In this document: positions 1-64,000 of the stretch, one piece after another
How positions within the stretch are numbered: position 1 is the stretch's first letter
Layout of the letters: every line of letters begins with the position of its first letter
Source of the DNA: an uncultured Spirochaetota bacterium
Lineage (GTDB): Bacteria > Spirochaetota > Spirochaetia > SZUA-6 > Fen-1364
NCBI GenBank assembly: GCA_963745235.1
Contig: CAVUXE010000052.1
Location: 160,001-224,000, forward strand
DNA length: 64,000 bases
Direction of reading: 5' to 3'
The notes under the pieces: generated by a model
Database searches by the model: none
Told to the model about the DNA's origin: nothing
The model's input: only the letters and a program-made list of their open reading frames with translations
Program-made: the position numbers and the translations under genes

Positions 1-2
1 TG

Positions 3-533
3 TTCGTTGTCCTGTTCCTGCAGCATGGGGCGGTATGGCTCGCGCTGAGATCCGGGGGCGGGATATCCGAAAGGAGCTCGCGGCTGGCCGGAAGGCTGTG
101 GTACCTCGTGCTCCTGGTCGCCGTTGCTTTTCTTGTGCTCACGGGCTTTTCCACGAAGCTGTACGACAACTTTTTTTCGCACCCCGGGTGGCTGCTTGTC
201 CCCGTCCTGGCCGTGGCGGCCCTTCTCCTGGTCAAAATCCTGCACGCGCGGGCGCGGATGCTGGGGGCTTTCTTCTCTTCCTGCGCCCTGATCGTGCTGG
301 TTGTTGCGACGGGTCTCGTGGGGCTTTTCCCGAACCTCATCCCTTCAAGCCTTGATCCCGCCGCAAGCCTGACGATCTTCAACTCCTCATCAGGTCCCTA
401 CACGCTTCGGCTCATGAGCATCGTAGCGGCCATCTTCGTCCCGATCGTCATCGTGTACCAGGTGCTTGTGTACCGGTTCTTCCGGGAGAAGACGACGCCG
501 GGCTCCCTTGCCAACCACTCAGGGGGCTACTGA
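3..533 (+). CDS. cydB: Cytochrome bd ubiquinol oxidase subunit II, 5'-truncated by window edge
   Basis: Frame open from position 3 (FLQHGAVWLALRS); C-terminal LFPNLIPSSLDPAASLTIFNSSSGPYTL...VPIVIVYQ is typical of CydB. Confidence 0.88.
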   Translation, partial: FVVLFLQHGAVWLALRSGGGISERSSRLAGRLWYLVLLVAVAFLVLTGFSTKLYDNFFSHPGWLLVPVLAVAALLLVKILHARARMLGAFFSSCALIVLVVATGLVGLFPNLIPSSLDPAASLTIFNSSSGPYTLRLMSIVAAIFVPIVIVYQVLVYRFFREKTTPGSLANHSGGY

Positions 534-1156
534 GGCTCTTTGCGCAGCACTCTCCAGGAAAGCCACGAGGCGCCCCAGGCCAGGAGAAGCCCGGAGGCGA
601 CGTCCGCGACATAGTGCTGCTTGACGAAGACCGTGGACACCACGATCAGGGCTGTCCACGCCGCGGCCACTATGCCCAGCCTTCGATCCGTTCTCCACCA
701 ATGGATGGCAATGATGGTGGACAACGACGTGTGCAGGCTCGGAAAATCGTTGTAGGGGTTGTCCCCCGCGTACACGTCGCGAACCATGCGGGAGAACAGG
801 TCGGTGCCGGCGACCACCGGGCGAATGACCTCCGACTGCAGCAGGAAATAGACCAGGTAGCTGACGAGCATCGCAAGAATCACTGAAAGCGCCGCTGACT
901 GGAAGATCCTTGTCCTGAAGACAAGAAAGACAATGAGCGAGAAATAGATGAGCGGCTCGAGAGATACATAGGGGATGACGAAGAGCGGGACCAGCGGAAG
1001 GGCATCGTCCAGGGGAGTTTTCAAATGGAGGATTGCCGGGCCGTGGTTCAACGGAGAATAGATCTTGCTGGCGGCGAAAACCCCGGCGGCAAGCAGAAGG
1101 GATGCTACGGCGTTGATCCACCCCGTCCGGACGATGCCTCGATCGAGCAACCTCAT
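527..1156 (-). CDS. PAP2-superfamily membrane phosphatase/phosphotransferase (Aur1/Ipt1-like)
   Basis: NDFPSLH and KQHYVAD motifs, several TM helices; start placed at ATG 1156. Confidence 0.8.
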   Translation of the reverse strand: MRLLDRGIVRTGWINAVASLLLAAGVFAASKIYSPLNHGPAILHLKTPLDDALPLVPLFVIPYVSLEPLIYFSLIVFLVFRTRIFQSAALSVILAMLVSYLVYFLLQSEVIRPVVAGTDLFSRMVRDVYAGDNPYNDFPSLHTSLSTIIAIHWWRTDRRLGIVAAAWTALIVVSTVFVKQHYVADVASGLLLAWGASWLSWRVLRKEPQ

Positions 1157-1301
1157 CGGGGAATTGAACCACGCAGAGGCCCCGGAGGCAAGCCCAGGGA
1201 AACGGACAGGGAACGCCGCAGTTGGACGGGCGTTCGGCGAAAACGTGATTTTGGTGAAGCGGTATATACTTGTAGGTGGGGTGCAACCCCAGGAGGACGC
1301 A

Positions 1302-1832
1302 ATGAGCGAGTACATGAGCCAGATCCCCGTCGAAATACAAGGGCATATCCGCCAGATCACAAAGAGCTCCGGGCTCCCCGACACGGAAGATTCCCTGGAG
1401 ATGATCGCGCAGGGTTGGCTGGAGAAGAAGGAGCGCTTCGAGCGCCATATCTCGCGAATGTCGCTGGAAGAGGTGGAGGTGCTGGAGAGAGCGGACGGCC
1501 GCGGTTGCCTCGCAATGACGTATTCGGGCTCCCTCATCAACATCGGCCCCCAGAGGGACCAGGGCAGGAACGTCCAGTATGTGAGCATCGGGCTTCGCAA
1601 GGACGTCCCGGAGTCCGCATCTCAGGAGAACTCCCAGCTGCAGGGGGACGTGCGGATCGGAGCTCCCGTAGCTTTCTCCTCGGGTCCCATCCTCAGCTCG
1701 TCTCCGGTGTTCAAGATTGCCGTGACGGCTGAGGAGCTGGACCTCGACGAGCAGGAGCGTCAGATCAGCAAGTCCACGGAGATCCTGACCAAGGAGTTCG
1801 TCAAGGTCAACAAGGAGCTGGATGAGGAATAG
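1302..1832 (+). CDS. Hypothetical protein, first gene of kinase/phosphatase operon
   Basis: AGGAGG RBS at 1291-1296, ATG at 1302, 176 aa; no family recognised. Confidence 0.8.
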   Translation: MSEYMSQIPVEIQGHIRQITKSSGLPDTEDSLEMIAQGWLEKKERFERHISRMSLEEVEVLERADGRGCLAMTYSGSLINIGPQRDQGRNVQYVSIGLRKDVPESASQENSQLQGDVRIGAPVAFSSGPILSSSPVFKIAVTAEELDLDEQERQISKSTEILTKEFVKVNKELDEE

Positions 1833-1853
1833 CCGACGGCGGGACGCATCCTG

Positions 1854-2870
1854 ATGCAGGAGCTCGTTCGAAGGCTCGGCGAGATCTTTCGACGCAGCGG
1901 CCCTCCGGAGGCGTTATCCTACGGGGAAGTCATTGCGGGGGCACTGGAAGCTCTGCAGACCGAGTCCCCGCGAATCCGACCGGCCGATGACAACGGCAGG
2001 CCCGGGGGCCTTGTTCTCCTGGATCCCGGCCTCTCCACTATCGTGGTGCCGGACCTTCACGCGCGGATGGACTTCTTTCTGGGCGTGCTCGGGTACCAGG
2101 CGGAAGAAGGCAGCAGGACCCTCGACCTCCTGGAAGAGGGGCGCCTCCAGGTGGTCTGCCTGGGTGACGGTGTGCACGCGGAGGGCCGGGCCGCCCAGCG
2201 CTGGCAGGCCGCCCAGGCGGAGTTCCTGGACACCTATCGAACTCACGGGAGCATGGATGATGAGATGCGTGAGAGCCTGGGAGTGATGGAGATGGTGATG
2301 GAGGTCAAGCGCCGTTATCCCGCCCTCTTCCATTTCCTCAAGGGCAACCATGAGAACATCACCAACGAAAGCGGCGGGGGCAATCTCCCCTTTCGCAAGT
2401 TCGCCCTGGAGGGGATAATGGTGCTCTCCTATATGAAACAGTTCTATGGTCCCCAGCTGCTCGGTCAGTATGCGCGGATGGAGAAGGAGTTGCCGCTCCT
2501 TGCGGTGGGCCCGGACTTTCTTCTCTCCCACGCAGAGCCGGCCACCTTTTTTCCCCCGCATCGCATCATCGGGTACCGCACGGACCCGGAGGTCGTGGAG
2601 GGGCTCACGTGGACAGACAATGACGAAGCCGAACCGGGAAGCGTTGATCAGATGCTGGAGTGCTACCTGGGGGAGGAGGCAGCGCGGGGCGCGCTGTACC
2701 TCGGCGGTCATCGGCCAGCCGCTGGCTCCTACAAGCTGCGCGCCGGCGGGAAGTACGTGCAGATCCATGATCCCGAGCGGTTCGTTATTGCGCATCTTCC
2801 TGCCACGGGGGGCATTCAGCTCGAGCGGGACATCGTGCGGATAGACGAGCGATCCCTATTGGCGGTGTGA
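1854..2870 (+). CDS. Calcineurin-like metallophosphoesterase
   Basis: DLH, GDGVH, GNHE, SHA and GH metal-binding motifs. Confidence 0.85.
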   Translation: MQELVRRLGEIFRRSGPPEALSYGEVIAGALEALQTESPRIRPADDNGRPGGLVLLDPGLSTIVVPDLHARMDFFLGVLGYQAEEGSRTLDLLEEGRLQVVCLGDGVHAEGRAAQRWQAAQAEFLDTYRTHGSMDDEMRESLGVMEMVMEVKRRYPALFHFLKGNHENITNESGGGNLPFRKFALEGIMVLSYMKQFYGPQLLGQYARMEKELPLLAVGPDFLLSHAEPATFFPPHRIIGYRTDPEVVEGLTWTDNDEAEPGSVDQMLECYLGEEAARGALYLGGHRPAAGSYKLRAGGKYVQIHDPERFVIAHLPATGGIQLERDIVRIDERSLLAV

Positions 2871-2871
2871 C

Positions 2872-4476
2872 ATGAAGAAGATCGGAAAGTACGAGCTGAT
2901 CGGAAAGATCGCACAGGGTGGGATGGGAGCCCTCTACACGGCACGGCACCCGACCCTGGAAAGAGTCGTGCTCCTGAAGAAGCTCGCGATCCACGGCGGC
3001 GGCCAGGTCGTGGAAAGGTTCAAGCGCGAAGCGCGCCTCATGATGGACCTCAACAGCGAGCGGATCGTCCAGGTGTACGATCACTTCAAGGAAGGCCCCA
3101 ACTACTACATTGTGGAGGAGTATGTCGAAGGGATCTCTCTCGACGCTCTGATCCGCAAGGAGCGATACCTCTCCAACGATGCGGCAATGCTCGTCCTCTA
3201 CGAGGTGTGCCGCGCTCTGAAGTTCGCCCATGACCGGCAGGTGATCCATCGCGATATCAAGCCGGGCAACATCCTCATCTCGAGCCATGGAGAGGTAAAG
3301 CTCGCCGACTTCGGGATTGCCACATCTGCGGCGGAAATGGACGACGGCCTCACGAAGGACGGAACCATGCTGGGCACCCCGGCATACGTCCCGCCGGAGC
3401 AGATCGAGGACGCTCGAAACGTGGACCGCCGCGCGGATATCTACTCCGTCGGAGTCGTCCTGTACGAGATGCTGACGGGGAAGACCCCCTACCCCGGCTC
3501 TTTCACGGCAGAGACGATCCGCCTCATTCACAAGGGCAGGCACACGCCTCCCCGCCGCCTGAACCCTCGGGCGTCACCCTTCCTGGCCAGGATCGCCGCC
3601 ACCTGCATGAAGGTCAATCGCCGTCGGCGCTACCAGGACCTCGGCGTCATCCTCCGTCTCCTGGAAAAGCGCATTCCCCGCAGGGATCCGGCTACAGTCC
3701 GGCAGGCCATGAAGAAGGTCCTCAAAGGGGAAAGCATCCAGGATTTCCTTCGACGAAGCCGGGCGCCGACCTACTGGACCCTTGCGGCAATCCTGGCCGT
3801 GCTGGTGCTTGCATCAGGTGGCTGGCTGCTTTTCCGTCAGGGCTACTGGTACGAGCTGTTCGAGGGGAACCGCTACGGAGCGCTCATCGTCTCTGCTCAG
3901 GTTGACAGCGCGTACAAGGACCCCGAGGAGGTCTTCTTCAAGCCGGTGCTCTATCGGGAGAAGGGCAACCAGCTGACAAGGATCAACGGAATCGACTTCA
4001 GCATCCACGAAAGCCCGTCCGGCCGCACAGGAGATACCTACCTCCTTTCCTCGAAGAAGCTCTACCTGGAGGCCGGCAGGTACAGGCTCAAAGTCGGGCT
4101 GGAAGGGCAGCTGTACTGGTCATCCTTCACGCTGAGCCCGCGATGGGTCCAGCGGAAGTCGTTTGACACGGCCAACGCGCAGAGAGTCACTCTGCGTCAG
4201 GAAAGCGCGCCATCCCTGCCGCTCACCGTCAGGTACTCGGTCTCCAGCGCGGAAACCGGTGAGGACCTGACAGGAACGGCGAAAGTCCAGGTCCTGGTGG
4301 GGGACCACTGGCTTCCCGTCTTTCTTGCCAAGGCCGAAGGACTTTCGCCGGGGCGCACATACACGTTTCGGGTGGAAAAGGATGGATACGTGGGGCAGGA
4401 GTTCAATCTCATCATCAAACCGTACCAGTCGACGCTCGTCCTCGATGCTCGACTCGTACCCGAGGCCAAGAGGTGA
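2872..4476 (+). CDS. Membrane-anchored Hanks-type Ser/Thr protein kinase with extracytoplasmic beta-rich domain
   Basis: GGMG loop, HRDIKPGN, DFG, GTPAYVPPE, DIYSVG; one TM helix; C-terminus resembles a PEGA-like domain. Confidence 0.93.
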   Translation: MKKIGKYELIGKIAQGGMGALYTARHPTLERVVLLKKLAIHGGGQVVERFKREARLMMDLNSERIVQVYDHFKEGPNYYIVEEYVEGISLDALIRKERYLSNDAAMLVLYEVCRALKFAHDRQVIHRDIKPGNILISSHGEVKLADFGIATSAAEMDDGLTKDGTMLGTPAYVPPEQIEDARNVDRRADIYSVGVVLYEMLTGKTPYPGSFTAETIRLIHKGRHTPPRRLNPRASPFLARIAATCMKVNRRRRYQDLGVILRLLEKRIPRRDPATVRQAMKKVLKGESIQDFLRRSRAPTYWTLAAILAVLVLASGGWLLFRQGYWYELFEGNRYGALIVSAQVDSAYKDPEEVFFKPVLYREKGNQLTRINGIDFSIHESPSGRTGDTYLLSSKKLYLEAGRYRLKVGLEGQLYWSSFTLSPRWVQRKSFDTANAQRVTLRQESAPSLPLTVRYSVSSAETGEDLTGTAKVQVLVGDHWLPVFLAKAEGLSPGRTYTFRVEKDGYVGQEFNLIIKPYQSTLVLDARLVPEAKR

Positions 4477-4480
4477 TCTC

Positions 4481-5371
4481 ATGACGACAATGAGCAGCAG
4501 GCTCATCATTCTCGCGTTGGGCTTTCTCGGAGGGTTGGCGGCGTGGCCGGCGGCGGAGCTGATCCTGTACTCCCAGGGCGCGTTCCCCTCGTACCTGGCA
4601 TTCCTATCTCTTCTTGGAGCGGTGGTCGGCGCCCTCGTGGGCGCTTTCTTCGGAGCCGGCGAAGGGATCACATCAAGGATCAGAAACAGGATTCCCGCAG
4701 GAATGCTCCTCGGCGCCCTTGTCGGGTGCATTGGCGGTGCCCTCGGGGCGCTCGTGGGACAGGCCGCCCTCTGGCTGATCGGCGGCATCTTCCTGCTGTC
4801 CTACAGGGACATGCAGTGGGTGGTCCTCCCCGTTTCCCGAGCCATCGGATGGGCGGTGCTCGGCGTGTTTGTCGGGGCCGGCGAAGGTTGTCGCTCTCTT
4901 TCCCCCAAGAAGATCGCTGTCGGCGTCCTGGGCGGGTTTCTGGGCGGGATGGTGGGTGGTTTCGCCCTCGAGTACTCGCGGCTCCTTCTTCCGGGTTTCG
5001 CGCTTTTCCGTCTCGTCGGCCTCGTCATCCTGGGGCTTGCCATCGGCTTTTTCTACGGGCTGATCGAGCAGGGAATGTCCTTCGGAGTCCTTCGCATCCT
5101 TGCGGGAGAGCTCAAGGGGAAGGAGTTCTTCCTCACCGAGAGGCGCATCCGCATTGGCCGCTCCCCTCGCAACGAGATAGCGCTGCCCGCCTATGAGGAC
5201 CTTGCGGACCTCCAGGCTGACATCCGCGTCAGGAAGGGGGAGCCGGTGATCACGAACCTTGACCCGAGCGTCGCAATGCTTGTCAACGAAGAGAAAGTCA
5301 AGGAAAGGAAGCTGAAGCTCGGGGACGTGATCAAAATCGGGTCAGCGAGAATCTTTTACAAGTACGGATGA
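4481..5371 (+). CDS. Gly-rich multi-pass membrane protein with C-terminal FHA-like domain
   Basis: About six Gly-rich TM helices, then IRIGRSPRNEIAL...LKLGDVIKIG. Confidence 0.8.
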   Translation: MTTMSSRLIILALGFLGGLAAWPAAELILYSQGAFPSYLAFLSLLGAVVGALVGAFFGAGEGITSRIRNRIPAGMLLGALVGCIGGALGALVGQAALWLIGGIFLLSYRDMQWVVLPVSRAIGWAVLGVFVGAGEGCRSLSPKKIAVGVLGGFLGGMVGGFALEYSRLLLPGFALFRLVGLVILGLAIGFFYGLIEQGMSFGVLRILAGELKGKEFFLTERRIRIGRSPRNEIALPAYEDLADLQADIRVRKGEPVITNLDPSVAMLVNEEKVKERKLKLGDVIKIGSARIFYKYG

Positions 5372-6807
5372 GGAGCACGATCATGACCAGATACTTTTTC
5401 CTGGGAGTCTTCCTGCTGTCCGTCGCTGCCGGTGCGGCATCCGCGCTCACCATCAGCCTCTCGCAGATCGACAGCTCGGGCCTGCTTCTCAGCCAGAGAG
5501 TGAACGCCTATGTGAGCGTCACGGATGACCAGGGTGAGCCGCTGACCAGCCTGCAGCAGGGAGCGTTCACCGTCTCCGAATCCGCGGACGGCGTACACTA
5601 CGCGAAGCTTCCCGTCATCGCCTTCGAACCCAGCGCGGGCGCGAACAGGGGGATCTCTTTCCTCCTCGTGATAGACAATTCGGGAAGCATGTACGACACC
5701 CCTGACAGCAAGCCCACCACGGATCCCGCAAAAATGAAGATCACCCGCGCAAAGGAAGCCGTCCGCGCTTTCCTTGCCAGCATGACCAACCCGCAGGACA
5801 AGGTGGGGCTCGTTGTCTTCAACACGCGCTATCGCCTGCTGGCGCGCCCCTCCGCGGACAGGGAGCGCATTGCATCGCTCCTGGACCAGATCACGAAGCC
5901 GGTACCGGATGAGGCGTACACGGAGCTGTACGGCACGCTCAAGCTCGCCTCGCAGGAGTTCGCGGGGGCGAGCGGCCGCAAGGCCATCATTGTCCTTTCA
6001 GATGGTGAGAACTTCCCCTACTTCACCCACACCGGCAAGCCCCACCCGGACTACGGCACCCGTGTCTTCGCCTATCCGGAGTCGATTGTCGCCAACCAGG
6101 AGGAGGGGGTCACTGTCTACGGAATCGACTTCGGAGTGGAAGTCATGGACAAGAACCTCCGGACAATCGCCCAGGAGACCGGAGGAAAGACCTTCGAGGC
6201 CGCGCGCGGGGAAGACCTGAACGGCGTGTATGCGGCAATCCATCGCCAGGTCGCCGGGGAGTACCTCATTGGCTACCGCGCCACGACCACTCCCGCGGAG
6301 AAGAAGTTTGTCCAAGTATCCGTGAACGACGCCGGCAAGGAGAGCACGGCGACACGCTTTTATTTCTCCAGCATCGTGTTCGGCCTCCCGCTTCACGGCC
6401 TGTCCGCGGTCCTCATCATCCCGTTCCTCCTGGGATTCGCGCTGCTGTGGCTTCTCACACTGCTGAAGCTGGAGAGGAGGCCCGGACCTGCAAACCTGGA
6501 AGTCCTGCAGACCCGGGTCGGGCACCCGGTGACCCGGGTTCTTCCCCTTTCGGCGACCAAGACCGTCATCGGCGGAAGCGCAAGCGCGGACCTTACCATT
6601 GTCGGGGCGCCGCAGGTCAGGCAGGAGCACGCTACCATCCTCTTCGACCCGAAAGACAAGAGCTATACGGTGGTGGGGTCCGGGGACATCACGGTGAACA
6701 ACCAGCCGGTAAAGACCCGCAAGCTCGAGCCCGGGGATGTCATTGACGTCGGCGGAGCGACGATCGTCTTCGACGATTCGAAGGACAAGAAGCAGGAGAA
6801 GAAGTAG
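5368..6807 (+). CDS. Exported vWA domain, TM helix and cytoplasmic FHA-like domain
   Basis: Signal peptide, MIDAS DNSGS...T...LSDG, TM helix, C-terminal LEPGDVIDVG; ATGA overlap with upstream gene. Confidence 0.88.
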   Translation: MRSTIMTRYFFLGVFLLSVAAGAASALTISLSQIDSSGLLLSQRVNAYVSVTDDQGEPLTSLQQGAFTVSESADGVHYAKLPVIAFEPSAGANRGISFLLVIDNSGSMYDTPDSKPTTDPAKMKITRAKEAVRAFLASMTNPQDKVGLVVFNTRYRLLARPSADRERIASLLDQITKPVPDEAYTELYGTLKLASQEFAGASGRKAIIVLSDGENFPYFTHTGKPHPDYGTRVFAYPESIVANQEEGVTVYGIDFGVEVMDKNLRTIAQETGGKTFEAARGEDLNGVYAAIHRQVAGEYLIGYRATTTPAEKKFVQVSVNDAGKESTATRFYFSSIVFGLPLHGLSAVLIIPFLLGFALLWLLTLLKLERRPGPANLEVLQTRVGHPVTRVLPLSATKTVIGGSASADLTIVGAPQVRQEHATILFDPKDKSYTVVGSGDITVNNQPVKTRKLEPGDVIDVGGATIVFDDSKDKKQEKK

Positions 6808-6817
6808 AAGCTTCCCG

Positions 6818-7249
6818 TCAGGTCCGGCGCGGCGCCTCCTTGTCGAAGACTGCCTCTACCGTGATGGAGATGCCCCCGCGTGCGTTGAACGCTCCAATGA
6901 CCTTGCAGGACCAGGGGTCCAGGGCGCGCACCACGTCGTCCAGGATGCGGTTTGTCACGTGCTCGTGGAAAGTCCCTTCCTGGCGATACGACCAGAGATA
7001 CAGCTTGAGAGACTTGGATTCCAGGATTCGCTGGTCGGGGACGTAGTGGATGGTGATTGTCCCGAAGTCAGGTTGACCAGTCATCGGGCACACGCAGGTG
7101 AACTCCGGGCACACCAGCGTGACCGTATATCTGCGGCCCGGGTTCCTGTTCGGGAAGGCCTCGAGCTTTCTCTCGGGCTTCGCCTTTTTCTTCTTCAAGA
7201 GGGTCAAACCCTCGGAGAGAGCCTTTGTCTCCAGTTTCCGCGATTTCGT
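6818..7249 (-). CDS. queF: NADPH-dependent 7-cyano-7-deazaguanine reductase (preQ1 synthase), unimodular; start uncertain (ACG 7249 or TTG 7207)
   Basis: EFTCVCPMTGQPDFG, ESKSLKLY, FHE and RGGI motifs. Confidence 0.93.
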   Translation of the reverse strand, partial: TKSRKLETKALSEGLTLLKKKKAKPERKLEAFPNRNPGRRYTVTLVCPEFTCVCPMTGQPDFGTITIHYVPDQRILESKSLKLYLWSYRQEGTFHEHVTNRILDDVVRALDPWSCKVIGAFNARGGISITVEAVFDKEAPRRT

Positions 7250-7259
7250 CCTGCCCTCC

Positions 7260-7979
7260 TTACCCCTTCAACCGGAAGGGATTGAAGTCCGTCTGATAGT
7301 CGTAGTGGTCCTCTCGTTCCGTTCTTTTCAGGAAGCCCACAATCGCGTACGTCACGGGCGTGGCAATGGTCTCATATGCCGACTTGACCAGCCATTGCGC
7401 GATGACCACCCGGGCGAGGTTGGCTGTCGAGAGCGACCCCCCAAATGCAATCACGATGAAAATAAGCGAATCAGCGCCCTGGCCGACGAGAGTGCTCCCG
7501 ATGGTCCTTGTCCACAGCCACTTTCCCCGCGTCGCGACCTTCATCCGGGCGAGCACCAGGGAGTTGAGAAACTCCCCCACCAGGTAGGCGCTGAAAGATG
7601 CCAGAAGCAGGCGGGGGGTGGACCCGAGAATGCGCACATATGCGGCCTGGCCGTCCCAGAAGACAGCTGACGGAAGCCTTCCGCCGATCCAGATCGCAAG
7701 GGCGGCAAGGGCATTGCAGCCGAAGCCGATCCAGATGACCTGGCGCGAGCGGGCATACCCGTAGACCTCCGTCAGGATGTCACCGAAAAGGTAGCTGAGC
7801 GGAAAGATGACCACTGCTGCCGGCACCACTACGCCGAGCACGTCGATGATCTTGACCGCGATGATGTTGGACGTTATGAGGCAGGTGACGAACACCGCTG
7901 TCACGAGGCTGAGGTATCGGTATCCCTGGGCGCCAGGGGCGCTTCCCTGGGCGCCAGGGGCGCTTCTCTGCTTCTCCAA
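7260..7979 (-). CDS. yhhQ: Queuosine precursor transporter (YhhQ/Vut_1 family)
   Basis: SNIIAVK, FPLSYLFGDILTEVYG, RTIGSTLVGQGADS; adjacent to queF. Confidence 0.9.
   Translation of the reverse strand: MEKQRSAPGAQGSAPGAQGYRYLSLVTAVFVTCLITSNIIAVKIIDVLGVVVPAAVVIFPLSYLFGDILTEVYGYARSRQVIWIGFGCNALAALAIWIGGRLPSAVFWDGQAAYVRILGSTPRLLLASFSAYLVGEFLNSLVLARMKVATRGKWLWTRTIGSTLVGQGADSLIFIVIAFGGSLSTANLARVVIAQWLVKSAYETIATPVTYAIVGFLKRTEREDHYDYQTDFNPFRLKG
7923..7964 (-). repeat. 2 x 21-bp in-frame tandem repeat at the 5' end of yhhQ (SAPGAQG)
   Basis: tccctgggcgccaggggcgct repeated exactly at 7923 and 7944; contains hairpin CCCTGG-GCG-CCAGGG. Confidence 0.9.
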
Positions 7980-8049
7980 GTCAGTCTCCTGCCGCGGCGG
8001 CCCGCCGCGAAAGCGGCGCCATTATACCGGCGCCGTCCGCGCCGGTCTA

Positions 8050-8949
8050 TCAGGCCTTCCCCGCGCTGCCGAGGAGCGCCATGTATTCCTCCACAACGCG
8101 CGACAGCGCCTCCCGGGCAGCCTGCGCGACGTCGCCGGGGAGCCCTGAGCCCAGAACCCGGTAGGGGTTGTACGCGCTTCCCGCTGCCCCGCACGAGGCG
8201 CGCAGGGCTTCGAAATAGGCCTTCTTGAGCGCGCTGCCGATGTTGACCTTGCGGACGCCCCGCCTGACGGCTTCCCTGAGGTCTGCCGGTGAGAGCGACG
8301 TGGCGCCGTGAAGAGCGAGCGGAACGTCCACGAAATCCCGGATCCAGGAAAGCCTGTCGAGGTCCAGCGTGACCTTGCGCCTCCCGTGCAGGTGAGCCTG
8401 GCCAACGCTGACGGCAAGGCTGTCGACTCCCGTCTCCGCCACAAACCGCCGCGCGGAATCAGGATCCGTGAGCTGCGCATCCTCCGGCGCGGCCCCAAGA
8501 TCTCCGGAGGTCCCGGGCAGCGGGTCCGGCTCCCCCTCCGCCGCCGCCGAGGAAGCGTGGGCGAGCTCCGCCGTGCGCCGGGTCTGCTCGACGAGCCGCT
8601 GTGCATCGCAGTCATCGTCAGAGAACATCACGAGCCCGAAACCCAGGCGCACCGCCGCGGAGATCCAGTCCGTATTTGCGCATTCGTTGAACAGGAGGCA
8701 GGCAGGCACGGTCAGCCTCCTGGCGACCGCTGAGGCAAGCGCGTGGTAGTCCTCCAGGTGCTCGGGCCGGGAGCGGGCCCGGTCAGGGAGCGAGATCCCG
8801 CTGAAGCCGAGAATGACGGGGGACCTCGTTCGCTCCGCGGCATCCGCAACTGCAAGGAGGGACTCCATGTTCCAGCTCTCGAAATATCCCACGGCGTACG
8901 AGTGTTGTTCGGCATCCGCCATGATTCCCGAGAAGGAAGCGATCCCCAT
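8050..8949 (-). CDS. Class II fructose/tagatose-bisphosphate aldolase-like protein with atypical active site
   Basis: YAVGYFE, LTDP, TGVDSLAVSVGQAH, LALHG, GVRKVNIG; GGAGG RBS. Confidence 0.85.
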   Translation of the reverse strand: MGIASFSGIMADAEQHSYAVGYFESWNMESLLAVADAAERTRSPVILGFSGISLPDRARSRPEHLEDYHALASAVARRLTVPACLLFNECANTDWISAAVRLGFGLVMFSDDDCDAQRLVEQTRRTAELAHASSAAAEGEPDPLPGTSGDLGAAPEDAQLTDPDSARRFVAETGVDSLAVSVGQAHLHGRRKVTLDLDRLSWIRDFVDVPLALHGATSLSPADLREAVRRGVRKVNIGSALKKAYFEALRASCGAAGSAYNPYRVLGSGLPGDVAQAAREALSRVVEEYMALLGSAGKA

Positions 8950-9023
8950 TGCCTTTCCTCCGACACGTTGTATTTGATCAGGGATTTGCGCCGCCTGCAA
9001 GGCGCATGGTATCATTGCGTCTC

Positions 9024-10376
9024 ATGAAGTACCTATTTCCGGAAAGTTTCCTGTGGGGGGCCGCCACATCGGCGTACCAGATCGAAGGCTCGCCCCTTGC
9101 GGATGGCGCAACGCCCTCTACCTGGCACGAGTTCACCCATCGACGCGGAAAGGTTCAGGATGGGACCACCGGGGATGTCGCCTGCGACCACTACAGGCGC
9201 TTCGATGAGGACATCCGCCACATGCGGGATCTCGGTCTCAAGGCGTATCGCTTCTCGACCGGCTGGACGAGGATCTTCCCCGAGCCTGGGTCCGTGAACC
9301 AGAGGGGCCTTGACTTCTACGACAGGCTCGTCGACTCCCTCATGGGCGCCGGGATCACCCCGCTTCTCACGATCTTCCACCTCGAGGAGCCGGTGTGGCT
9401 GGCTCGGGGGGGAGGATTCACGCAAAGGACATCCGTGGATCATCTGCTGGAGCTGGGGAAAGCGCTCATGCGCCGGCTCGGTGACAGAGTCAGGACGTGG
9501 TGCACGATCAACGAGCCGTCTCTGTACGCATTCCAGGGCTATGCAACCGCCGAATACCCCCCGGCGCACAGGTTTGACCTGCGGGGGATGTTCCATTGCG
9601 CCCACCACCTCCTGCTCGCCCATGCAAGGCTCGTTGAGGCCTGCTCCGCCCTGGTACGGGATGGCCAGATCGGGCTTGCCCACTACTACGTCGATGTTGC
9701 GCCTGCAAACCCCGCGCGTGACCGCGACGTCGAAGCAGCGTCCTTCATGGACACCATGGCGAACGGCGTCGCGCTCTCACCGCTTTTCTCGGGCGCCTAT
9801 CCCGAAGGTGTCCTGCGACGCATGGGACGTTTCTTCCCTGCCGGGTTCGACAGGGACCTCCCTTCCCTGCGGAACCTCGGGACATACCTGGGCATCAACT
9901 ACTACAGGAGGAACAGGTACCGCCATTCCCTGTTCACCCCTTTCCTGCACGCCGCGGAATACGTTGAGGCCTCCGCCCCGCACACCGCCATGGGAGACGA
10001 GATCTACCCGGCGGGGCTCTTCAAAGCCTTGATGCGAATAAAAAACGAGCTTGGCAATCCGCCCTGCATCATCACGGAAAACGGGCCGCCCATCCCCGAC
10101 GTGGAAGGCAGGGATCCCCTGGATGACGACGGACGCGTTGCCTACATGGCTGATCACATTGCACAGCTCGGGCGCGCTTTGCTCGAGGGCTCGGACTGCC
10201 GCGGCTATTTCCTGTGGAGCCTGCTGGACAACTTCGAGTGGAGCAAAGGTCTGTCCATGCGCTGCGGGATGATCCACACCGACTTTGCCACGCAGAAACG
10301 GGAGTGGAAGAAGAGCGCCTTCTGGTATCGGGACCTGATCAGTCGAGGCTGGCTTGAGCACGCAGCTTTGCCCTGA
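9024..10376 (+). CDS. Glycoside hydrolase family 1 (beta-glucosidase)
   Basis: FLWGAATSAYQIEG, TINEP, ITENG, WSLLDNFEW. Confidence 0.95.
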   Translation: MKYLFPESFLWGAATSAYQIEGSPLADGATPSTWHEFTHRRGKVQDGTTGDVACDHYRRFDEDIRHMRDLGLKAYRFSTGWTRIFPEPGSVNQRGLDFYDRLVDSLMGAGITPLLTIFHLEEPVWLARGGGFTQRTSVDHLLELGKALMRRLGDRVRTWCTINEPSLYAFQGYATAEYPPAHRFDLRGMFHCAHHLLLAHARLVEACSALVRDGQIGLAHYYVDVAPANPARDRDVEAASFMDTMANGVALSPLFSGAYPEGVLRRMGRFFPAGFDRDLPSLRNLGTYLGINYYRRNRYRHSLFTPFLHAAEYVEASAPHTAMGDEIYPAGLFKALMRIKNELGNPPCIITENGPPIPDVEGRDPLDDDGRVAYMADHIAQLGRALLEGSDCRGYFLWSLLDNFEWSKGLSMRCGMIHTDFATQKREWKKSAFWYRDLISRGWLEHAALP

Positions 10377-10430
10377 GCGATTGTCCTGAGGCGTTTGCGC
10401 TCTGAAAAGGATTGCGATACAACTGGGAGC

Positions 10431-10937
10431 ATGAAGCTTCGCCTTTTCTTTGCAGTGTTTCTTGTCCTGTCGGCTCTGGCCTGCGTGCCCCTTGCCGCGC
10501 AATCGCAAAACCCCGTCGGCCTGGGGATCTCTCTCGGGGCGGCCCTGGCGGAAGGCAGCACGCCGAATATTCCCAACAGCGGCGGAAGCATGAGCTTCAA
10601 CTGGGGGTTTTACGTCGACATCCCGCTGCTCTACACCTTCCATGTCACGCCGTCCTCGGAGCTCTACAAGCTCCAGGATCAGAACGCGACCGACATCGAC
10701 CTCGCGTTCAAGTTCATCGTCCCGCTGTCAGGCTTTGCCATCTACGCCGGCGTGGTTCCGGGGCTGACTGCCGTGACAAACGTCCTTGACCCGCACGTCG
10801 GAGTCCTGGCCGGTGCGACCTTCCAGCTGGTGAGCAACCTGGATGTCTTCTTCCAGGGCAAGTACAACATCGTTTTCGACGGCGGGCAGAACCTCCAGGT
10901 GATCCACGCGAACGCGGGGATCCTTTTCAAATTCTGA
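10431..10937 (+). CDS. Small outer-membrane beta-barrel protein
   Basis: Signal peptide, alternating hydrophobic strands, terminal Phe. Confidence 0.7.
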   Translation: MKLRLFFAVFLVLSALACVPLAAQSQNPVGLGISLGAALAEGSTPNIPNSGGSMSFNWGFYVDIPLLYTFHVTPSSELYKLQDQNATDIDLAFKFIVPLSGFAIYAGVVPGLTAVTNVLDPHVGVLAGATFQLVSNLDVFFQGKYNIVFDGGQNLQVIHANAGILFKF

Positions 10938-11880
10938 TCTTCCCGTTCTCGATGAGCCACTCCACCGATTCGCACACCGCCTGGAAGGACTCGTAGCGCG
11001 GCTGATAGCCGAGGAGCCTTCGCGCCTTCTCGATGCTGCAGCAGGGGCTGTGTGCGATGTGGTCCCAGGTGGCCGCGGCATCCTCCGCGGAAACCCCGGC
11101 GCGCCACTGCTCCCAGGGCAGAAACTCGAGATCTGGATTGCCTCCCAACCACCGGGCAACCCTCTCCGCGTATCCGCGAAGGCTCAAGGCGGCCGGAGAG
11201 ACCACGTGGAAGCTCTCTCCCACGGCGGCTGCCCTGTTCTCGATTGCCCGGCAGAAGGCCTGGGCCACATCGTCTGCGTGAACGTGATGGACGGTTTCCT
11301 GGCCGAGATTCGGAAGCGCAAGACGCTGGCCCCTGGCGAGCGTCTCGAAAACCGCTGGGTTGAAATTGCCGGCAGGGTTCAACGGCACCCACCCCCGGCC
11401 CACGATGTGGCCCGGGTGGAGCACGGCCACCGGGAAACCACTCACACGGGAATGGGAGAGCAGCCATGACTCCATGGCAGCCTTTGCTGTCCCATAGTCT
11501 CCAAAGGGCCTTCTCGGTTCAGCCTCAGTGGTGGGCACCGAGACGGAAGGACCGTGGACCCAGATGGTGCCGCAGGAAAGGTAGAGCTCGGTCCTCTCCT
11601 CGATTGCAAGGACAATCTGGCGCGCGCTCTCCGCGGTAAAACAGATGAGATCTATGACGACGTCCGCCTTCAAGGCGGCAATCCGGGCTCCGAAGCTCCC
11701 CGCCGCATCCTCCGCGGCCCTGTCCGCCGTCTCACGCCGCACATGCTTCCAGATCCCGCGGTCCTCGTAGGGCGCCCTCTGGCCCCGGCTGAGGCAGACG
11801 ACCTCGTGCCCCGCCTGGACGAGCCGGGGAACAAGGGAGGTCCCGATATGCCCGGTTGCGCCAATGACGACAGTCTTCAT
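10927..11880 (-). CDS. NAD-dependent epimerase/dehydratase (extended SDR)
   Basis: GATGHIG Rossmann motif, YGTAK, HVHADDVA. Confidence 0.9.
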   Translation of the reverse strand: MKTVVIGATGHIGTSLVPRLVQAGHEVVCLSRGQRAPYEDRGIWKHVRRETADRAAEDAAGSFGARIAALKADVVIDLICFTAESARQIVLAIEERTELYLSCGTIWVHGPSVSVPTTEAEPRRPFGDYGTAKAAMESWLLSHSRVSGFPVAVLHPGHIVGRGWVPLNPAGNFNPAVFETLARGQRLALPNLGQETVHHVHADDVAQAFCRAIENRAAAVGESFHVVSPAALSLRGYAERVARWLGGNPDLEFLPWEQWRAGVSAEDAAATWDHIAHSPCCSIEKARRLLGYQPRYESFQAVCESVEWLIENGKIRI

Positions 11881-12006
11881 CCTCCGCCTCCACCACCACC
11901 TCAAGGTACATTCAGCGGAGCCGGTGGACAAGGGCGTGTCCGCAATTGATCTCAGAAGAACGATTTGGAAGTCGAGAAAAAAAGATCGAAAAAACAGGAA
12001 TGGATC

Positions 12007-12038
12007 TTGATAATCTCTAATTATAGTGATATAACTAT
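12007..12038 (+). promoter_or_regulatory. Sigma70-type promoter overlapped by an imperfect palindrome (candidate ArsR operator)
   Basis: TTGATA(12007)-17 bp-TATAAC(12030); palindrome ATAGTGATATAACTAT at 12023-12038 in an AT-rich patch. Confidence 0.6.
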
Positions 12039-12074
12039 GTCGTAAGATCAAACAAAAGCCTGAGGAGGTTGCGG

Positions 12075-12392
12075 ATGGCAAGCCTGGTGGCAGACAGGGC
12101 GAAGGCCGTGCACCTGGCGGATACGCTCAAATCCCTGGCCCACCCCATCCGGCTGCGGATCGTGGGGCTCCTCTGCGTTGAGGACCTTTCGGTGACCGTC
12201 ATGGCTGAGAGGCTGGATGTGCCGCAGGCAATCCTGTCCCAGCAGCTTCGGATCCTCAGGATGAGCGGTCTTGTGGAGTCTTTTCGGGCGCGCGGCCGCG
12301 CAAGCTACCGTCTGGGTGAGCCGCGGCTGCGGCAACTGGTGAAGTGTCTTGAGGGATGTCCCTCGAATCGAATGCAAGGAGGACTGGCATGA
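12075..12392 (+). CDS. ArsR/SmtB-family transcriptional repressor
   Basis: LKSLAHPIRLRIV, LSQQLRILR; C-terminal CLEGC. Confidence 0.9.
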   Translation: MASLVADRAKAVHLADTLKSLAHPIRLRIVGLLCVEDLSVTVMAERLDVPQAILSQQLRILRMSGLVESFRARGRASYRLGEPRLRQLVKCLEGCPSNRMQGGLA

Positions 12393-12931
12393 GCGTCAAC
12401 GTCGAAAGGGAGCTCGCGGAGCTCAAGGCAAAGGTCGAATCCACGCCCGGAACGGGGAACAAGCTTACCATGGTTGTCTTCTCCGGGAGCCTTGACCGGC
12501 AGCTCGCGGCAATGATCATCGCCACGGGCGCGGCGGCCATGGGGATGCAGGTTGTGCTTTTCTTCACCTTCTGGGGCACCTCCGCCCTGCGGGACCCGAA
12601 CAGGAAGGTGAACGGAAAGAACATGATGTCGAAGATGTTCGGGTTCATGCTGCCAAAAGGCACCAAGGCCCTGAAGCTTTCCCAGATGAACATGGCGGGG
12701 ATGGGAACGGCGATGATGAAGGGGCTCATGAAGAAGAAGAACGTCGCGAGCCTGGAGCAGCTCTTCGAGGTAGCGTCGGAGCTTGCCGTGAAGGTCTACG
12801 TCTGCGAGATGTCCATGGACCTGATGGGCTTCAAGAAAGAGGAAATGATCCAGTACCCGAACCTCGAGGTCTGCGGAGTGGCGACAATGCTCGCGCACGC
12901 CAAGGAGTCCTCGCTGCAGTTCTTCATCTAG
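12389..12931 (+). CDS. DsrE2-type (DsrE/DsrF/DrsH-like) sulfur carrier
   Basis: VFSGSLD, FFTFWG, YVCEMSMDLMG. Confidence 0.88.
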   Translation: MSVNVERELAELKAKVESTPGTGNKLTMVVFSGSLDRQLAAMIIATGAAAMGMQVVLFFTFWGTSALRDPNRKVNGKNMMSKMFGFMLPKGTKALKLSQMNMAGMGTAMMKGLMKKKNVASLEQLFEVASELAVKVYVCEMSMDLMGFKKEEMIQYPNLEVCGVATMLAHAKESSLQFFI

Positions 12932-12968
12932 GGCCACGCGCGCAGCGGCGCGTGAGAAAGGAAACATC

Positions 12969-13208
12969 ATGGCGGACTATACGATAGCAAAGACACTCGA
13001 CTACAAAGGCCTTGCATGTCCCATGCCCGTGGTCAAGATAAGCCAGCAGATCGGGACGGTTTCGGTGGGGGACGTGATCGAGGTGCACACCACGGATCCC
13101 GGCTCGCTGGCTGACTTTCCCGCCTGGGCAAAGACAATCGGGCACACAATCCTCGAGACGAAGCAGGAGCCCGGCGTCATCAAGATCTTCGTCAAGCGGA
13201 TGAAGTAG
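12969..13208 (+). CDS. tusA: TusA-family sulfurtransferase
   Basis: LDYKGLACPMP, TDPGSLADFPAW. Confidence 0.9.
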   Translation: MADYTIAKTLDYKGLACPMPVVKISQQIGTVSVGDVIEVHTTDPGSLADFPAWAKTIGHTILETKQEPGVIKIFVKRMK

Positions 13209-13217
13209 GGGGGAACC

Positions 13218-14093
13218 ATGCCATCCGTCTCGGATGCGGTATCCGCCGCGTCTCAGGCAACAGGCCACGCCGCCGCGCAGCAGGCGGCACAGGCGGTGAC
13301 GGCTGCGACGCAGGCGGCCCCTCCGGCCGCCGCGGACGCGGTCACCTCGGCCTCCCACGCGGCGGCAGCCGCGGGAGGACCGCTGGCTGCCGTTTACTAC
13401 TTCATCATGGTCCCCATGGTCTACCTGGCCATCCTGGCGCTGCTGGTGGGAATGGTGTGGAGGATCGTCGTCATCCTGCGCTCCCCGGCGCAGTCGTACC
13501 CGCTGACCCTCTACCCGGCGGCCAGGTCCCGCGTGTTTGCCGCTTTCCGGGACGCTTTCGGGATGAGGCAGGTCCGCGAGCACAAGCCTTTCTTCTGGGT
13601 CTTCCTGGTGATCTTTCATGTCGCGTTCGTGCTTCTCATCCTGGCCCACCTGGACATCATCCCCGCCCTGCGGATGCTCCCGGCAGCCTCGAAGCACATG
13701 ATCGGCGCCGGCAGCGTCGGCGTGGCGCTGACTGTCTCCCTCATGTACTTCATCCTGCGGCGGTTTCGAAGCCCCGTGCGGGAAATATCCACGCCGGGGG
13801 ACTACCTGCTCCTGCTGCTCCTGCTGTTCCTTTTCCTGCTCGGAGACATGATCAGCTGGTCCAACTCCTGGGGCGCGCACGGCTTCGTCATGACCAAGAA
13901 GGATTTCGCGAGCTACTTCGACGGCCTGGCCCGGTTCACGTTCGCGGACCCGCGCGCCGTGCTCCATGGATCGCACTATCACTTCGTCGTGCTCCACGTC
14001 CTCCTGGCCAACGTCTTCTTCATCTCCTGCCGTTCACCAAGATCATGCACACCTTCTTCAGCGATTCCAATCAACCTGCTGCGGAGGAGATAG
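13218..14093 (+). CDS. NarI/DsrM-like di-haem cytochrome b with Ala-rich N-terminal extension; two compensating indels near the 3' end
   Basis: Five TM helices; His pair FHVAFVLLILAH; LHV in the last helix with PFTKIMH in the shifted frame near 14030-14050. Confidence 0.85.
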   Translation: MPSVSDAVSAASQATGHAAAQQAAQAVTAATQAAPPAAADAVTSASHAAAAAGGPLAAVYYFIMVPMVYLAILALLVGMVWRIVVILRSPAQSYPLTLYPAARSRVFAAFRDAFGMRQVREHKPFFWVFLVIFHVAFVLLILAHLDIIPALRMLPAASKHMIGAGSVGVALTVSLMYFILRRFRSPVREISTPGDYLLLLLLLFLFLLGDMISWSNSWGAHGFVMTKKDFASYFDGLARFTFADPRAVLHGSHYHFVVLHVLLANVFFISCRSPRSCTPSSAIPINLLRRR

Positions 14094-14096
14094 AGT

Positions 14097-15348
14097 ATGG
14101 ACGCGGCAACAAGCACCAGGCTCAAGGGGCTCTTCGAAACGAAGCTCAACGGCGCAATGCGGCTGTACCTGGACACCTGCGCCCGCTGCGGGGTCTGCGT
14201 GGAGGCCTGTCACGTCTACGCATCCATGCCGCAGCTGCGGTATACCGCCGTGGGGCGTGCCGAGGTTATCCGCAAGATCTTCAAGCGCTACTTCAAGCTG
14301 CAGGGGAAAATTGCCCCCTGGCTCGGAGAGGTCCTCCCCATGGACGAGCAGACCCTGGCCGCCGTCAGCGATGCCGCGTGGTCGTGCACGGGCTGCCGGC
14401 GCTGCATGGCCTTCTGCCCGTTCGGCATCGACACGCAGATGATCATGTCCATCGCCAAGCTGCTGCTTATCGGCGCCGACAAGGAGCCCAAGCTCCTTAC
14501 CATGTTGTCGGACATGTCGATTGCGAAGGCAGAAGGGGCTGAAGAGACCAGGGCCAGCTTCGACCAGGCGGTCCTGAATCTCGCCCCCGAAATAGAGGCG
14601 ATCTGGCCGGCGTCTCCCCAGAGGCCCACCATCAGCGTCGGGGCCATGGGCGCAGACGTGCTGTACGTCGCCCTGGCCGGCAAGCATTCCATTGTCCCCG
14701 CCGCGGCCATCATGAACGCCGCCGGCGAGAAATGGACTTTGAGCCTATTCGAAGCAGTGAACTTCGCCGCGTTCCTGGGCGACCCCAAGAAGATGCAGAT
14801 CATCGCCCGGCGCATTCACGACGAGGCCATCCGGCTGAAGGTGAAGGAAGTGGTCATCGTGGAGTGCGGGACCGCCTTCCGGGTGATGAAGTACATGACC
14901 GGCTACCACCCGTTCAAGGTCTTCGCGTTTGTCGAGCTGATTGCGCGCTACGTGCGGGAAGGGCGCATCACGCTGGACCGCTCACGCCTTGCCGGGCAGG
15001 ATCACCTACCATGATCCCTGCCAGATCGCCAGAAACGGCGGGGTCATTGAAGAGCCTCGCCTGGTGATCCGTCAGCTGACGGACAACTTCGTCGAGCTGA
15101 CTCCCAACAGGGAGAACAACTGGTGCTGCGGAGGGGGCGGCGGGCTGGTCGCCATGGGGGAAAAGGAGTTCCGCATGAGGTCCGGCCGGGTCAAGGCGGA
15201 GCAGATGAAGGCGTCGGGAGCGGATGTGATCTGCACGGCGTGCGAGAACTGTCACACGCAGCTCACCGACCTCAACGAGCACTACGGCCTGGGGATGAAG
15301 GTCGAGTTCCTTTCCCGCCTGGTTGCGAACGCCCTCGGAAAGCCTTGA
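14097..15348 (+). CDS. DsrK/HdrD/TmcB-like Fe-S CCG-domain oxidoreductase (one frameshift near 15000)
   Basis: CARCGVCVEAC, CTGCRRCMAFCP, ECG, TYHDPC, CCGGGGG, CENC. Confidence 0.88.
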
Positions 15349-15369
15349 AACGCCTGTGCCCTTCTCTCC

Positions 15370-15858
15370 CTAGCGGGAGGGAAGGGCGCGCACCGCCGCG
15401 GCCAATCGGTCAATCGCGTCTGCCTGGATGGCCGAGATGTCGCGAGCCGGATGAACGAGGCTTCTCACGAGGATCCGGTCCAGCAGGGAAAGCTTCTCCA
15501 GGGACAGATTCCCTCCCATCAGCTCGCGCGCGAACGCGTGGGCGGAGAGCCACGGGGGAAAGGCCTCCTGAAGCTGCGCCATGCCGCGTTCGCCGGTGTA
15601 GAAGCTGCTGATGAACAGCCCTGCCTTTTTCGACAGGAGGCGTTCGCGTTCCTGCTCGCAGAAGCTTACGACCTGTCTCTGGATCTTTCCCCCGTATATG
15701 GAGCCGCCTATGAGAATGACGTCGAACTCTCCGAGTGATGGCCGACCACGCGCTCGCAGATCGTGAACAACCGTGTCGGCTGAGATTTTCCGCGCCAGGG
15801 CCCCCGCGCACGACTGCGTGGCGCCGTAGCGGCTGCGATAGGCGATCAGCACCTTCAC
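15370..15858 (-). CDS. Flavodoxin-domain protein (HemG/Flavodoxin_5-like)
   Basis: IAYRSRYGAT, IGGSIYGG. Confidence 0.82.
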   Translation of the reverse strand: MKVLIAYRSRYGATQSCAGALARKISADTVVHDLRARGRPSLGEFDVILIGGSIYGGKIQRQVVSFCEQERERLLSKKAGLFISSFYTGERGMAQLQEAFPPWLSAHAFARELMGGNLSLEKLSLLDRILVRSLVHPARDISAIQADAIDRLAAAVRALPSR

Positions 15859-16160
15859 TTCGGACCCCCCTTCCCGTCCCGAGCCGCCGCCGCGAGACTC
15901 TCTCTCACGTGATACAGGCGATTGCGCAGGTACAGCACGATGTCGATGCTCACCATGAGCGCATTCAGCGCATAGAGATAAATGACCAGGTCATAACGGT
16001 AGATGATCTTGTGAAGGATCCCGGCGACGTATCCGACCACGATGACCAGGAGGAAGGGCAGGCTCTTCCCGGCCACCTGCCGCGTCTTCCACGACTTGTA
16101 GATGGAGAATGGCCAGGCAGCGCCGAAGCACACAAGCATGATGATCTCGAAGATGCTCAT
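15855..16160 (-). CDS. Small three-helix membrane protein (PQ-loop/SemiSWEET-like)
   Basis: CFGAAWPFSIYKSWK...GKS, three TM helices. Confidence 0.65.
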   Translation of the reverse strand: MSIFEIIMLVCFGAAWPFSIYKSWKTRQVAGKSLPFLLVIVVGYVAGILHKIIYRYDLVIYLYALNALMVSIDIVLYLRNRLYHVRESLAAAARDGKGGPK

Positions 16161-16187
16161 TCAGGTGCCCCCGATAAGGAATGTATA

Positions 16188-16922
16188 CTACAGGTAGCCA
16201 AGCGACGCCATCGCTTTTTCAAGGGCGATACCCGCCGCGGAAGATGCAAGCGCGTCAGCGCTTCCGATCGCTGCTTCGATGGAGGGGTCATGGGGAACCT
16301 CGACGACGCGGGCAACCCCTGCCCTCCGCGCAAGGTCCCTTACCCGGCCGGCGTCTCCCTGCACCATGTTCGCTATGACCGCGGGCACGGAAACATGAAG
16401 CTCCCTCAGCACCGAGAGAAGCCTCTCCACCACGGAGACGGACACCACCGCCGGGGTTGAAACCACCAGCGCCTCCAGCCTCGGCACGAGCCGCGAAAGG
16501 TCCAAGATCTCCTCTCCCATTCCGGGAGGCATGTCTATGAGGAGCAGCTCCGCGGGGCCCCACATCGTGACCGCCAGAAGCTCCAGGATGGCGTCAGAAA
16601 CCTCGGCGCCCCGCAGAAGAAGGCCGCGTTCTCCGGTGAACGGGGCAACGCTCATCAACGACACGCCGTCCGCCACCGGCAGCGGCAGGATCCCGTGTTT
16701 CTCCTCGGGAAGACGAGGCCTGGTTCCAAGAAAAAGATGGGCCGAAGCTCCCTGCATGTCGAGGTCGAGAATTCCGACCCGTCGTCCGCCCCTGGCGAGG
16801 ACAAGAGCTGAAACGACAGTGCACATCGTCTTGCCCACCCCCCCCTTCGCGGATGAGAAGGCGATGACGCGCTGTATGCCTGCAAGCCTCTTTGCGACGA
16901 CAGCGGTTCGCGGATCGGTCAA
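16188..16922 (-). CDS. Mrp/MinD-family P-loop ATPase, probable ATPase-type HypB
   Basis: AKGGVGKT, DLDMQG, DMPPG; no C-terminal CxxC; TTGA overlap with the hypA stop. Confidence 0.8.
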   Translation of the reverse strand: MTDPRTAVVAKRLAGIQRVIAFSSAKGGVGKTMCTVVSALVLARGGRRVGILDLDMQGASAHLFLGTRPRLPEEKHGILPLPVADGVSLMSVAPFTGERGLLLRGAEVSDAILELLAVTMWGPAELLLIDMPPGMGEEILDLSRLVPRLEALVVSTPAVVSVSVVERLLSVLRELHVSVPAVIANMVQGDAGRVRDLARRAGVARVVEVPHDPSIEAAIGSADALASSAAGIALEKAMASLGYL

Positions 16923-17338
16923 ACGCACCCTTCCCTGTTGACTACTTCCAGGCTGGTGATGCTCACGCCCCTGCCCTTTTTCAGCCGGTAGTCGGGACTT
17001 CCACACGCCGGGCAGCGGATGAACGCGTGAGCGGATTCAGGAAGAAAGTGGATTGCCTCGCGCTCCTCATCCGTGAGCCCGCGACTCTCCTCCAGGTCCC
17101 ATTCCCTCTGGCATTTTTCGCACCCAAAGGTCGCTTTCTCCGTCTCCAGGTGGAAAATGCCTCGGGAATACGGCCTCTCCGAAAGGAGGGTCTCCAGCGC
17201 AAAGGAAAAGATCTCCCTGTCGATTGCCTGCAGCTCGCCGATGAGGACAGTCACGCCTCGAAGGCAGGACGGGTCCCTGCTGCCCATGGCGGCCGCCGTC
17301 GCCTCCACCACGGCGTCCGCGAGAGCCCATTCGTGCAC
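16919..17338 (-). CDS. hypA: Hydrogenase nickel-incorporation protein HypA
   Basis: (M)HEWALA, GELQ, CEKC and CPAC zinc sites, GRGV. Confidence 0.93.
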   Translation of the reverse strand: MHEWALADAVVEATAAAMGSRDPSCLRGVTVLIGELQAIDREIFSFALETLLSERPYSRGIFHLETEKATFGCEKCQREWDLEESRGLTDEEREAIHFLPESAHAFIRCPACGSPDYRLKKGRGVSITSLEVVNREGCV

Positions 17339-17339
17339 C

Positions 17340-17645
17340 CTAGAGCCTCGAGATGAGGTCCCTGACCCAGGGATCAACGACGGAGTAGATCCGCCGGTTT
17401 CCTTCCACCCGGGAAGAAACGATATGTTCGCGCTTGAGCACCGCCAGGTGCTGCGAGACCACGGGCTGGGATTCTTCTACGCAGTGCCAGAGGTCCGAGA
17501 CGCAGGGTTCGCTGCGCTCGATGGCGCAGAGAAGCTTCAGGCGAATGGGGTGGCCGCAGACCTTCAGCTTGCGGGCGATTGACGGCATTGACCGCCGCAG
17601 GTCCATGCGGATGATGTCCTTGTCCAGAAGCTTGTTTTTTTCCAT
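17340..17645 (-). CDS. ArsR/SmtB-family transcriptional regulator
   Basis: LKVCGHPIRLKLL, SQPVVSQHLAVLK. Confidence 0.88.
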   Translation of the reverse strand: MEKNKLLDKDIIRMDLRRSMPSIARKLKVCGHPIRLKLLCAIERSEPCVSDLWHCVEESQPVVSQHLAVLKREHIVSSRVEGNRRIYSVVDPWVRDLISRL

Positions 17646-17667
17646 TGTGTTCGGTATGTTCCAGTCA

Positions 17668-17696
17668 ATTCTACTGAGAGGAGCGAATCATTTCAA
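17668..17696 (-). promoter_or_regulatory. Sigma70-type promoter of the arsR-hypA operon
   Basis: TTGAAA-17 bp-TAGAAT on the minus strand. Confidence 0.6.
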
Positions 17697-17698
17697 GG

Positions 17699-18946
17699 AT
17701 GAATCGGGTGTACCTCGACTGGGCGGCTTCCGCGCCCCCGGAGCAGGCAGCCATCCAGGAGGCCGCGGAGGTGTCCCTGCAGTGTTTTGGAAATCCTTCC
17801 TCCCCTCATGCCGCGGGAAAGGAAGCCGCGGAACGCCTGGAGAACGCGCGCGCACGGCTGGCGCGGCTGATCGACGCCTCGGCCGCGGAGATCGTGTTCA
17901 CCTCGGGGGGGACCGAATCCAACACATCGCTCCTGCTCTCCGTTCTCGACCGCTATCGCCTGGGTGGCGTTGAGCGGCGAAAAGCGCGCGTGATCACAAC
18001 TGCCGTCGAGCACGCATCCATCCACGACCAGGCCCTCGCCCTGGAGGCGTTGGGGATGACCTGCACGGTGGTAAAGCCCCAGCCGAACGGAATCGTTGAC
18101 CCGCAGGCAATTGCGGATGCCCTTGATGCTGAGACCGTGCTGGTTTCCGTGATGCTCGTCAACAATGAGACGGGCGCCATCCAGAGAATCGCGGAAATAT
18201 CCCGCCTCATTCGAGAGTTCTCCGCGCGCCGCGGCAGGAGGATCATCCTGCACACGGACGCGGTCCAGGCCTTGGGCAAGATCCCCGTTTCCGTCGCGGG
18301 CCTCGGAGTGGATGCCGCGTCTTTCAGCGCTCACAAGGTGGGCGGGCCCCGCGGGATAGGTGCGCTCTACCTGAAAGCGGGTGTGGCCCCCGGCTTCCTT
18401 TCCATTGGCGGCGGACAGGAGTCGGGGCGGCGCCCCGGCACGGAGAATGTCCCCGGCGCCTGCGCCTTTGCCAAAGCTGCCGAGCAAAGAGCCGCGAAGC
18501 TGACGGACAACCACGCCTGTGCAGCCGCGCTGGCGGACCGTCTTGTGACGGGCCTGAAGGAGATACGAGCGTCCCGCATCTTTCCGGAAAGCCGAACCGG
18601 CAGGGACTCCGAGGCTTTTTCCCCGTACATCGTCTCCGCGGGGTTCCCCCCCCTCACCGGGGAGATCGTGGTGCGGGTCTCGGACGCCCAGGGGTTCTGC
18701 ATTGCCACCGGGTCGGCATGCTCCACGAAGAAGAAGGACCACACCAGGGTGCTGGAAAGCATGGGGATGGATCACCAGACGGCGCTTTCGGCCATCAGGA
18801 TCTCCATCGGCCCTTCCACCATCGAGACAGAGATCGACGGCTTCCTTGCCATGCTCACGGAGCAGGTTCCGCCGCTCCTCTCCATCTCCCAGGGGCTTGG
18901 CGAAAGCCATAAGGCTCGCGACGAGCGCGCCGGGGCGCGCGGATGA
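17699..18946 (+). CDS. iscS: Cysteine desulfurase (IscS/NifS class)
   Basis: YLDWAAS, GNPSS, FTSGGTE, SAHK, TGSAC. Confidence 0.9.
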   Translation: MNRVYLDWAASAPPEQAAIQEAAEVSLQCFGNPSSPHAAGKEAAERLENARARLARLIDASAAEIVFTSGGTESNTSLLLSVLDRYRLGGVERRKARVITTAVEHASIHDQALALEALGMTCTVVKPQPNGIVDPQAIADALDAETVLVSVMLVNNETGAIQRIAEISRLIREFSARRGRRIILHTDAVQALGKIPVSVAGLGVDAASFSAHKVGGPRGIGALYLKAGVAPGFLSIGGGQESGRRPGTENVPGACAFAKAAEQRAAKLTDNHACAAALADRLVTGLKEIRASRIFPESRTGRDSEAFSPYIVSAGFPPLTGEIVVRVSDAQGFCIATGSACSTKKKDHTRVLESMGMDHQTALSAIRISIGPSTIETEIDGFLAMLTEQVPPLLSISQGLGESHKARDERAGARG

Positions 18947-20119
18947 GCGAGCCCCGCCGGCAGACAGACGGCCTGTTCCTGATCAAGTACGGTGAGATAG
19001 CGCTGAAGAGGCGAAACCGCGGGGCATTTGTGAAAAGCCTCAAGGACTCCATTCGCGCCCACCTGCCGGACCTTCCATTCTCCGTGCATGAGACGTTTCA
19101 CCGGGTCTTTGTCGGGTTCCGCCCGGAGGACAAGGATCGGATTGCCGAAGCTCTTGGCCGCACCTTTGGCGTCGTCTCTTTCTGCGAAGCGCTGCGCGCT
19201 CCCCGGGAAATGCCCGCAATAGAGGAAGCAGCCATCGGTCTGGCCGGCCGCCTCATTCGAGACGGGAACCAGGTTCAAGGCCGAGGTGAGGAGGGCGGAC
19301 AAGTCCTTCCCGCTCACATCGTACGAGATAGCGTGCAGGATCGGTGACACGCTGCGCGCTCGCTTCCCCGGGTTGACCGTGGACGTGCATACCCCTGATT
19401 GGGTATTGTCCATAGAAATCCGCGAGCATGCGTACCTGTATGGGCCAGAGCTCCCCGGACCATACGGCCTGCCGGTGGGCAGCTCGGGGAAGGGAATGCT
19501 CCTTCTGTCAGGCGGAATCGATTCGCCGGTGGCCGGATGGATGATGGCGAAGCGAGGGATGTCACTGGAGGCCGTCTACTTCCATTCCCCCCCGTTCACC
19601 TCGGAAAAGGCCCGGGAGAAGGTTGAGATGCTTGCGCGGATACTTTCCCGCTATGCCCCGGGCATCGTCCTGCACGTGGTGAACTTCACGCCCGTGCTTG
19701 CGCGCATCAAGGAAAAGGCGAAGGACGAGGAGGTCACTCTGCTGCTGCGGGCGTGCATGATGCGCTTCGCGACGCTGCTTGCGGAGCGCCGGGGCGCAGA
19801 GTGTCTGATAACGGGTGAGAGCCTGGGCCAGGTCGCAAGCCAGACGGTCGAAAGCATCCATTTCACGGGAATGCTGTCTGACCTGCCGGTGTTCCGGCCC
19901 CTGATCGGAATGAACAAGGAAGAGATCATTGCCGTTGCGAGGAAGATAGAAACGTTCGACACGTCCAACCTTCCCTACCAGGACTGCTGCGTTCTTTTCT
20001 CCCCTGAGCACCCGCTGATTCACCCGGAGGTCCGCCGGATGAAACGCGCGTACGATTGCCTCGTGGCTGAGGCGCTCATCGTGGACGCTCTGGAGAAGGC
20101 GGAGCTCGTTTCGGTGTGA
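18943..20119 (+). CDS. thiI: tRNA 4-thiouridine synthase (frameshift near 19270)
   Basis: IKYGEIALK, RRADKSFP, SGGIDSPVA, GESLGQVASQT, DCC. Confidence 0.92.
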
Positions 20120-20164
20120 GGCTGATGAGAGCATGACCAGAGCAGTCTGATCACGACGGCGCGC

Positions 20165-20482
20165 TTACTTTTCCGAGGTCTTTCCGCCAGCGGGCTCTTT
20201 CGGCTTCTCCGAAGTCTTTTCAGACGCCCTTTCCGCGGGCTTGTCCTTTTCCCTGCCCGGTTCCTTGCTCGAGCCGCCGTTTCCGCCGCCAGTCAACGCT
20301 GAGCTCTTCTTGTAGTCGGTCGTGTAAAACCCGCTGCCCTTGAAGATCACTCCCATGCCGCCGCTGATGGTGCGGCGCACCCGGCTGTTGCACTTGGGAC
20401 AACGCGTGAGCGGCTCGTCCTTGATGCTCTGGAAAGCCTCAAAAGTATGGCCTTTGGTGCACACATACTCGTACGTCGGCAT
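20165..20482 (-). CDS. FmdB-family zinc-ribbon protein
   Basis: MPTYEYVC, CPKC, IFKGSGFYTTDY. Confidence 0.9.
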   Translation of the reverse strand: MPTYEYVCTKGHTFEAFQSIKDEPLTRCPKCNSRVRRTISGGMGVIFKGSGFYTTDYKKSSALTGGGNGGSSKEPGREKDKPAERASEKTSEKPKEPAGGKTSEK

Positions 20483-20630
20483 ATTGCTCCTGACTCCTGA
20501 ACATGGCAGATCTGCGCTCATTCACTGAATGCAGTGATTCTTTTGTAAGAATATAGCAACTCACGACCGATGGGGCAACGGGGGATGGGAGCGCCCCTGA
20601 GGCCGGCGGTGCCGCGGGCACCAGGCCTCC

Positions 20631-21398
20631 TCAGGTGACGCGAACGGGCAGCCCGTTTTGCCGCAGGTAGCTTTTGATCTGCTCGATGGTCCAGTCACCG
20701 TAGTGCACCATGGAGGCGATGAGAGCCGCATCAGCGCGACCCTCCTCGAACACCGCCAGGAGGTGCTCCGGCCTGCCCGCGCCCCCGGAGGCGACCACGG
20801 GGATTCCTACTCCCTCCGAGACGATGCGGGTCAGGGGGATCTCATAGCCGTCCCGGGTCCCATCCGCATCTATGGAGTTGAGAACAATCTCCCCAGCTCC
20901 GAGTGCTTCCGCTTTTCGCGCCCACTCCAGCGCGTCCAGGTCGGTCGGCGTTCGTCCGCCATCTATGACGACCCGGTAGCCGGAGGGCATTGCCGGATCA
21001 CGGCGGGCATCCATGCCGAGCACGACGCATTGGCTGCCGAAAAGGGAGGCCCCGTCAGAGATGATGCGGGGAGCGCGCACCGCGGCGGAGTTCACGCTGA
21101 CCTTCTCTGCCCCCGCTAGTAGCACCTCGCGCATCTCTTCCCGGGAAGAGATGCCGCCGCCGACCGAGAAGGGGATGAACACCTGCTCTGCCACGCGGCG
21201 CACCGTATCGATGCGGATTTTCCTTCGCTCCGCTGACGCGGTGATGTCGTAGAACACAAGCTCGTCGACCCCATCCTCGTAGTAATGCCTCGCCATCTCC
21301 ACCGGGTCACCGACGTCCACGTTGTCCCTGAACCTGATTCCCTTCGTCGTCCTTCCGTCCTTGACGTCCAGGCACACGACAACCCTTTTTTCAAGCAT
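20631..21398 (-). CDS. hisF: Imidazole glycerol phosphate synthase cyclase subunit
   Basis: [27 protein letters not shown]. Confidence 0.95.
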
Positions 21399-22041
21399 TG
21401 CCGGCGCCTCGTGCGTCCCAGCATCCATCCCACGCAAGGAAGTTCGAGATGAGACGGAGCCCGACGGGCCCTGACTTCTCCGGGTGGAACTGGACGGCAA
21501 CGACATTGCGGGAGGCGACCGCGGAAACGAAGGTCTCCCCGTATTCGGTCTCACCGGCAGCAAGCGCGGGATCCGCCGGTACAGGATAGTAGGAGTGTAT
21601 GAAGTAGAAGGAGGAGCCCTGCGGCAACCCGTCAAACACGGGGTGAGGGATGGTGAAATGGACGGCGTTCCATCCCATGTGGGGGACCTTGAGGCCGCTT
21701 GAGCGCGCGAAGCGCCTCACGTCCCCGGGGAGCAGACCCAGGCAGGGGGTGTCCCGCTCCTCGGAGTGGCTGAAGATAACCTGGCAGCCGATGCAGATGC
21801 CCAGCATCTTCCTGCCGGAAGCGTAAAAGGACGTGAGCGCCTCATCCAGCCCTGTGCGGCGAAGCTCTCCCATGGAGGCCGCGGCCTCTCCGTCTCCCGG
21901 AAAGATCAGCGTGGAGGCGGCTTCAACATCCGCGGGGCGCGAGGTGACGATGAAATCCGCGCCGAAGTGGCGAAGAACGTTCTGCACGCTGGAAAGGTTG
22001 CCCGCGCCGTAGTCAAGGACCGCGATCTTGTCTTTTCCCAT
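21391..22041 (-). CDS. hisH: Imidazole glycerol phosphate synthase amidotransferase
   Basis: DYGAGN, GICIG, VPHMGWN, QFHPEKS. Confidence 0.95.
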
Positions 22042-23040
22042 TCAGTTGCCCTGGTTTGTCGCCGGCTGGGCGGTTGCGTCCGTCCCTGTGGGCGGCGCGC
22101 CGACAGGTGGCGCCTCCGCGCCGGCCGGCGGCCCGTTGAGAAGAGTGAGGATCAGCGGCATGATTTCCGCGTCACTCACCGCGACGCCCTTCAGCCTGAC
22201 ACTGGTCCCGTCCGGGGCCACTGAGATTGTCTTCAGCCGCTGTGCCGCGTTCGACACATTATTGGACTTCATCCATGTGACAATGCCGATCCGCAGGATG
22301 AGCGAGAGCACCTGGGCCTGCTTCTCCGTGTCTGTATTCATGGTGGCGCTGAGCTCATAGCCGTCCGCGGTTTTCATCGCATCCACCCAGACTTCGCGGA
22401 TGGGAAGGCGCGGACGATCGTCCGACTCCGCGGCCGCTGGCTGATCCCCGGCTGCCTCCCCGATTCCTCCCGGCAGCTGCGGCATGTACAACACGATATC
22501 AGTCCTGGTCATGTCACTGGCGACTTCGGGAGGAATGGGCAGAGGGATTGGCGTCTTGTACCGGGAGAGGAGAGTCTGCATGTCTCCATTTGCCGCGAGG
22601 AGCACCCCCCCGCTGGGGAGACTGAGCTGGAGGTTCGCCTTGTTCCACAGGTAGAAGCTGCCGTCGGACCCTGACACCTGCTTCCATTCCTTCTTCCCGG
22701 AAAGGCTCATGCCGATGAGAACCGTGGGATACGACCCCAGCGCAACCGCCGCGAAACGCAGGGGCGCGCCTTTCTCCATTTTCACGGAGACCAGGAAGCG
22801 CTTCGTCATTCCCGAAAGCGTGGCGACATCGTTGTAGCCGGGGCCGCCCTCCTTCAAAGTCTTGCGAATGAGGTCAGCGGACGGCGGCACGGAGACCGAG
22901 ACGTACATGGTTGCGTCCCCGGGGAGCACGCCCATCCACTCCACCGGAGACCGCTGAGGAGGAGCCGAGGCGCACGAGGAGAGCAGGAGGAGCGCGCCGC
23001 ACCAGCAGAGCCAGCGGGTGAGTCTCCCGAAGGATCTCAC
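22042..23040 (-). CDS. Hypothetical lipoprotein
   Basis: Lipobox LLSSC; GTG start overlaps the ileS stop (GTGA). Confidence 0.7.
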   Translation of the reverse strand: MRSFGRLTRWLCWCGALLLLSSCASAPPQRSPVEWMGVLPGDATMYVSVSVPPSADLIRKTLKEGGPGYNDVATLSGMTKRFLVSVKMEKGAPLRFAAVALGSYPTVLIGMSLSGKKEWKQVSGSDGSFYLWNKANLQLSLPSGGVLLAANGDMQTLLSRYKTPIPLPIPPEVASDMTRTDIVLYMPQLPGGIGEAAGDQPAAAESDDRPRLPIREVWVDAMKTADGYELSATMNTDTEKQAQVLSLILRIGIVTWMKSNNVSNAAQRLKTISVAPDGTSVRLKGVAVSDAEIMPLILTLLNGPPAGAEAPPVGAPPTGTDATAQPATNQGN

Positions 23041-26000
23041 GATGAAGCCTTGCGCAGGGAAACCGTGCACTTCTCTTCACCGCAGTCTATCTCCACAGCG
23101 TCCGTCGCCGTGTCCCATTTCCAGGAAACCGCGAGCGTTTCGGAGAGCAGGTGGTCGCGGTGATTCTCCGCCGCGCTGCGCAGCACGTTCGACCCCGAGA
23201 GCGTGAGTGAAATGCGGTCCGTGACGTCCAGGCCTTTGTCCTTTCTGCAGGTTCTGGATCCCCCGCACGAGGTCCCGGACCAGTCCCTCCTCGATCAGCT
23301 CCGGGGTGAGCTCGGGGTCCAGGGCGACCGTCAGGGAGCCGTCGTTTATCACCTTGAGGTTTTCCTTCTCGATGCGCTGGATCTCCACGGCTTCGGGGGT
23401 CAGGGGGAAGCTGCGGCCGTCCAGCTCGAGGGTGATCTCTCGGCCTGCCAGCAGCGCGTGGATCTGGCGGAGCTCGAGAGCCTCGATCTTTTCCGCGGCG
23501 GCCTTCATGTCCTTGCCCAGCTGCTTGCCCAGGGCCCGGAAATTGGCCTTTGCCTGGTACTCCACCAGCTCGTCCTCGTTCTCGCGGAAGATCACGCTCT
23601 TCACGTTGAGCTCGTCCTTGATGAGGTCCTCCATTTCCTGCAGGATCCGCCTCTCCTCGGCGTCCCGCGTGACCACATGGAGCGCCTTGAGGGGCTGGCG
23701 GGTCTTCAGGGCGTAGTCGGTGCGCAGGCTCCTCCCCATGCCGACGGTCTTCATCGTCACCTTCATCTTGCGCTCGAGCTCGGGGTCCCGGCGGGACGGG
23801 TCGTAGACGGGGAAGTCGCAGAGGTGGATGGACTCCGGCTGGGACGCGGTCTTCAGGTTGGCGTAGATCTCCTCCGTGATGAAAGGGATGAACGGGCTGC
23901 CACAAGGATGAGCTTCATGAGGGCGGTGTGCAGGCTCTGGTAGGCCTCCTGCTTGTCGGCGTCGTTCCCCGAGCGCCAGAAGCGCCGGCGCGAGCGCCGG
24001 ATGTACCAGTTGTTGAGCAGGTCGATGAAGCCGACGAAGACATCCACCGCCTTCTGCAGGTCGTAGTGCTCCAGCTGCTCGGTGATTTCACCGACCATTC
24101 TCTCCGCCTCGGAGAGGATCCAGCGGTCCAGCGGATTGGCGAGGTCGCCGCGGGGCAGCCGTCGACGGTGACGCTGTCGATGTTCGCGTAGGTGACGAAG
24201 AAGCTGTACGAGTTCCACAGGGGGATGATGACGTTCTTCACCACCTCCTTCACCCCGGCGTCGGAGAAGCGCAGGTCCTCCGCCTTCAGCACCGCGGAGT
24301 CCAGCAGGAACAGCCGCATTGCGTCCGCGCCGTAGGTGCCGATGACCTCCATGGGGTCCGTGTAGTTGCGCGCGGACTTGGACATCTTCTTGCCTTCCGA
24401 GTCGAGGATCAGGCCGCTCACGATGACGTTGCGGAACGTCGGCTTGTTGAACAGGGCCGCGCCCAGCACCACGAGGGTGTAGAACCAGCCCCGGGTCTGG
24501 TCGATGGACTCGGAGATGAAGTCCGCGGGGAAGTGCGCCTCGAAGCGCTCCCGGTTCTCGAAGGGATAATGGTTCTGGCCGTAGGGCATGGCGCCGGACT
24601 CGAACCAGCAGTCGAGCACTTCGGGGATGCGCCGCATGGTGCCGCCGCACGAGCAGGGATAGGTGAGCTCGTCGATGAAGTGCTTGTGCAGGTCTTCGAC
24701 CTTCCTGCCCGTCTTCTGCTCCAAGCTCCGCCCGGGAGCCGATGCATTCCATTCGCCTTGCAGGAGTCGCAGCGCCAGACGGGGATGGGGTTGCCCCAGT
24801 AGCGGTTGCGCGAGATGGCCCAGTCCCGGGCGTTCTCCAGCCACTTGCCGAACCGCCCTGCCTTGAGGTGGGCGGGCATCCAGGAGATGGCGTCGTTCGC
24901 CGCGAGCATGTCCGTCTTGATCTTCTCCACGCTCACGAACCACGCCGAGATGGCGCGGTAGATCAGCGGGCTCTTGCAGCGCCAGCAGTGGGGATAGCTG
25001 TGCGTGTACGGAGTCGTGCCGGACCAGCGGTTGCCCTGCTCCTTCAGCTTCCGGATGATGGACTTGTCCGCGTCCTTCACGAACTGCCCTGCCCAGTCGG
25101 GGACCTCGGCGGTGAACTTCGCCTCCTCGTCCACCGGGGCAGACGACGGGAATGCCGGAGCCCTTCAGGAGGTTGTAGTCGTCCTCGCCGAAGCCCGGCG
25201 CGATGTGGACGATGCCGGTGCCGTCTTCGGTGGTGACGAAATCTCCGATCCAGGTGCGGAAGGCGCCCTTCTCCTTCAGTGTCGGCGAAGAACGGGAACA
25301 GCGGCACGTATGACCTGCCCGGCCAGCTCCTTGCCGGTGTAGCGGGCGACGACCTGGTACTGCGGCCGGGTCCTTGTAGTAGGCGGGAAGCCTCGTCCTC
25401 CGCCAGGATGTAGTGCTCCGCGCCGTCCTTGACCTTGACGTAAGTGATGTCCGCGCCCAGGGCGAGGCCGAGGTTGGACGGCAGGGTCCACGGCGTGGTG
25501 GTCCACGCGAGGAAGAACGTGTGCCGGCTCTCCCTCCACGGCGAACTTCACCGTGATGGCGGGGTCCGAGACGTCGATGTAGCCGCCGAGGTTCAGCTCG
25601 AAGTTGGAAAGCGACGTGGAGCAGCGGGGGCAGTACGGGAAGGATGTAGAAGCCCTCGTAGATCAGGCCCTTCTTCCACAGCTCGCTCAGGACCCACCAG
25701 ATGGACTCCATGTAGTCGGGATCCATGGTCTTGTAGTCGTGGTCGAAATCCACCCATCGGCCCAGGCGCGTGATGACCTTGCGCCATTCCCGCGTGTAGC
25801 GCAGGACGATGGACCGGCAGGCCTCGTTGAACTTCGCCACCCCGTACTCTTCGATCTGCTTCTTGCCCGAGATGCCCAGCTCCTTCTCCATCTCGTACTC
25901 GACGGGAAGGCCGTGGCAGTCCCAGCCGAACCGCCGCTCCACCTTGCGCCCCTTCATGGTCTGGTAGCGGGGAATGACGTCCTTGACCGTGCTGGGAATG

Positions 26001-26177
26001 AAGTGCCCGTAGTGAGGCAGGCCGGTGGCGAACGGGGGGCCGTCGTAGAAGACGAACTCCTCCGCTGCCCTCGCGCTGGGAGATGGATTTCTCGAAAATC
26101 TTTTTCTTCTGCCAGAAGGCGAGCACCTTCTCTTCCATCTGCGGGAAGCTCACCTTCGGGTCGACGGGCTTGTACAA
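23037..26177 (-). CDS. ileS: Isoleucyl-tRNA synthetase type 2, split by many indels
   Basis: [41 protein letters not shown] across frames; C-terminus DVTDRI...LRKASS* ends at 23037. Confidence 0.93.
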
Positions 26178-26312
26178 AGAGACTGGTCCTCCCTGCGACT
26201 ATATACGGAAAAAAGCCGGCCCGAGTCAAGATAACAGGGCTGACGACGGCCCGTCGGCGGGGCCCCTCCCTTGCTCACGGGCGATCGCTCTGCTTAAATG
26301 CACAGGCAGCAT

Positions 26313-28077
26313 ATGAAAAAATACAGAGAAGCATGGCGCGCCCGGGTCGCCGAGGCCATTGCGGCCGCGGCGGCTGATGCGGGCATCAGCGGCCTGGACA
26401 CTTCCACGCTCGTGACCGAGACACCGCCGAATCCGGACATGGGCGACATCGCATTCCCCATGTTCCCCTTCGCCCGGGCCTTCTGCAAGGGCCCCCCCGC
26501 CATTGCCCAGGAAGTCGTCAAGCGACTCTCCCCATCGGCGGGGAATGCAGACCGTGTGGAGGCGGCGGGCCCATACGTGAACGTGCGGCTCGTCCCGGGG
26601 CCGGTCATCGACGAGTCCTTCACGACATTTCCAGTCAGGGCGCCGGCGTACGGAAAAGAGCGCGCCCTTGCCGGCCATCGCATAATGCTGGAGTTCTCCT
26701 GCCCCAACACGAACAAGCCGCTGCACCTGGGGCACCTGAGGAACGACGCAATCGGTGAGAGCCTTTCCCGGATCCTTCTCGCGGCAGGGGCCACCCTGCG
26801 GAAGGTCAACCTGATCAACGACCGCGGGGTGCACATCTGCAAGTCCATGCTCGCCTACCAGATGTTCGGCGGGTCGGCCACCCCCGAACAGCGGGGATGA
26901 AAGGCGACCATTTCGTCGGGGACTACTACGTGAAGTATGCCCAGTACGCGAAGGACCACCCGGAGGCGGAAGAGCAGGTCCGGGAGATGCTGCGCAAGTG
27001 GGAGGAGGGGGATCCCGAGGTCGTGGCCCTGTGGCGGACGATGAACTGCGTGGGTGATCGGCCGGCATCGAAGAGAGCTACCGGCGGACCGGCGTGACTT
27101 TCGACAAGGTCTATTTCGAGAGCGACATCTACAAGCTGGGACGGCAGGAGGTCCTCGCCGGCATCGAAAAGGGGACTGTTCCAGAAGGACCCCGACGGCT
27201 CGGTGTGGGTGGACCTCACGGACAAGGGCATGGAACGGGAGGTGCTGCTGCGAAGCGACGGAACCTCGCTGTACATCACCCAGGACATCGGGACTGCCAT
27301 CCAGCGATCCAAGGACTGGCCGTTCGACAGGATGATCTACGTGGTCGGCTCCGAGCAGCGCCATCACTTCCAGGTGCTCTTCAGGGTCCTCAAGCGGCTG
27401 GGATACACGTGGGCATCCAGCCTCCATCACCTGGCGTACGGCATGGTGAACCTGCCCGAGGGCAAGATGAAATCCCGCGAGGGCACGGTGGTGGATGCGG
27501 ATGACCTCCTGGACGAGCTGGAAAGGCTGGCCGCGGAGGAGATCCGGACACAAGGAGCGGGAAGAGGAAGTGGCGGACCTCTCAGGCACGGCGCGGGACG
27601 ATTGCGCTGGGCGCGCTGAACTACTGGCTGCTCCAGGTGACCGCGGTGAAGGACATGACCTTCGACCCGAAGGAATCGATTTCCTTCAACGGAAACACCG
27701 GCCCGTACCTGCAGTACACCGGCGCGCGCATCTCCAGCATGCTTCGCAAGTTCGAAGAGCGAAAGGAGAGCTTCCGCGCCGGCACGTACTCCGCGGCAGC
27801 TCTTTCCCTTCCGGAGGAATGGGAGATCGCCAAGTCGCCTCGGCGCTTTTCCCGGAAATCGTCATCGCCGCCGCGCGCGAGCTCAACCCTTCCGTGCTGA
27901 CGGCGTACCTCTTCGAGACTGTGCAAGAGCTTCAGCCGCTACTACCAGGACCACCCGGTCCTGCGAAACGAGGATCCGAACCTCGTGGTGTCCCGCATCG
28001 CCCTGGTCAGGGGGGTGCTGCAGGTCCTGCGAAACGGCCTTACTCTCCTGGGGATTCCGTTTCTCTCCGTGATGTAG
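26313..28077 (+). CDS. argS: Arginyl-tRNA synthetase, split by several indels
   Basis: [31 protein letters not shown], terminal Met. Confidence 0.93.
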
Positions 28078-28086
28078 GCCGGCCAA

Positions 28087-28769
28087 CTAAGTGAACGCGT
28101 TCGTCAGGCTGAAGTCCCCTTCGGACGTCACGAATCCGAGCCTGATATAGGGAGGAAGGCCCTCGGAGGCCAGCCGAAAAGAGAAAGCCCGTGAAGCGGG
28201 GTCCCAGCTCTCTGGTTTCACGGCATCCATGCCCGGCAACAGGAGAGCCCCGGCGGCAGCCGTCGTGATGAAGCGGCCGCTCACCAGGAGCTGCGCGCCC
28301 TCGTGGATGACGCGCAGGTCCTCAACGAGCCTCTCGCAAAACATCAGGACCCACACCTCTCCGCCCGGCGTCGGCCACTCCCCCACCCCGGCATGCGTCC
28401 AGGATGGACCGAGTGCCATTGTTCGATGGGAAGGGCTGCCTTCCCAGCCCCGCTCGATCGAGGCAAGTCGGGGGCCCGCGCCGATGATCTCCCCGACCCG
28501 CGCGTCGGTGCCGCCGTGGCTCCGGAACCGGTCAAGGCCGGTGGACCCGTCCGCGCCCCGATGGCTGATGACGCCTGCCTGCGCGAGCGCCCGCGCCCAG
28601 TCCAGAGCCGTGCGGGAAAGAAGGCGTCTTCCTGGACTGGCGGAGCCCCCGCGGCATGCCGCACGGCATTCAGCCAGGCCAGCGCGCTCGTCTGGGCAAA
28701 AGCTCGGGCCGCAAACCCGAAGGACAAGATGCACAGCCAGACGCAAAGGCGTGCGGGCGGCCTTTTCAT
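28087..28769 (-). CDS. CAP/SCP-domain exported protein (frameshift near 28620)
   Basis: Signal peptide, LNAVR, SHRG, GEI, WEGSPSHR, GVG. Confidence 0.75.
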
Positions 28770-28831
28770 ATACCAGTGGATTCTATATAGTGAGTCGGGT
28801 TTTTCCAAGGAAAATCTCCCGGAGAGACTCA

Positions 28832-30881
28832 ATGGCAGACCTCGACGGAATACGCAACATCGGGATCATCGCGCACATCGACGCCGGGCAAAACCACCAC
28901 CACGGAGCGGATCCTCTTCTACACGGGGAAGACCCACCGCATGGGCGAAGTGGACGACGGGGAAGCCACCATGGACTGGATGGACCAGGAGCAGGAGCGG
29001 GGGATCACCATCACCGCGGCCGCCACCACCTGCTACTGGCGGGACCACCAGATCAACATCATCGACACGCCGGGACACGTGGACTTCACCGCGGAGGTGG
29101 AGCGCTCCCTGCGCGTGCTGGACGGCGCCGTGGCCATCTTCTGCGCCGTGGGGGGAGTGGAGCCGCAGTCCGAAACGGTCTGGCACCAGGCGGACCGCTA
29201 CCGCGTTCCGCGCGTCGCGTACATCAACAAGCTGGACAGGATCGGGGCGAACTTTCATGGCGTGCTGGAGGAGATGAGAGGGAAGCTGGGCACCGCTCCC
29301 CTCCCGCTGCAGCTCCCCATGGGGGCCGAAAGCGATTTCGAGGGCGCCGTGGATCTCGTCGAGATGAGGGAGGTCAGGTGGGACCAGGATGACCAGGGCA
29401 ACACGCTCCTGTTTTCTCCCATCGACTCCTCTCGCGCGGAGGAAGCCCGGAAGGGGAGGGAGAACCTCCTGGATCACCTCTCCCACATTTCCGACAACGT
29501 GACCGAGCTCTACCTTGGAGGCTCCGAGATACCGGCGAATGTCCTGAGGGCCGCGATCCGCCAGGGCGTCCTGGCTAACGCGTTCACGCCGGTGCTGTGC
29601 GGCGCCTCCCTTCGCAACATGGGCGTGCAGCCGGTCCTGGACGCCGTTGTGGACTTCCTGCCCTCCCCTCTGGACCTGCCGCCGGCCCACGGCCATCACG
29701 CGAAGAAAAACGAAGACGTGGAGGTTCCCTGCAAGCCGGAGGCCTTCGCCCTGGGCCTCGTGTTCAAGCTGCAGGTCAACCGCGAAGCAGGAAACCTGTG
29801 CTACGTTCGCCTGTATTCGGGGAAGCTCAAGGAGGGGCAGACAGTCTACAACATCAGCAAGAAGAAGCGGGAGCGGATCAACCGGCTCATGCGGATGCAC
29901 GCCAACCATTCCCAGCAGCTGGACCAGATAGAGGCCGGGGATATTGCCGCCATTATCGGGCTGAAGACGTCACAAACCGGCGACACCCTCGGGGTCGAAG
30001 CGTTCCCCATCCTGCTGGAGAAGATGCACTTCCCCGAGCCGGTGATCTCGGTGGCCATCGAGCCCAAGACCCTTTCGGAAAGGAAGAAGCTCGGGGAAGC
30101 CCTCGAAACGCTTGCCCTGGAAGACCCCACATTCTCGGCCAAGGAGAATGAAGAGACCGGCGAGCTGATCATTTCCGGGATGGGAGAGCTTCACCTGGAT
30201 GTCCTTGTGACACGGATATTCCGGGAGTTCAAGGTGGAGGCTCGCGTGGGCAAGCCGCAGGTCTCGTATCGGGAGACAATCAGCGCCGAGGTGACCCACG
30301 CGGAGAAGTACCACCGCGTGATTGCCGGCAAAGAGCACAGCGCGGCCATCACCATCAAGGTAAAACCCGCCCCTCGCGAGGAGGGCAACTCCTTCACCAA
30401 CGCCCTTCCCGACGGCGGGCTGCCTGATGAGCTGGTGAGCGCGGTGGAACGGGGCGTCACCGCCGCCTTCGGCTCCGGGGTGGTCTATGGGTACCCCGCG
30501 CTGGACATCGCCGTCACGCTCCTCGAAGCGGAATACCACCAGACCACGTCGACTCCCATCGCCTTCGAGGCGGCGGGAGCCATGGCCTTCGACGCGGCCT
30601 GCCGGAAGGCACGCCCCATCCTGCTGGAGCCGATCATGGCCGTCGACGTTCTCACGCCGTCGGAGTTCCTGGGAGAGGTGATCGGGAACCTGAACGCGCG
30701 GCAGGGCCTGATCGTGAACGTGGAGAGCAAGCCCGGCGCGGATCACGTGAAAGCGCAGGCGCCGCTTGTGTCAATGTTCGGCTACTCCACCGTGCTGCGC
30801 AGCGCCACCCAGGGCCGCGCCACCTTCACCATGGAGTTCTCTCACTTCGCGGAGAAGGTGGGAGGGTTCGGCGCCTCGTAG
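28832..30881 (+). CDS. fusA: Elongation factor G paralogue, EF-G2/recycling type (one-base frameshift near 28888)
   Basis: [30 protein letters not shown]; divergent domain IV. Confidence 0.9.
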
Positions 30882-30915
30882 CAAGGGCCGCCCCCCGGCC
30901 CCCGGGCCAATTTTG

Positions 30916-30944
30916 TTGACAAAAGCCGGGTGACAGACTACAGT
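30916..30944 (+). promoter_or_regulatory. Sigma70-type promoter of the second EF-G gene
   Basis: TTGACA-17 bp-TACAGT. Confidence 0.65.
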
Positions 30945-30975
30945 ACCAAATCCTCTCACAGTAAGGAGTCACAGA

Positions 30976-33042
30976 ATGAGTGTTCCGACGCGCTCACTGC
31001 GAAACGTCGCCTTCGCCGGTCACGGCAGCACGGGCAAGACTACCCTGGTCGAGGAGCTGCTCGTCGCCGGCGGCGTGGTCCCCAAGGCGGAGAAAGTCGA
31101 ATCCGGAAAGACGGTGAGCGACTTCACCGAGGAAGAGATCGCCAGGAAGATCTCCGTCCACATGTCCGTGACTCACGTCACCTGGAAAGACTGCAAGATC
31201 AACATTCTGGACACCCCGGGCTCCGCCGACTTCGTCGGAGAAGTCTGCGCTGCTTTCCGCGTGGCTGAAAGCGCCGCGCTCCTGGTTGGCGCCGACGTGG
31301 GTGTCCAGATAGAGACCATCAAGCTCTGGAGGCGCCTCACCGCCATGTCCCTGCCGCGGTTTGTCGTCGTGAACAAGATGGAAAAGGAGCGCGCGGACTT
31401 CTCCCGCAGCGTTGCGGACCTCGCGGACAAGTTCAAGACGCCGTTTGTTCCCGTGATCATCCCCATCGGCGCGGGCGCGGATTTCAAGGGCGTCGTTGAC
31501 CTCGTCGACCAGAAGGCATATATCGGCGGGAAGGAAGCCCCTGTTCCCGAGGCCTCGAAGAAGGAGGTCGAAAGCGCCCGCCAGAAGCTCGTTGAGAGCG
31601 CCGCGGAAGGAGATGACACGCTCATAGAGAAGTTCTTCTCTGATGGCACTCTCACCCCGGATGAGATCAGGCGGGGGCTCGCGGGAGGCATGAAGTCCGG
31701 CAAGATCGTGCCCGTGGTCTGCGCCGCCGGCCTCATCGGGGCCGGTGTCTCATGCCTGCTGGACTTCATTGCGTACGCCGCCCCCTCCGCGGAAGGGACC
31801 GCGAGGGGCAAATCTCCCGACGGCGCGGAGCTCATCCGCAGCGTGTCGGACACCGAGCCTGCGTCCTGTTTCGTCTACAAGACCGCCATGGACCAGTTCA
31901 CCGGCAAGATCTCGTACTTCAAGGTGATGTCAGGAAAGGTGTCCGCAGACGCCGACCTGGCGAACGCCCGCGAAGGCAAGAAGGAAAAAATCACGAAGGT
32001 CTATACCTGCCAGGGCAAGAAGCTGGAGGACGCGGCGGACCTTTCCGCGGGGGACCTCGGCATGTTCACCAAGAGCGCTTCCCTTCGGACGAATGACACG
32101 CTGCAATCGCCGGATGCCCCCATTGCCTACCCGCCCCTGGAGCTGCCGACTCCCGTCCATTCACTTGCCATCTCGGCAAAGGCCAAGAAGGACGAGGACA
32201 AGATGAACCAGGCCCTCTTGAAGATTACGGATGAGGACCTCACCTTCCGGGTCGCGTATGAGAAGGAGACGAAGGAGACCGTCATCTCGGGAATGGGAGA
32301 GCTGCACATCTCCATGATCCTGGACAAGATCAGGGAAAACCAGAAGATCGACATGGAGACAAAAATCCCGCGCGTGGCCTACCGTGAAACCATCCAGGGC
32401 AAGGCGGAGGCCGAGTACACGCACAAGAAGCAGACCGGTGGCCACGGTCAATATGCGAAGGTCTCCCTCGAAGTGAACCCGATACCGCGCGGAGAGAAGT
32501 ACAAGTTCACCAACGCGATTTTCGGCGGGGCGGTGTCGCGTGGCTACATCCCGGGCGTCGAAAAGGGAGTCATCGAGGCCATGGAGGCGGGGGTCCTTGC
32601 CGGTTACCCCGTGGTGGACGTGGAGGCCCGCATCGTGGACGGAAAAGAGCACCCTGTTGATTCCTCGGAGCTCGCCTTCAAGCTGGCCGCCCGGGAAGCG
32701 TTCCGTGAGTGCATGCGAAACGCCAAGCCGGTGCTCCTGGAGCCGGTCTGCAATCTCACCGTCTACGTTGACGATCAGTATCTGGGCGCTGTGCTGTCGG
32801 ACCTCAGCTCAAAGAGGGGCAAGGTGCAGGGGCAGACACCCATCGGCGGCGGGATAGAAGAGATCAAGGCGCAGGTGCCCCAGGCAGAGTTGATGCACTA
32901 CGCCATTGACCTGAAGGCGCTCACCGCGGGCACGGGATCATTCGAGCTGGAGTTTGACCACTACAGCCCCATCTCCGGCAAGATTGCGGATGACGTGATC
33001 AAGGCCGCCCAGGCAGCGAAGGCGGAGGAAAAGAAAGACTAG
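30976..33042 (+). CDS. Elongation factor G-like protein (EF-G II family)
   Basis: GHGSTGKTT, RKISV switch I, DTPG, HKKQTGGHGQY, HPVDSS. Confidence 0.9.
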   Translation: MSVPTRSLRNVAFAGHGSTGKTTLVEELLVAGGVVPKAEKVESGKTVSDFTEEEIARKISVHMSVTHVTWKDCKINILDTPGSADFVGEVCAAFRVAESAALLVGADVGVQIETIKLWRRLTAMSLPRFVVVNKMEKERADFSRSVADLADKFKTPFVPVIIPIGAGADFKGVVDLVDQKAYIGGKEAPVPEASKKEVESARQKLVESAAEGDDTLIEKFFSDGTLTPDEIRRGLAGGMKSGKIVPVVCAAGLIGAGVSCLLDFIAYAAPSAEGTARGKSPDGAELIRSVSDTEPASCFVYKTAMDQFTGKISYFKVMSGKVSADADLANAREGKKEKITKVYTCQGKKLEDAADLSAGDLGMFTKSASLRTNDTLQSPDAPIAYPPLELPTPVHSLAISAKAKKDEDKMNQALLKITDEDLTFRVAYEKETKETVISGMGELHISMILDKIRENQKIDMETKIPRVAYRETIQGKAEAEYTHKKQTGGHGQYAKVSLEVNPIPRGEKYKFTNAIFGGAVSRGYIPGVEKGVIEAMEAGVLAGYPVVDVEARIVDGKEHPVDSSELAFKLAAREAFRECMRNAKPVLLEPVCNLTVYVDDQYLGAVLSDLSSKRGKVQGQTPIGGGIEEIKAQVPQAELMHYAIDLKALTAGTGSFELEFDHYSPISGKIADDVIKAAQAAKAEEKKD

Positions 33043-33043
33043 C

Positions 33044-33463
33044 CTACAGGAACGGCCGCTCCGGGAGGAAGAAGTGCAGCACCGCGGCTGCTATCCCGAG
33101 CATTCCGAGAGTTGTCCGGTAGCCCACGGGAGGCCTCTCCGTCTTTTCCGAGCGTTCCACGGGGAGCACTGCGTCCTGGCGGAAGACCTCGAACAGGAGC
33201 GCAATACCCATGGCCATGCCCATCACGGAAGGGAACAAGTCCCCAATGATCAGCGGGCCTTCCACGGGCACGAAAAGCGTGCCAAAGCCGACAAGCATGG
33301 AGGCCAACCCGCTGATCAGCTTCGCGGACCGGCCTGACAGCGCGGCGGCAATCGGGGCAAACCCGTGGATCTTTTGCGCAATCCAATCCCCGGACAAAGA
33401 CAGCCCAGCGAGCAGATTGCTGACAATTGAAAGAAAATAGAACTGGAGCATTGGCGCAATCAT
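33044..33463 (-). CDS. Hypothetical membrane protein
   Basis: Four hydrophobic segments; in an operon with upstream genes. Confidence 0.7.
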   Translation of the reverse strand: MIAPMLQFYFLSIVSNLLAGLSLSGDWIAQKIHGFAPIAAALSGRSAKLISGLASMLVGFGTLFVPVEGPLIIGDLFPSVMGMAMGIALLFEVFRQDAVLPVERSEKTERPPVGYRTTLGMLGIAAAVLHFFLPERPFL

Positions 33464-33484
33464 AGGGATTCGGCGGACTGCCAG

Positions 33485-34024
33485 TCAAGGACCGGGCACG
33501 GGAAGTGAAAGAGTCCGCGATTGGCCCTCAATCTGCACGGTTGCGCGAAGCGTTCTTTCCGTGGCCGCGTACCTCATGGAAGCCCTCAGCGCGACCCGCG
33601 AACAGGAAAGAGTCCCCTGAGCCTGGACTTCTTCGCCTGTCTCCGGGAGAAAGAAAACCACCGAGACTCGCTGCCCGGTGCCTCCGACGCCGGGTCCAGC
33701 GGGACCCAGCCGGGAAAATGCGACTCCGACATCAAGGGTTTCCCCAAATACCCGGGCCTGCAGGGCCGCGTGCCAGCCGTCAATCTCCGCCCGGGAAGCG
33801 GACCTCGGGAGGACCCGCAGGATGATGGCAGCAATCAGAACCGCAATGAAAAGCGGTATCAGAGAGCCGCGCCGCATCCTGAGGAAAGAGCCAGGCCGCC
33901 GCCTCTCGGAATGGACCTGCGGGCGATGCCGCCGAGCTGCGCTTTCGATCACCTCCGCCAGCCTGTCTTCACGGTCGTCGTAGGCTTTCTTTCCCTTTTT
34001 CACCCGAAGGACAGGGTGTTTCAT
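33485..34024 (-). CDS. Hypothetical single-pass membrane protein
   Basis: Basic N-terminus, one TM helix, operon position. Confidence 0.6.
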   Translation of the reverse strand: MKHPVLRVKKGKKAYDDREDRLAEVIESAARRHRPQVHSERRRPGSFLRMRRGSLIPLFIAVLIAAIILRVLPRSASRAEIDGWHAALQARVFGETLDVGVAFSRLGPAGPGVGGTGQRVSVVFFLPETGEEVQAQGTLSCSRVALRASMRYAATERTLRATVQIEGQSRTLSLPVPGP

Positions 34025-34032
34025 CAACGACC

Positions 34033-35545
34033 TCAGCGGAGCATGCGCGAGATGAGCGGCACAAGATCCTCCGCCAGGAACCAGCCCATTCTCTCCCGTG
34101 CCTTGCGCCCGAGAGAGGCATGGAGCGAGACGCCGAACATTGCCGCATCCAGGGGGCTCATTCCCCCGGCGATACCTGCCGCGACGAGTCCTGCCAGAAC
34201 ATCGCCCGACCCCCCGGTGGCAAGTGCGGCATTGGGACCGTCGAGAATCCAGTACTTTCCAGACGGGGCCGCAACCATTGTGCAGTGGCCCTTGAGAACC
34301 ACCACGACCTCGAGTCGGGAGGACACCTCAACGACATGGCGGAGCGGACTGCGAAGCACATCGTCTCGAGGGACCCCGCTGATGCGAGCGAACTCCCCTG
34401 GATGCGGAGTGATGACCCAGCGCCCGCCCAGGCTGAGCGGCGCCCGCGCTGCAATCCGGGACAGAAGCGTGATTCCATCAGCATCGATCACCCCGGAGAG
34501 CTTCTGCGAAAGCAGGTGCTCCAGCCATCCCTGCCGCCCCTCTGTCAGGCCCCACCCCGGTCCGACCAGGAAGCCGGAATAGGCGCTCGGCTCCGGCCCA
34601 CCCCAGTCTGGGGGACGGGGCTCGTCCCAGGGCTTGACCATCACCGAGGTCGCCTTCTCTGCCAGGATGGGGTAGATGTCGCGCCCGACATGCAGGCTCA
34701 CAAGCCCGAGCCTGCTCCGCGCGGCGGCAGTTGCCGAAAGCCACGCAGCGCCGGTGGTTCCCGGCGAAGCCGGCGAACACGGCGAGGTGGCCGCGCCTGC
34801 CCTTGTGGGTGTCCGGTGGGATGGGCTTCAGGAGCCTCCTCCAGGCGTTGAAGGAAAGGCTTTCTCCCGGGATGGAGGGGTCATCAACAAGAACGGGAGG
34901 AAAGCCAACCGGCGCCACGAGGATCCTCCCGCACAAGGCGCGCGCATGCGGCAGGTAAAGGCACGTCTTGGGCAAACCCATGGTCAGCGTGAGGTCGCAA
35001 CGCACGGCGGGCCACGCGGGATCAAACGAGTCGGACACGCCGCTCGGCACGTCGATGGCGGCCCTTTTCCCCGGAGATGCATTCATTGCTTCGACAAGGT
35101 CTGAAAGGGGAGCCCGAAGAGATCCCTGAAGCCCTGTGCCCGCTATCCCATCCAGGATCCAGGCCGCCTCCTGCAGGCGCGCCATGACCAGGTCTTTCTG
35201 CTCGGGCCAGGGGAGGCATTCAATTCCATACGCCTGGCAGATGGCGAGCATTCGAGCGGAGGACCCGCCCGGCGAGGGCAATCCCCCGGCGAGCACGATG
35301 GACAGGCCTGGCGCGCCCTGGCACAGCGCCCGGCGGGCCATGACGAGGGCATCACCGCCGTTGTTGCCCTTTCCGGCCGCGAACACGAGCGGTCCCCCGG
35401 GGAGCCTTCCCTGGCACTGAGTCTTGACGAAGAGAGACCAGGCGCTCACGCCTGCGTCTTCCATCAGAAACGCACCGGGAATCGCGAACTCGTCCTGGGC
35501 CCGCCGGTCGATCAGCGTCATGGCCTCCGAGCTCACGATCTTCAT
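34033..35545 (-). CDS. nnr: Bifunctional NAD(P)H-hydrate epimerase/dehydratase (frameshift near 34770)
   Basis: [39 protein letters not shown]. Confidence 0.92.
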
Positions 35546-35547
35546 TT

Positions 35548-36825
35548 TCAATCGCCCTTCAGAAGCATGTCGGATCTCCACCACGTCACGTGCGCCCTGG
35601 TCTGGTCCACCAGGAGGCCGTACACGAGTCCCGTGGGGGAAAGTCGAAGATCGCGAAAGCTGAGCTCCGAGTCCTCGATGACCATGTACCGCCTGGCCCG
35701 TACTCTTCCCCCCTGGTCCAGGATCTGCAGCGTATAGAGATTGGAGTCGGCGAATCCGAGGAGGTAGTAGAATCCGTTCGCGCTCACGCCAATCAGGTCA
35801 TTGGGCGGCGCAGGGATTTCGGTTGTCTTGAGCCCGGCCGTTTCCTTGCGGGGAGGATTCTGCGGAAGGTCGACAAAGGAGTCGTACCGGCGGGTCCGGA
35901 GGTTCAACCGGTACACGCGCGCGGTGACGGAATCATCCTGGGACGAATTGGCGCGCGCGGGGTCATCCGAAGGCTCGCGATACAGGTAGACCATGAAATA
36001 GAGGAACGGATTCTGCATGTCGGGAATGATATTCACGAGCGCCGGAGTCACTCCCTTTTCAGCCGTGACGGGAAGGTGGGCGGAATCGATTTCCACCTGG
36101 TAGAGCAGCGTGCCTTCCCGGGAATACCAGAAGACCTCCCAGGACTGGGGCAGGCGTGTCACGACAACCAGATCGTCCTTCGCGGTGACGTGCATTGCCA
36201 TGATATAGGGAAACGGCGTCCCCCCGATGCCTTCCTGTCCCAGGTACCCCTCGGGTTTACCCTTGCGGTCAAAGCGCAGGACAACCCGGGTGAGAAGCAC
36301 ACCGTGAGCGCTGTCCTTCACGACTTTCGCCTCGGGAACGCCGTCCTCCACGTACAAGGTCCTATCGCTTGCGACCGCGATCTCTCCGATGTCCATGAAG
36401 GGATAGCTGACCGCGCCTCGTGTGCTGACCAGGTCGTCTGGCGAGGTCTTGTTCTGGTCGCTGCTTGCGCTTGCCGGAGCGCTGGGCGCCGGCTGATCCA
36501 TGAACACCGGGGCGGGGTTGGTCTGCGCGTTGTACAGGAGGAAGATCAAGTCACCGTAGGAGGAGAAAACCATCACCTTGCCGGAGTTTCCGTTGGCAAG
36601 GTAGAACCATCCGTCCCTCATGTAGATGCGCGTCTTTTTCTCCACGTTGCCGCCGCTCGACGGGAACAGGTCGACCTGGTTGTCCAGCTTGCCAAGGGAA
36701 AGAGAGAAAAGCTCCGTCCCAACGAGCTCCTCGATCTCTTTCTTCTGGCACCCGACAAGCGACAGGACGGAGACAACGACGGGAATGACAACGGCTATGG
36801 AGGCTGTGAAGAAGCGGCGCGACAT
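35548..36825 (-). CDS. Spirochaete-type lipoprotein, probable beta-propeller
   Basis: Lipobox LVGC; [15 protein letters not shown]; start chosen from promoter position (alternative 36837). Confidence 0.75.
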
Positions 36826-36835
36826 CTGCTTCGCC

Positions 36836-36882
36836 ATGGTAGCGGGCTTCCCTTGACCTGTCAATCTCTCGAAGGGTACATT
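36836..36882. promoter_or_regulatory. Back-to-back divergent sigma70 promoters around palindrome TTGACCTGTCAA
   Basis: Minus strand TTGACA-17-TACCAT; plus strand TTGACC-18-TACATT. Confidence 0.55.
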
Positions 36883-36888
36883 GGCCGT

Positions 36889-39687
<2,799 letters not shown>

Positions 39688-39690
39688 GTC

Positions 39691-40800
39691 CTACCGTGTC
39701 ACCCGGTAGCGGGTGTGCGCAAGGGTCGCCCCGAACCCGTACGCCAGCCCCGCGCCTGTGACGGCAAGGCTCAGCGCCTGGAGCAGCGTTCCGACCCGCG
39801 CAAGCGCGGCGGATCGAAAGGCGGTGAGAAGGATACCGGCAAGAGCGGGCACGTTCACCAGGAACAGCGCGAGCAGACCAGAGGTAAAAAGGGAAAGCGA
39901 CTCTTCGCTTCCGGCTGCCCTGCGCCCCTTGGATGCGCGGACCCAGCCACCGATGGCCGTGCAGAGTGCCATGTATCCGTCCAGCGCCAGGAGAAAGACC
40001 ACCAGGACAAGCAGCGGCAGCAGGAGGACCCCGACCACGGAGGCGATGATCAGAACGACGGCCAGGGGGATCACCACGAGGGAGACAACAAGGGTTATGA
40101 GGGCTTGCCGCCAGAGCGACGGCAAGGCCTGCTGCATCTGACGCGCATGGGTGGCAAGGTAGTAGGAGCTCAGGAACAGCGCCGAGCCAAAGAGGACATA
40201 GCCCAGGACAACGCCGGCCAGCTCGAGGGCCTGCGCTGAAAACTGCGTCCCCAGGACCCCGAGCAGGGGGACTTTGAGGCCGGGGAGCTGACTCACCGTC
40301 CCGCCCACCACGGCACGCGGACTGGCATTCAGCCTCCCGCCTATCACGACGACATTGCCGGTCACTTCCGCCCTCGGGGAAAGTTCAGCGTCCGCACCCA
40401 CCACCCAGAGGTCCCCGTCCACGCGGGAATCCACTGTCACCCGGCCCCCCACGCTGAGAAGGTCTCCCCTGTGCGGTGAGCTCACGACCACGGGCGCGCC
40501 GATGCTCGCGCCTCCGCCCATGAGAAAAGCAAATCCGTTCAGCCCGATGGAGACGCTTGTTTCTCCGTTTCGATAGACGACCCTGAGGGGAAGCACGCTC
40601 ACCAGTCGTCTCTGCTCACCGGATCTCTCCATCAGGCCGAAGGAGAGACCGAGACTCGCCGTCCCGTCTCCCACTTCGATCAGCCCGGGCTGGAGGCGGA
40701 TCCCCGCCCCCGCGGATCGCTCAGTGGTGTCCTGCGAATACGCTCGAAATAGGCAGAAAAGAGCGAGAAGGGCAATGACGACCAGGACGAGCTTTCTCAT
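39691..40800 (-). CDS. Membrane protein with bactofilin-like beta-helix repeats
   Basis: Signal peptide; GDLLSVGG/VDGDL/VTGNVVVIGG repeats; C-terminal TM helices. Confidence 0.7.
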   Translation of the reverse strand: MRKLVLVVIALLALFCLFRAYSQDTTERSAGAGIRLQPGLIEVGDGTASLGLSFGLMERSGEQRRLVSVLPLRVVYRNGETSVSIGLNGFAFLMGGGASIGAPVVVSSPHRGDLLSVGGRVTVDSRVDGDLWVVGADAELSPRAEVTGNVVVIGGRLNASPRAVVGGTVSQLPGLKVPLLGVLGTQFSAQALELAGVVLGYVLFGSALFLSSYYLATHARQMQQALPSLWRQALITLVVSLVVIPLAVVLIIASVVGVLLLPLLVLVVFLLALDGYMALCTAIGGWVRASKGRRAAGSEESLSLFTSGLLALFLVNVPALAGILLTAFRSAALARVGTLLQALSLAVTGAGLAYGFGATLAHTRYRVTR

Positions 40801-40819
40801 TGAGGGCACCCCTCGGTTA

Positions 40820-41857
40820 TTATCGGAGTCCGGAGACAAAAAGTGCCGGGTTCTGCGGCACGCCGAACTTCCTCACTTCGAAGTGCAGGTGCGGGCCGGT
40901 GGCATAACCGGTTGCGCCGACTGCGCCGAGGATCGAGCCTCGTACCACCCTGGTTCCCGGGCCCACGAGAATGCGGCTCATGTGACCATAGACATAGGAG
41001 TAGCCGAGCTGTCCCCTCACCTCGACATAGTTGCCCAGCACATCGTCCCACCCTGCGTCGCGAACAACCCCCTCGGTGGCTGATCTCACCGCCGAGCCGT
41101 AAGGAGCGGCGAGGTCGACTCCGTTGTGTTTTCTCCGCTGTCCGGTGAAGGGGTCCGAGCGGAAGCCGTAGGGCGAAGTCTCCCACGCGCTGGGCAGCGG
41201 GTTGGAAACCGCGACGCCCAGGGAGAGGCTGTACTCGTAGCCCGTGTGTTGAACGCCGGGGAAAAACAGCTGCTGCCCGGGCGCGATCTGGTCTCTCGTC
41301 ACGGCGTTGGCCGCAAGCACCTCTTCCGGTGACACGCCCTTCTTCCTGCAGAGGGCGTCGAAATCCGAATCAAGGGTCACGAATATGCCATCCTGCGTGG
41401 GGATCCGTATCTGCTCGCCCACCGAGAGGCTGTGCACTCCCCTTCCCTCGGACCGATTCAAGGAGGAAATCGTGTCCGGATTCAATCCCAGCTTCTGCGC
41501 GATTCCCGTGATCGTGTCCCCCGGCCTGACACGATACAGCAGGAAGCTGACCGGGGGCTGAGCCAGGGAGAACCCCCCGACGGGCTGGCCGGGCGGGACG
41601 GACCTTTGCGCGTTCGCAACCGAGGCCGCCCTGACGGCTCCCGTGCTGTCGTGGCCGCGAGCGTCCCCCAGCAGCATTGACCAGTCGGACGGATCGAAGA
41701 GCACCGGCTCCCCCGGAGGGGGAAAGGGCATCCGTGCGCCCAGCACAAGCACGACCGTGGTCGCCGCGATCATCAGCGCCGCGGCCTTGAGAACCGGCCG
41801 TCGAAGCTTTGCGATGGGAAGGTTGCCAATCACGTCCCGAAGCCTGGTTGAAGCCAT
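40820..41857 (-). CDS. LysM / M23 peptidoglycan endopeptidase
   Basis: YRVRPGDT, HNGVD, YGHM, TGPHLHF. Confidence 0.92.
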   Translation of the reverse strand: MASTRLRDVIGNLPIAKLRRPVLKAAALMIAATTVVLVLGARMPFPPPGEPVLFDPSDWSMLLGDARGHDSTGAVRAASVANAQRSVPPGQPVGGFSLAQPPVSFLLYRVRPGDTITGIAQKLGLNPDTISSLNRSEGRGVHSLSVGEQIRIPTQDGIFVTLDSDFDALCRKKGVSPEEVLAANAVTRDQIAPGQQLFFPGVQHTGYEYSLSLGVAVSNPLPSAWETSPYGFRSDPFTGQRRKHNGVDLAAPYGSAVRSATEGVVRDAGWDDVLGNYVEVRGQLGYSYVYGHMSRILVGPGTRVVRGSILGAVGATGYATGPHLHFEVRKFGVPQNPALFVSGLR

Positions 41858-41870
41858 GATCGCGCCAAGA

Positions 41871-43032
41871 CTATTTCAAGAATGCGAGCGGGTCAACCGC
41901 TTCCCCGTTTCTGAAGATCGAGAAGTGGAGGTGGGGACCGGTGCTGTAGCCGGTCGTGCCGAGCTCCCCGATCTTCTCCCCCTGCTGGATCTTCTGCCCT
42001 CGCTCCACCACGTAGTGGCTGAGATGGCCGTACAAGGTCTGGTAACCCGAGTGACGCAGGATGACATAGTAGCCGTAGTTGTTGTTGAATCCGACATCCT
42101 CCACGGTCCCCGCCATGGCAGCCATGATGGAGGTGCCCGGGGCGTTCACGATGTCAACGCCATTATGGAATCTCTTCACCCCGGTGAAGGGATCCGGCCG
42201 AATGCCGAAAAATGAGCTGATCTTGCCGCGCACGGGATAGATGAAGAGGTTTCCGAGGATCCTGTTCAGGTCGTTCGTCCGCATGTGCGCGCCGGGGAGG
42301 AAAAGCTCCTGGCCCACGGAGATCACCGAGCTCGGCAGGCGGTTCCAGTCAAGGAGAGCGTTGAGAGAGAGGCCGTTGCCGCGGGCAATCTGCTCCAGGG
42401 TGTCACCGCGGCGCACCGTGTACTTCAGCCCGTCCGCGTTCGGTATGCCCAGCGTTGTCCGGGGCGGATGGAACGGGCGTCACGGATGTCGTTCCAGCTG
42501 AGGACCGTATCCAGGTTCAACTTGAACTTCTGGGCGATCTGGGAAATCGACTCGCCTGACTGGGCCCTGTAGTCAGAGACCTTCAGGGTGCTGGAAAGAA
42601 GGGGATTTGCGGCGGCGCGTGCCGGCGGCGCCTCCTCGGGGACCAGCATCCTGTAGAGATCCTGGTCGGTTTCCGGCGGGCTTGGCAGAAGAGGTCTCTG
42701 GAGCGGCAGGGCAGCGGTGCGGACACGGGGAACAAGAAGCACGGTCGCAAGCAGGACAATGGCCAGGACGGCAAGCGCCAGAAGCGACAGCCGGACAAGC
42801 TTCGGGAGCTTTCGCGCCGATTGCCCCGGAAGCCCGCGTCCGGGGCCTGCGGGCGCCTGTCCCCGTCCTGCTGCGAGCGGGACGCGACGAAACGGGCCGG
42901 TATGGCCGCGGCGCTTTGCCAACGAGGAACCCTGCCTGACATGCCCCGCATCCGCGTGCCGGGGTGAGCCTTGATGCGCAGAGGCATGGCTCCGCGCTTC
43001 TGGACGTGCTGGCGTTGGAGGACTGCTATCAT
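41871..43032 (-). CDS. LysM / M23 peptidoglycan endopeptidase (frameshifted)
   Basis: TM helix, two LysM domains, HNGVD, YGHL, STGPHLHF across three ORF pieces. Confidence 0.85.
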
Positions 43033-43051
43033 ACGCGCTCTTACCCACATA

Positions 43052-43080
43052 TCGACATTTGTTTCGCCGCATATTACAAT
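43052..43080 (+). promoter_or_regulatory. Sigma70-type promoter of the PBP-maf pair
   Basis: TCGACA-17 bp-TACAAT. Confidence 0.55.
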
Positions 43081-43103
43081 GTTCGCGGGAGGGGACCCGT
43101 TCT

Positions 43104-44999
43104 GTGACCGATCGCCGGGAGAAGACTCGCTCGACGCGGCGTCTCTTCATCTTCGCGGGCATACTCGGGCTCGCTGCGGTTGCGCTCCTTGTCCAGCTGG
43201 TGCGCCTCACCATCCTCCTTCCCGCCCGTGAAGGGACCGATACTCTTGTCATGCCCCAGGTGGAAAGGGGCGCAATTCTGGACCGCCAGGGGAGAATCCT
43301 TGCTGTCACGACGCGCCAGCGCCGGATCTCCGCCTGGGTGCCCGGCTTGACGAACGCCCAGGAAAGCGCCTCGCTGCTTGCCCGGACGCTGGGCATGGAC
43401 CAGGCGGCCCTGCTGAACAGCTGGAGCCGCCACGATGGATACGTCGTGGTGAAGCGCAAGGTCACCCCGGAGGAGGCGCAGGCCATCACTGCTTTGAAAG
43501 CGCAAGGGAAGCTCGCCGGGGTCCGCGTGGAGGATGACTTCGGAAGGTTCTATCCCCAGGGGAGGCTCGCGTCCCATGTGGTGGGATACGTGGGGGCGGA
43601 CAACGTCCCGTGGGACGGGATCGAATACACTTTCAACGACGACCTGGCACCGCAGCCGGTGGGGACAGACTCCGACACGGTGTTCGGCAGCCAGGTCTTC
43701 CTCACCATCGACGCGGGAATCGAATACCAGGTCGAAAAAATCGCCCGCGCCGCCTTCGAGGCGAACAAGCCGGACTCCCTCACGATTCTCGTGATGGATT
43801 CGCGCTCGGGGGAGATCCTTGCCTATTGCTCTCTGCCCGACTTCGATCCCAACGAGTTCCAGGGGGATTCCCCCATCATCGATCGAAACTCTCTGATCAA
43901 TCGTCCCCTTGCCGTATCCTATGAGCCGGGCTCGACCTTCAAGATCTTTTCACTCTCCTCCCTGCTGGAGCTGGGTGCCATTACGCCGGAGAGTCACTTC
44001 TTCACGCCCGGGTTCTACGTGAGGCGCCTTTCAAACGGGGACACAATCCGTATCGGGGACGTCGGAAAAAACGGCAACCTCACCCCGCGGGAGATCATCG
44101 AATACTCGAGCAACTCGGGCGCCGCATATGCCTCGGACAAGACAGACAACGAGAGCCTCTACCGCATGCTGACGCGCTTCGGCTTCGGGAGGCCCACCGG
44201 CCTTCCGCTCCTGGGGGAAACGGCCGGGCTCCTGCGCAAGCCCTCTCTCTGGTCCGCGCGCTCCAAGCCCACTGTCACCATCGGCCAGGAGATTTCCGTG
44301 TCCGCCGTCCAGATGGTCCAGGCGGCAACCGCCATCGCCAACGGCGGGGTTCTCCTGAAACCCATCATCGTGAAGAAGATCGTGTCCCCGGACGGCAAGG
44401 TGGTCAGGGAGTACAGCCGTGAGCCGCTCTGGGAAGCGGTCTCACCGGGCGTGGCCGGTGAGATGCTGGACTTCATGGAAGCAGCGACATCCCCGGCCGG
44501 CACGGCCCGCAGGGTCGCAATCCCCGGGATCCGCATCTCCGCGAAGACGGGAACGGCGCAGGTGGCTTCCGCGACCGGCGGCTATTCCGACAGCGATTTC
44601 ATCGCCTCCCTGCTGGGCATCTTCCCCACGGATGACCCGCGGCTGATCATATACGTGGTGATGCAGAATCCCAAAGGGCAGAGCTACTACGGCTCGACCA
44701 TCGCCGCCCCTATTTTCCACGACGTGGCCGTGGCCATCGTCGACCTCCTGGGGATCCCGCGGGAAGGGACCAGGTCGGTGAACGCGCCGGCCGAGGTGGC
44801 GGTAACGCTTCCCCGACAGGTGGAGATCGCAGCTGTCATGCCCGACCTCCTGGGAACCCCGAAGAGGCTGCTTCTCCCGCTCCTTCTGCGAAAGGACATC
44901 TCGGTCTCGATCAAGGGCAGCGGCTTTGTCGTGAAGCAGGACCCGCGGCCAGGCGCGCCTGTCGCTGCGGGAATGAAGATAACGCTGGAGCTGCAGTGA
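43104..44999 (+). CDS. ftsI: Class B penicillin-binding protein (FtsI/PBP3-like) with PASTA domain
   Basis: RGAILDR, RFYP, EPGSTFK, SSN, KTGTAQ. Confidence 0.88.
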   Translation: MTDRREKTRSTRRLFIFAGILGLAAVALLVQLVRLTILLPAREGTDTLVMPQVERGAILDRQGRILAVTTRQRRISAWVPGLTNAQESASLLARTLGMDQAALLNSWSRHDGYVVVKRKVTPEEAQAITALKAQGKLAGVRVEDDFGRFYPQGRLASHVVGYVGADNVPWDGIEYTFNDDLAPQPVGTDSDTVFGSQVFLTIDAGIEYQVEKIARAAFEANKPDSLTILVMDSRSGEILAYCSLPDFDPNEFQGDSPIIDRNSLINRPLAVSYEPGSTFKIFSLSSLLELGAITPESHFFTPGFYVRRLSNGDTIRIGDVGKNGNLTPREIIEYSSNSGAAYASDKTDNESLYRMLTRFGFGRPTGLPLLGETAGLLRKPSLWSARSKPTVTIGQEISVSAVQMVQAATAIANGGVLLKPIIVKKIVSPDGKVVREYSREPLWEAVSPGVAGEMLDFMEAATSPAGTARRVAIPGIRISAKTGTAQVASATGGYSDSDFIASLLGIFPTDDPRLIIYVVMQNPKGQSYYGSTIAAPIFHDVAVAIVDLLGIPREGTRSVNAPAEVAVTLPRQVEIAAVMPDLLGTPKRLLLPLLLRKDISVSIKGSGFVVKQDPRPGAPVAAGMKITLELQ

Positions 45000-46864
45000 G
45001 CTTTGGCGAGAAAAACCGCGCGGCGCTCCAGGTCCATCACCCGGAGGTCGCGCGCCGCCTTGCTGAAGTCCCCGAAGAGGAAGGACGCGTCCAGGTCATC
45101 CCGACCACTTCCGGCGCGCCCACGGCAAAGAGCCACGGTGTGTCCATTCACAGTCGCTATGATCCACGCGCCGAGGCTGAGCGACAGGTGGCCCGAGACG
45201 TGGATGAAAGGACTTCGGCGGTTGTCGTCCTGGGTTTCGGCCTCGGCTACGCAGCGGAGGAGGTATGGCGCAGGTTCCCCGAGCTGCCCATTCTGGTCCT
45301 GGAGCCGGATGCTACCCTGTTCGCGGCCGCGCTCCAGTCCAGAGACCTCGCCGGGCTGTTCTCCGATGAGCGCGTCTCCTTCCTGGTGGCGTCGAAGCCG
45401 GAGGAGGTCTCGGCCCTTCTGCCTGCCCTTCCCCTTGCAAGACCTGCATTCCTCCGCCTGCGGCCAGCCATCGAGAGCTATCCGGGCTGGTTTCGCGTCG
45501 CAGAGGAGGTTGTGCAGTCCTGGCTCCTGAGGCGGGAGATCAACCTCAACACGCTCAACCGCTTCGGACGGCTGTGGGTGAGAAACCTCGTCCGCAACAT
45601 GAGGTCCTTCCTCCATGCTCCGGGTATCTCGCGCCTCCAGGGCCTCTGCACCGGGCTTCCCTCCCTCGTCATCGCGGGGGGACCTTCGCTCGACCGCGTT
45701 ATTCCATACCTTTCCTCTCTGAGAGAAAGGCTCGTCATAATTTCGGTCAACACACCGCTGGCCCGCTGCGCGGAAGCAGGAGTGCAGCCGGATTTCGCCG
45801 TCGTGGTCGACCCGCAGTACTGGGCTTCACGGTTCATGGATTGGACGCAGCCGCGCCCGGGGACGGGGAACGCGGAAGAGGCGGCCCGCCTCATCGTCGC
45901 CGAGCCCTCCACGCACCCCCGCCTGCTGCGAAACTCCCTGCCCGCCTCGAAGGGGCAGGCAACGTTGTACCTTTGCAGCTCTCTGTTCCCTCTCGGCGAG
46001 ACGCTGGAAGCGGCCGTCGGACAAAAAGGCAAGCTCGGGGCGGGAGGGTCCGTGGCAACTGCCGCGTGGGACCTTGCGCGACACCTCGGCGCGAGCCCCA
46101 TCTACACGGCCGGCCTTGACCTGGGATATCCCGGCATGCGCACTCACTGCAAAGGCGTATTTACTGAAGAGCTGTGGCTCTCCGTGTGCAGCAGGCTGCG
46201 GCCGATGGAGACGAGCTCTTTCCGCTACCTGCGCGAGATAGGCCTGTTTCCGGTGCCCTCGGCCGCCGGTGGCTCGACGCAGACGGATCGACGCATGCTC
46301 CTGTACAAGTGGTGGTTTGAGAACCAGCTCACGATGCACCCCGAAGCGCAAACGTTTAGCCTTTCCCCCGACAGCGTTGCAATTCAGGGCATGCCCCTGG
46401 CACGGCTGTCAGAAGTCCTGTCCCTCCCGCCGGTGCGGCAGGAAATCGATGCGCGGATTGAACGAGAGAGGCGCGAAGCGGCGGAAGAAATGTCCACGCG
46501 CGAAGACGAGCCGGTTCTCCGACAGGCTTTGGAAGACCTGCTGCGGGGGCTTGGAGAGCTGGAGGCCCTTTCGGCACGTGCGCTGGAGGCAAATCAGGCG
46601 CTGGGCTCCGTCCTTCCCGACCGGGAAGCCGCGGCCGAGCTCCTGTCGGAGCTGGATGGCATTGATCGGCGCATCCTGGCCGTCTCGCAACGGAGCATTG
46701 CCGGCTTCCTCATGCAGTCCGACATCCACCGGATTGGCGGCCGGGGGGAGGGCAAGGTCTCGCAAAATGAGACCCTCTCTGACGGCGCCGCTTTATACCG
46801 GGGAATCATGGAATCTGCGCTGTGGCAGAAGGATATCATCCGCAAGGCGCTGACAGAGCTCTGA
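44996..46864 (+). CDS. Maf (motility-associated factor, DUF115) glycosyltransferase-family protein
   Basis: IHSRYDP, GFGLGY, AGGPSL, PDFAVVVDP, GGSVA, GLDL. Confidence 0.85.
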   Translation: MSFGEKNRAALQVHHPEVARRLAEVPEEEGRVQVIPTTSGAPTAKSHGVSIHSRYDPRAEAERQVARDVDERTSAVVVLGFGLGYAAEEVWRRFPELPILVLEPDATLFAAALQSRDLAGLFSDERVSFLVASKPEEVSALLPALPLARPAFLRLRPAIESYPGWFRVAEEVVQSWLLRREINLNTLNRFGRLWVRNLVRNMRSFLHAPGISRLQGLCTGLPSLVIAGGPSLDRVIPYLSSLRERLVIISVNTPLARCAEAGVQPDFAVVVDPQYWASRFMDWTQPRPGTGNAEEAARLIVAEPSTHPRLLRNSLPASKGQATLYLCSSLFPLGETLEAAVGQKGKLGAGGSVATAAWDLARHLGASPIYTAGLDLGYPGMRTHCKGVFTEELWLSVCSRLRPMETSSFRYLREIGLFPVPSAAGGSTQTDRRMLLYKWWFENQLTMHPEAQTFSLSPDSVAIQGMPLARLSEVLSLPPVRQEIDARIERERREAAEEMSTREDEPVLRQALEDLLRGLGELEALSARALEANQALGSVLPDREAAAELLSELDGIDRRILAVSQRSIAGFLMQSDIHRIGGRGEGKVSQNETLSDGAALYRGIMESALWQKDIIRKALTEL

Positions 46865-46932
46865 TTTCCCTAAAGGTTCCGGATGCTCCGCCGATCTTTA
46901 CAATTGAGGACAGGTTCCTCAATTTCGAAATG

Positions 46933-46971
46933 ACGGTATGCTCTTGACGTCCAGGCATACCGTTTTTTTTT
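46933..46971 (+). terminator. Rho-independent terminator
   Basis: ACGGTATGC/GCATACCGT stem followed by a T-run. Confidence 0.75.
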
Positions 46972-46976
46972 GCAAC

Positions 46977-47345
46977 TCAGGCGCTTCGCAGCGCCTTCTC
47001 GATTGCGGACAGGATACGCTCCGGCTTGAAGGGCTTGACGATGAAGTCCTTCACCCCCGCCCTGATTGCCTCCACGATCAGGCTCTGCTGGCCGAGGGCC
47101 GAGCACATGATCACCTTGGCCTTCGGATTTATGGAGAAGATCTTTCGCATGGCCTCCAGGCCGTTCATGTTCGGCATCGTAATGTCGAGGAGCACGAGAT
47201 CCGGGTTCAGGCTCTGGAACTTGTCCACCGCGTCAATCCCATCCGCCGCTTCACCCACGACGGAGTATCCCCTTTCGGTGAGGATCTCCTTCTGGATCAT
47301 TCGCATGAAGCTCAGATCGTCCGCGATGAGAATGGTCGCTCCCAT
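46977..47345 (-). CDS. cheY: Chemotaxis response regulator
   Basis: DD, LDITMP, SALGQ, FIVKPF. Confidence 0.92.
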   Translation of the reverse strand: MGATILIADDLSFMRMIQKEILTERGYSVVGEAADGIDAVDKFQSLNPDLVLLDITMPNMNGLEAMRKIFSINPKAKVIMCSALGQQSLIVEAIRAGVKDFIVKPFKPERILSAIEKALRSA

Positions 47346-47356
47346 GTGCCTCCCTT

Positions 47357-49388
47357 TCAGAAATTGTCGCGTCTGATGAATGACGTGTCAAGTATAAAAA
47401 CGAGCTGGCCGTCATCCAGAACGGACACCCCCGAAAAGAGCCTGAGCGGGTTCACCAGGTCATCCACCGGCTTGATCACGATCTCTCGCTCCTCGATGAG
47501 CTCATCCACGACCAGGAAGCCCCGGCTCTCCCCGTGGCGGAGCACCGCGGCGAAATACTCCTCCCGGGGCCTTCGTTCCCGTCCAAGGAGGCCGGCAAGG
47601 CTGTACAGGCTGATCGTATCTCCCCATCCACGGAGCCGCCTCGCCCCCTTCCTCGAGCGAGATCTCCGCCGCCGGGACCTTCGCCGTGCTGTCGAGGTCC
47701 GTGAGCGGGATGGCATACATCTGCGCTTCGTCCGCCACGAGAAGCGAGTTCACGATGGTGAGTGTCAGGGGGAGCCGCAGGATGATCCGGGTCCCCTTGC
47801 CTTCCTCACTGACCAGCTCGACGTCCCCTCGCAGGTCGTTTCGGATCCTCGTGGCCACCACGTCCATGCCGACTCCGCGGCCGGACAGGTCGGTGACCAC
47901 ATCCTTTGTGCTGAATCCGGGGAGGAAAACCAGCTCGCGCACCTCTGCGTCTCCCAGGGCGGCAGCTCCCGGAATTCCGAGGCTGATTGCCTTCTGGCGT
48001 ATGCGCTCGGTGTCCAGGCCCCTCCCATCATCGGCAAGCTCGATGACAATGGTTCCGCCCTGGCGCCGGGCGCTCACGGTGATCTTTCCCCTCTCGGGTT
48101 TCCCCAGCCTGACGCGCTCTTCCGGAAACTCCAGCCCATGGTCAAGGGAGTTTCGAATCACATGGGTCAGCGGATCGGAGAGCGCTTCGATGATGCTTCT
48201 GTCGATTTCGGTGTCTTCCCCCGACAGCACGAGGTCCACGGGCTTTCCCAGCTTCCGTGAGAGGTCCCGGACCAGCCGAGGGAACTTGTTGAAGATAATG
48301 GAGATGGGGATCATGCGCGTGTCACGCATGGCCTGCTGCATGCCGCTTGAAAGCTTTTCCAGCGAGTCCGAAGACTCGACGAGCTCCTCACGGATGGACT
48401 CCGCATCCATTCCCCTCGCCACGCCGTCGGAAAGCCTGGACATGTGGGCCTTGTGGAGGACCAGCTCAGCCACAAAGCTCCACAGCTCGTCGAGCTTCCT
48501 GGTGTCGACGCGGATGGAGGTCTTCTCAGCGGGCGCGGTCCTTCCCGTCATTTCAGTGCCAGCGGGAGCGCCTGAGCCGTCCCGCGGGTTTCCCCCGGAC
48601 GGATAGTCCATCTGCTCCACGGTCACCGAAGCAATCTGGTCCACGCGGGCCGCATCCTTGAGCGTGTCTCCACCCAGTGGCGCCGTGAGGTAGAAGACCG
48701 TTCTCCCATAGAGGGAATCATCCACCGGCGCCCCGTCCATGGCGGGCACTACCTTGATGACATTCACCGCCTGCTCGAGGTTGCTGAACACCAGAAATGC
48801 GCGTACGAACTTCATGGGCTCGTCGGGAGTCACCGTGACGGTGAGGCGCACAAGTGATTCCCCGCGGTCTCGCGCTTCGGCAATCCTGCGAAGCTCCACC
48901 TCGTTGAAGGGTGTTTCCCTGTTCCCATCCGCGGTTTCACCAGCCGGAGGGGCTCCGTTCGAAGCGGGCCTTGCAACCGGCCTCCGCCGGTCTGCGATCA
49001 GCGTCGAGAGGCCCGTGACGACGTCCTCTGCCCCGGATTCGCTTTCTTTCCCGCTCTGGGAGATCTCGTTCATCAGCACCGCCGCGCGGTCCGCGCCGGC
49101 CACGAGCCTGTCCAGCACGTCCCTGCTCAGGGCCAGGTCCCCGCTTCGAATCTGCCCCAGGACGTCTTCCATCAGGTGGGCCAGGCCGGACAGCGACGTG
49201 TATCCCATGAGCGCGGCTTCCGACTTCAGGGAATGGGTCAGGCGGAAGATTTCGTTGACCAGCTCACGGCTTTCAGGCGATGCCTCCAGCGCGGAAAGAG
49301 ATTCGCCGAGCTTCTGGACAAGCTCCTCGCTTTCCTCCAGAAAGGCGCGTCGGAGCCTTCCATCATCCGGTCCTGGTGCCGCTGACAT
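47357..49388 (-). CDS. cheA: Chemotaxis histidine kinase (frameshift near 47620)
   Basis: THSLKS Hpt domain, HVIRNSLDHG, GRGVGMDVV, CheW-like C-terminus. Confidence 0.93.
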
Positions 49389-49389
49389 G

Positions 49390-49989
49390 TCACACCTGCG
49401 CGGCGCCCTGCAGATCCCTGCCGGCGCTCAGAACACGCTGCAGATCGAGAATGAGAAACAGGGTCCCATCACGCTGCGCCACGCCCCCTGTGAACTGCGC
49501 ATGCGCGCCAGGCTCCTGATTTGACTCCCGCTGGACGCTCGCTTCGTTGATGTCGACGATTTCCCGCACATCGTCAACCATCAGCCCGCAGACGCGGCTT
49601 CCCATTCTGATGATGATGATCCTGGCCCGCGATGCAACGTTCCCGGCAGTCCCGCCCGCCCCCTGCGCCGCCTGAGCATCACTGATTCCCAGACGTGCCC
49701 GCAGGCTCACGACGGGAATGACGTCCCCGCGGAGGTTGATGACGCCGGGAACGAACGGCGCGGCCTTGGGAACGCTCAAGATGCCTTGGGGCCGGATGAT
49801 CTGCATCACCTGGTCCACGGGAACGCAGTAGCGACCCGTGCCAAGGATGAACGAGACGTACCTCCTGCTGGGGCTTCCCTGGGCGCTGCTGGGGCTTCCC
49901 TGGCTGCTGGCGCTTCCCTGGGCGCTGCTGGCGCTTCCCTGGGCGCTGCTGGCGCTTCCCTGGGCGTGTGCCGCATCTTCCTTCATCAT
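49390..49989 (-). CDS. cheW: Chemotaxis coupling protein with N-terminal repeat insertion
   Basis: GVINLRGDVIPVV, GLMVDDVREI. Confidence 0.92.
   Translation of the reverse strand: MMKEDAAHAQGSASSAQGSASSAQGSASSQGSPSSAQGSPSRRYVSFILGTGRYCVPVDQVMQIIRPQGILSVPKAAPFVPGVINLRGDVIPVVSLRARLGISDAQAAQGAGGTAGNVASRARIIIIRMGSRVCGLMVDDVREIVDINEASVQRESNQEPGAHAQFTGGVAQRDGTLFLILDLQRVLSAGRDLQGAAQV
49865..49966 (-). repeat. 5 x ~21-bp in-frame tandem repeat in cheW (AQGSASS)
   Basis: ctgctgg(c/g)gcttccctgggcg units; one unit is 18 bp. Confidence 0.92.
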
Positions 49990-50690
49990 AGCTGTTCCTC
50001 GTCCGACCGCGGCGCCGGCTGCGACATTCTCTGGCGTTCCAACGAAATGATGAGCTCGACCTCACCAAGGGGCATACCAACACGCGCCGCAATAAGCGAG
50101 GCAGAGAAGCCCGACTGGCTCAGCATCACCACCCTTTCACGCAGGTCCTGCCTGTCGGATGCCGGCACGCCTTTTCCAAGGCTTCCAGATGGTCCCGCCA
50201 CGTTGCCGCGCTGGCCCGTCTTCTCAGAGAGCTCCACGGATAACGAGGCCCGCGACCGTGCAGCCGCGGCAGGCTCGCTTTTCGGGCTATTCGCGCTTCC
50301 CTGGGCGCCGCTGGCGCTTCCCTGGGCGCCGCTGGCGCTTCCCTGGGCGCTATTTGCGCTTGCCCGGGCGGCACGTGTTCCCCCCTCGACCAACCTGCTG
50401 TAAACCTTTGCCCCCACGTCGTGCTTCTCTGTCTCCCGCTGGAGCAACGCCACTTTCCTGTCCGCGGCAGCGAGGACATCGTTGAGGCCAGTTATCCTGT
50501 CCTCCAGGAGGGCCACGTTTCGTTCCGTGGTCTGGTTCAGCTCCACGACCAGCCTGCTTACCTCGTCTCGCAGCTCTGCAATCTGCGTAGCCGCGCTCGT
50601 CGCCCGGCGAACGCGGTCACGAAGGACGGCGTAGACAAGGAGGAGCCCGCCTACGTCGATGACCAGCGTAATGAGCACGACATACCACAT
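49986..50690 (-). CDS. Hypothetical membrane-anchored coiled-coil protein with C-terminal HTH-like segment
   Basis: N-terminal TM helix, coiled coil, IAARVGMPLGEVELII. Confidence 0.75.
   Translation of the reverse strand: MWYVVLITLVIDVGGLLLVYAVLRDRVRRATSAATQIAELRDEVSRLVVELNQTTERNVALLEDRITGLNDVLAAADRKVALLQRETEKHDVGAKVYSRLVEGGTRAARASANSAQGSASGAQGSASGAQGSANSPKSEPAAAARSRASLSVELSEKTGQRGNVAGPSGSLGKGVPASDRQDLRERVVMLSQSGFSASLIAARVGMPLGEVELIISLERQRMSQPAPRSDEEQL
50293..50371 (-). repeat. Three exact plus one degenerate 21-bp-period repeat (AQGSASG)
   Basis: gcgcttccctgggcgc at 50293, 50314, 50335; degenerate copy at 50356. Confidence 0.92.
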
Positions 50691-50695
50691 GGAGA

Positions 50696-51022
50696 TCAGC
50701 CTGTCACGTCGATGTTTCTGCCCAGCTCAGGATCCCGAAAGACCTCGGCGCGGGGAGCCGGTTTTGCCGGGGTCTTGCCCCGTTGCCCTCGCTCCCTGCG
50801 GCCGGCGGATTCCCGTCGCGCGCGATCCTTGATCTGCTCCGGCCCCTCTTCCTGGTGCTGGGTCTCGTTCACGTCGTTGTCCCGCTGCTCGGTTTTCTGC
50901 ACCAGCAGGGACCCCTGGAGGGACTGAGCCTGCGGCGGTGCATCCCGTTGGACCGCCTGCTCCTTGCCAACCTGATTCATCTGGGAAAAGAGTGTCTGGA
51001 GGTCTATCGGCAACAAGGGCAT
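50696..51022 (-). CDS. Hypothetical protein downstream of fapA
   Basis: PIDLQTLF...DPELGRNIDVTG; operon position. Confidence 0.75.
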   Translation of the reverse strand: MPLLPIDLQTLFSQMNQVGKEQAVQRDAPPQAQSLQGSLLVQKTEQRDNDVNETQHQEEGPEQIKDRARRESAGRRERGQRGKTPAKPAPRAEVFRDPELGRNIDVTG

Positions 51023-51023
51023 A

Positions 51024-52982
51024 TCAGTGTCTCTTCATCAGGTCTTCATCGAATATCTCGTACTTCGTGACTTTCACCTCTCCGCTCTGGAGGAAGAAAG
51101 TGACGAACTTGAACTCCGTGCGAACGGCAAGGGCCGCGTTCTTGATGGCCAGCTTGACGCCGGGGAAAACCCTTTCCGAAGCCGAGATTTTCCCGATGGT
51201 GTTGAGCGACGCAAGGTACGTGTTGATCGTGGCGATTTCCCGTGTCGTCTCGTCAAGCTGTCCAAGGAGCTGCGAGCGCTTTTCGCTCTGCTCGGTGAGA
51301 TACTGCGCCTTTTCGGGCGGCAGCTTCTTCTGCGCCTTCTGCAGGGTCTCCAGGGTTTTGATGTTGAGCTCGACTTCTTCGAGAGATTTCTCCACCTGCC
51401 GCCGCGTCTCCTCCAGGGTGACCAGCCGCTCCTTGCTGCGCGGATCATAGCCGACTTCCAGGAGAGTCTCCGTCCCGGCCACCGAGCCCAGGATCTTGGA
51501 GTTGATTTCCTCTGACGCCCGGAGGCGTCCACCGACGATCTGGGCCCGTTTCCCCTGGCAGAGGATCATCCTGTTGGCGTCCACGTAGGAATGGACGATT
51601 CCGTCAGTGACAACGACGTTCTCACCGGCATCCACGTGGGCATGCTCGATGAACTTCGAATACAGCGTCTTCCCGCAGTGCACCTTCCCCTCGGTCTTGG
51701 CGGCGATCCCCTGGTGGACCACGATGTCGCCTTCCGCGTCCAGTGTGCATTTTCCGACGCTCCCGAACACCTCGATATTGCCGGCGGCCTTCACGGAAAA
51801 GCCGTCCTCAACGTTGCCTCTCACCACCACGGTCCCCAGGAAAAGGACGTTCCCCGTGTGAAGGTCGACGTTTCCGGCAACGGTGTAGATGGGCTCGACG
51901 TTGACTCTCCCCGCGAGGAGAAGAACCTGCCCGGCGATCTCAGCCAGCGCGGAAAGGCCGTCTTCGGAGAGCCTGACGTTCTTTCCAACCACCAGGTCGC
52001 AGTCCTTTCCCTTCTGCGCGGGGATCAGTTTTCCGGTAACGGTCTGGCCGGGCTGCCCCGGCTCTGCAGGAATCTTGTTGGCAAGGACCTGCCCTGCAAT
52101 GACGTTTTCCACGCGGGAGATATCCTTGAAATCCACCCTCCCGTCCCGCTCCTTCAGCTTGACCGCGTCCCGCTGCCCCTTGAAATTGTAAACGACGTGG
52201 GCATCTGCCCCGTCACGCGCCTTTGTCCCTTCCGCCACAACCACCGGCCGCCCGTACCGGGGGGAGGACTCGAACTCCCGAAGGACCTCATCCTTCATTC
52301 CGTGAGTGACGCCCTTGCTCTCGAGGAAGCTGCGCACGTACTCCACGGAAATGTCAGCCCCACCCGGTCCGGGCTCCGTGACCACCATGACCGCCTTCAT
52401 CTCCCCGTCAGTGATGTCGATGGATGCTGTGGAGTCACGCGAAGGGTCGTAGCGGATATCGGCAACCCGGATGTACTCTCCGTCCGCGTGCTTCACCACG
52501 CGGGAGACGAGCGCCGTATCGTAGTTGGAGACGCCACGCAGGGAGAGCTTCTCGAAAGCCATGACATCCGATGGGCGGGGTCCCCTGCCTTGCGGCTTGG
52601 TGACCTTGAGAAAGGCGCCCTCGCTTCCGATGCGAACGAACACCTCGCCCGGCAGGTCGTGCGGGCGCTCGGGTTCCCGTGCCGCCTCCTCCGCCCTCCT
52701 GCGCTCCTCCGCCGCGCTCTCCGCATCAGTCTTCACCTGCCGCGATTTCTCGTAGACATGGAGCTTCCATGGCCGTGCGCCCCACTCCCATGGTCCCGCC
52801 GCTGCCCTTCTGCAGCACCTCGTATTCCAGGTTCCGCAGGGGAGTGCCAAGCTCGATGGAAGCGCGTTTCAGCCCCTCCGGGAGCTTTCAGCCTCCAGCG
52901 TGATGGTGCGGTTCTTCGCGTCCTCTTCCGCCTGTCTCCTCATGTACTCCTGGAGCTGCTCCAGGTTGATGGTGCCTGCCAT
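51024..52982 (-). CDS. fapA: FapA/DUF342 flagellar assembly protein (indels in the 5' part)
   Basis: GRVDFKD, TGNVLFLGTVVVRGNVEDGF beta-helix; N-terminus MAGTINLEQL at 52982. Confidence 0.85.
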
Positions 52983-52990
52983 GCTCTTTC

Positions 52991-53779
52991 CTAGACGAGC
53001 CCCCGCTTGAAGCTGGTGAGCTTGGCGCGCAGACGCATGACCGCCTTCGTATGCAGCTGCGAGACCCTGCTTTCCGTCACTGCGAGCACTTCCCCGATCT
53101 CCTTAAGGGTCAGATCTTCATAATAGTAGAGCACGAGGACCTTCTTTTCCTTGTCCGGCAGCTCTTTGATCGCGTCCACGATGACGCGCTTGATCTCCTC
53201 TTTTTCCACGATCGTGTCCGGGTTGAGGCTGCCCGGGCTTTCGATGCTTTCCGCGATGGAGATCTTGTCGTTGTCTTCCCCCGTGTACCAGATGTCGTGA
53301 AGGGACAACATGGAGGTGCCGCTGATCTTGAGCATCATCTGCTGGAAGTCCTTGAGATCCATTTCCATGCCGGAAGCGATCTCCTCGTCAGAGGCGGCCC
53401 GTCCGAGCGAAGACTCCAGACGCCGCACGGTTTCCTCCACCTCGCGCGCTTTCTGCCGCACCGAACGGGGCACCCAGTCGATGGTGCGAAGCTCGTCGAA
53501 AATCGCTCCGCGGATCCGTGTGACCGCGTACGTCTTGAACTTCACGTGCTTGCCGGGATCGAACTTGTCGATCGCATCGAACAGGCCGAAGACGCCGAAG
53601 CCGACCAGATCGTCGAACTCCACGTTCTGGGGCATGCCCAGGGCGATCTTTCCCGCCACGTACTTCACGAGGGGCGCGTACTGCCTCACGAAGAAGTCCC
53701 GCAGCTTCTGGTCCTTCGTTCGGCGGTAGAGCTTCCAGAGATCTTCCTCGGACTTTCCATCCCAGCGGCTGTCAGCCAT
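52991..53779 (-). CDS. fliA: RNA polymerase sigma factor FliA/WhiG (sigma28)
   Basis: [36 protein letters not shown]. Confidence 0.95.
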
Positions 53780-53786
53780 GCTTGCT

Positions 53787-54608
53787 CTATCCCTTTTCAT
53801 CCCGTTTCAAGACTGTGCGGATAGCCCGCGCCAGTGTCGCAGGATCCTGGCTGCCGAGGGCTCCTTTCATTTCATCCTCCGGAGTTGCCGAAAGGTCCCC
53901 GCCCCTCGGGGAGCGGCGTGGGGGAGCTGCCCGCGCACCGGGAGAAACGCCCCCGAGGGACGAGATGTCAGGAAGCCGGCCCAGGTCCGAATCCGTCTCC
54001 GGCGCTTCGTCGACCTCCGGTTCGCTTTCGCCGGACCCCTCATCTCCGACGCTTTCGGCCTCTTCAACCGAATCCGCTCCGGCGTCCTGCTCGTCAGCGG
54101 CTGGTGCAACGGCGCCCGCGTCTGTGAGCGGCGGAAGCACGTCGTCAAGCTCGTCTCCCAGAACGTCGCCCGGGGAGCCGCCTCCGCCCTCACCCATGTC
54201 CATTGCCGAAGTCTCCTCCGGGACCGTTGCTTCCTCTTGCACGGAGGAAAAGTCCGCAGCATCCGACTCCTGCGGCGTCTCCGGCCGAACAGGACGAGAG
54301 CCTGAAGCGCGCGCGTATGCCCCCGCGCGAACCGCCGCGGACGGGCTCTCTTCCGGCAACGTGATATCTATGGTCTGGCCGCTTGTTCCCTCTTTGGGTG
54401 CCCCACCGACCAGCTCGGGCAGGTATTTCGCGAGGATATACCGGGCAGCGGCTCCAAGACACGCGAAGAGAATTGCAAGAAGAAAAGCTCTTGCCAGCGC
54501 CGCTCCGAAGGGGTTGCGGCTGACAAGACCCACCAGCAGGGAAAGGCAGAAGGCGCCGGCCGCAGCAAATCCGGCCATCTTCCCGTACTCCCTCACGATG
54601 TCCTTCAC
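53787..54608 (-). CDS. Hypothetical membrane protein with acidic low-complexity region
   Basis: Two TM helices, D/E-rich linker, [13 protein letters not shown]; GTG start downstream of a promoter. Confidence 0.7.
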
Positions 54609-54627
54609 CGGACCGATCCCCCTTCCT

Positions 54628-54656
54628 ACAGTAGGGGAAACAGGGCTCAGAGTCAA
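54628..54656 (-). promoter_or_regulatory. Internal sigma70-type promoter upstream of the fliA-fapA-che block
   Basis: TTGACT-17 bp-TACTGT on the minus strand. Confidence 0.6.
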
Positions 54657-54677
54657 CAAACCCGCGACGCGCTCCCC

Positions 54678-55595
54678 CTATTTCCCGCTTCCGAAGAGCT
54701 TTTTCAGGAACACCGGGATGCCTTTCCCGTCCCGATAATCGAAATGCTCCAGCCTGCCCAGCAGATGCCGGATGCAGACTGACGCCTTTGCCTTGGGATC
54801 GAAGATCAGGAACGGCTTCTGCCGCACCACGGCGCTGTGGACAACGGGGTCGTCGTACACGAACCCCAGGTAATCCACCTTGAGATTCAGAAATTGACCG
54901 GCAATGTTGATGACCCGCTCCGCTACCTTCTTGCCCTCCACGACAGACCGCACCCTGTTGACCACGAGCTTCAACCCGAGATCCAGGTTCTCTATTTCCG
55001 TGGCGATGATCTTGATGATGCCGTACGCGTCCGTGATTGCGGTGGGCTCAGGTGTCGTGACAATGAGAGCGTCGTCCGCGGCGGCGATGAAGGAAATGAC
55101 GTTGTTCGACACTCCTGCCGCGCAATCAATGATCAGCACGTCCGCGTTGGAAAGCGCTGCAAGCTCTGCGATGAACTCGCGCCGCTCCTCCTCGGTGAGA
55201 TTTGCGATCTTGGAGAACCCCGAGGCCCCCGCTATGATCTTGATCCCGTAGCTGGTCTCCACCAGGATCTCGGAGAGCGTCTTCTGCTTGCGAATGAGAT
55301 GGTACAGGTTGTAGCGGGGGATGACGCCCAGCACAACGTTCACGTTCGCCAGCCCCAGGTCAGCGTCCATAACGATGACCTTCTTCCCGGCCTGCGCGTA
55401 GGCGAGGGCGAGGTTGATGGCGATGTTCGTCTTGCCGACGCCGCCCTTGCCGCTCGACACGGCAATGATGCGGGTGGCCTTCCTGGCCTCGGGTCCGGCG
55501 GACCCACCCGCCGCCCTTTCCTTTCGCGCGGAAGGGGTCCCCGCCGCGCTGCCCGCGCTGACGAGCTCTCTCAGCTTTTGCGCCTGGTCTGCCAT
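54678..55595 (-). CDS. flhG: MinD-like flagellar number regulator
   Basis: MADQAQKLR, SGKGGVGKT, EPTAITDAY. Confidence 0.93.
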   Translation of the reverse strand: MADQAQKLRELVSAGSAAGTPSARKERAAGGSAGPEARKATRIIAVSSGKGGVGKTNIAINLALAYAQAGKKVIVMDADLGLANVNVVLGVIPRYNLYHLIRKQKTLSEILVETSYGIKIIAGASGFSKIANLTEEERREFIAELAALSNADVLIIDCAAGVSNNVISFIAAADDALIVTTPEPTAITDAYGIIKIIATEIENLDLGLKLVVNRVRSVVEGKKVAERVINIAGQFLNLKVDYLGFVYDDPVVHSAVVRQKPFLIFDPKAKASVCIRHLLGRLEHFDYRDGKGIPVFLKKLFGSGK

Positions 55596-55598
55596 GTC

Positions 55599-57020
55599 TC
55601 AGGCCCCCCTGCTCTCGCGAGTGTCAGCGGCTGCCAGCGGGCTTCTCACTCGCCCGCCTTCGGCGTCCCTGCCTATGGGCGAGCTTCCGCCATCCCTGGC
55701 TCGCCCGCCTTCGGCGTCCCTGCCTATAGGCGAGCTTCCGCCATCCCTGGCTCGCCCGCCTTCGGCATCCTTGCCTATAGGCGAGCTTCCGCCATCCGTC
55801 GTGGAAGGCCGCTGCACGGCCGCCCCCGCCGTCCCGGCCCTGCCGCGCGCAAATCTCTTCTCCAGCGCTTCCCGGTCGACGCGAAAGCCCTCCATGTTCA
55901 TCAGCAGACGCACTACGCCTGCTTCCTGGATGTCCTGGGGCACGCCCTGCCCGTCACAAAGGTACGCTATTGGCTTTCGATGCCTCGAGAGGCACGAAAC
56001 AATGTTGCCAATCCTCATGGTCTCGTCCAGCTTCGTGAGCACCACGGCGCGGTAGCCGAAAGGCTCGAACTGCCGCAGGATTTCCTCCGTGTCGCTCGCC
56101 TTGGTTGTCGCGGACAGCGCAAGGTAGACACACGCCTGGCTCCCGCATGCTGCCAGAATTTCCTTCATCTCGGCGAGTTTTGCAAGGTCGCGCGGGCTGC
56201 GGCCGATGGTATCTATCAGGATGAGCTCCGCATCCTGGTTGAAGGCAAGGCAGTTCTGCAGGTCCGAAGCGCTCTCCACCAGGCTCACCGGGATTCGCAT
56301 GATCTCCGCGTAGGTTTCTATCTGCTGCTTTGCGGCTATGCGGTAGTTGTCGATGGTGATTATCCGGACCTTGCGGGGGGGCTGCCGACCATCCCCGATC
56401 CCGTGGATGGCAGCGAGCTTCGCGATGGTTGTCGTCTTGCCGACCCCCGTGGGACCGACGATGATGAGGATCCGCGTTCCCTTTCCCGCGACGCCAAGAG
56501 GTTGATCTATCTCGATCCGCTCACCGATCCATCCCACCACGGCAGCCATGAGCTGAGGATAGTTCTCCAGGGCCTCGAGGGAAAACTCCTTCTTTGCGCG
56601 CTCCCGGATGGCGGCAATGAACTCTTCCGAAAAGTCGTTTGCCGCGAGAAGGTCCTCCATCTTCGCCAGGGAGGGATGGAGGTCGGAGCCCGTGGCATCG
56701 GTCCCCGTGGTGGCCACGGCGTGGGCATCCAGGGATACACGCAGGCTCTGGATTTCCTTGAGGAGGACCTGGAGGCCTTGCTCCTTCCTGACGGTCTCGA
56801 GGATACGCTTCTTCTCTTCCTCCACTTCCGCCTTCCTTTTCCTGGCCCCGTCGTCAGACAGGTAGCCGGTCACCTCGACTCCTTCGCGGACGAACATTCC
56901 CAGGAAGCCGCCCATGCGGACGCTCCTGTGGGTGAGGATTCGCGCGTCCTCCCCGTACGTGAGCTTCATTTTTTCAATCGCTTCCCTGTTGCTTCGCGCC
57001 TGGATCGTGAAGTATTGCAT
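55599..57020 (-). CDS. flhF: SRP-type GTPase FlhF with repeat-derived C-terminal extension
   Basis: GPTGVGKTTT, DTIG, TKLDE, GQGVPQDI. Confidence 0.94.
   Translation of the reverse strand: MQYFTIQARSNREAIEKMKLTYGEDARILTHRSVRMGGFLGMFVREGVEVTGYLSDDGARKRKAEVEEEKKRILETVRKEQGLQVLLKEIQSLRVSLDAHAVATTGTDATGSDLHPSLAKMEDLLAANDFSEEFIAAIRERAKKEFSLEALENYPQLMAAVVGWIGERIEIDQPLGVAGKGTRILIIVGPTGVGKTTTIAKLAAIHGIGDGRQPPRKVRIITIDNYRIAAKQQIETYAEIMRIPVSLVESASDLQNCLAFNQDAELILIDTIGRSPRDLAKLAEMKEILAACGSQACVYLALSATTKASDTEEILRQFEPFGYRAVVLTKLDETMRIGNIVSCLSRHRKPIAYLCDGQGVPQDIQEAGVVRLLMNMEGFRVDREALEKRFARGRAGTAGAAVQRPSTTDGGSSPIGKDAEGGRARDGGSSPIGRDAEGGRARDGGSSPIGRDAEGGRVRSPLAAADTRESRGA
55649..55797. repeat. ~3 x 51-bp palindromic (REP-like) tandem repeat inside the flhF 3' end
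   Basis: Units start at 55649, 55700, 55751; CTCGCC...GGCGAG stem with inner GGC-GTCCCT-GCC, then GCC-ATCCCT-GGC. Confidence 0.92.
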
Positions 57021-57035
57021 TCCCCTCCCCCTAAG

Positions 57036-59121
57036 CTACCCTTCCAACCGAATCTCTCCAAGCGCCTCCACGGCGATATCCGGGGCGACCTCGAGGCTCG
57101 AGATGACAGCCAGGTGCGGCATCTCGCGCATCGTGCTGGATTTCACCAGCGGCCGGGCCGCCTCCGAGCACAGCACCACCTCATGGTAACCGCCCTCCTG
57201 GACGCTCTTGACCGCGTTTGCGAGAGCAGTGATCCACTTTCTGTGCGTTGCGGGATCCAGACCCGCGGCAATGCCTCTGTTTGTTTCCACGCGGGAGTCG
57301 ATGATCTTCTTCTCCAGGGACGGCTCTATGGTGAGGACCCGGAGCGTCTTCTTGTCGTCCGCGTACTGGAGGCAGATCTGCCTTCCCAGGGCCTGGCGGA
57401 CCTTCTCGATCAGGAAGCCCACATCCTTCGTGACTGAGCCGTAGTCCGCAAGGGTCTCCAGGATGATCACCATGTTTCGCACCGAGACCCTCTCCGTGAG
57501 CAGGCCCTGGAGCACCTTCTGGATCTCCCCGACGGACAGGACCTTCTTCACCTCTTCCACCACGGCCGGGTAGTCCGTCTTGAGGGCGTCCAGGATGGAC
57601 TGGACTTCCTGCCGACCGAGGATGTCCGCGGCGTACCTCTTGATGATCTCCGTGAGGTGCGTCGCGATGATGGAAGGGGGATCCACCACGGTGTAGCCCA
57701 GCCTCTCCGCCTTCTCCCTGTCCTCCTCCGCAATCCACACCGCCGGAAGCCCGAACGCGGGGTCCTTCGTCGACTCTCCCTGCACCTGCTCCGTCAAGCG
57801 CCCGGGCTGGATGGCCAGGTAGTACCCCATCTTGATCTTGCCTCGTCCGACCTCGACGCCCCGGATCTTGAATGAATACTCGGAGGGCTCCAGGCGCATA
57901 TTGTCAATGATCCGTATGCGCGGCACGACGAGTCCCAGCTCCAGGGCAGATTCACGTCGGATGCGGGTGATGCGGTCCAGCAGCTCCGCCCCTTGCTCCT
58001 TGTCGACAAGCGGGATGAGCCCGTAGCCGATCTCCAGGGAAAGAGGGTCAAGGGGAACGACGGGGGAGATTTCCGCCGGGGCTGCTTTCTCCCTGTCGGC
58101 AACCTCCTTGGTCCTTGTCTTTTCTTCCTCCGCGATCTGCTTCCTGGTGAGGCTGAACCCGAGCACCCCTATGAGGATGGCCATGGGGATCAGGACGTAC
58201 CAGGGGAAACCCGGCAGGAACGACAGGAGCACCAGGAATGCCGCGGCAATGAGGTACGGCCGGGACTGGGCGGAGAACTGCTTCGTGATGTCCTTGCCGA
58301 AGGAGGAATCGGAGATCGCCCGCGTGACAATGATGCCCGGTTGCCGTGGAGATCAGGAGCGCGGGCAGCTGGGTGACCAGGCCGTCTCCGATGGAGAGGG
58401 AGATGTACGTGTTCAAAGCGACATCCAGGGGCTCCCCGTGCAGCGTCATACCGACAATGAGGCCGCCAACGATCTGCACAACCGTGATGAGGATTCCCAC
58501 CTTCACGTTCCCGGAGATGAACTTGGAGGCGCCATCCATTGACCCGTAGAAGTCGGCTTCCCTCTGCAGGTTGTTCTTCCGGCGAGTGGCATCCTCCTCC
58601 GTGATGAGCCCCGAGTTGTACTCCGCCTCTATTGCCATCTGCTTTCCGGGCAGAGCATCCAGGGTGAAGCGGGCGGCCACCTCGGCCACGCGCGTGGCGC
58701 CTTTCGTGATCACGATAAACTGGACGGCGATGATGATGATGAAGATGATGAGCCCGATCACGTACCCCTCGACACCCCGGGTTCCAACAACGAAGGTGGC
58801 GAAGGCGCGGATGATGTGACCGTTGAACTGGCTTCCCTTGGAAAGGATGAGCCGCGTCGAGGAGACGTTCAAGGCAAGCCCGAAAACCGTCGCAATCAGG
58901 AGCAAGGTCGGGAAAACGGAGAACTCCAGCGCGTGCCGGGTATACAGCACGGTGAGGATGATGAGGAGTGACAGCACGAGGTTCGCCGCGAGAAGAACGT
59001 CCAGAAGGACGGCCGGGAGAGGGATCAGCATCATCATGATCACGACGACGACGCCGATGGCAACCAGGACATCGCTTCTCTGCTGCCAGAGATTTCCGAC
59101 TACAGCGCGCGCATCAGCCAT
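57036..59121 (-). CDS. flhA: Flagellar export protein FlhA (frameshift near 58340)
   Basis: RVAEVAARFTLDALPGKQM, GDGLVTQ, RIRIIDN. Confidence 0.95.
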
Positions 59122-59142
59122 GGCACGTTCCTCTCATCCCAA

Positions 59143-60345
59143 TCATATCGCGGCCTCGCCGGACCCAACGCCCTCGGCCGCAAACTGTGCCGCTGACTTG
59201 TTGTTCAGGCGGTAGACTTCCGCGAGGATCGTCGACATGACCTCATAGAACTTCTCCGGGATCACGTCCCCTATCTCGACCTCCCTGTACAGGGCCTGGG
59301 CGAGCGGCTTGTTCTCCATGATGGGAACGTTGTTCTCCGTTGCGATCTCCCGGATCCGCTGCGCAATCATGTCGGCTCCCTTGGCCACCACGGTAGGAGC
59401 CGGCATGAGCGCGCGGTTGTATTCAAGAGCGACAGCGTAGTGCGTCGGGTTCGTGATGACCACGTCCGCCTTCGGAACCGCCCGCAGCATATTGCGGCGC
59501 ATGATCTCGCGCATGCGCTCGCGCAGCCTGCTTCGCGTGAGCGGGTCCCCCTCGTACATCTTCCGCTCCTCCTTGACCTCCTGGCGTGACATCTTGAGGG
59601 ACTCGATGTGCTGCCGGCGCTGAAACCAGTAGTCGAACGCGGAGAAAGCGAGCAGCGCGACCGCGGCTTCCAGCAGGATGCGAAACGCGATCTGGGCGAT
59701 CGCGGAGACCCCGGAGAAGAAGGGGGACATGGCCAGGCGCGTCAGGCGCGGGATCCCGGACCTGATGTTGAGATACGCGATGGTCGCGATCAGCGCGATC
59801 TTGATCACCGCCTTGGCGAGGTTGAACAGGGCTTCCGGGGAACCGAAGGACCGGGAAAACCACCTTCCGAACCTGGGCGTTATGCGGGTGAAATCCGGCG
59901 TGATGGGCTTCGCGGTGAACAGGAAGCCCACCTGGATCACGTTGGCCAGGATGGCGACAACGAACGCCACGGCGAGGATCGGGAGACCGATCTTGGCCGC
60001 CCAGCTGAGGAATGCGGTCAGGAGACCTCCATTAAAAGCGCCGGGAGAACCGGCGACGGACAGGAAGAACCTCAGCATCTCCGCGGAGGACCTCAGCATG
60101 TAGTCCCCCAGAAGCCCAAGAGTGGCGATGCCGGCCAGCAGAACAAGGGAAGAGCTGAACTCCGAGGACTTCGCGACTTTGCCCTCTTCCCGGGCCTTGC
60201 GGATCTTGTGCTCCGACGGCTCCTCTGTTCGGCCCTCGTCCTCTGCCGCGAACCACTGCAGGTGGACATCAAACGGCGTGGACAAGGGAAAAGACGGGAG
60301 GCGGAGAAGCAGGCCGGAAAAGTCCGCGGCGAAGGCTCCCCTCAT
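59143..60345 (-). CDS. flhB: Flagellar export protein FlhB
   Basis: NPTH autocleavage motif, KAREEG, EGDP. Confidence 0.95.
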   Translation of the reverse strand: MRGAFAADFSGLLLRLPSFPLSTPFDVHLQWFAAEDEGRTEEPSEHKIRKAREEGKVAKSSEFSSSLVLLAGIATLGLLGDYMLRSSAEMLRFFLSVAGSPGAFNGGLLTAFLSWAAKIGLPILAVAFVVAILANVIQVGFLFTAKPITPDFTRITPRFGRWFSRSFGSPEALFNLAKAVIKIALIATIAYLNIRSGIPRLTRLAMSPFFSGVSAIAQIAFRILLEAAVALLAFSAFDYWFQRRQHIESLKMSRQEVKEERKMYEGDPLTRSRLRERMREIMRRNMLRAVPKADVVITNPTHYAVALEYNRALMPAPTVVAKGADMIAQRIREIATENNVPIMENKPLAQALYREVEIGDVIPEKFYEVMSTILAEVYRLNNKSAAQFAAEGVGSGEAAI

Positions 60346-61124
60346 TTCCCCACTCCCAGCACGAAGCCCTCGATGGTCTGGAAGCTTCCGTCGATGATTC
60401 TTTCGAATGTCGTCATCAGGAACGGAAGGGCGGCAAACAGAATGATGAAAGACACCCCGATGGACAGGGGAAATCCCATGGTCAGGACGTCCATCTGCGG
60501 GGCCGCCTTCGCGAGAAGGCCCATGGCAATGGAGACCAGAAGCAGCGTTCCCAGGATGGGGAAGGAAATCGTGAGAGCGCTCTGGAAAAGCCCACCGATC
60601 CCGCTCACCAGGAGAGAGATGATGGCATCCCGGTGCGTCACCAGGTCCACCGCGCGAAGGTGCTGGAAGGATCTGAGGACGCCGACCAAGAGGAACTTCC
60701 CGGTGCCCGAAATGGCAATGAAGACCAGCATCGCAATCAAGTTCAGGAACTCCCCCATGAGGGGGATTTCGACCTGGGACAACGGGTCGAAGACTTCCGC
60801 GGCGCTGAAGCCCATCTGGAGGGAAAAGAAGTGTCCGGCCAGCTGGAACGCGGAGAAAATGAGAAGGAGAAGAAACCCGATCAGCAGACCGATGGCCACC
60901 TCTCCCAGGACGAGAAAAAAGTAGTCCACGGGGTTTGCGGGGATGGCGTATCCATATTGTAGTACCCAGGGAAAGACAGTGGCCGCGGTGAAAAAGGAAA
61001 GGCCGATCTTCGCGATCTGCGGAATGGAAGACGATGAGAGAAGAGGGGCCACCTCCACCATGGCGATGACGCGGAAGAACACGAGGAGAAAAAGCCGTAT
61101 GTTGGTGACCAGCGCTTCTATCAT
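60342..61124 (-). CDS. fliR: Flagellar export protein FliR
   Basis: QMGF, KAAPQMDV; position in operon. Confidence 0.93.
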   Translation of the reverse strand: MIEALVTNIRLFLLVFFRVIAMVEVAPLLSSSSIPQIAKIGLSFFTAATVFPWVLQYGYAIPANPVDYFFLVLGEVAIGLLIGFLLLLIFSAFQLAGHFFSLQMGFSAAEVFDPLSQVEIPLMGEFLNLIAMLVFIAISGTGKFLLVGVLRSFQHLRAVDLVTHRDAIISLLVSGIGGLFQSALTISFPILGTLLLVSIAMGLLAKAAPQMDVLTMGFPLSIGVSFIILFAALPFLMTTFERIIDGSFQTIEGFVLGVGK

Positions 61125-61128
61125 CGCT

Positions 61129-61392
61129 TTAAATGTTCGAAATCATTGAAAACAGCCTGTGCGTGTATCCCACCAGGGAGTCCAGCAGGAACCGTCCGAA
61201 CAGGATCAGCCCCAGGAGAATGGCGGCTATCTTGGGAACGAAACTGAGGGTCTGCTCCTGGATGGATGTCGTTGCCTGCAGGATGGCGACAATAAGGCCA
61301 ACGGCCATTCCAACCAGGAGGAGCGGGCCCGCCACAATGAGGGTTTCCAGGACTCCCTCCCGCACGATCGCAATCGCCGTTCCCATGGTCAT
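61129..61392 (-). CDS. fliQ: Flagellar export protein FliQ
   Basis: QATTSIQEQTLSFVPK. Confidence 0.95.
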   Translation of the reverse strand: MTMGTAIAIVREGVLETLIVAGPLLLVGMAVGLIVAILQATTSIQEQTLSFVPKIAAILLGLILFGRFLLDSLVGYTHRLFSMISNI

Positions 61393-62207
61393 TTGAAGCT
61401 CCTTACCAGCTGCATGGTGAGCAGACCCCAGCCGTCCACGAGCACGAAGAGAATCAGCTTGAACGGCATGGAGATCATCACCGGCGGCACCATGATCATT
61501 CCCATGGACATGAGGGTGGAAGCGACCACCATGTCGATGATGATGAACGGGATGAATAGAAGTATCCCGATCTTGAACGCCACGGTCATTTCGTGGATCA
61601 CGAAGGCCGGAATCAGCACGTAGGTCGGGACGTCCGCAAGCGTGCGCGGCTTCGGAAGGCCCCTCATGCTCATGAACAGGCGGATCTGCTCGGCGTCGTT
61701 TCCGATCTGCCGGTACATGAAGATCCGCAATGGCTTCTCGGCGTTGGAGTACATCTCCTGCAGGCCCATTTTCCCCTCACCAAAAGGCTTCAGGGAGGTC
61801 TCGTAGATCTGGCTGAAGGTGGGCCACATGATGAACAACGTGAGGAAGAGCGCCAGCCCCATCATCACCTGGTTGGGAGGGGCTGACTGCAGTGACAGGG
61901 CGCGCTTGATGAAATCGAAGACGATTGCGATGCGCAGAAAAGCCGTCATCAGGATGAGGATGGAGGGCGCAAGGGCCAGGACGGTGAGCAGCAGGAGGAG
62001 CTGCACGGAGAGAACAACCTCCTGGTTGCTGCGCGCCGTCCGCACGTTGAAGTCCACGAACGGCACGGGCAGGTTTGCCGCGCCGGCGGCGCCCGCGCGG
62101 GGAACGCCCGCGGCGGGAGCCGGCACCGCGGCCTGGGCAAACGCGCCGGGAGGGAGGAACGCTGCAAGAATCATCGCCAGCAGGACGGCGGCGAGGGTTT
62201 TCTTCAT
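61389..62207 (-). CDS. fliP: Flagellar export protein FliP
   Basis: PPNQV, MGMIMVPP, PFKLILFVLVDGW. Confidence 0.96.
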   Translation of the reverse strand: MKKTLAAVLLAMILAAFLPPGAFAQAAVPAPAAGVPRAGAAGAANLPVPFVDFNVRTARSNQEVVLSVQLLLLLTVLALAPSILILMTAFLRIAIVFDFIKRALSLQSAPPNQVMMGLALFLTLFIMWPTFSQIYETSLKPFGEGKMGLQEMYSNAEKPLRIFMYRQIGNDAEQIRLFMSMRGLPKPRTLADVPTYVLIPAFVIHEMTVAFKIGILLFIPFIIIDMVVASTLMSMGMIMVPPVMISMPFKLILFVLVDGWGLLTMQLVRSFK

Positions 62208-62881
62208 AACTTTTTCAGCTTGTCTCTCTGGCCGCGCAGGAATCCCACCCCGTCTCCCAGGGAGATGGGGCGAGCCGCCGGGCGGAATATCTCCGAAAGA
62301 AGCTCCTGGAAGCTCCGCCGTCCCGCGGGGCTTTCCTCAGCGGCCTTCAGCCTCACGGAGTCGAGGCTTTCCTTGTCCTTGATCTCCGAGATGAGCTCTA
62401 CACCGCCGTCGGAAGCGCCCACAAGGAACACGGAGGAGCCGACCTCCACGAGGTGCAGCGACTTGTTCCCTGCCAGGCTCCGGGAGCCCAGCACGCGAAT
62501 GAGGTCGTTCTCCGTGATCTTTCTGCCCGTGCTTCTGCGGAGAATCCAGAACAGCAGGTAGATGGCCCCGACCACCGCCGCGAGAATGATGAGCATTCTC
62601 ACGAAGTCCCAGGTGGAGACCCCCGGCGTGGAGATCTGGACCCCCGGCGTCGACTGGCCGGCCTGCGCACCCTGGCCCGCCCCCGGGGCATTTCTCCCCG
62701 GGACGGCCGTCCGTGAGCTTCCGTCTCCGCTGTCTGGAATGATGAGCTCAGACTCGTTGGGACTTGCCTGGGCTCCTGAAGCGCCCGCCGGAAAGGCTCC
62801 GGCCGGGGTGTCTTTGGCCTGTGCCGCCACGGGCATCGCAGCCAGGACGAGCGCCAAAGCGGCACCCGCCAGAAAACGCAT
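62204..62881 (-). CDS. fliO: Flagellar biosynthesis protein FliO/FliZ
   Basis: TM helix then VLGSRSL...LHLVEVG...LISEI; upstream of fliP. Confidence 0.85.
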   Translation of the reverse strand: MRFLAGAALALVLAAMPVAAQAKDTPAGAFPAGASGAQASPNESELIIPDSGDGSSRTAVPGRNAPGAGQGAQAGQSTPGVQISTPGVSTWDFVRMLIILAAVVGAIYLLFWILRRSTGRKITENDLIRVLGSRSLAGNKSLHLVEVGSSVFLVGASDGGVELISEIKDKESLDSVRLKAAEESPAGRRSFQELLSEIFRPAARPISLGDGVGFLRGQRDKLKKL

Positions 62882-62973
62882 CAGTTCTTTCAGATTCCCC
62901 CTCCCAGTAAAAATCTGAAAACGCGTGATGCGCGCTCACGGCAACCACGCCGGGCGTGCAGGCCGAAAACGCG

Positions 62974-64000
62974 CTATGTCAGCTCGTTCATCCTGTCCAT
63001 CTGCGAAACGATCTCCGTTACGCGGACTCCGAAGTTTTCATCTATGACGACCACTTCCCCCTTCGCAATGAGCTTGTGGTTGACAAGGATATCGACGGGT
63101 TCTCCCGCCAGCTTGTCCAGCTCGATGATTGTGCCTTCGCCGATTCCGAGGATGTCCTTGATTCTCTTTCGCGTTCGCCCCAGCTCCACGGTCATCTCCA
63201 TGTAAACATCCATGAGAAGACCGATATTCCCCTGCTCGCCGCTGGCGGGGGCGCCTTGCAGGTTGGCAAACTGGATGGGCTGAACGTTCGGAGGAGCCAT
63301 CGCGGGTCCCTGGGCCGGGCCTCCGAATGCCTGGCCGAATGTCTGCTGGAACCCCGCGTCCGGTGCCGGCTGCGAGGACCGCGCCGCCCCGCGCGCCGCG
63401 GGCCGTCCCGCCGGCGCGGCTGCTCCGAAAGCGGCCGCCGGTTGCGCAGCCTCGCTGCCTCCCGCGAGGGACAGTATCTCGGATGCCAGAGACAGGGAGA
63501 AGATCTCCGTCAGGGTAGTGGCGGGGAAGCCCTCGATCGAAATGGGGTATTCCACCGTGACACACACGTCCCCCTGGGGAACCCGGGCCTGCTGCCTCCG
63601 TGTGCGCCGAAGGTCCGGCGGCGCGGTCTTCACGACCCTGCCAACCCGGTTCCCGATGGCCGTTGCGGCCGTCCCCGTGATCTGTGAAACAGCCTCCGCC
63701 ACCGCGGACAAGGAGGCCTCGTCCAGCTCACCGCCCTGCTGTCCCATCATCAGGCCGGCGATGGTGCCGGCTATGCTGGCAGGAACGATGTAGGAGTGCT
63801 CGCCCTGCAGGCCGTCCGTCAGGTCCACGCGGACGTCCACCACATCTTCCGGCTGCCCTCCCAGGATCTCCGAGACGGCCCGGACCTTCACGCTCGGGTC
63901 CCCGATTGTCACGGTCTTTCCGGTCAGGATGGAAAGATTCGACCCCTGGCTCTCCGTGATGCCCCGCAGCATTTCCTGGAGCGCATTCCTCTCCGCCTCC
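62974..64000 (-). CDS. fliY: Flagellar switch protein FliY/FliN, 5'-truncated by window edge
   Basis: CheC-like N-terminal part; FliN domain VELGR...KGEVVVIDENFGVR. Confidence 0.9.
   Translation of the reverse strand, partial: EAERNALQEMLRGITESQGSNLSILTGKTVTIGDPSVKVRAVSEILGGQPEDVVDVRVDLTDGLQGEHSYIVPASIAGTIAGLMMGQQGGELDEASLSAVAEAVSQITGTAATAIGNRVGRVVKTAPPDLRRTRRQQARVPQGDVCVTVEYPISIEGFPATTLTEIFSLSLASEILSLAGGSEAAQPAAAFGAAAPAGRPAARGAARSSQPAPDAGFQQTFGQAFGGPAQGPAMAPPNVQPIQFANLQGAPASGEQGNIGLLMDVYMEMTVELGRTRKRIKDILGIGEGTIIELDKLAGEPVDILVNHKLIAKGEVVVIDENFGVRVTEIVSQMDRMNELT

Follow-up and report, generated by a model that had tools for sequence, protein, structure and literature searches.

A 64,000-nucleotide stretch of the genome of an uncultured Spirochaetota bacterium (hereafter the window, on contig C52) encodes a NarI-type cytochrome b with an alanine-rich N-terminal tail, in which a short motif resembling the flavin attachment site of ApbE is found three times (Table 1). 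We consider it fairly probable that these sites, which lack a carrier domain, are flavinylated by ApbE and serve as the port through which a Tmc/Hmc-like complex, associated with TusA and DsrE2, exchanges electrons on the periplasmic side. This proposal builds on direct observation of the motifs and their conservation, the coding status of the tail, the fold of the cytochrome, the organization of its operon, and the presence of ApbE in the genome.

Table 1. Features of the cytochrome locus, with positions in the window
Feature	Position	Strand	Remarks	Basis
ArsR-family regulator	12069..12392	+	First gene of the conserved cluster	Pfam HTH_5, E 1.8e-9
DsrE2-type sulfur carrier	12356..12931	+		Pfam DrsE_2, E 6.4e-49
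TusA-type sulfur carrier	12969..13208	+	Stop codon TAG 13206-13208	Pfam TusA, E 1.7e-20
G-rich Shine-Dalgarno-like run	13207..13213	+	4 nt before the ATG	Read from the sequence
NarI-fold di-haem cytochrome b	13218..14093	+	291 aa as assembled	Pfam PF02665
N-terminal tail	13218..13388	+	Residues 1-57; Ala-rich, without Lys or Arg; predicted periplasmic	Composition, charge
Motif 1, DAVSAAS	13233..13253	+	Residues 6-12; candidate acceptor Ser12	
Motif 2, QAVTAAT	13290..13310	+	Residues 25-31; candidate acceptor Thr31	
Motif 3, DAVTSAS	13335..13355	+	Residues 40-46; candidate acceptor Ser46; about 12 residues ahead of TM1	
TM1	13389..13460	+	Residues 58-81	AlphaFold2 helices, charge counts
His134 and His144	13617..13649	+	Candidate haem ligands on TM2, 10 residues apart	
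His260	13995..13997	+	Candidate haem ligand on TM5	In at least 90% of sequences, nearly invariant
-1/+1 indel pair	14025..14064	+	Window-specific; alters 13 residues in the final helix	Alignment to L003, L005 and L006
DsrK/TmcB/HmcF-like cytoplasmic iron-sulfur subunit with CCG domain	14097..15348	+		Pfam Fer4_8, CCG

A NarI-type cytochrome b

The cytochrome ORF matched the Nitrate_red_gam family (PF02665) with 28 bits, above the curated cut-off of 22.9. Its AlphaFold2 model (mean pLDDT 85.5) was closest among PDB structures to NarI (1q16_C; Foldseek probability 1.00, target-normalised TM 0.68, E 5e-3), and the top eight matches were all NarI chains (probability 1.00, E 5e-3 to 1.7e-2); these E-values exceed the 1e-3 line, and the fold assignment leans on the probability of 1.00, the eight NarI matches and the Pfam result. 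An earlier note on this DNA had called the protein a DsrM/NarI-like cytochrome. Fold and family bear out the NarI part of that description, whereas the equivalog cut-offs of DsrM (NF038037; 19.5 bits, cut-off 300), TmcC (NF045723; 33.4 bits, cut-off 240) and HmcE (NF045716; 23.1 bits, cut-off 275) were not reached. No fusion or extended version of the cytochrome turned up when proteins of 511-2000 aa were searched, a result to which we give little weight.

Three of the four histidines expected as haem ligands (H134, H144 and H260) are present in the assembled protein. His134 and His144 are invariant in 90 aligned sequences, and their spacing is presumably that of NarI. The partner of His260, at consensus position 278, is nearly invariant in the family and is missing from the assembled sequence because this position sits within the stretch changed by the two indels. 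Compared with the window, contigs from the independent DNA runs X1 and X2 carry an additional base at 14026 and are one base shorter at 14061, and the indel pair is probably an assembly error.

The surrounding gene cluster

The cytochrome gene is part of a DsrE2-TusA-cytochrome b-DsrK-like operon that occurs in 55 species-level genomes, mostly of uncultured Spirochaetota. The placement of tusA directly upstream of the cytochrome gene is conserved across the related loci; in nearly all 55 the DsrE2-type gene is also kept upstream, and in many the ArsR-family gene has tblastn matches at the same position. The DsrE2-type protein scored 83.5 bits against NCBIfam SulfCarrDsrE2, under the cut-off of 210. 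As assembled, the DsrK-like gene changes frame near 14994 and is read in two parts; contigs of runs X1, X2 and X10 lack the one-base insertion found there. Scored in two pieces owing to this frameshift, its product gave 155.7 + 83 bits against DsrK (NF045796, cut-off 400) and 106 + 118 bits against TmcB (NF045724, cut-off 735), short of both. Contigs of two metatranscriptome libraries span 12900-13266 and 13339-13505; they do not define a start, and they indicate presence in an RNA library rather than proving transcription.

Genome completeness is 85.7%, and searches for DsrC and DsrA found nothing. With regard to a possible quinone donor, MqnA was not found and MenA gave no match reaching its cut-off, though the UbiA family had four matches (62-82 bits). 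A cluster of UbiA, NDH-2 and polyprenyl-synthase genes lies on contig C99.

Content and coding status of the N-terminal tail

The Ala-rich stretch of about 55 residues that had been described ahead of TM1 corresponds to residues 1-57, of which 25 (44%) are alanine, and DAVSAAS, QAVTAAT and DAVTSAS were all recovered between 13233 and 13355. As had also been pointed out, none of them has the canonical glycine of the ApbE site D-x-x-[S/T]-G-A-[S/T], with A, A and S at position 5. The NCBIfam TmcC and HmcE profile alignments begin at residues 58-60, and the tail is therefore additional to the family core. Among 200,000 shuffles of the tail that kept its composition, none attained three motifs and 5.4% had at least one. 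When the genome was translated in all six frames and every ORF of 80 aa or longer was scanned (6.49 million residues), only 7 ORFs matched [DEQN]A[VTIL][ST][GAS]A[ST], and the cytochrome ORF was the sole one with three copies.

In-frame ATG codons at residues 64 and 67, where distant relatives begin, raise the possibility that the tail was annotated in error and that Met64 or Met67, immediately ahead of TM1, is the true first residue. In that case tusA would be followed by a gap of 190 nt, whereas the upstream ATG lies 9 nt past the tusA stop codon, and start codons 7-14 nt past this stop are found in most of 52 loci. The Shine-Dalgarno-like run is conserved together with this ATG, reading TAGGAG in close relatives. 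Indels within the tail among close relatives are all in frame, and dN/dS, far under 1 throughout, was 0.08-0.21 in the tail versus 0.04-0.09 in the membrane body (15 pairs from 6 sequences, with dS saturated in 3 pairs). Given the position of the ATG and the low dN/dS, the tail is translated; a true start downstream of it, a concern raised in the earlier note, is barely credible.

The tail had been imagined as a flexible arm. AlphaFold2 instead predicts helices of moderate confidence (pLDDT 62-76); known flavinylation sites are usually described in loops. A Pfam search of the cytochrome protein detected no FMN_bind, DUF2271, DUF3570 or any other flavin-binding domain; two FMN_bind matches were recorded outside this protein, at L058 and L059.

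Conservation of the motif

Conservation in the N-termini of homologues, which the earlier note had singled out for checking, proved extensive. In 118 usable tails of 120 listed (two N-terminally truncated proteins were left out), D..[ST][GAS]A[ST] occurs 165 times, versus 1.9 +/- 1.3 times (maximum 6) in 300 shuffles, an enrichment of about 85-fold. At least one copy is present in 109/118 tails versus 2/118 membrane bodies, and at 42 of 52 species-level loci. When the first position of the pattern was left free, the resulting 224 family sites had Asp (74%) or Gln (13%) most often at this position, with Asp making up 5.8% of tail residues overall, and A (71%), S (23%) or G (6%) at position 5. 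The window sites have two Asp and one Gln at position 1, and all three agree with the ApbE site at positions 4 (Ser/Thr), 6 (Ala) and 7 (Ser/Thr); these last three positions are set by the search pattern, and the family-wide figures there consequently add no weight.

Close relatives keep motif 1 as DAVSAA[ST] and motif 2 as QAV[ST]AA[ST], while motif 3 is the most widely conserved site, with DA[VT][ST][SAG]A[ST] ahead of TM1 across the family. The canonical [ST]GA[ST] is found at 10 of the 52 species-level loci, in Treponemataceae and Firmicutes both; one relative has DATSGAT twice in its tail, and AVSGAS also occurs among relatives at the same place. DATSGAT is present in the tails of Firmicutes homologues at loci L017 and L030, while a cultured carrier, Rectinema subterraneum SURF-ANA1 (L033), has QAVSAAS as its one site.

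The tail could alternatively be an Ala-rich, low-complexity spacer whose motifs arose by tandem duplication in GC-rich DNA. Its composition, with alanine at 37% across the homologue tails, would agree with this, as would the variation in length (15 to 94 residues) and motif number (0 to 5) and the lack of a tail in some lineages. Among the 10 motif-free loci, seven have short N-termini, one has a tail without the motif and two are cut or frame-broken; some lineages can thus dispense with the tail. It is also confined to the cytochrome's own subfamily, with more distant NarI-like relatives (at most 45% identity) starting at TM1. Nevertheless, we regard a spacer as quite improbable, given the low dN/dS of the tail, the excess of motifs over shuffled sequences, and the retention of the motif between Spirochaetota and Firmicutes, whose tails differ otherwise. 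The motif also recurs in a distinct paralogue family.

The second NarI-like protein of the genome, 29% identical to the cytochrome, carries DATTSAS sites behind a Sec-type signal peptide. Its 78 homologues were classed by length: of the 46 with 270 aa or more, all but one (45) have the motif in the first 180 residues, whereas the 32 shorter ones have neither the motif nor four CxxCH. Four CxxCH (precomputed Pfam PF02085, tetrahaem cytochrome c) are found in the same extension in 8 of the 78, seven of which also have the motif. These counts indicate that motif arrays and a cytochrome c3-type domain share an exported position on NarI-like cytochromes, and the paralogue family lends independent support to reading the motifs as flavin sites.

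Topology of the tail

The first Lys or Arg of the protein is R82, past TM1, as had been claimed. Lys and Arg together number 0 in the tail, 8 in loop 1, 2 in loop 2, 4 each in loops 3 and 4, and 5 in the C-terminus, and by the positive-inside rule the loop after TM1 is predicted to be cytoplasmic. The N-terminus of NarI is periplasmic. The N-out topology put forward by analogy with NarI fits both the charge counts and the NarI fold as a prediction, and the signal peptide and cytochrome c domain of the paralogues further suggest that the tail lies in the periplasm. A cytoplasmic tail touching the DsrK-like subunit or TusA/DsrE2 would agree with the absence of a signal peptide from the tail and with the cytoplasmic nature of the partners encoded by the adjoining genes. 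This arrangement is nonetheless highly improbable in view of the contrast between the tail, devoid of Lys and Arg, and the 8 Lys/Arg of the following loop, the best fold match to NarI, and the position of the paralogues' motifs behind a signal peptide and beside a cytochrome c domain that is necessarily exported.

ApbE in the genome and tolerance of its target site

No apbE gene is present in the window, in agreement with the earlier note, and the genome search that it had called for located two ApbE genes (PF02424; 289 and 269 bits) on contigs C9 and C62, both with N-termini that can be read as lipoprotein-like signal peptides. With both genome ApbE sequences as queries (tblastn, E 1e-5 or better), no ApbE homologue was found within 10 kb at any of the 55 loci. 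The tail therefore gains nothing through guilt by association, and published neighbourhood screens would miss these loci. All 10 genomes with a family member that were tested have ApbE, but so do four genomes whose family member is tail-less and 8 of 14 control genomes; its presence does not discriminate.

Two DUF2271 proteins of the genome carry DAVTGAT and DAVSGAT, with the same D-A-V prefix as the tail, and modification of DUF2271 by ApbE has been demonstrated experimentally (PMC8238504). ApbE requires no more than a 7-residue tag, which works best at a protein terminus; the Asp of the site is strictly conserved, yet the effects of Asp-to-Ala exchange are minor, a Gly-to-Ala exchange left about 50% flavinylation in one model substrate, and Ser is accepted as the attachment residue but is a less favoured acceptor (PMC12052999). 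Two of the three window motifs end in Ser. The proposal that the motifs are variants with Ala or Ser for Gly is in line with the tolerated Gly-to-Ala exchange and with the canonical DATSGAT and AVSGAS of relatives. A complex prediction for the C9 copy of ApbE (residues 24-340) with FAD, Mg and tail residues 1-62 scored 0.06 and counts neither way.

Conservation and topology show that the motif is important on the outer side of the membrane but do not reveal what it carries, and the tail could be exported and conserved for another Ser/Thr modification, such as glycosylation, or as a periplasmic docking peptide. The lack of apbE near the 55 loci and the 94% of sites without the canonical Gly speak for this alternative. 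We still regard it as unlikely, since the freely searched positions fit the ApbE site (Asp at 74%, and a residue at position 5 that is always small) and the canonical form stands at the same place in 10 of the 52 loci. Moreover, D-A-V-[ST]-x-A-[ST] is also found in the DUF2271 proteins of the genome, and the motif of the paralogues shares its extension with a redox domain, cytochrome c3. The Bacteroidetes-type O-glycosylation motif is D-[ST]-aliphatic; it was ruled out, as Asp precedes Ala here, not Ser/Thr.

Comparison with known systems

The folded substrates of ApbE (FMN_bind in NqrC, RnfG, PplA and NosR; DUF2271; DUF3570; PMC8238504) are extracytoplasmic, as the tail is predicted to be, share with it the pattern D-x-x-[ST]-small-A-[ST], in which the final Ser/Thr is the presumed acceptor, and serve in extracytosolic electron transfer, the role proposed for the tail. 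The sites of the tail differ in having no carrier domain and in their Ala/Ser at position 5 in place of Gly. No apbE, FMN_bind, DUF2271 or DUF3570 genes were found near the cytochrome at the related loci. The published ApbE screen looked within 5 genes of these families (Meheust et al. 2021, PMC8238504), a radius at which the DsrE2-TusA-cytochrome cluster would go unfound.

Short sites outside a folded domain have precedents. The engineered flavin-tag (Tong et al. 2021, as cited in PMC12052999) is described as a short motif on an unstructured terminus that suffices for ApbE. In the outline given for FMN_red proteins (Huang et al. 2024), a natural C-terminal extension is flavinylated and places the flavin in an existing flavin-binding site, with natural terminal extensions carrying 1-2 sites; the cytochrome, in contrast, is a haem protein without a known flavin site and has three such motifs, and up to five in relatives. 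Multi-flavinylated proteins, as summarized in Meheust et al. 2021 and PMC10339131, hold several covalent flavins per exported polypeptide and have been likened to multihaem cytochromes, with two characterised examples in the latter account. These are strings of whole FMN_bind (PF04205) domains, whereas the cytochrome has no FMN_bind match and repeats only the 7-residue sites, 15-19 residues apart, in cis on a membrane cytochrome.

In the TmcABCD, HmcABCDEF and DsrMKJOP complexes of sulfate reducers, as here, a cytochrome b of the NarI type is joined by an iron-sulfur CCG subunit resembling DsrK/HdrD. The membrane subunit found its best NCBIfam matches in TmcC/HmcE/DsrM, and the soluble one in DsrK/TmcB/HmcF. 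The outer haem of Tmc, Hmc and Dsr receives its electrons from a redox module on the periplasmic side; an account of the DsrM-DsrJ interface is given in 10.64898/2026.08.25.746951. The present complex differs from these in its scores, which are far under the equivalog cut-offs, in having TusA and DsrE2 as partners, and in the absence of a cytochrome c subunit from the cluster. NarI and the HdrE of HdrDE share the fold and Pfam family of the cytochrome, with conserved His pairs 10 and 18 residues apart. Unlike the cytochrome, they begin at TM1 with no N-terminal tail, and the partner of NarI is NarGH rather than a CCG protein.

Five classes of flavinylation-linked membrane machinery have been listed, NapH-, MsrQ-, PepSY-, DsbD- and NQR/RNF-like, and NarI-type cytochromes fall outside them; the authors also state that some ApbE substrates are still unidentified (PMC8238504). 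The literature searched held no description of the present family and no experiment on any of its members, while the gene-cluster tables of Meheust et al. 2021 and Huang et al. 2024 may list PF02665 proteins absent from their main texts.

Proposed mechanism and implications

We infer the following topology, flavinylation, direction of electron flow and substrate. The cytochrome would make up the membrane half of a redox complex with two subunits, the other half being the DsrK/TmcB-like iron-sulfur catalytic part in the cytoplasm, and the genes of the complex would be transcribed together with those of DsrE2 and TusA, the sulfur carriers. With the N-terminus placed in the periplasm, the tail of 57 residues would offer its three D/Q-A-V-[ST]-[AS]-A-[ST] sites as substrates to the periplasmic lipoprotein ApbE, which would join FMN by a phosphoester bond to the final Ser/Thr of each (Ser12, Thr31 and Ser46). 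Thus attached, the flavins would line up beside the outer haem as a short chain without a carrier domain, exchanging electrons with periplasmic or extracellular partners and passing them through the two haems b to the Fe-S clusters of the DsrK-like subunit. The end point may be a disulfide, persulfide or trisulfide on TusA/DsrE2, or the flow may be reversed. The tail would thus stand in for the multihaem cytochrome c (TmcA, HmcA, DsrJ) of Tmc, Hmc and DsrMKJOP.

If the tails carry FMN, natural ApbE substrates can be as simple as a bare 7-residue site with Ala or Ser for Gly, and motif searches that require Gly therefore undercount them. The junction of haem b and flavin would be a new electron route into or out of the cell without cytochrome c, and an uncharacterised but widespread DsrE2-TusA-cytochrome b-DsrK-like operon would join sulfur-carrier redox chemistry to the periplasm. 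More tentatively, and with somewhat more doubt than confidence, we suggest that NarI-type cytochromes b with strings of bare flavinylation sites in cis represent a sixth, unrecognised class of flavinylation-linked transmembrane electron conduit. If so, tethered flavins would replace the multihaem cytochrome c that Tmc/Hmc/Dsr-type complexes use, or in the paralogues accompany it, and both spirochaetes and Firmicutes living in peat and soil could link extracellular redox pools directly to TusA/DsrE2 and methylene-tetrahydrofolate reductase chemistry.

The cytochrome and its N-terminal tail

The NarI-like cytochrome carries three ApbE-like sites exactly where the earlier note placed them (table), all within an Ala-rich tail (residues 1-57) that contains 25 Ala and neither Lys nor Arg. 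These sites follow D..[ST][GAS]A[ST], a variant of the ApbE motif D-x-x-[ST]-G-A-[ST] in which the last Ser/Thr would be the acceptor. None of the three has the canonical Gly, as noted earlier, and this counts against flavinylation. The first basic residue is R82, in agreement with the claim that no Lys or Arg occurs until after TM1. Lys plus Arg number 0 in the tail, 8, 2, 4 and 4 in loops 1 to 4, and 5 at the C-terminus; by the positive-inside rule, this distribution predicts an external N-terminus, as proposed before, and an internal C-terminus. Such a topology, which is that of NarI as well, would also suit a cytoplasmic Fe-S partner.

Coordinates of the features discussed (C35, C83, C3 and C89, contigs of the window's genome, G000; L060 to L063, the corresponding extracted stretches)
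Feature	Position	Strand	Remark
ArsR regulator	12069-12392	+	tight cluster with cytochrome
DsrE2-type carrier	12356-12931	+	tight cluster with cytochrome
TusA	12969-13208	+	directly 5' of cytochrome
NarI-like cytochrome ORF	13218-14093	+	291 residues
DAVSAAS	13233-13253	+	site in cytochrome tail
QAVTAAT	13290-13310	+	site in cytochrome tail
DAVTSAS	13335-13355	+	site in cytochrome tail
DsrK/TmcB/HmcF-like Fe-S protein with CCG domain	14097-15348	+	directly 3' of cytochrome
ThiI_fer part of split ThiI	18943-19347
THUMP and ThiI part of split ThiI	19286-20119
Second NarI-like cytochrome	G000 C35:244424-245542 (L060:4428-5393)	minus	genome motif scan
DUF2271 proteins and 141-residue exported protein	G000 C83:15409-16143, C3:12244-13146, C89:29645-30076 (L062, L063, L061)

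Past the tail, the protein matches Pfam Nitrate_red_gam (28 bits against a cut-off of 22.9). The NCBIfam TmcC, HmcE, DsrM and NarI models match weakly, far under their cut-offs, with the TmcC and HmcE profile alignments starting at residues 58-60. An AlphaFold2 model built from 90 sequences (mean pLDDT 85.5) found eight NarI chains as its top PDB matches (probability 1.00, E 5e-3 to 1.7e-2, target-normalised TM up to 0.69), followed by mycobacterial EtfD. In the family alignment, His134 and His144 are invariant, and His260 and the His at consensus position 278 nearly so; these 10- and 18-residue spacings are presumably those of the four NarI haem ligands. Two features of the protein weaken the case for flavinylation: it contains no flavin-binding fold, and AlphaFold2 predicts the tail, at moderate confidence, as helices (pLDDT 62-76) and not as the flexible arm pictured in the earlier note.

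The cytochrome ATG lies 9 nt past the tusA stop and 4 nt past a G-rich run, and the first start codon falls 7-14 nt behind the tusA stop in most of the 52 related loci with a locatable TM1 (L053, L056 and L057 left out). Between the window and five close relatives, all differences in tail length are in-frame, and dN/dS is 0.08-0.21 for the tail and 0.04-0.09 for the body (15 pairs; tail dS saturated in three). The in-frame indels, the dN/dS values and the conserved start therefore establish that the tail is translated and under purifying selection, which disposes of a start downstream of it.

Conservation of the sites

Homologue N-termini, which the earlier note proposed to check, keep the motif. 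After removal of the truncated P0027 and P0083, 118 of the best 120 homologues remained; their N-termini are intact, with tails of 15-94 residues (median 50) that contain 165 motifs, against 1.9 +/- 1.3 in shuffled tails (300 shuffles per tail). At least one motif occurs in 109 of these tails and in 2 of the 118 membrane bodies; the canonical Gly form appears in nine tails. When the first position was left free, 224 sites were found, with Asp (74%, against a background of 5.8% of tail residues) or Gln (13%) at that position and Ala (71%), Ser (23%) or Gly (6%) at position 5. Shuffling the tail of the window's cytochrome 200,000 times never gave three sites.

Across the 52 species-level loci, one or more sites are found in 42, two or more in 28, and [ST]GA[ST] in 10. 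Seven of the 10 siteless loci have short N-termini; the others are L043, whose tail lacks the motif, L011, cut by a contig end, and L052, which is frame-broken. More distant NarI-like proteins (up to 45% identity, 215-250 aa) begin at TM1 without a tail.

Four homologues (P0009, P0010, P0014, P0017) and locus L004, all close relatives, have expanded tails within proteins of 312-323 aa, where up to five sites stem from repeats of a unit of about 13-19 residues; site number evolves via tandem duplication. In Firmicutes (P0110, P0111, P0118, P0119; L017, L019, L030), two sites, often canonical DATSGAT, come after some 45 residues that include hydrophobic stretches and Lys; here, where the tail carries positive charge, the longer N-terminus may act in export like a signal peptide.

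Operon context and assembly quality

With each species represented by one genome, a scan recovered 55 related loci; most belong to uncultured Spirochaetota, joined by Rectinema subterraneum SURF-ANA1, six Firmicutes and one Pseudomonadota MAG. The order DsrE2-TusA-cytochrome-DsrK-like is kept in nearly all sufficiently long loci. DsrC and DsrA have no match in the window's genome (85.7% complete), which sets the DsrK-like/cytochrome pair apart from the DsrMK of sulfite reducers.

Against related loci L003, L005 and L006, the window lacks one base near 14025 and gains one near 14063; between them, these two changes alter 13 residues of the last helix, the fourth conserved His among them. Another inserted base, near 14993, splits the DsrK-like gene. 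Contigs from two DNA runs, each belonging to a different study (a peat metagenome, X1, and a soil metagenome, X2; 95-100% alike), are intact at all three places, and an RNA-library contig (X10) is intact at 14994; the three window-specific breaks are therefore most likely assembly errors. They leave the tail untouched.

Downstream, the minus strand (15370-17645) encodes a Flavodoxin_5 protein, HypA, a second ArsR regulator, an Mrp/NUBPL-type P-loop NTPase and a 101-aa membrane protein without Pfam match. A class-V aminotransferase (cysteine desulfurase-like, 17699-18946) is followed by ThiI (18943-20119), present as two overlapping ORFs in different frames, which may reflect another single-base assembly error.

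ApbE and its likely substrates in the genome

The genome-wide apbE search that had been suggested recovered two genes (289 and 269 bits), whose N-termini read by eye as lipoprotein signal peptides. No recognisable substrate gene adjoins either of them. In none of the 55 loci does the cytochrome have an ApbE homologue within 10 kb, which weakens the flavinylation reading. ApbE occurs in all 10 family-bearing genomes tested; it is necessary for flavinylation, yet not telling, because four of these genomes have a tailless protein and 8 of 14 control genomes also carry it.

A six-frame scan of the genome (6.49 million residues) for [DEQN]A[VTIL][ST][GAS]A[ST] returned seven ORFs: the cytochrome (three sites), a second NarI-like protein (two), two DUF2271 proteins with lipoprotein-like N-termini (DAVTGAT and DAVSGAT), a 141-residue exported protein without Pfam match (DAVSGAS), and two with single, chance-like sites. 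The DUF2271 and DAVSGAS proteins are likely the ordinary ApbE substrates of the organism; flavinylation of DUF2271 by ApbE has been shown experimentally (PMC8238504). From their sequences, these canonical sites have the same D-A-V-[ST]-x-A-[ST] frame as the tail and differ only at Gly.

Contig C99 of the same genome (195738-199195; L064:5739-9195, minus) carries an NDH-2 gene (691 aa) between those for a UbiA prenyltransferase and a polyprenyl synthase, a cluster that resembles the module for flavin-based extracellular electron transfer of Gram-positive bacteria. The NDH-2 domain is followed by an Ala-rich array of repeated [ST][GA]A[ST] sites and, after it, membrane helices, read in a second frame and so possibly marking another indel.

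A second NarI-like family

The second NarI-like protein and the cytochrome share 29% identity over 239 columns, their tails aligned in register with TM1; the former begins with a Sec-type signal peptide, behind which come DATTSAS sites. The gene of this second protein adjoins Fer4_8, MetV-like (DUF5981), methylene-tetrahydrofolate reductase (MTHFR) and B12-binding genes. Of its 78 homologues, 46 have at least 270 aa, and in 45 of these, residues 1-180 contain between one and four D..[ST][GAS]A[ST] sites; the 32 shorter ones have neither site nor CxxCH domain, and no site lies past residue 180 in any of the 78. Eight have four CxxCH (tetrahaem cytochrome c) in the same N-terminal extension (precomputed Pfam PF02085, some also PF14522 or PF14537), and seven of these eight retain one site directly behind the signal peptide. 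The extension position is predicted to be periplasmic, because a cytochrome c domain must be exported. Evolution fills this position with a haem c module, motif arrays or both, the kind of cytochrome/flavin exchange known from other systems (PMC8238504). The gene neighbourhood and this extension suggest a membrane link from methylene-THF reductase to a periplasmic flavin or haem c.

A putative periplasmic flavin port

According to passages of a review (Fan and Fraaije, PMC12052999), seven residues suffice for ApbE, and flavin tags perform best at the N- or C-terminus. Asp-to-Ala changes have minor effects, Gly-to-Ala and Ala-to-Val lower flavinylation to about 50%, and Ser is accepted less well than Thr. 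All of these points would allow the window's sites to be genuine substrates of lower efficiency. Full-text literature searches found no paper linking flavinylation with NarI, DsrM, DsrK, HdrD, TmcC, TusA or PF02665, and the main texts of Meheust et al. 2021 and Huang et al. 2024 do not mention NarI, DsrM, cytochrome b, heterodisulfide or TusA. The published screen covered genes located up to five positions away from an ApbE, FMN_bind, DUF2271 or DUF3570 gene, and the cytochrome operon has none of these seed genes. Five membrane classes are listed in that paper (NapH-, MsrQ-, PepSY-, DsbD- and NQR/RNF-like; PMC8238504). No experiments on any family member were found in the literature searched, which also weakens the case.

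On balance, we consider it moderately likely that the tail is flavinylated by ApbE. It would then be a natural, domain-less, multi-site ApbE substrate, placing up to three tethered FMN beside the outer haem of a Tmc/Hmc-like complex. These flavins would form a periplasmic electron port, a role held elsewhere by multihaem cytochrome c, and the cytoplasmic end of the complex would act on TusA/DsrE2-bound sulfur; the direction of electron flow and the substrate are proposed with lower confidence than flavinylation. In seven loci of the same operon context (L034, L035, L037, L040, L049, L054, L055), the N-terminus extends just 3-12 residues ahead of TM1 and lacks both tail and sites; these members would be natural controls for the tail's contribution.
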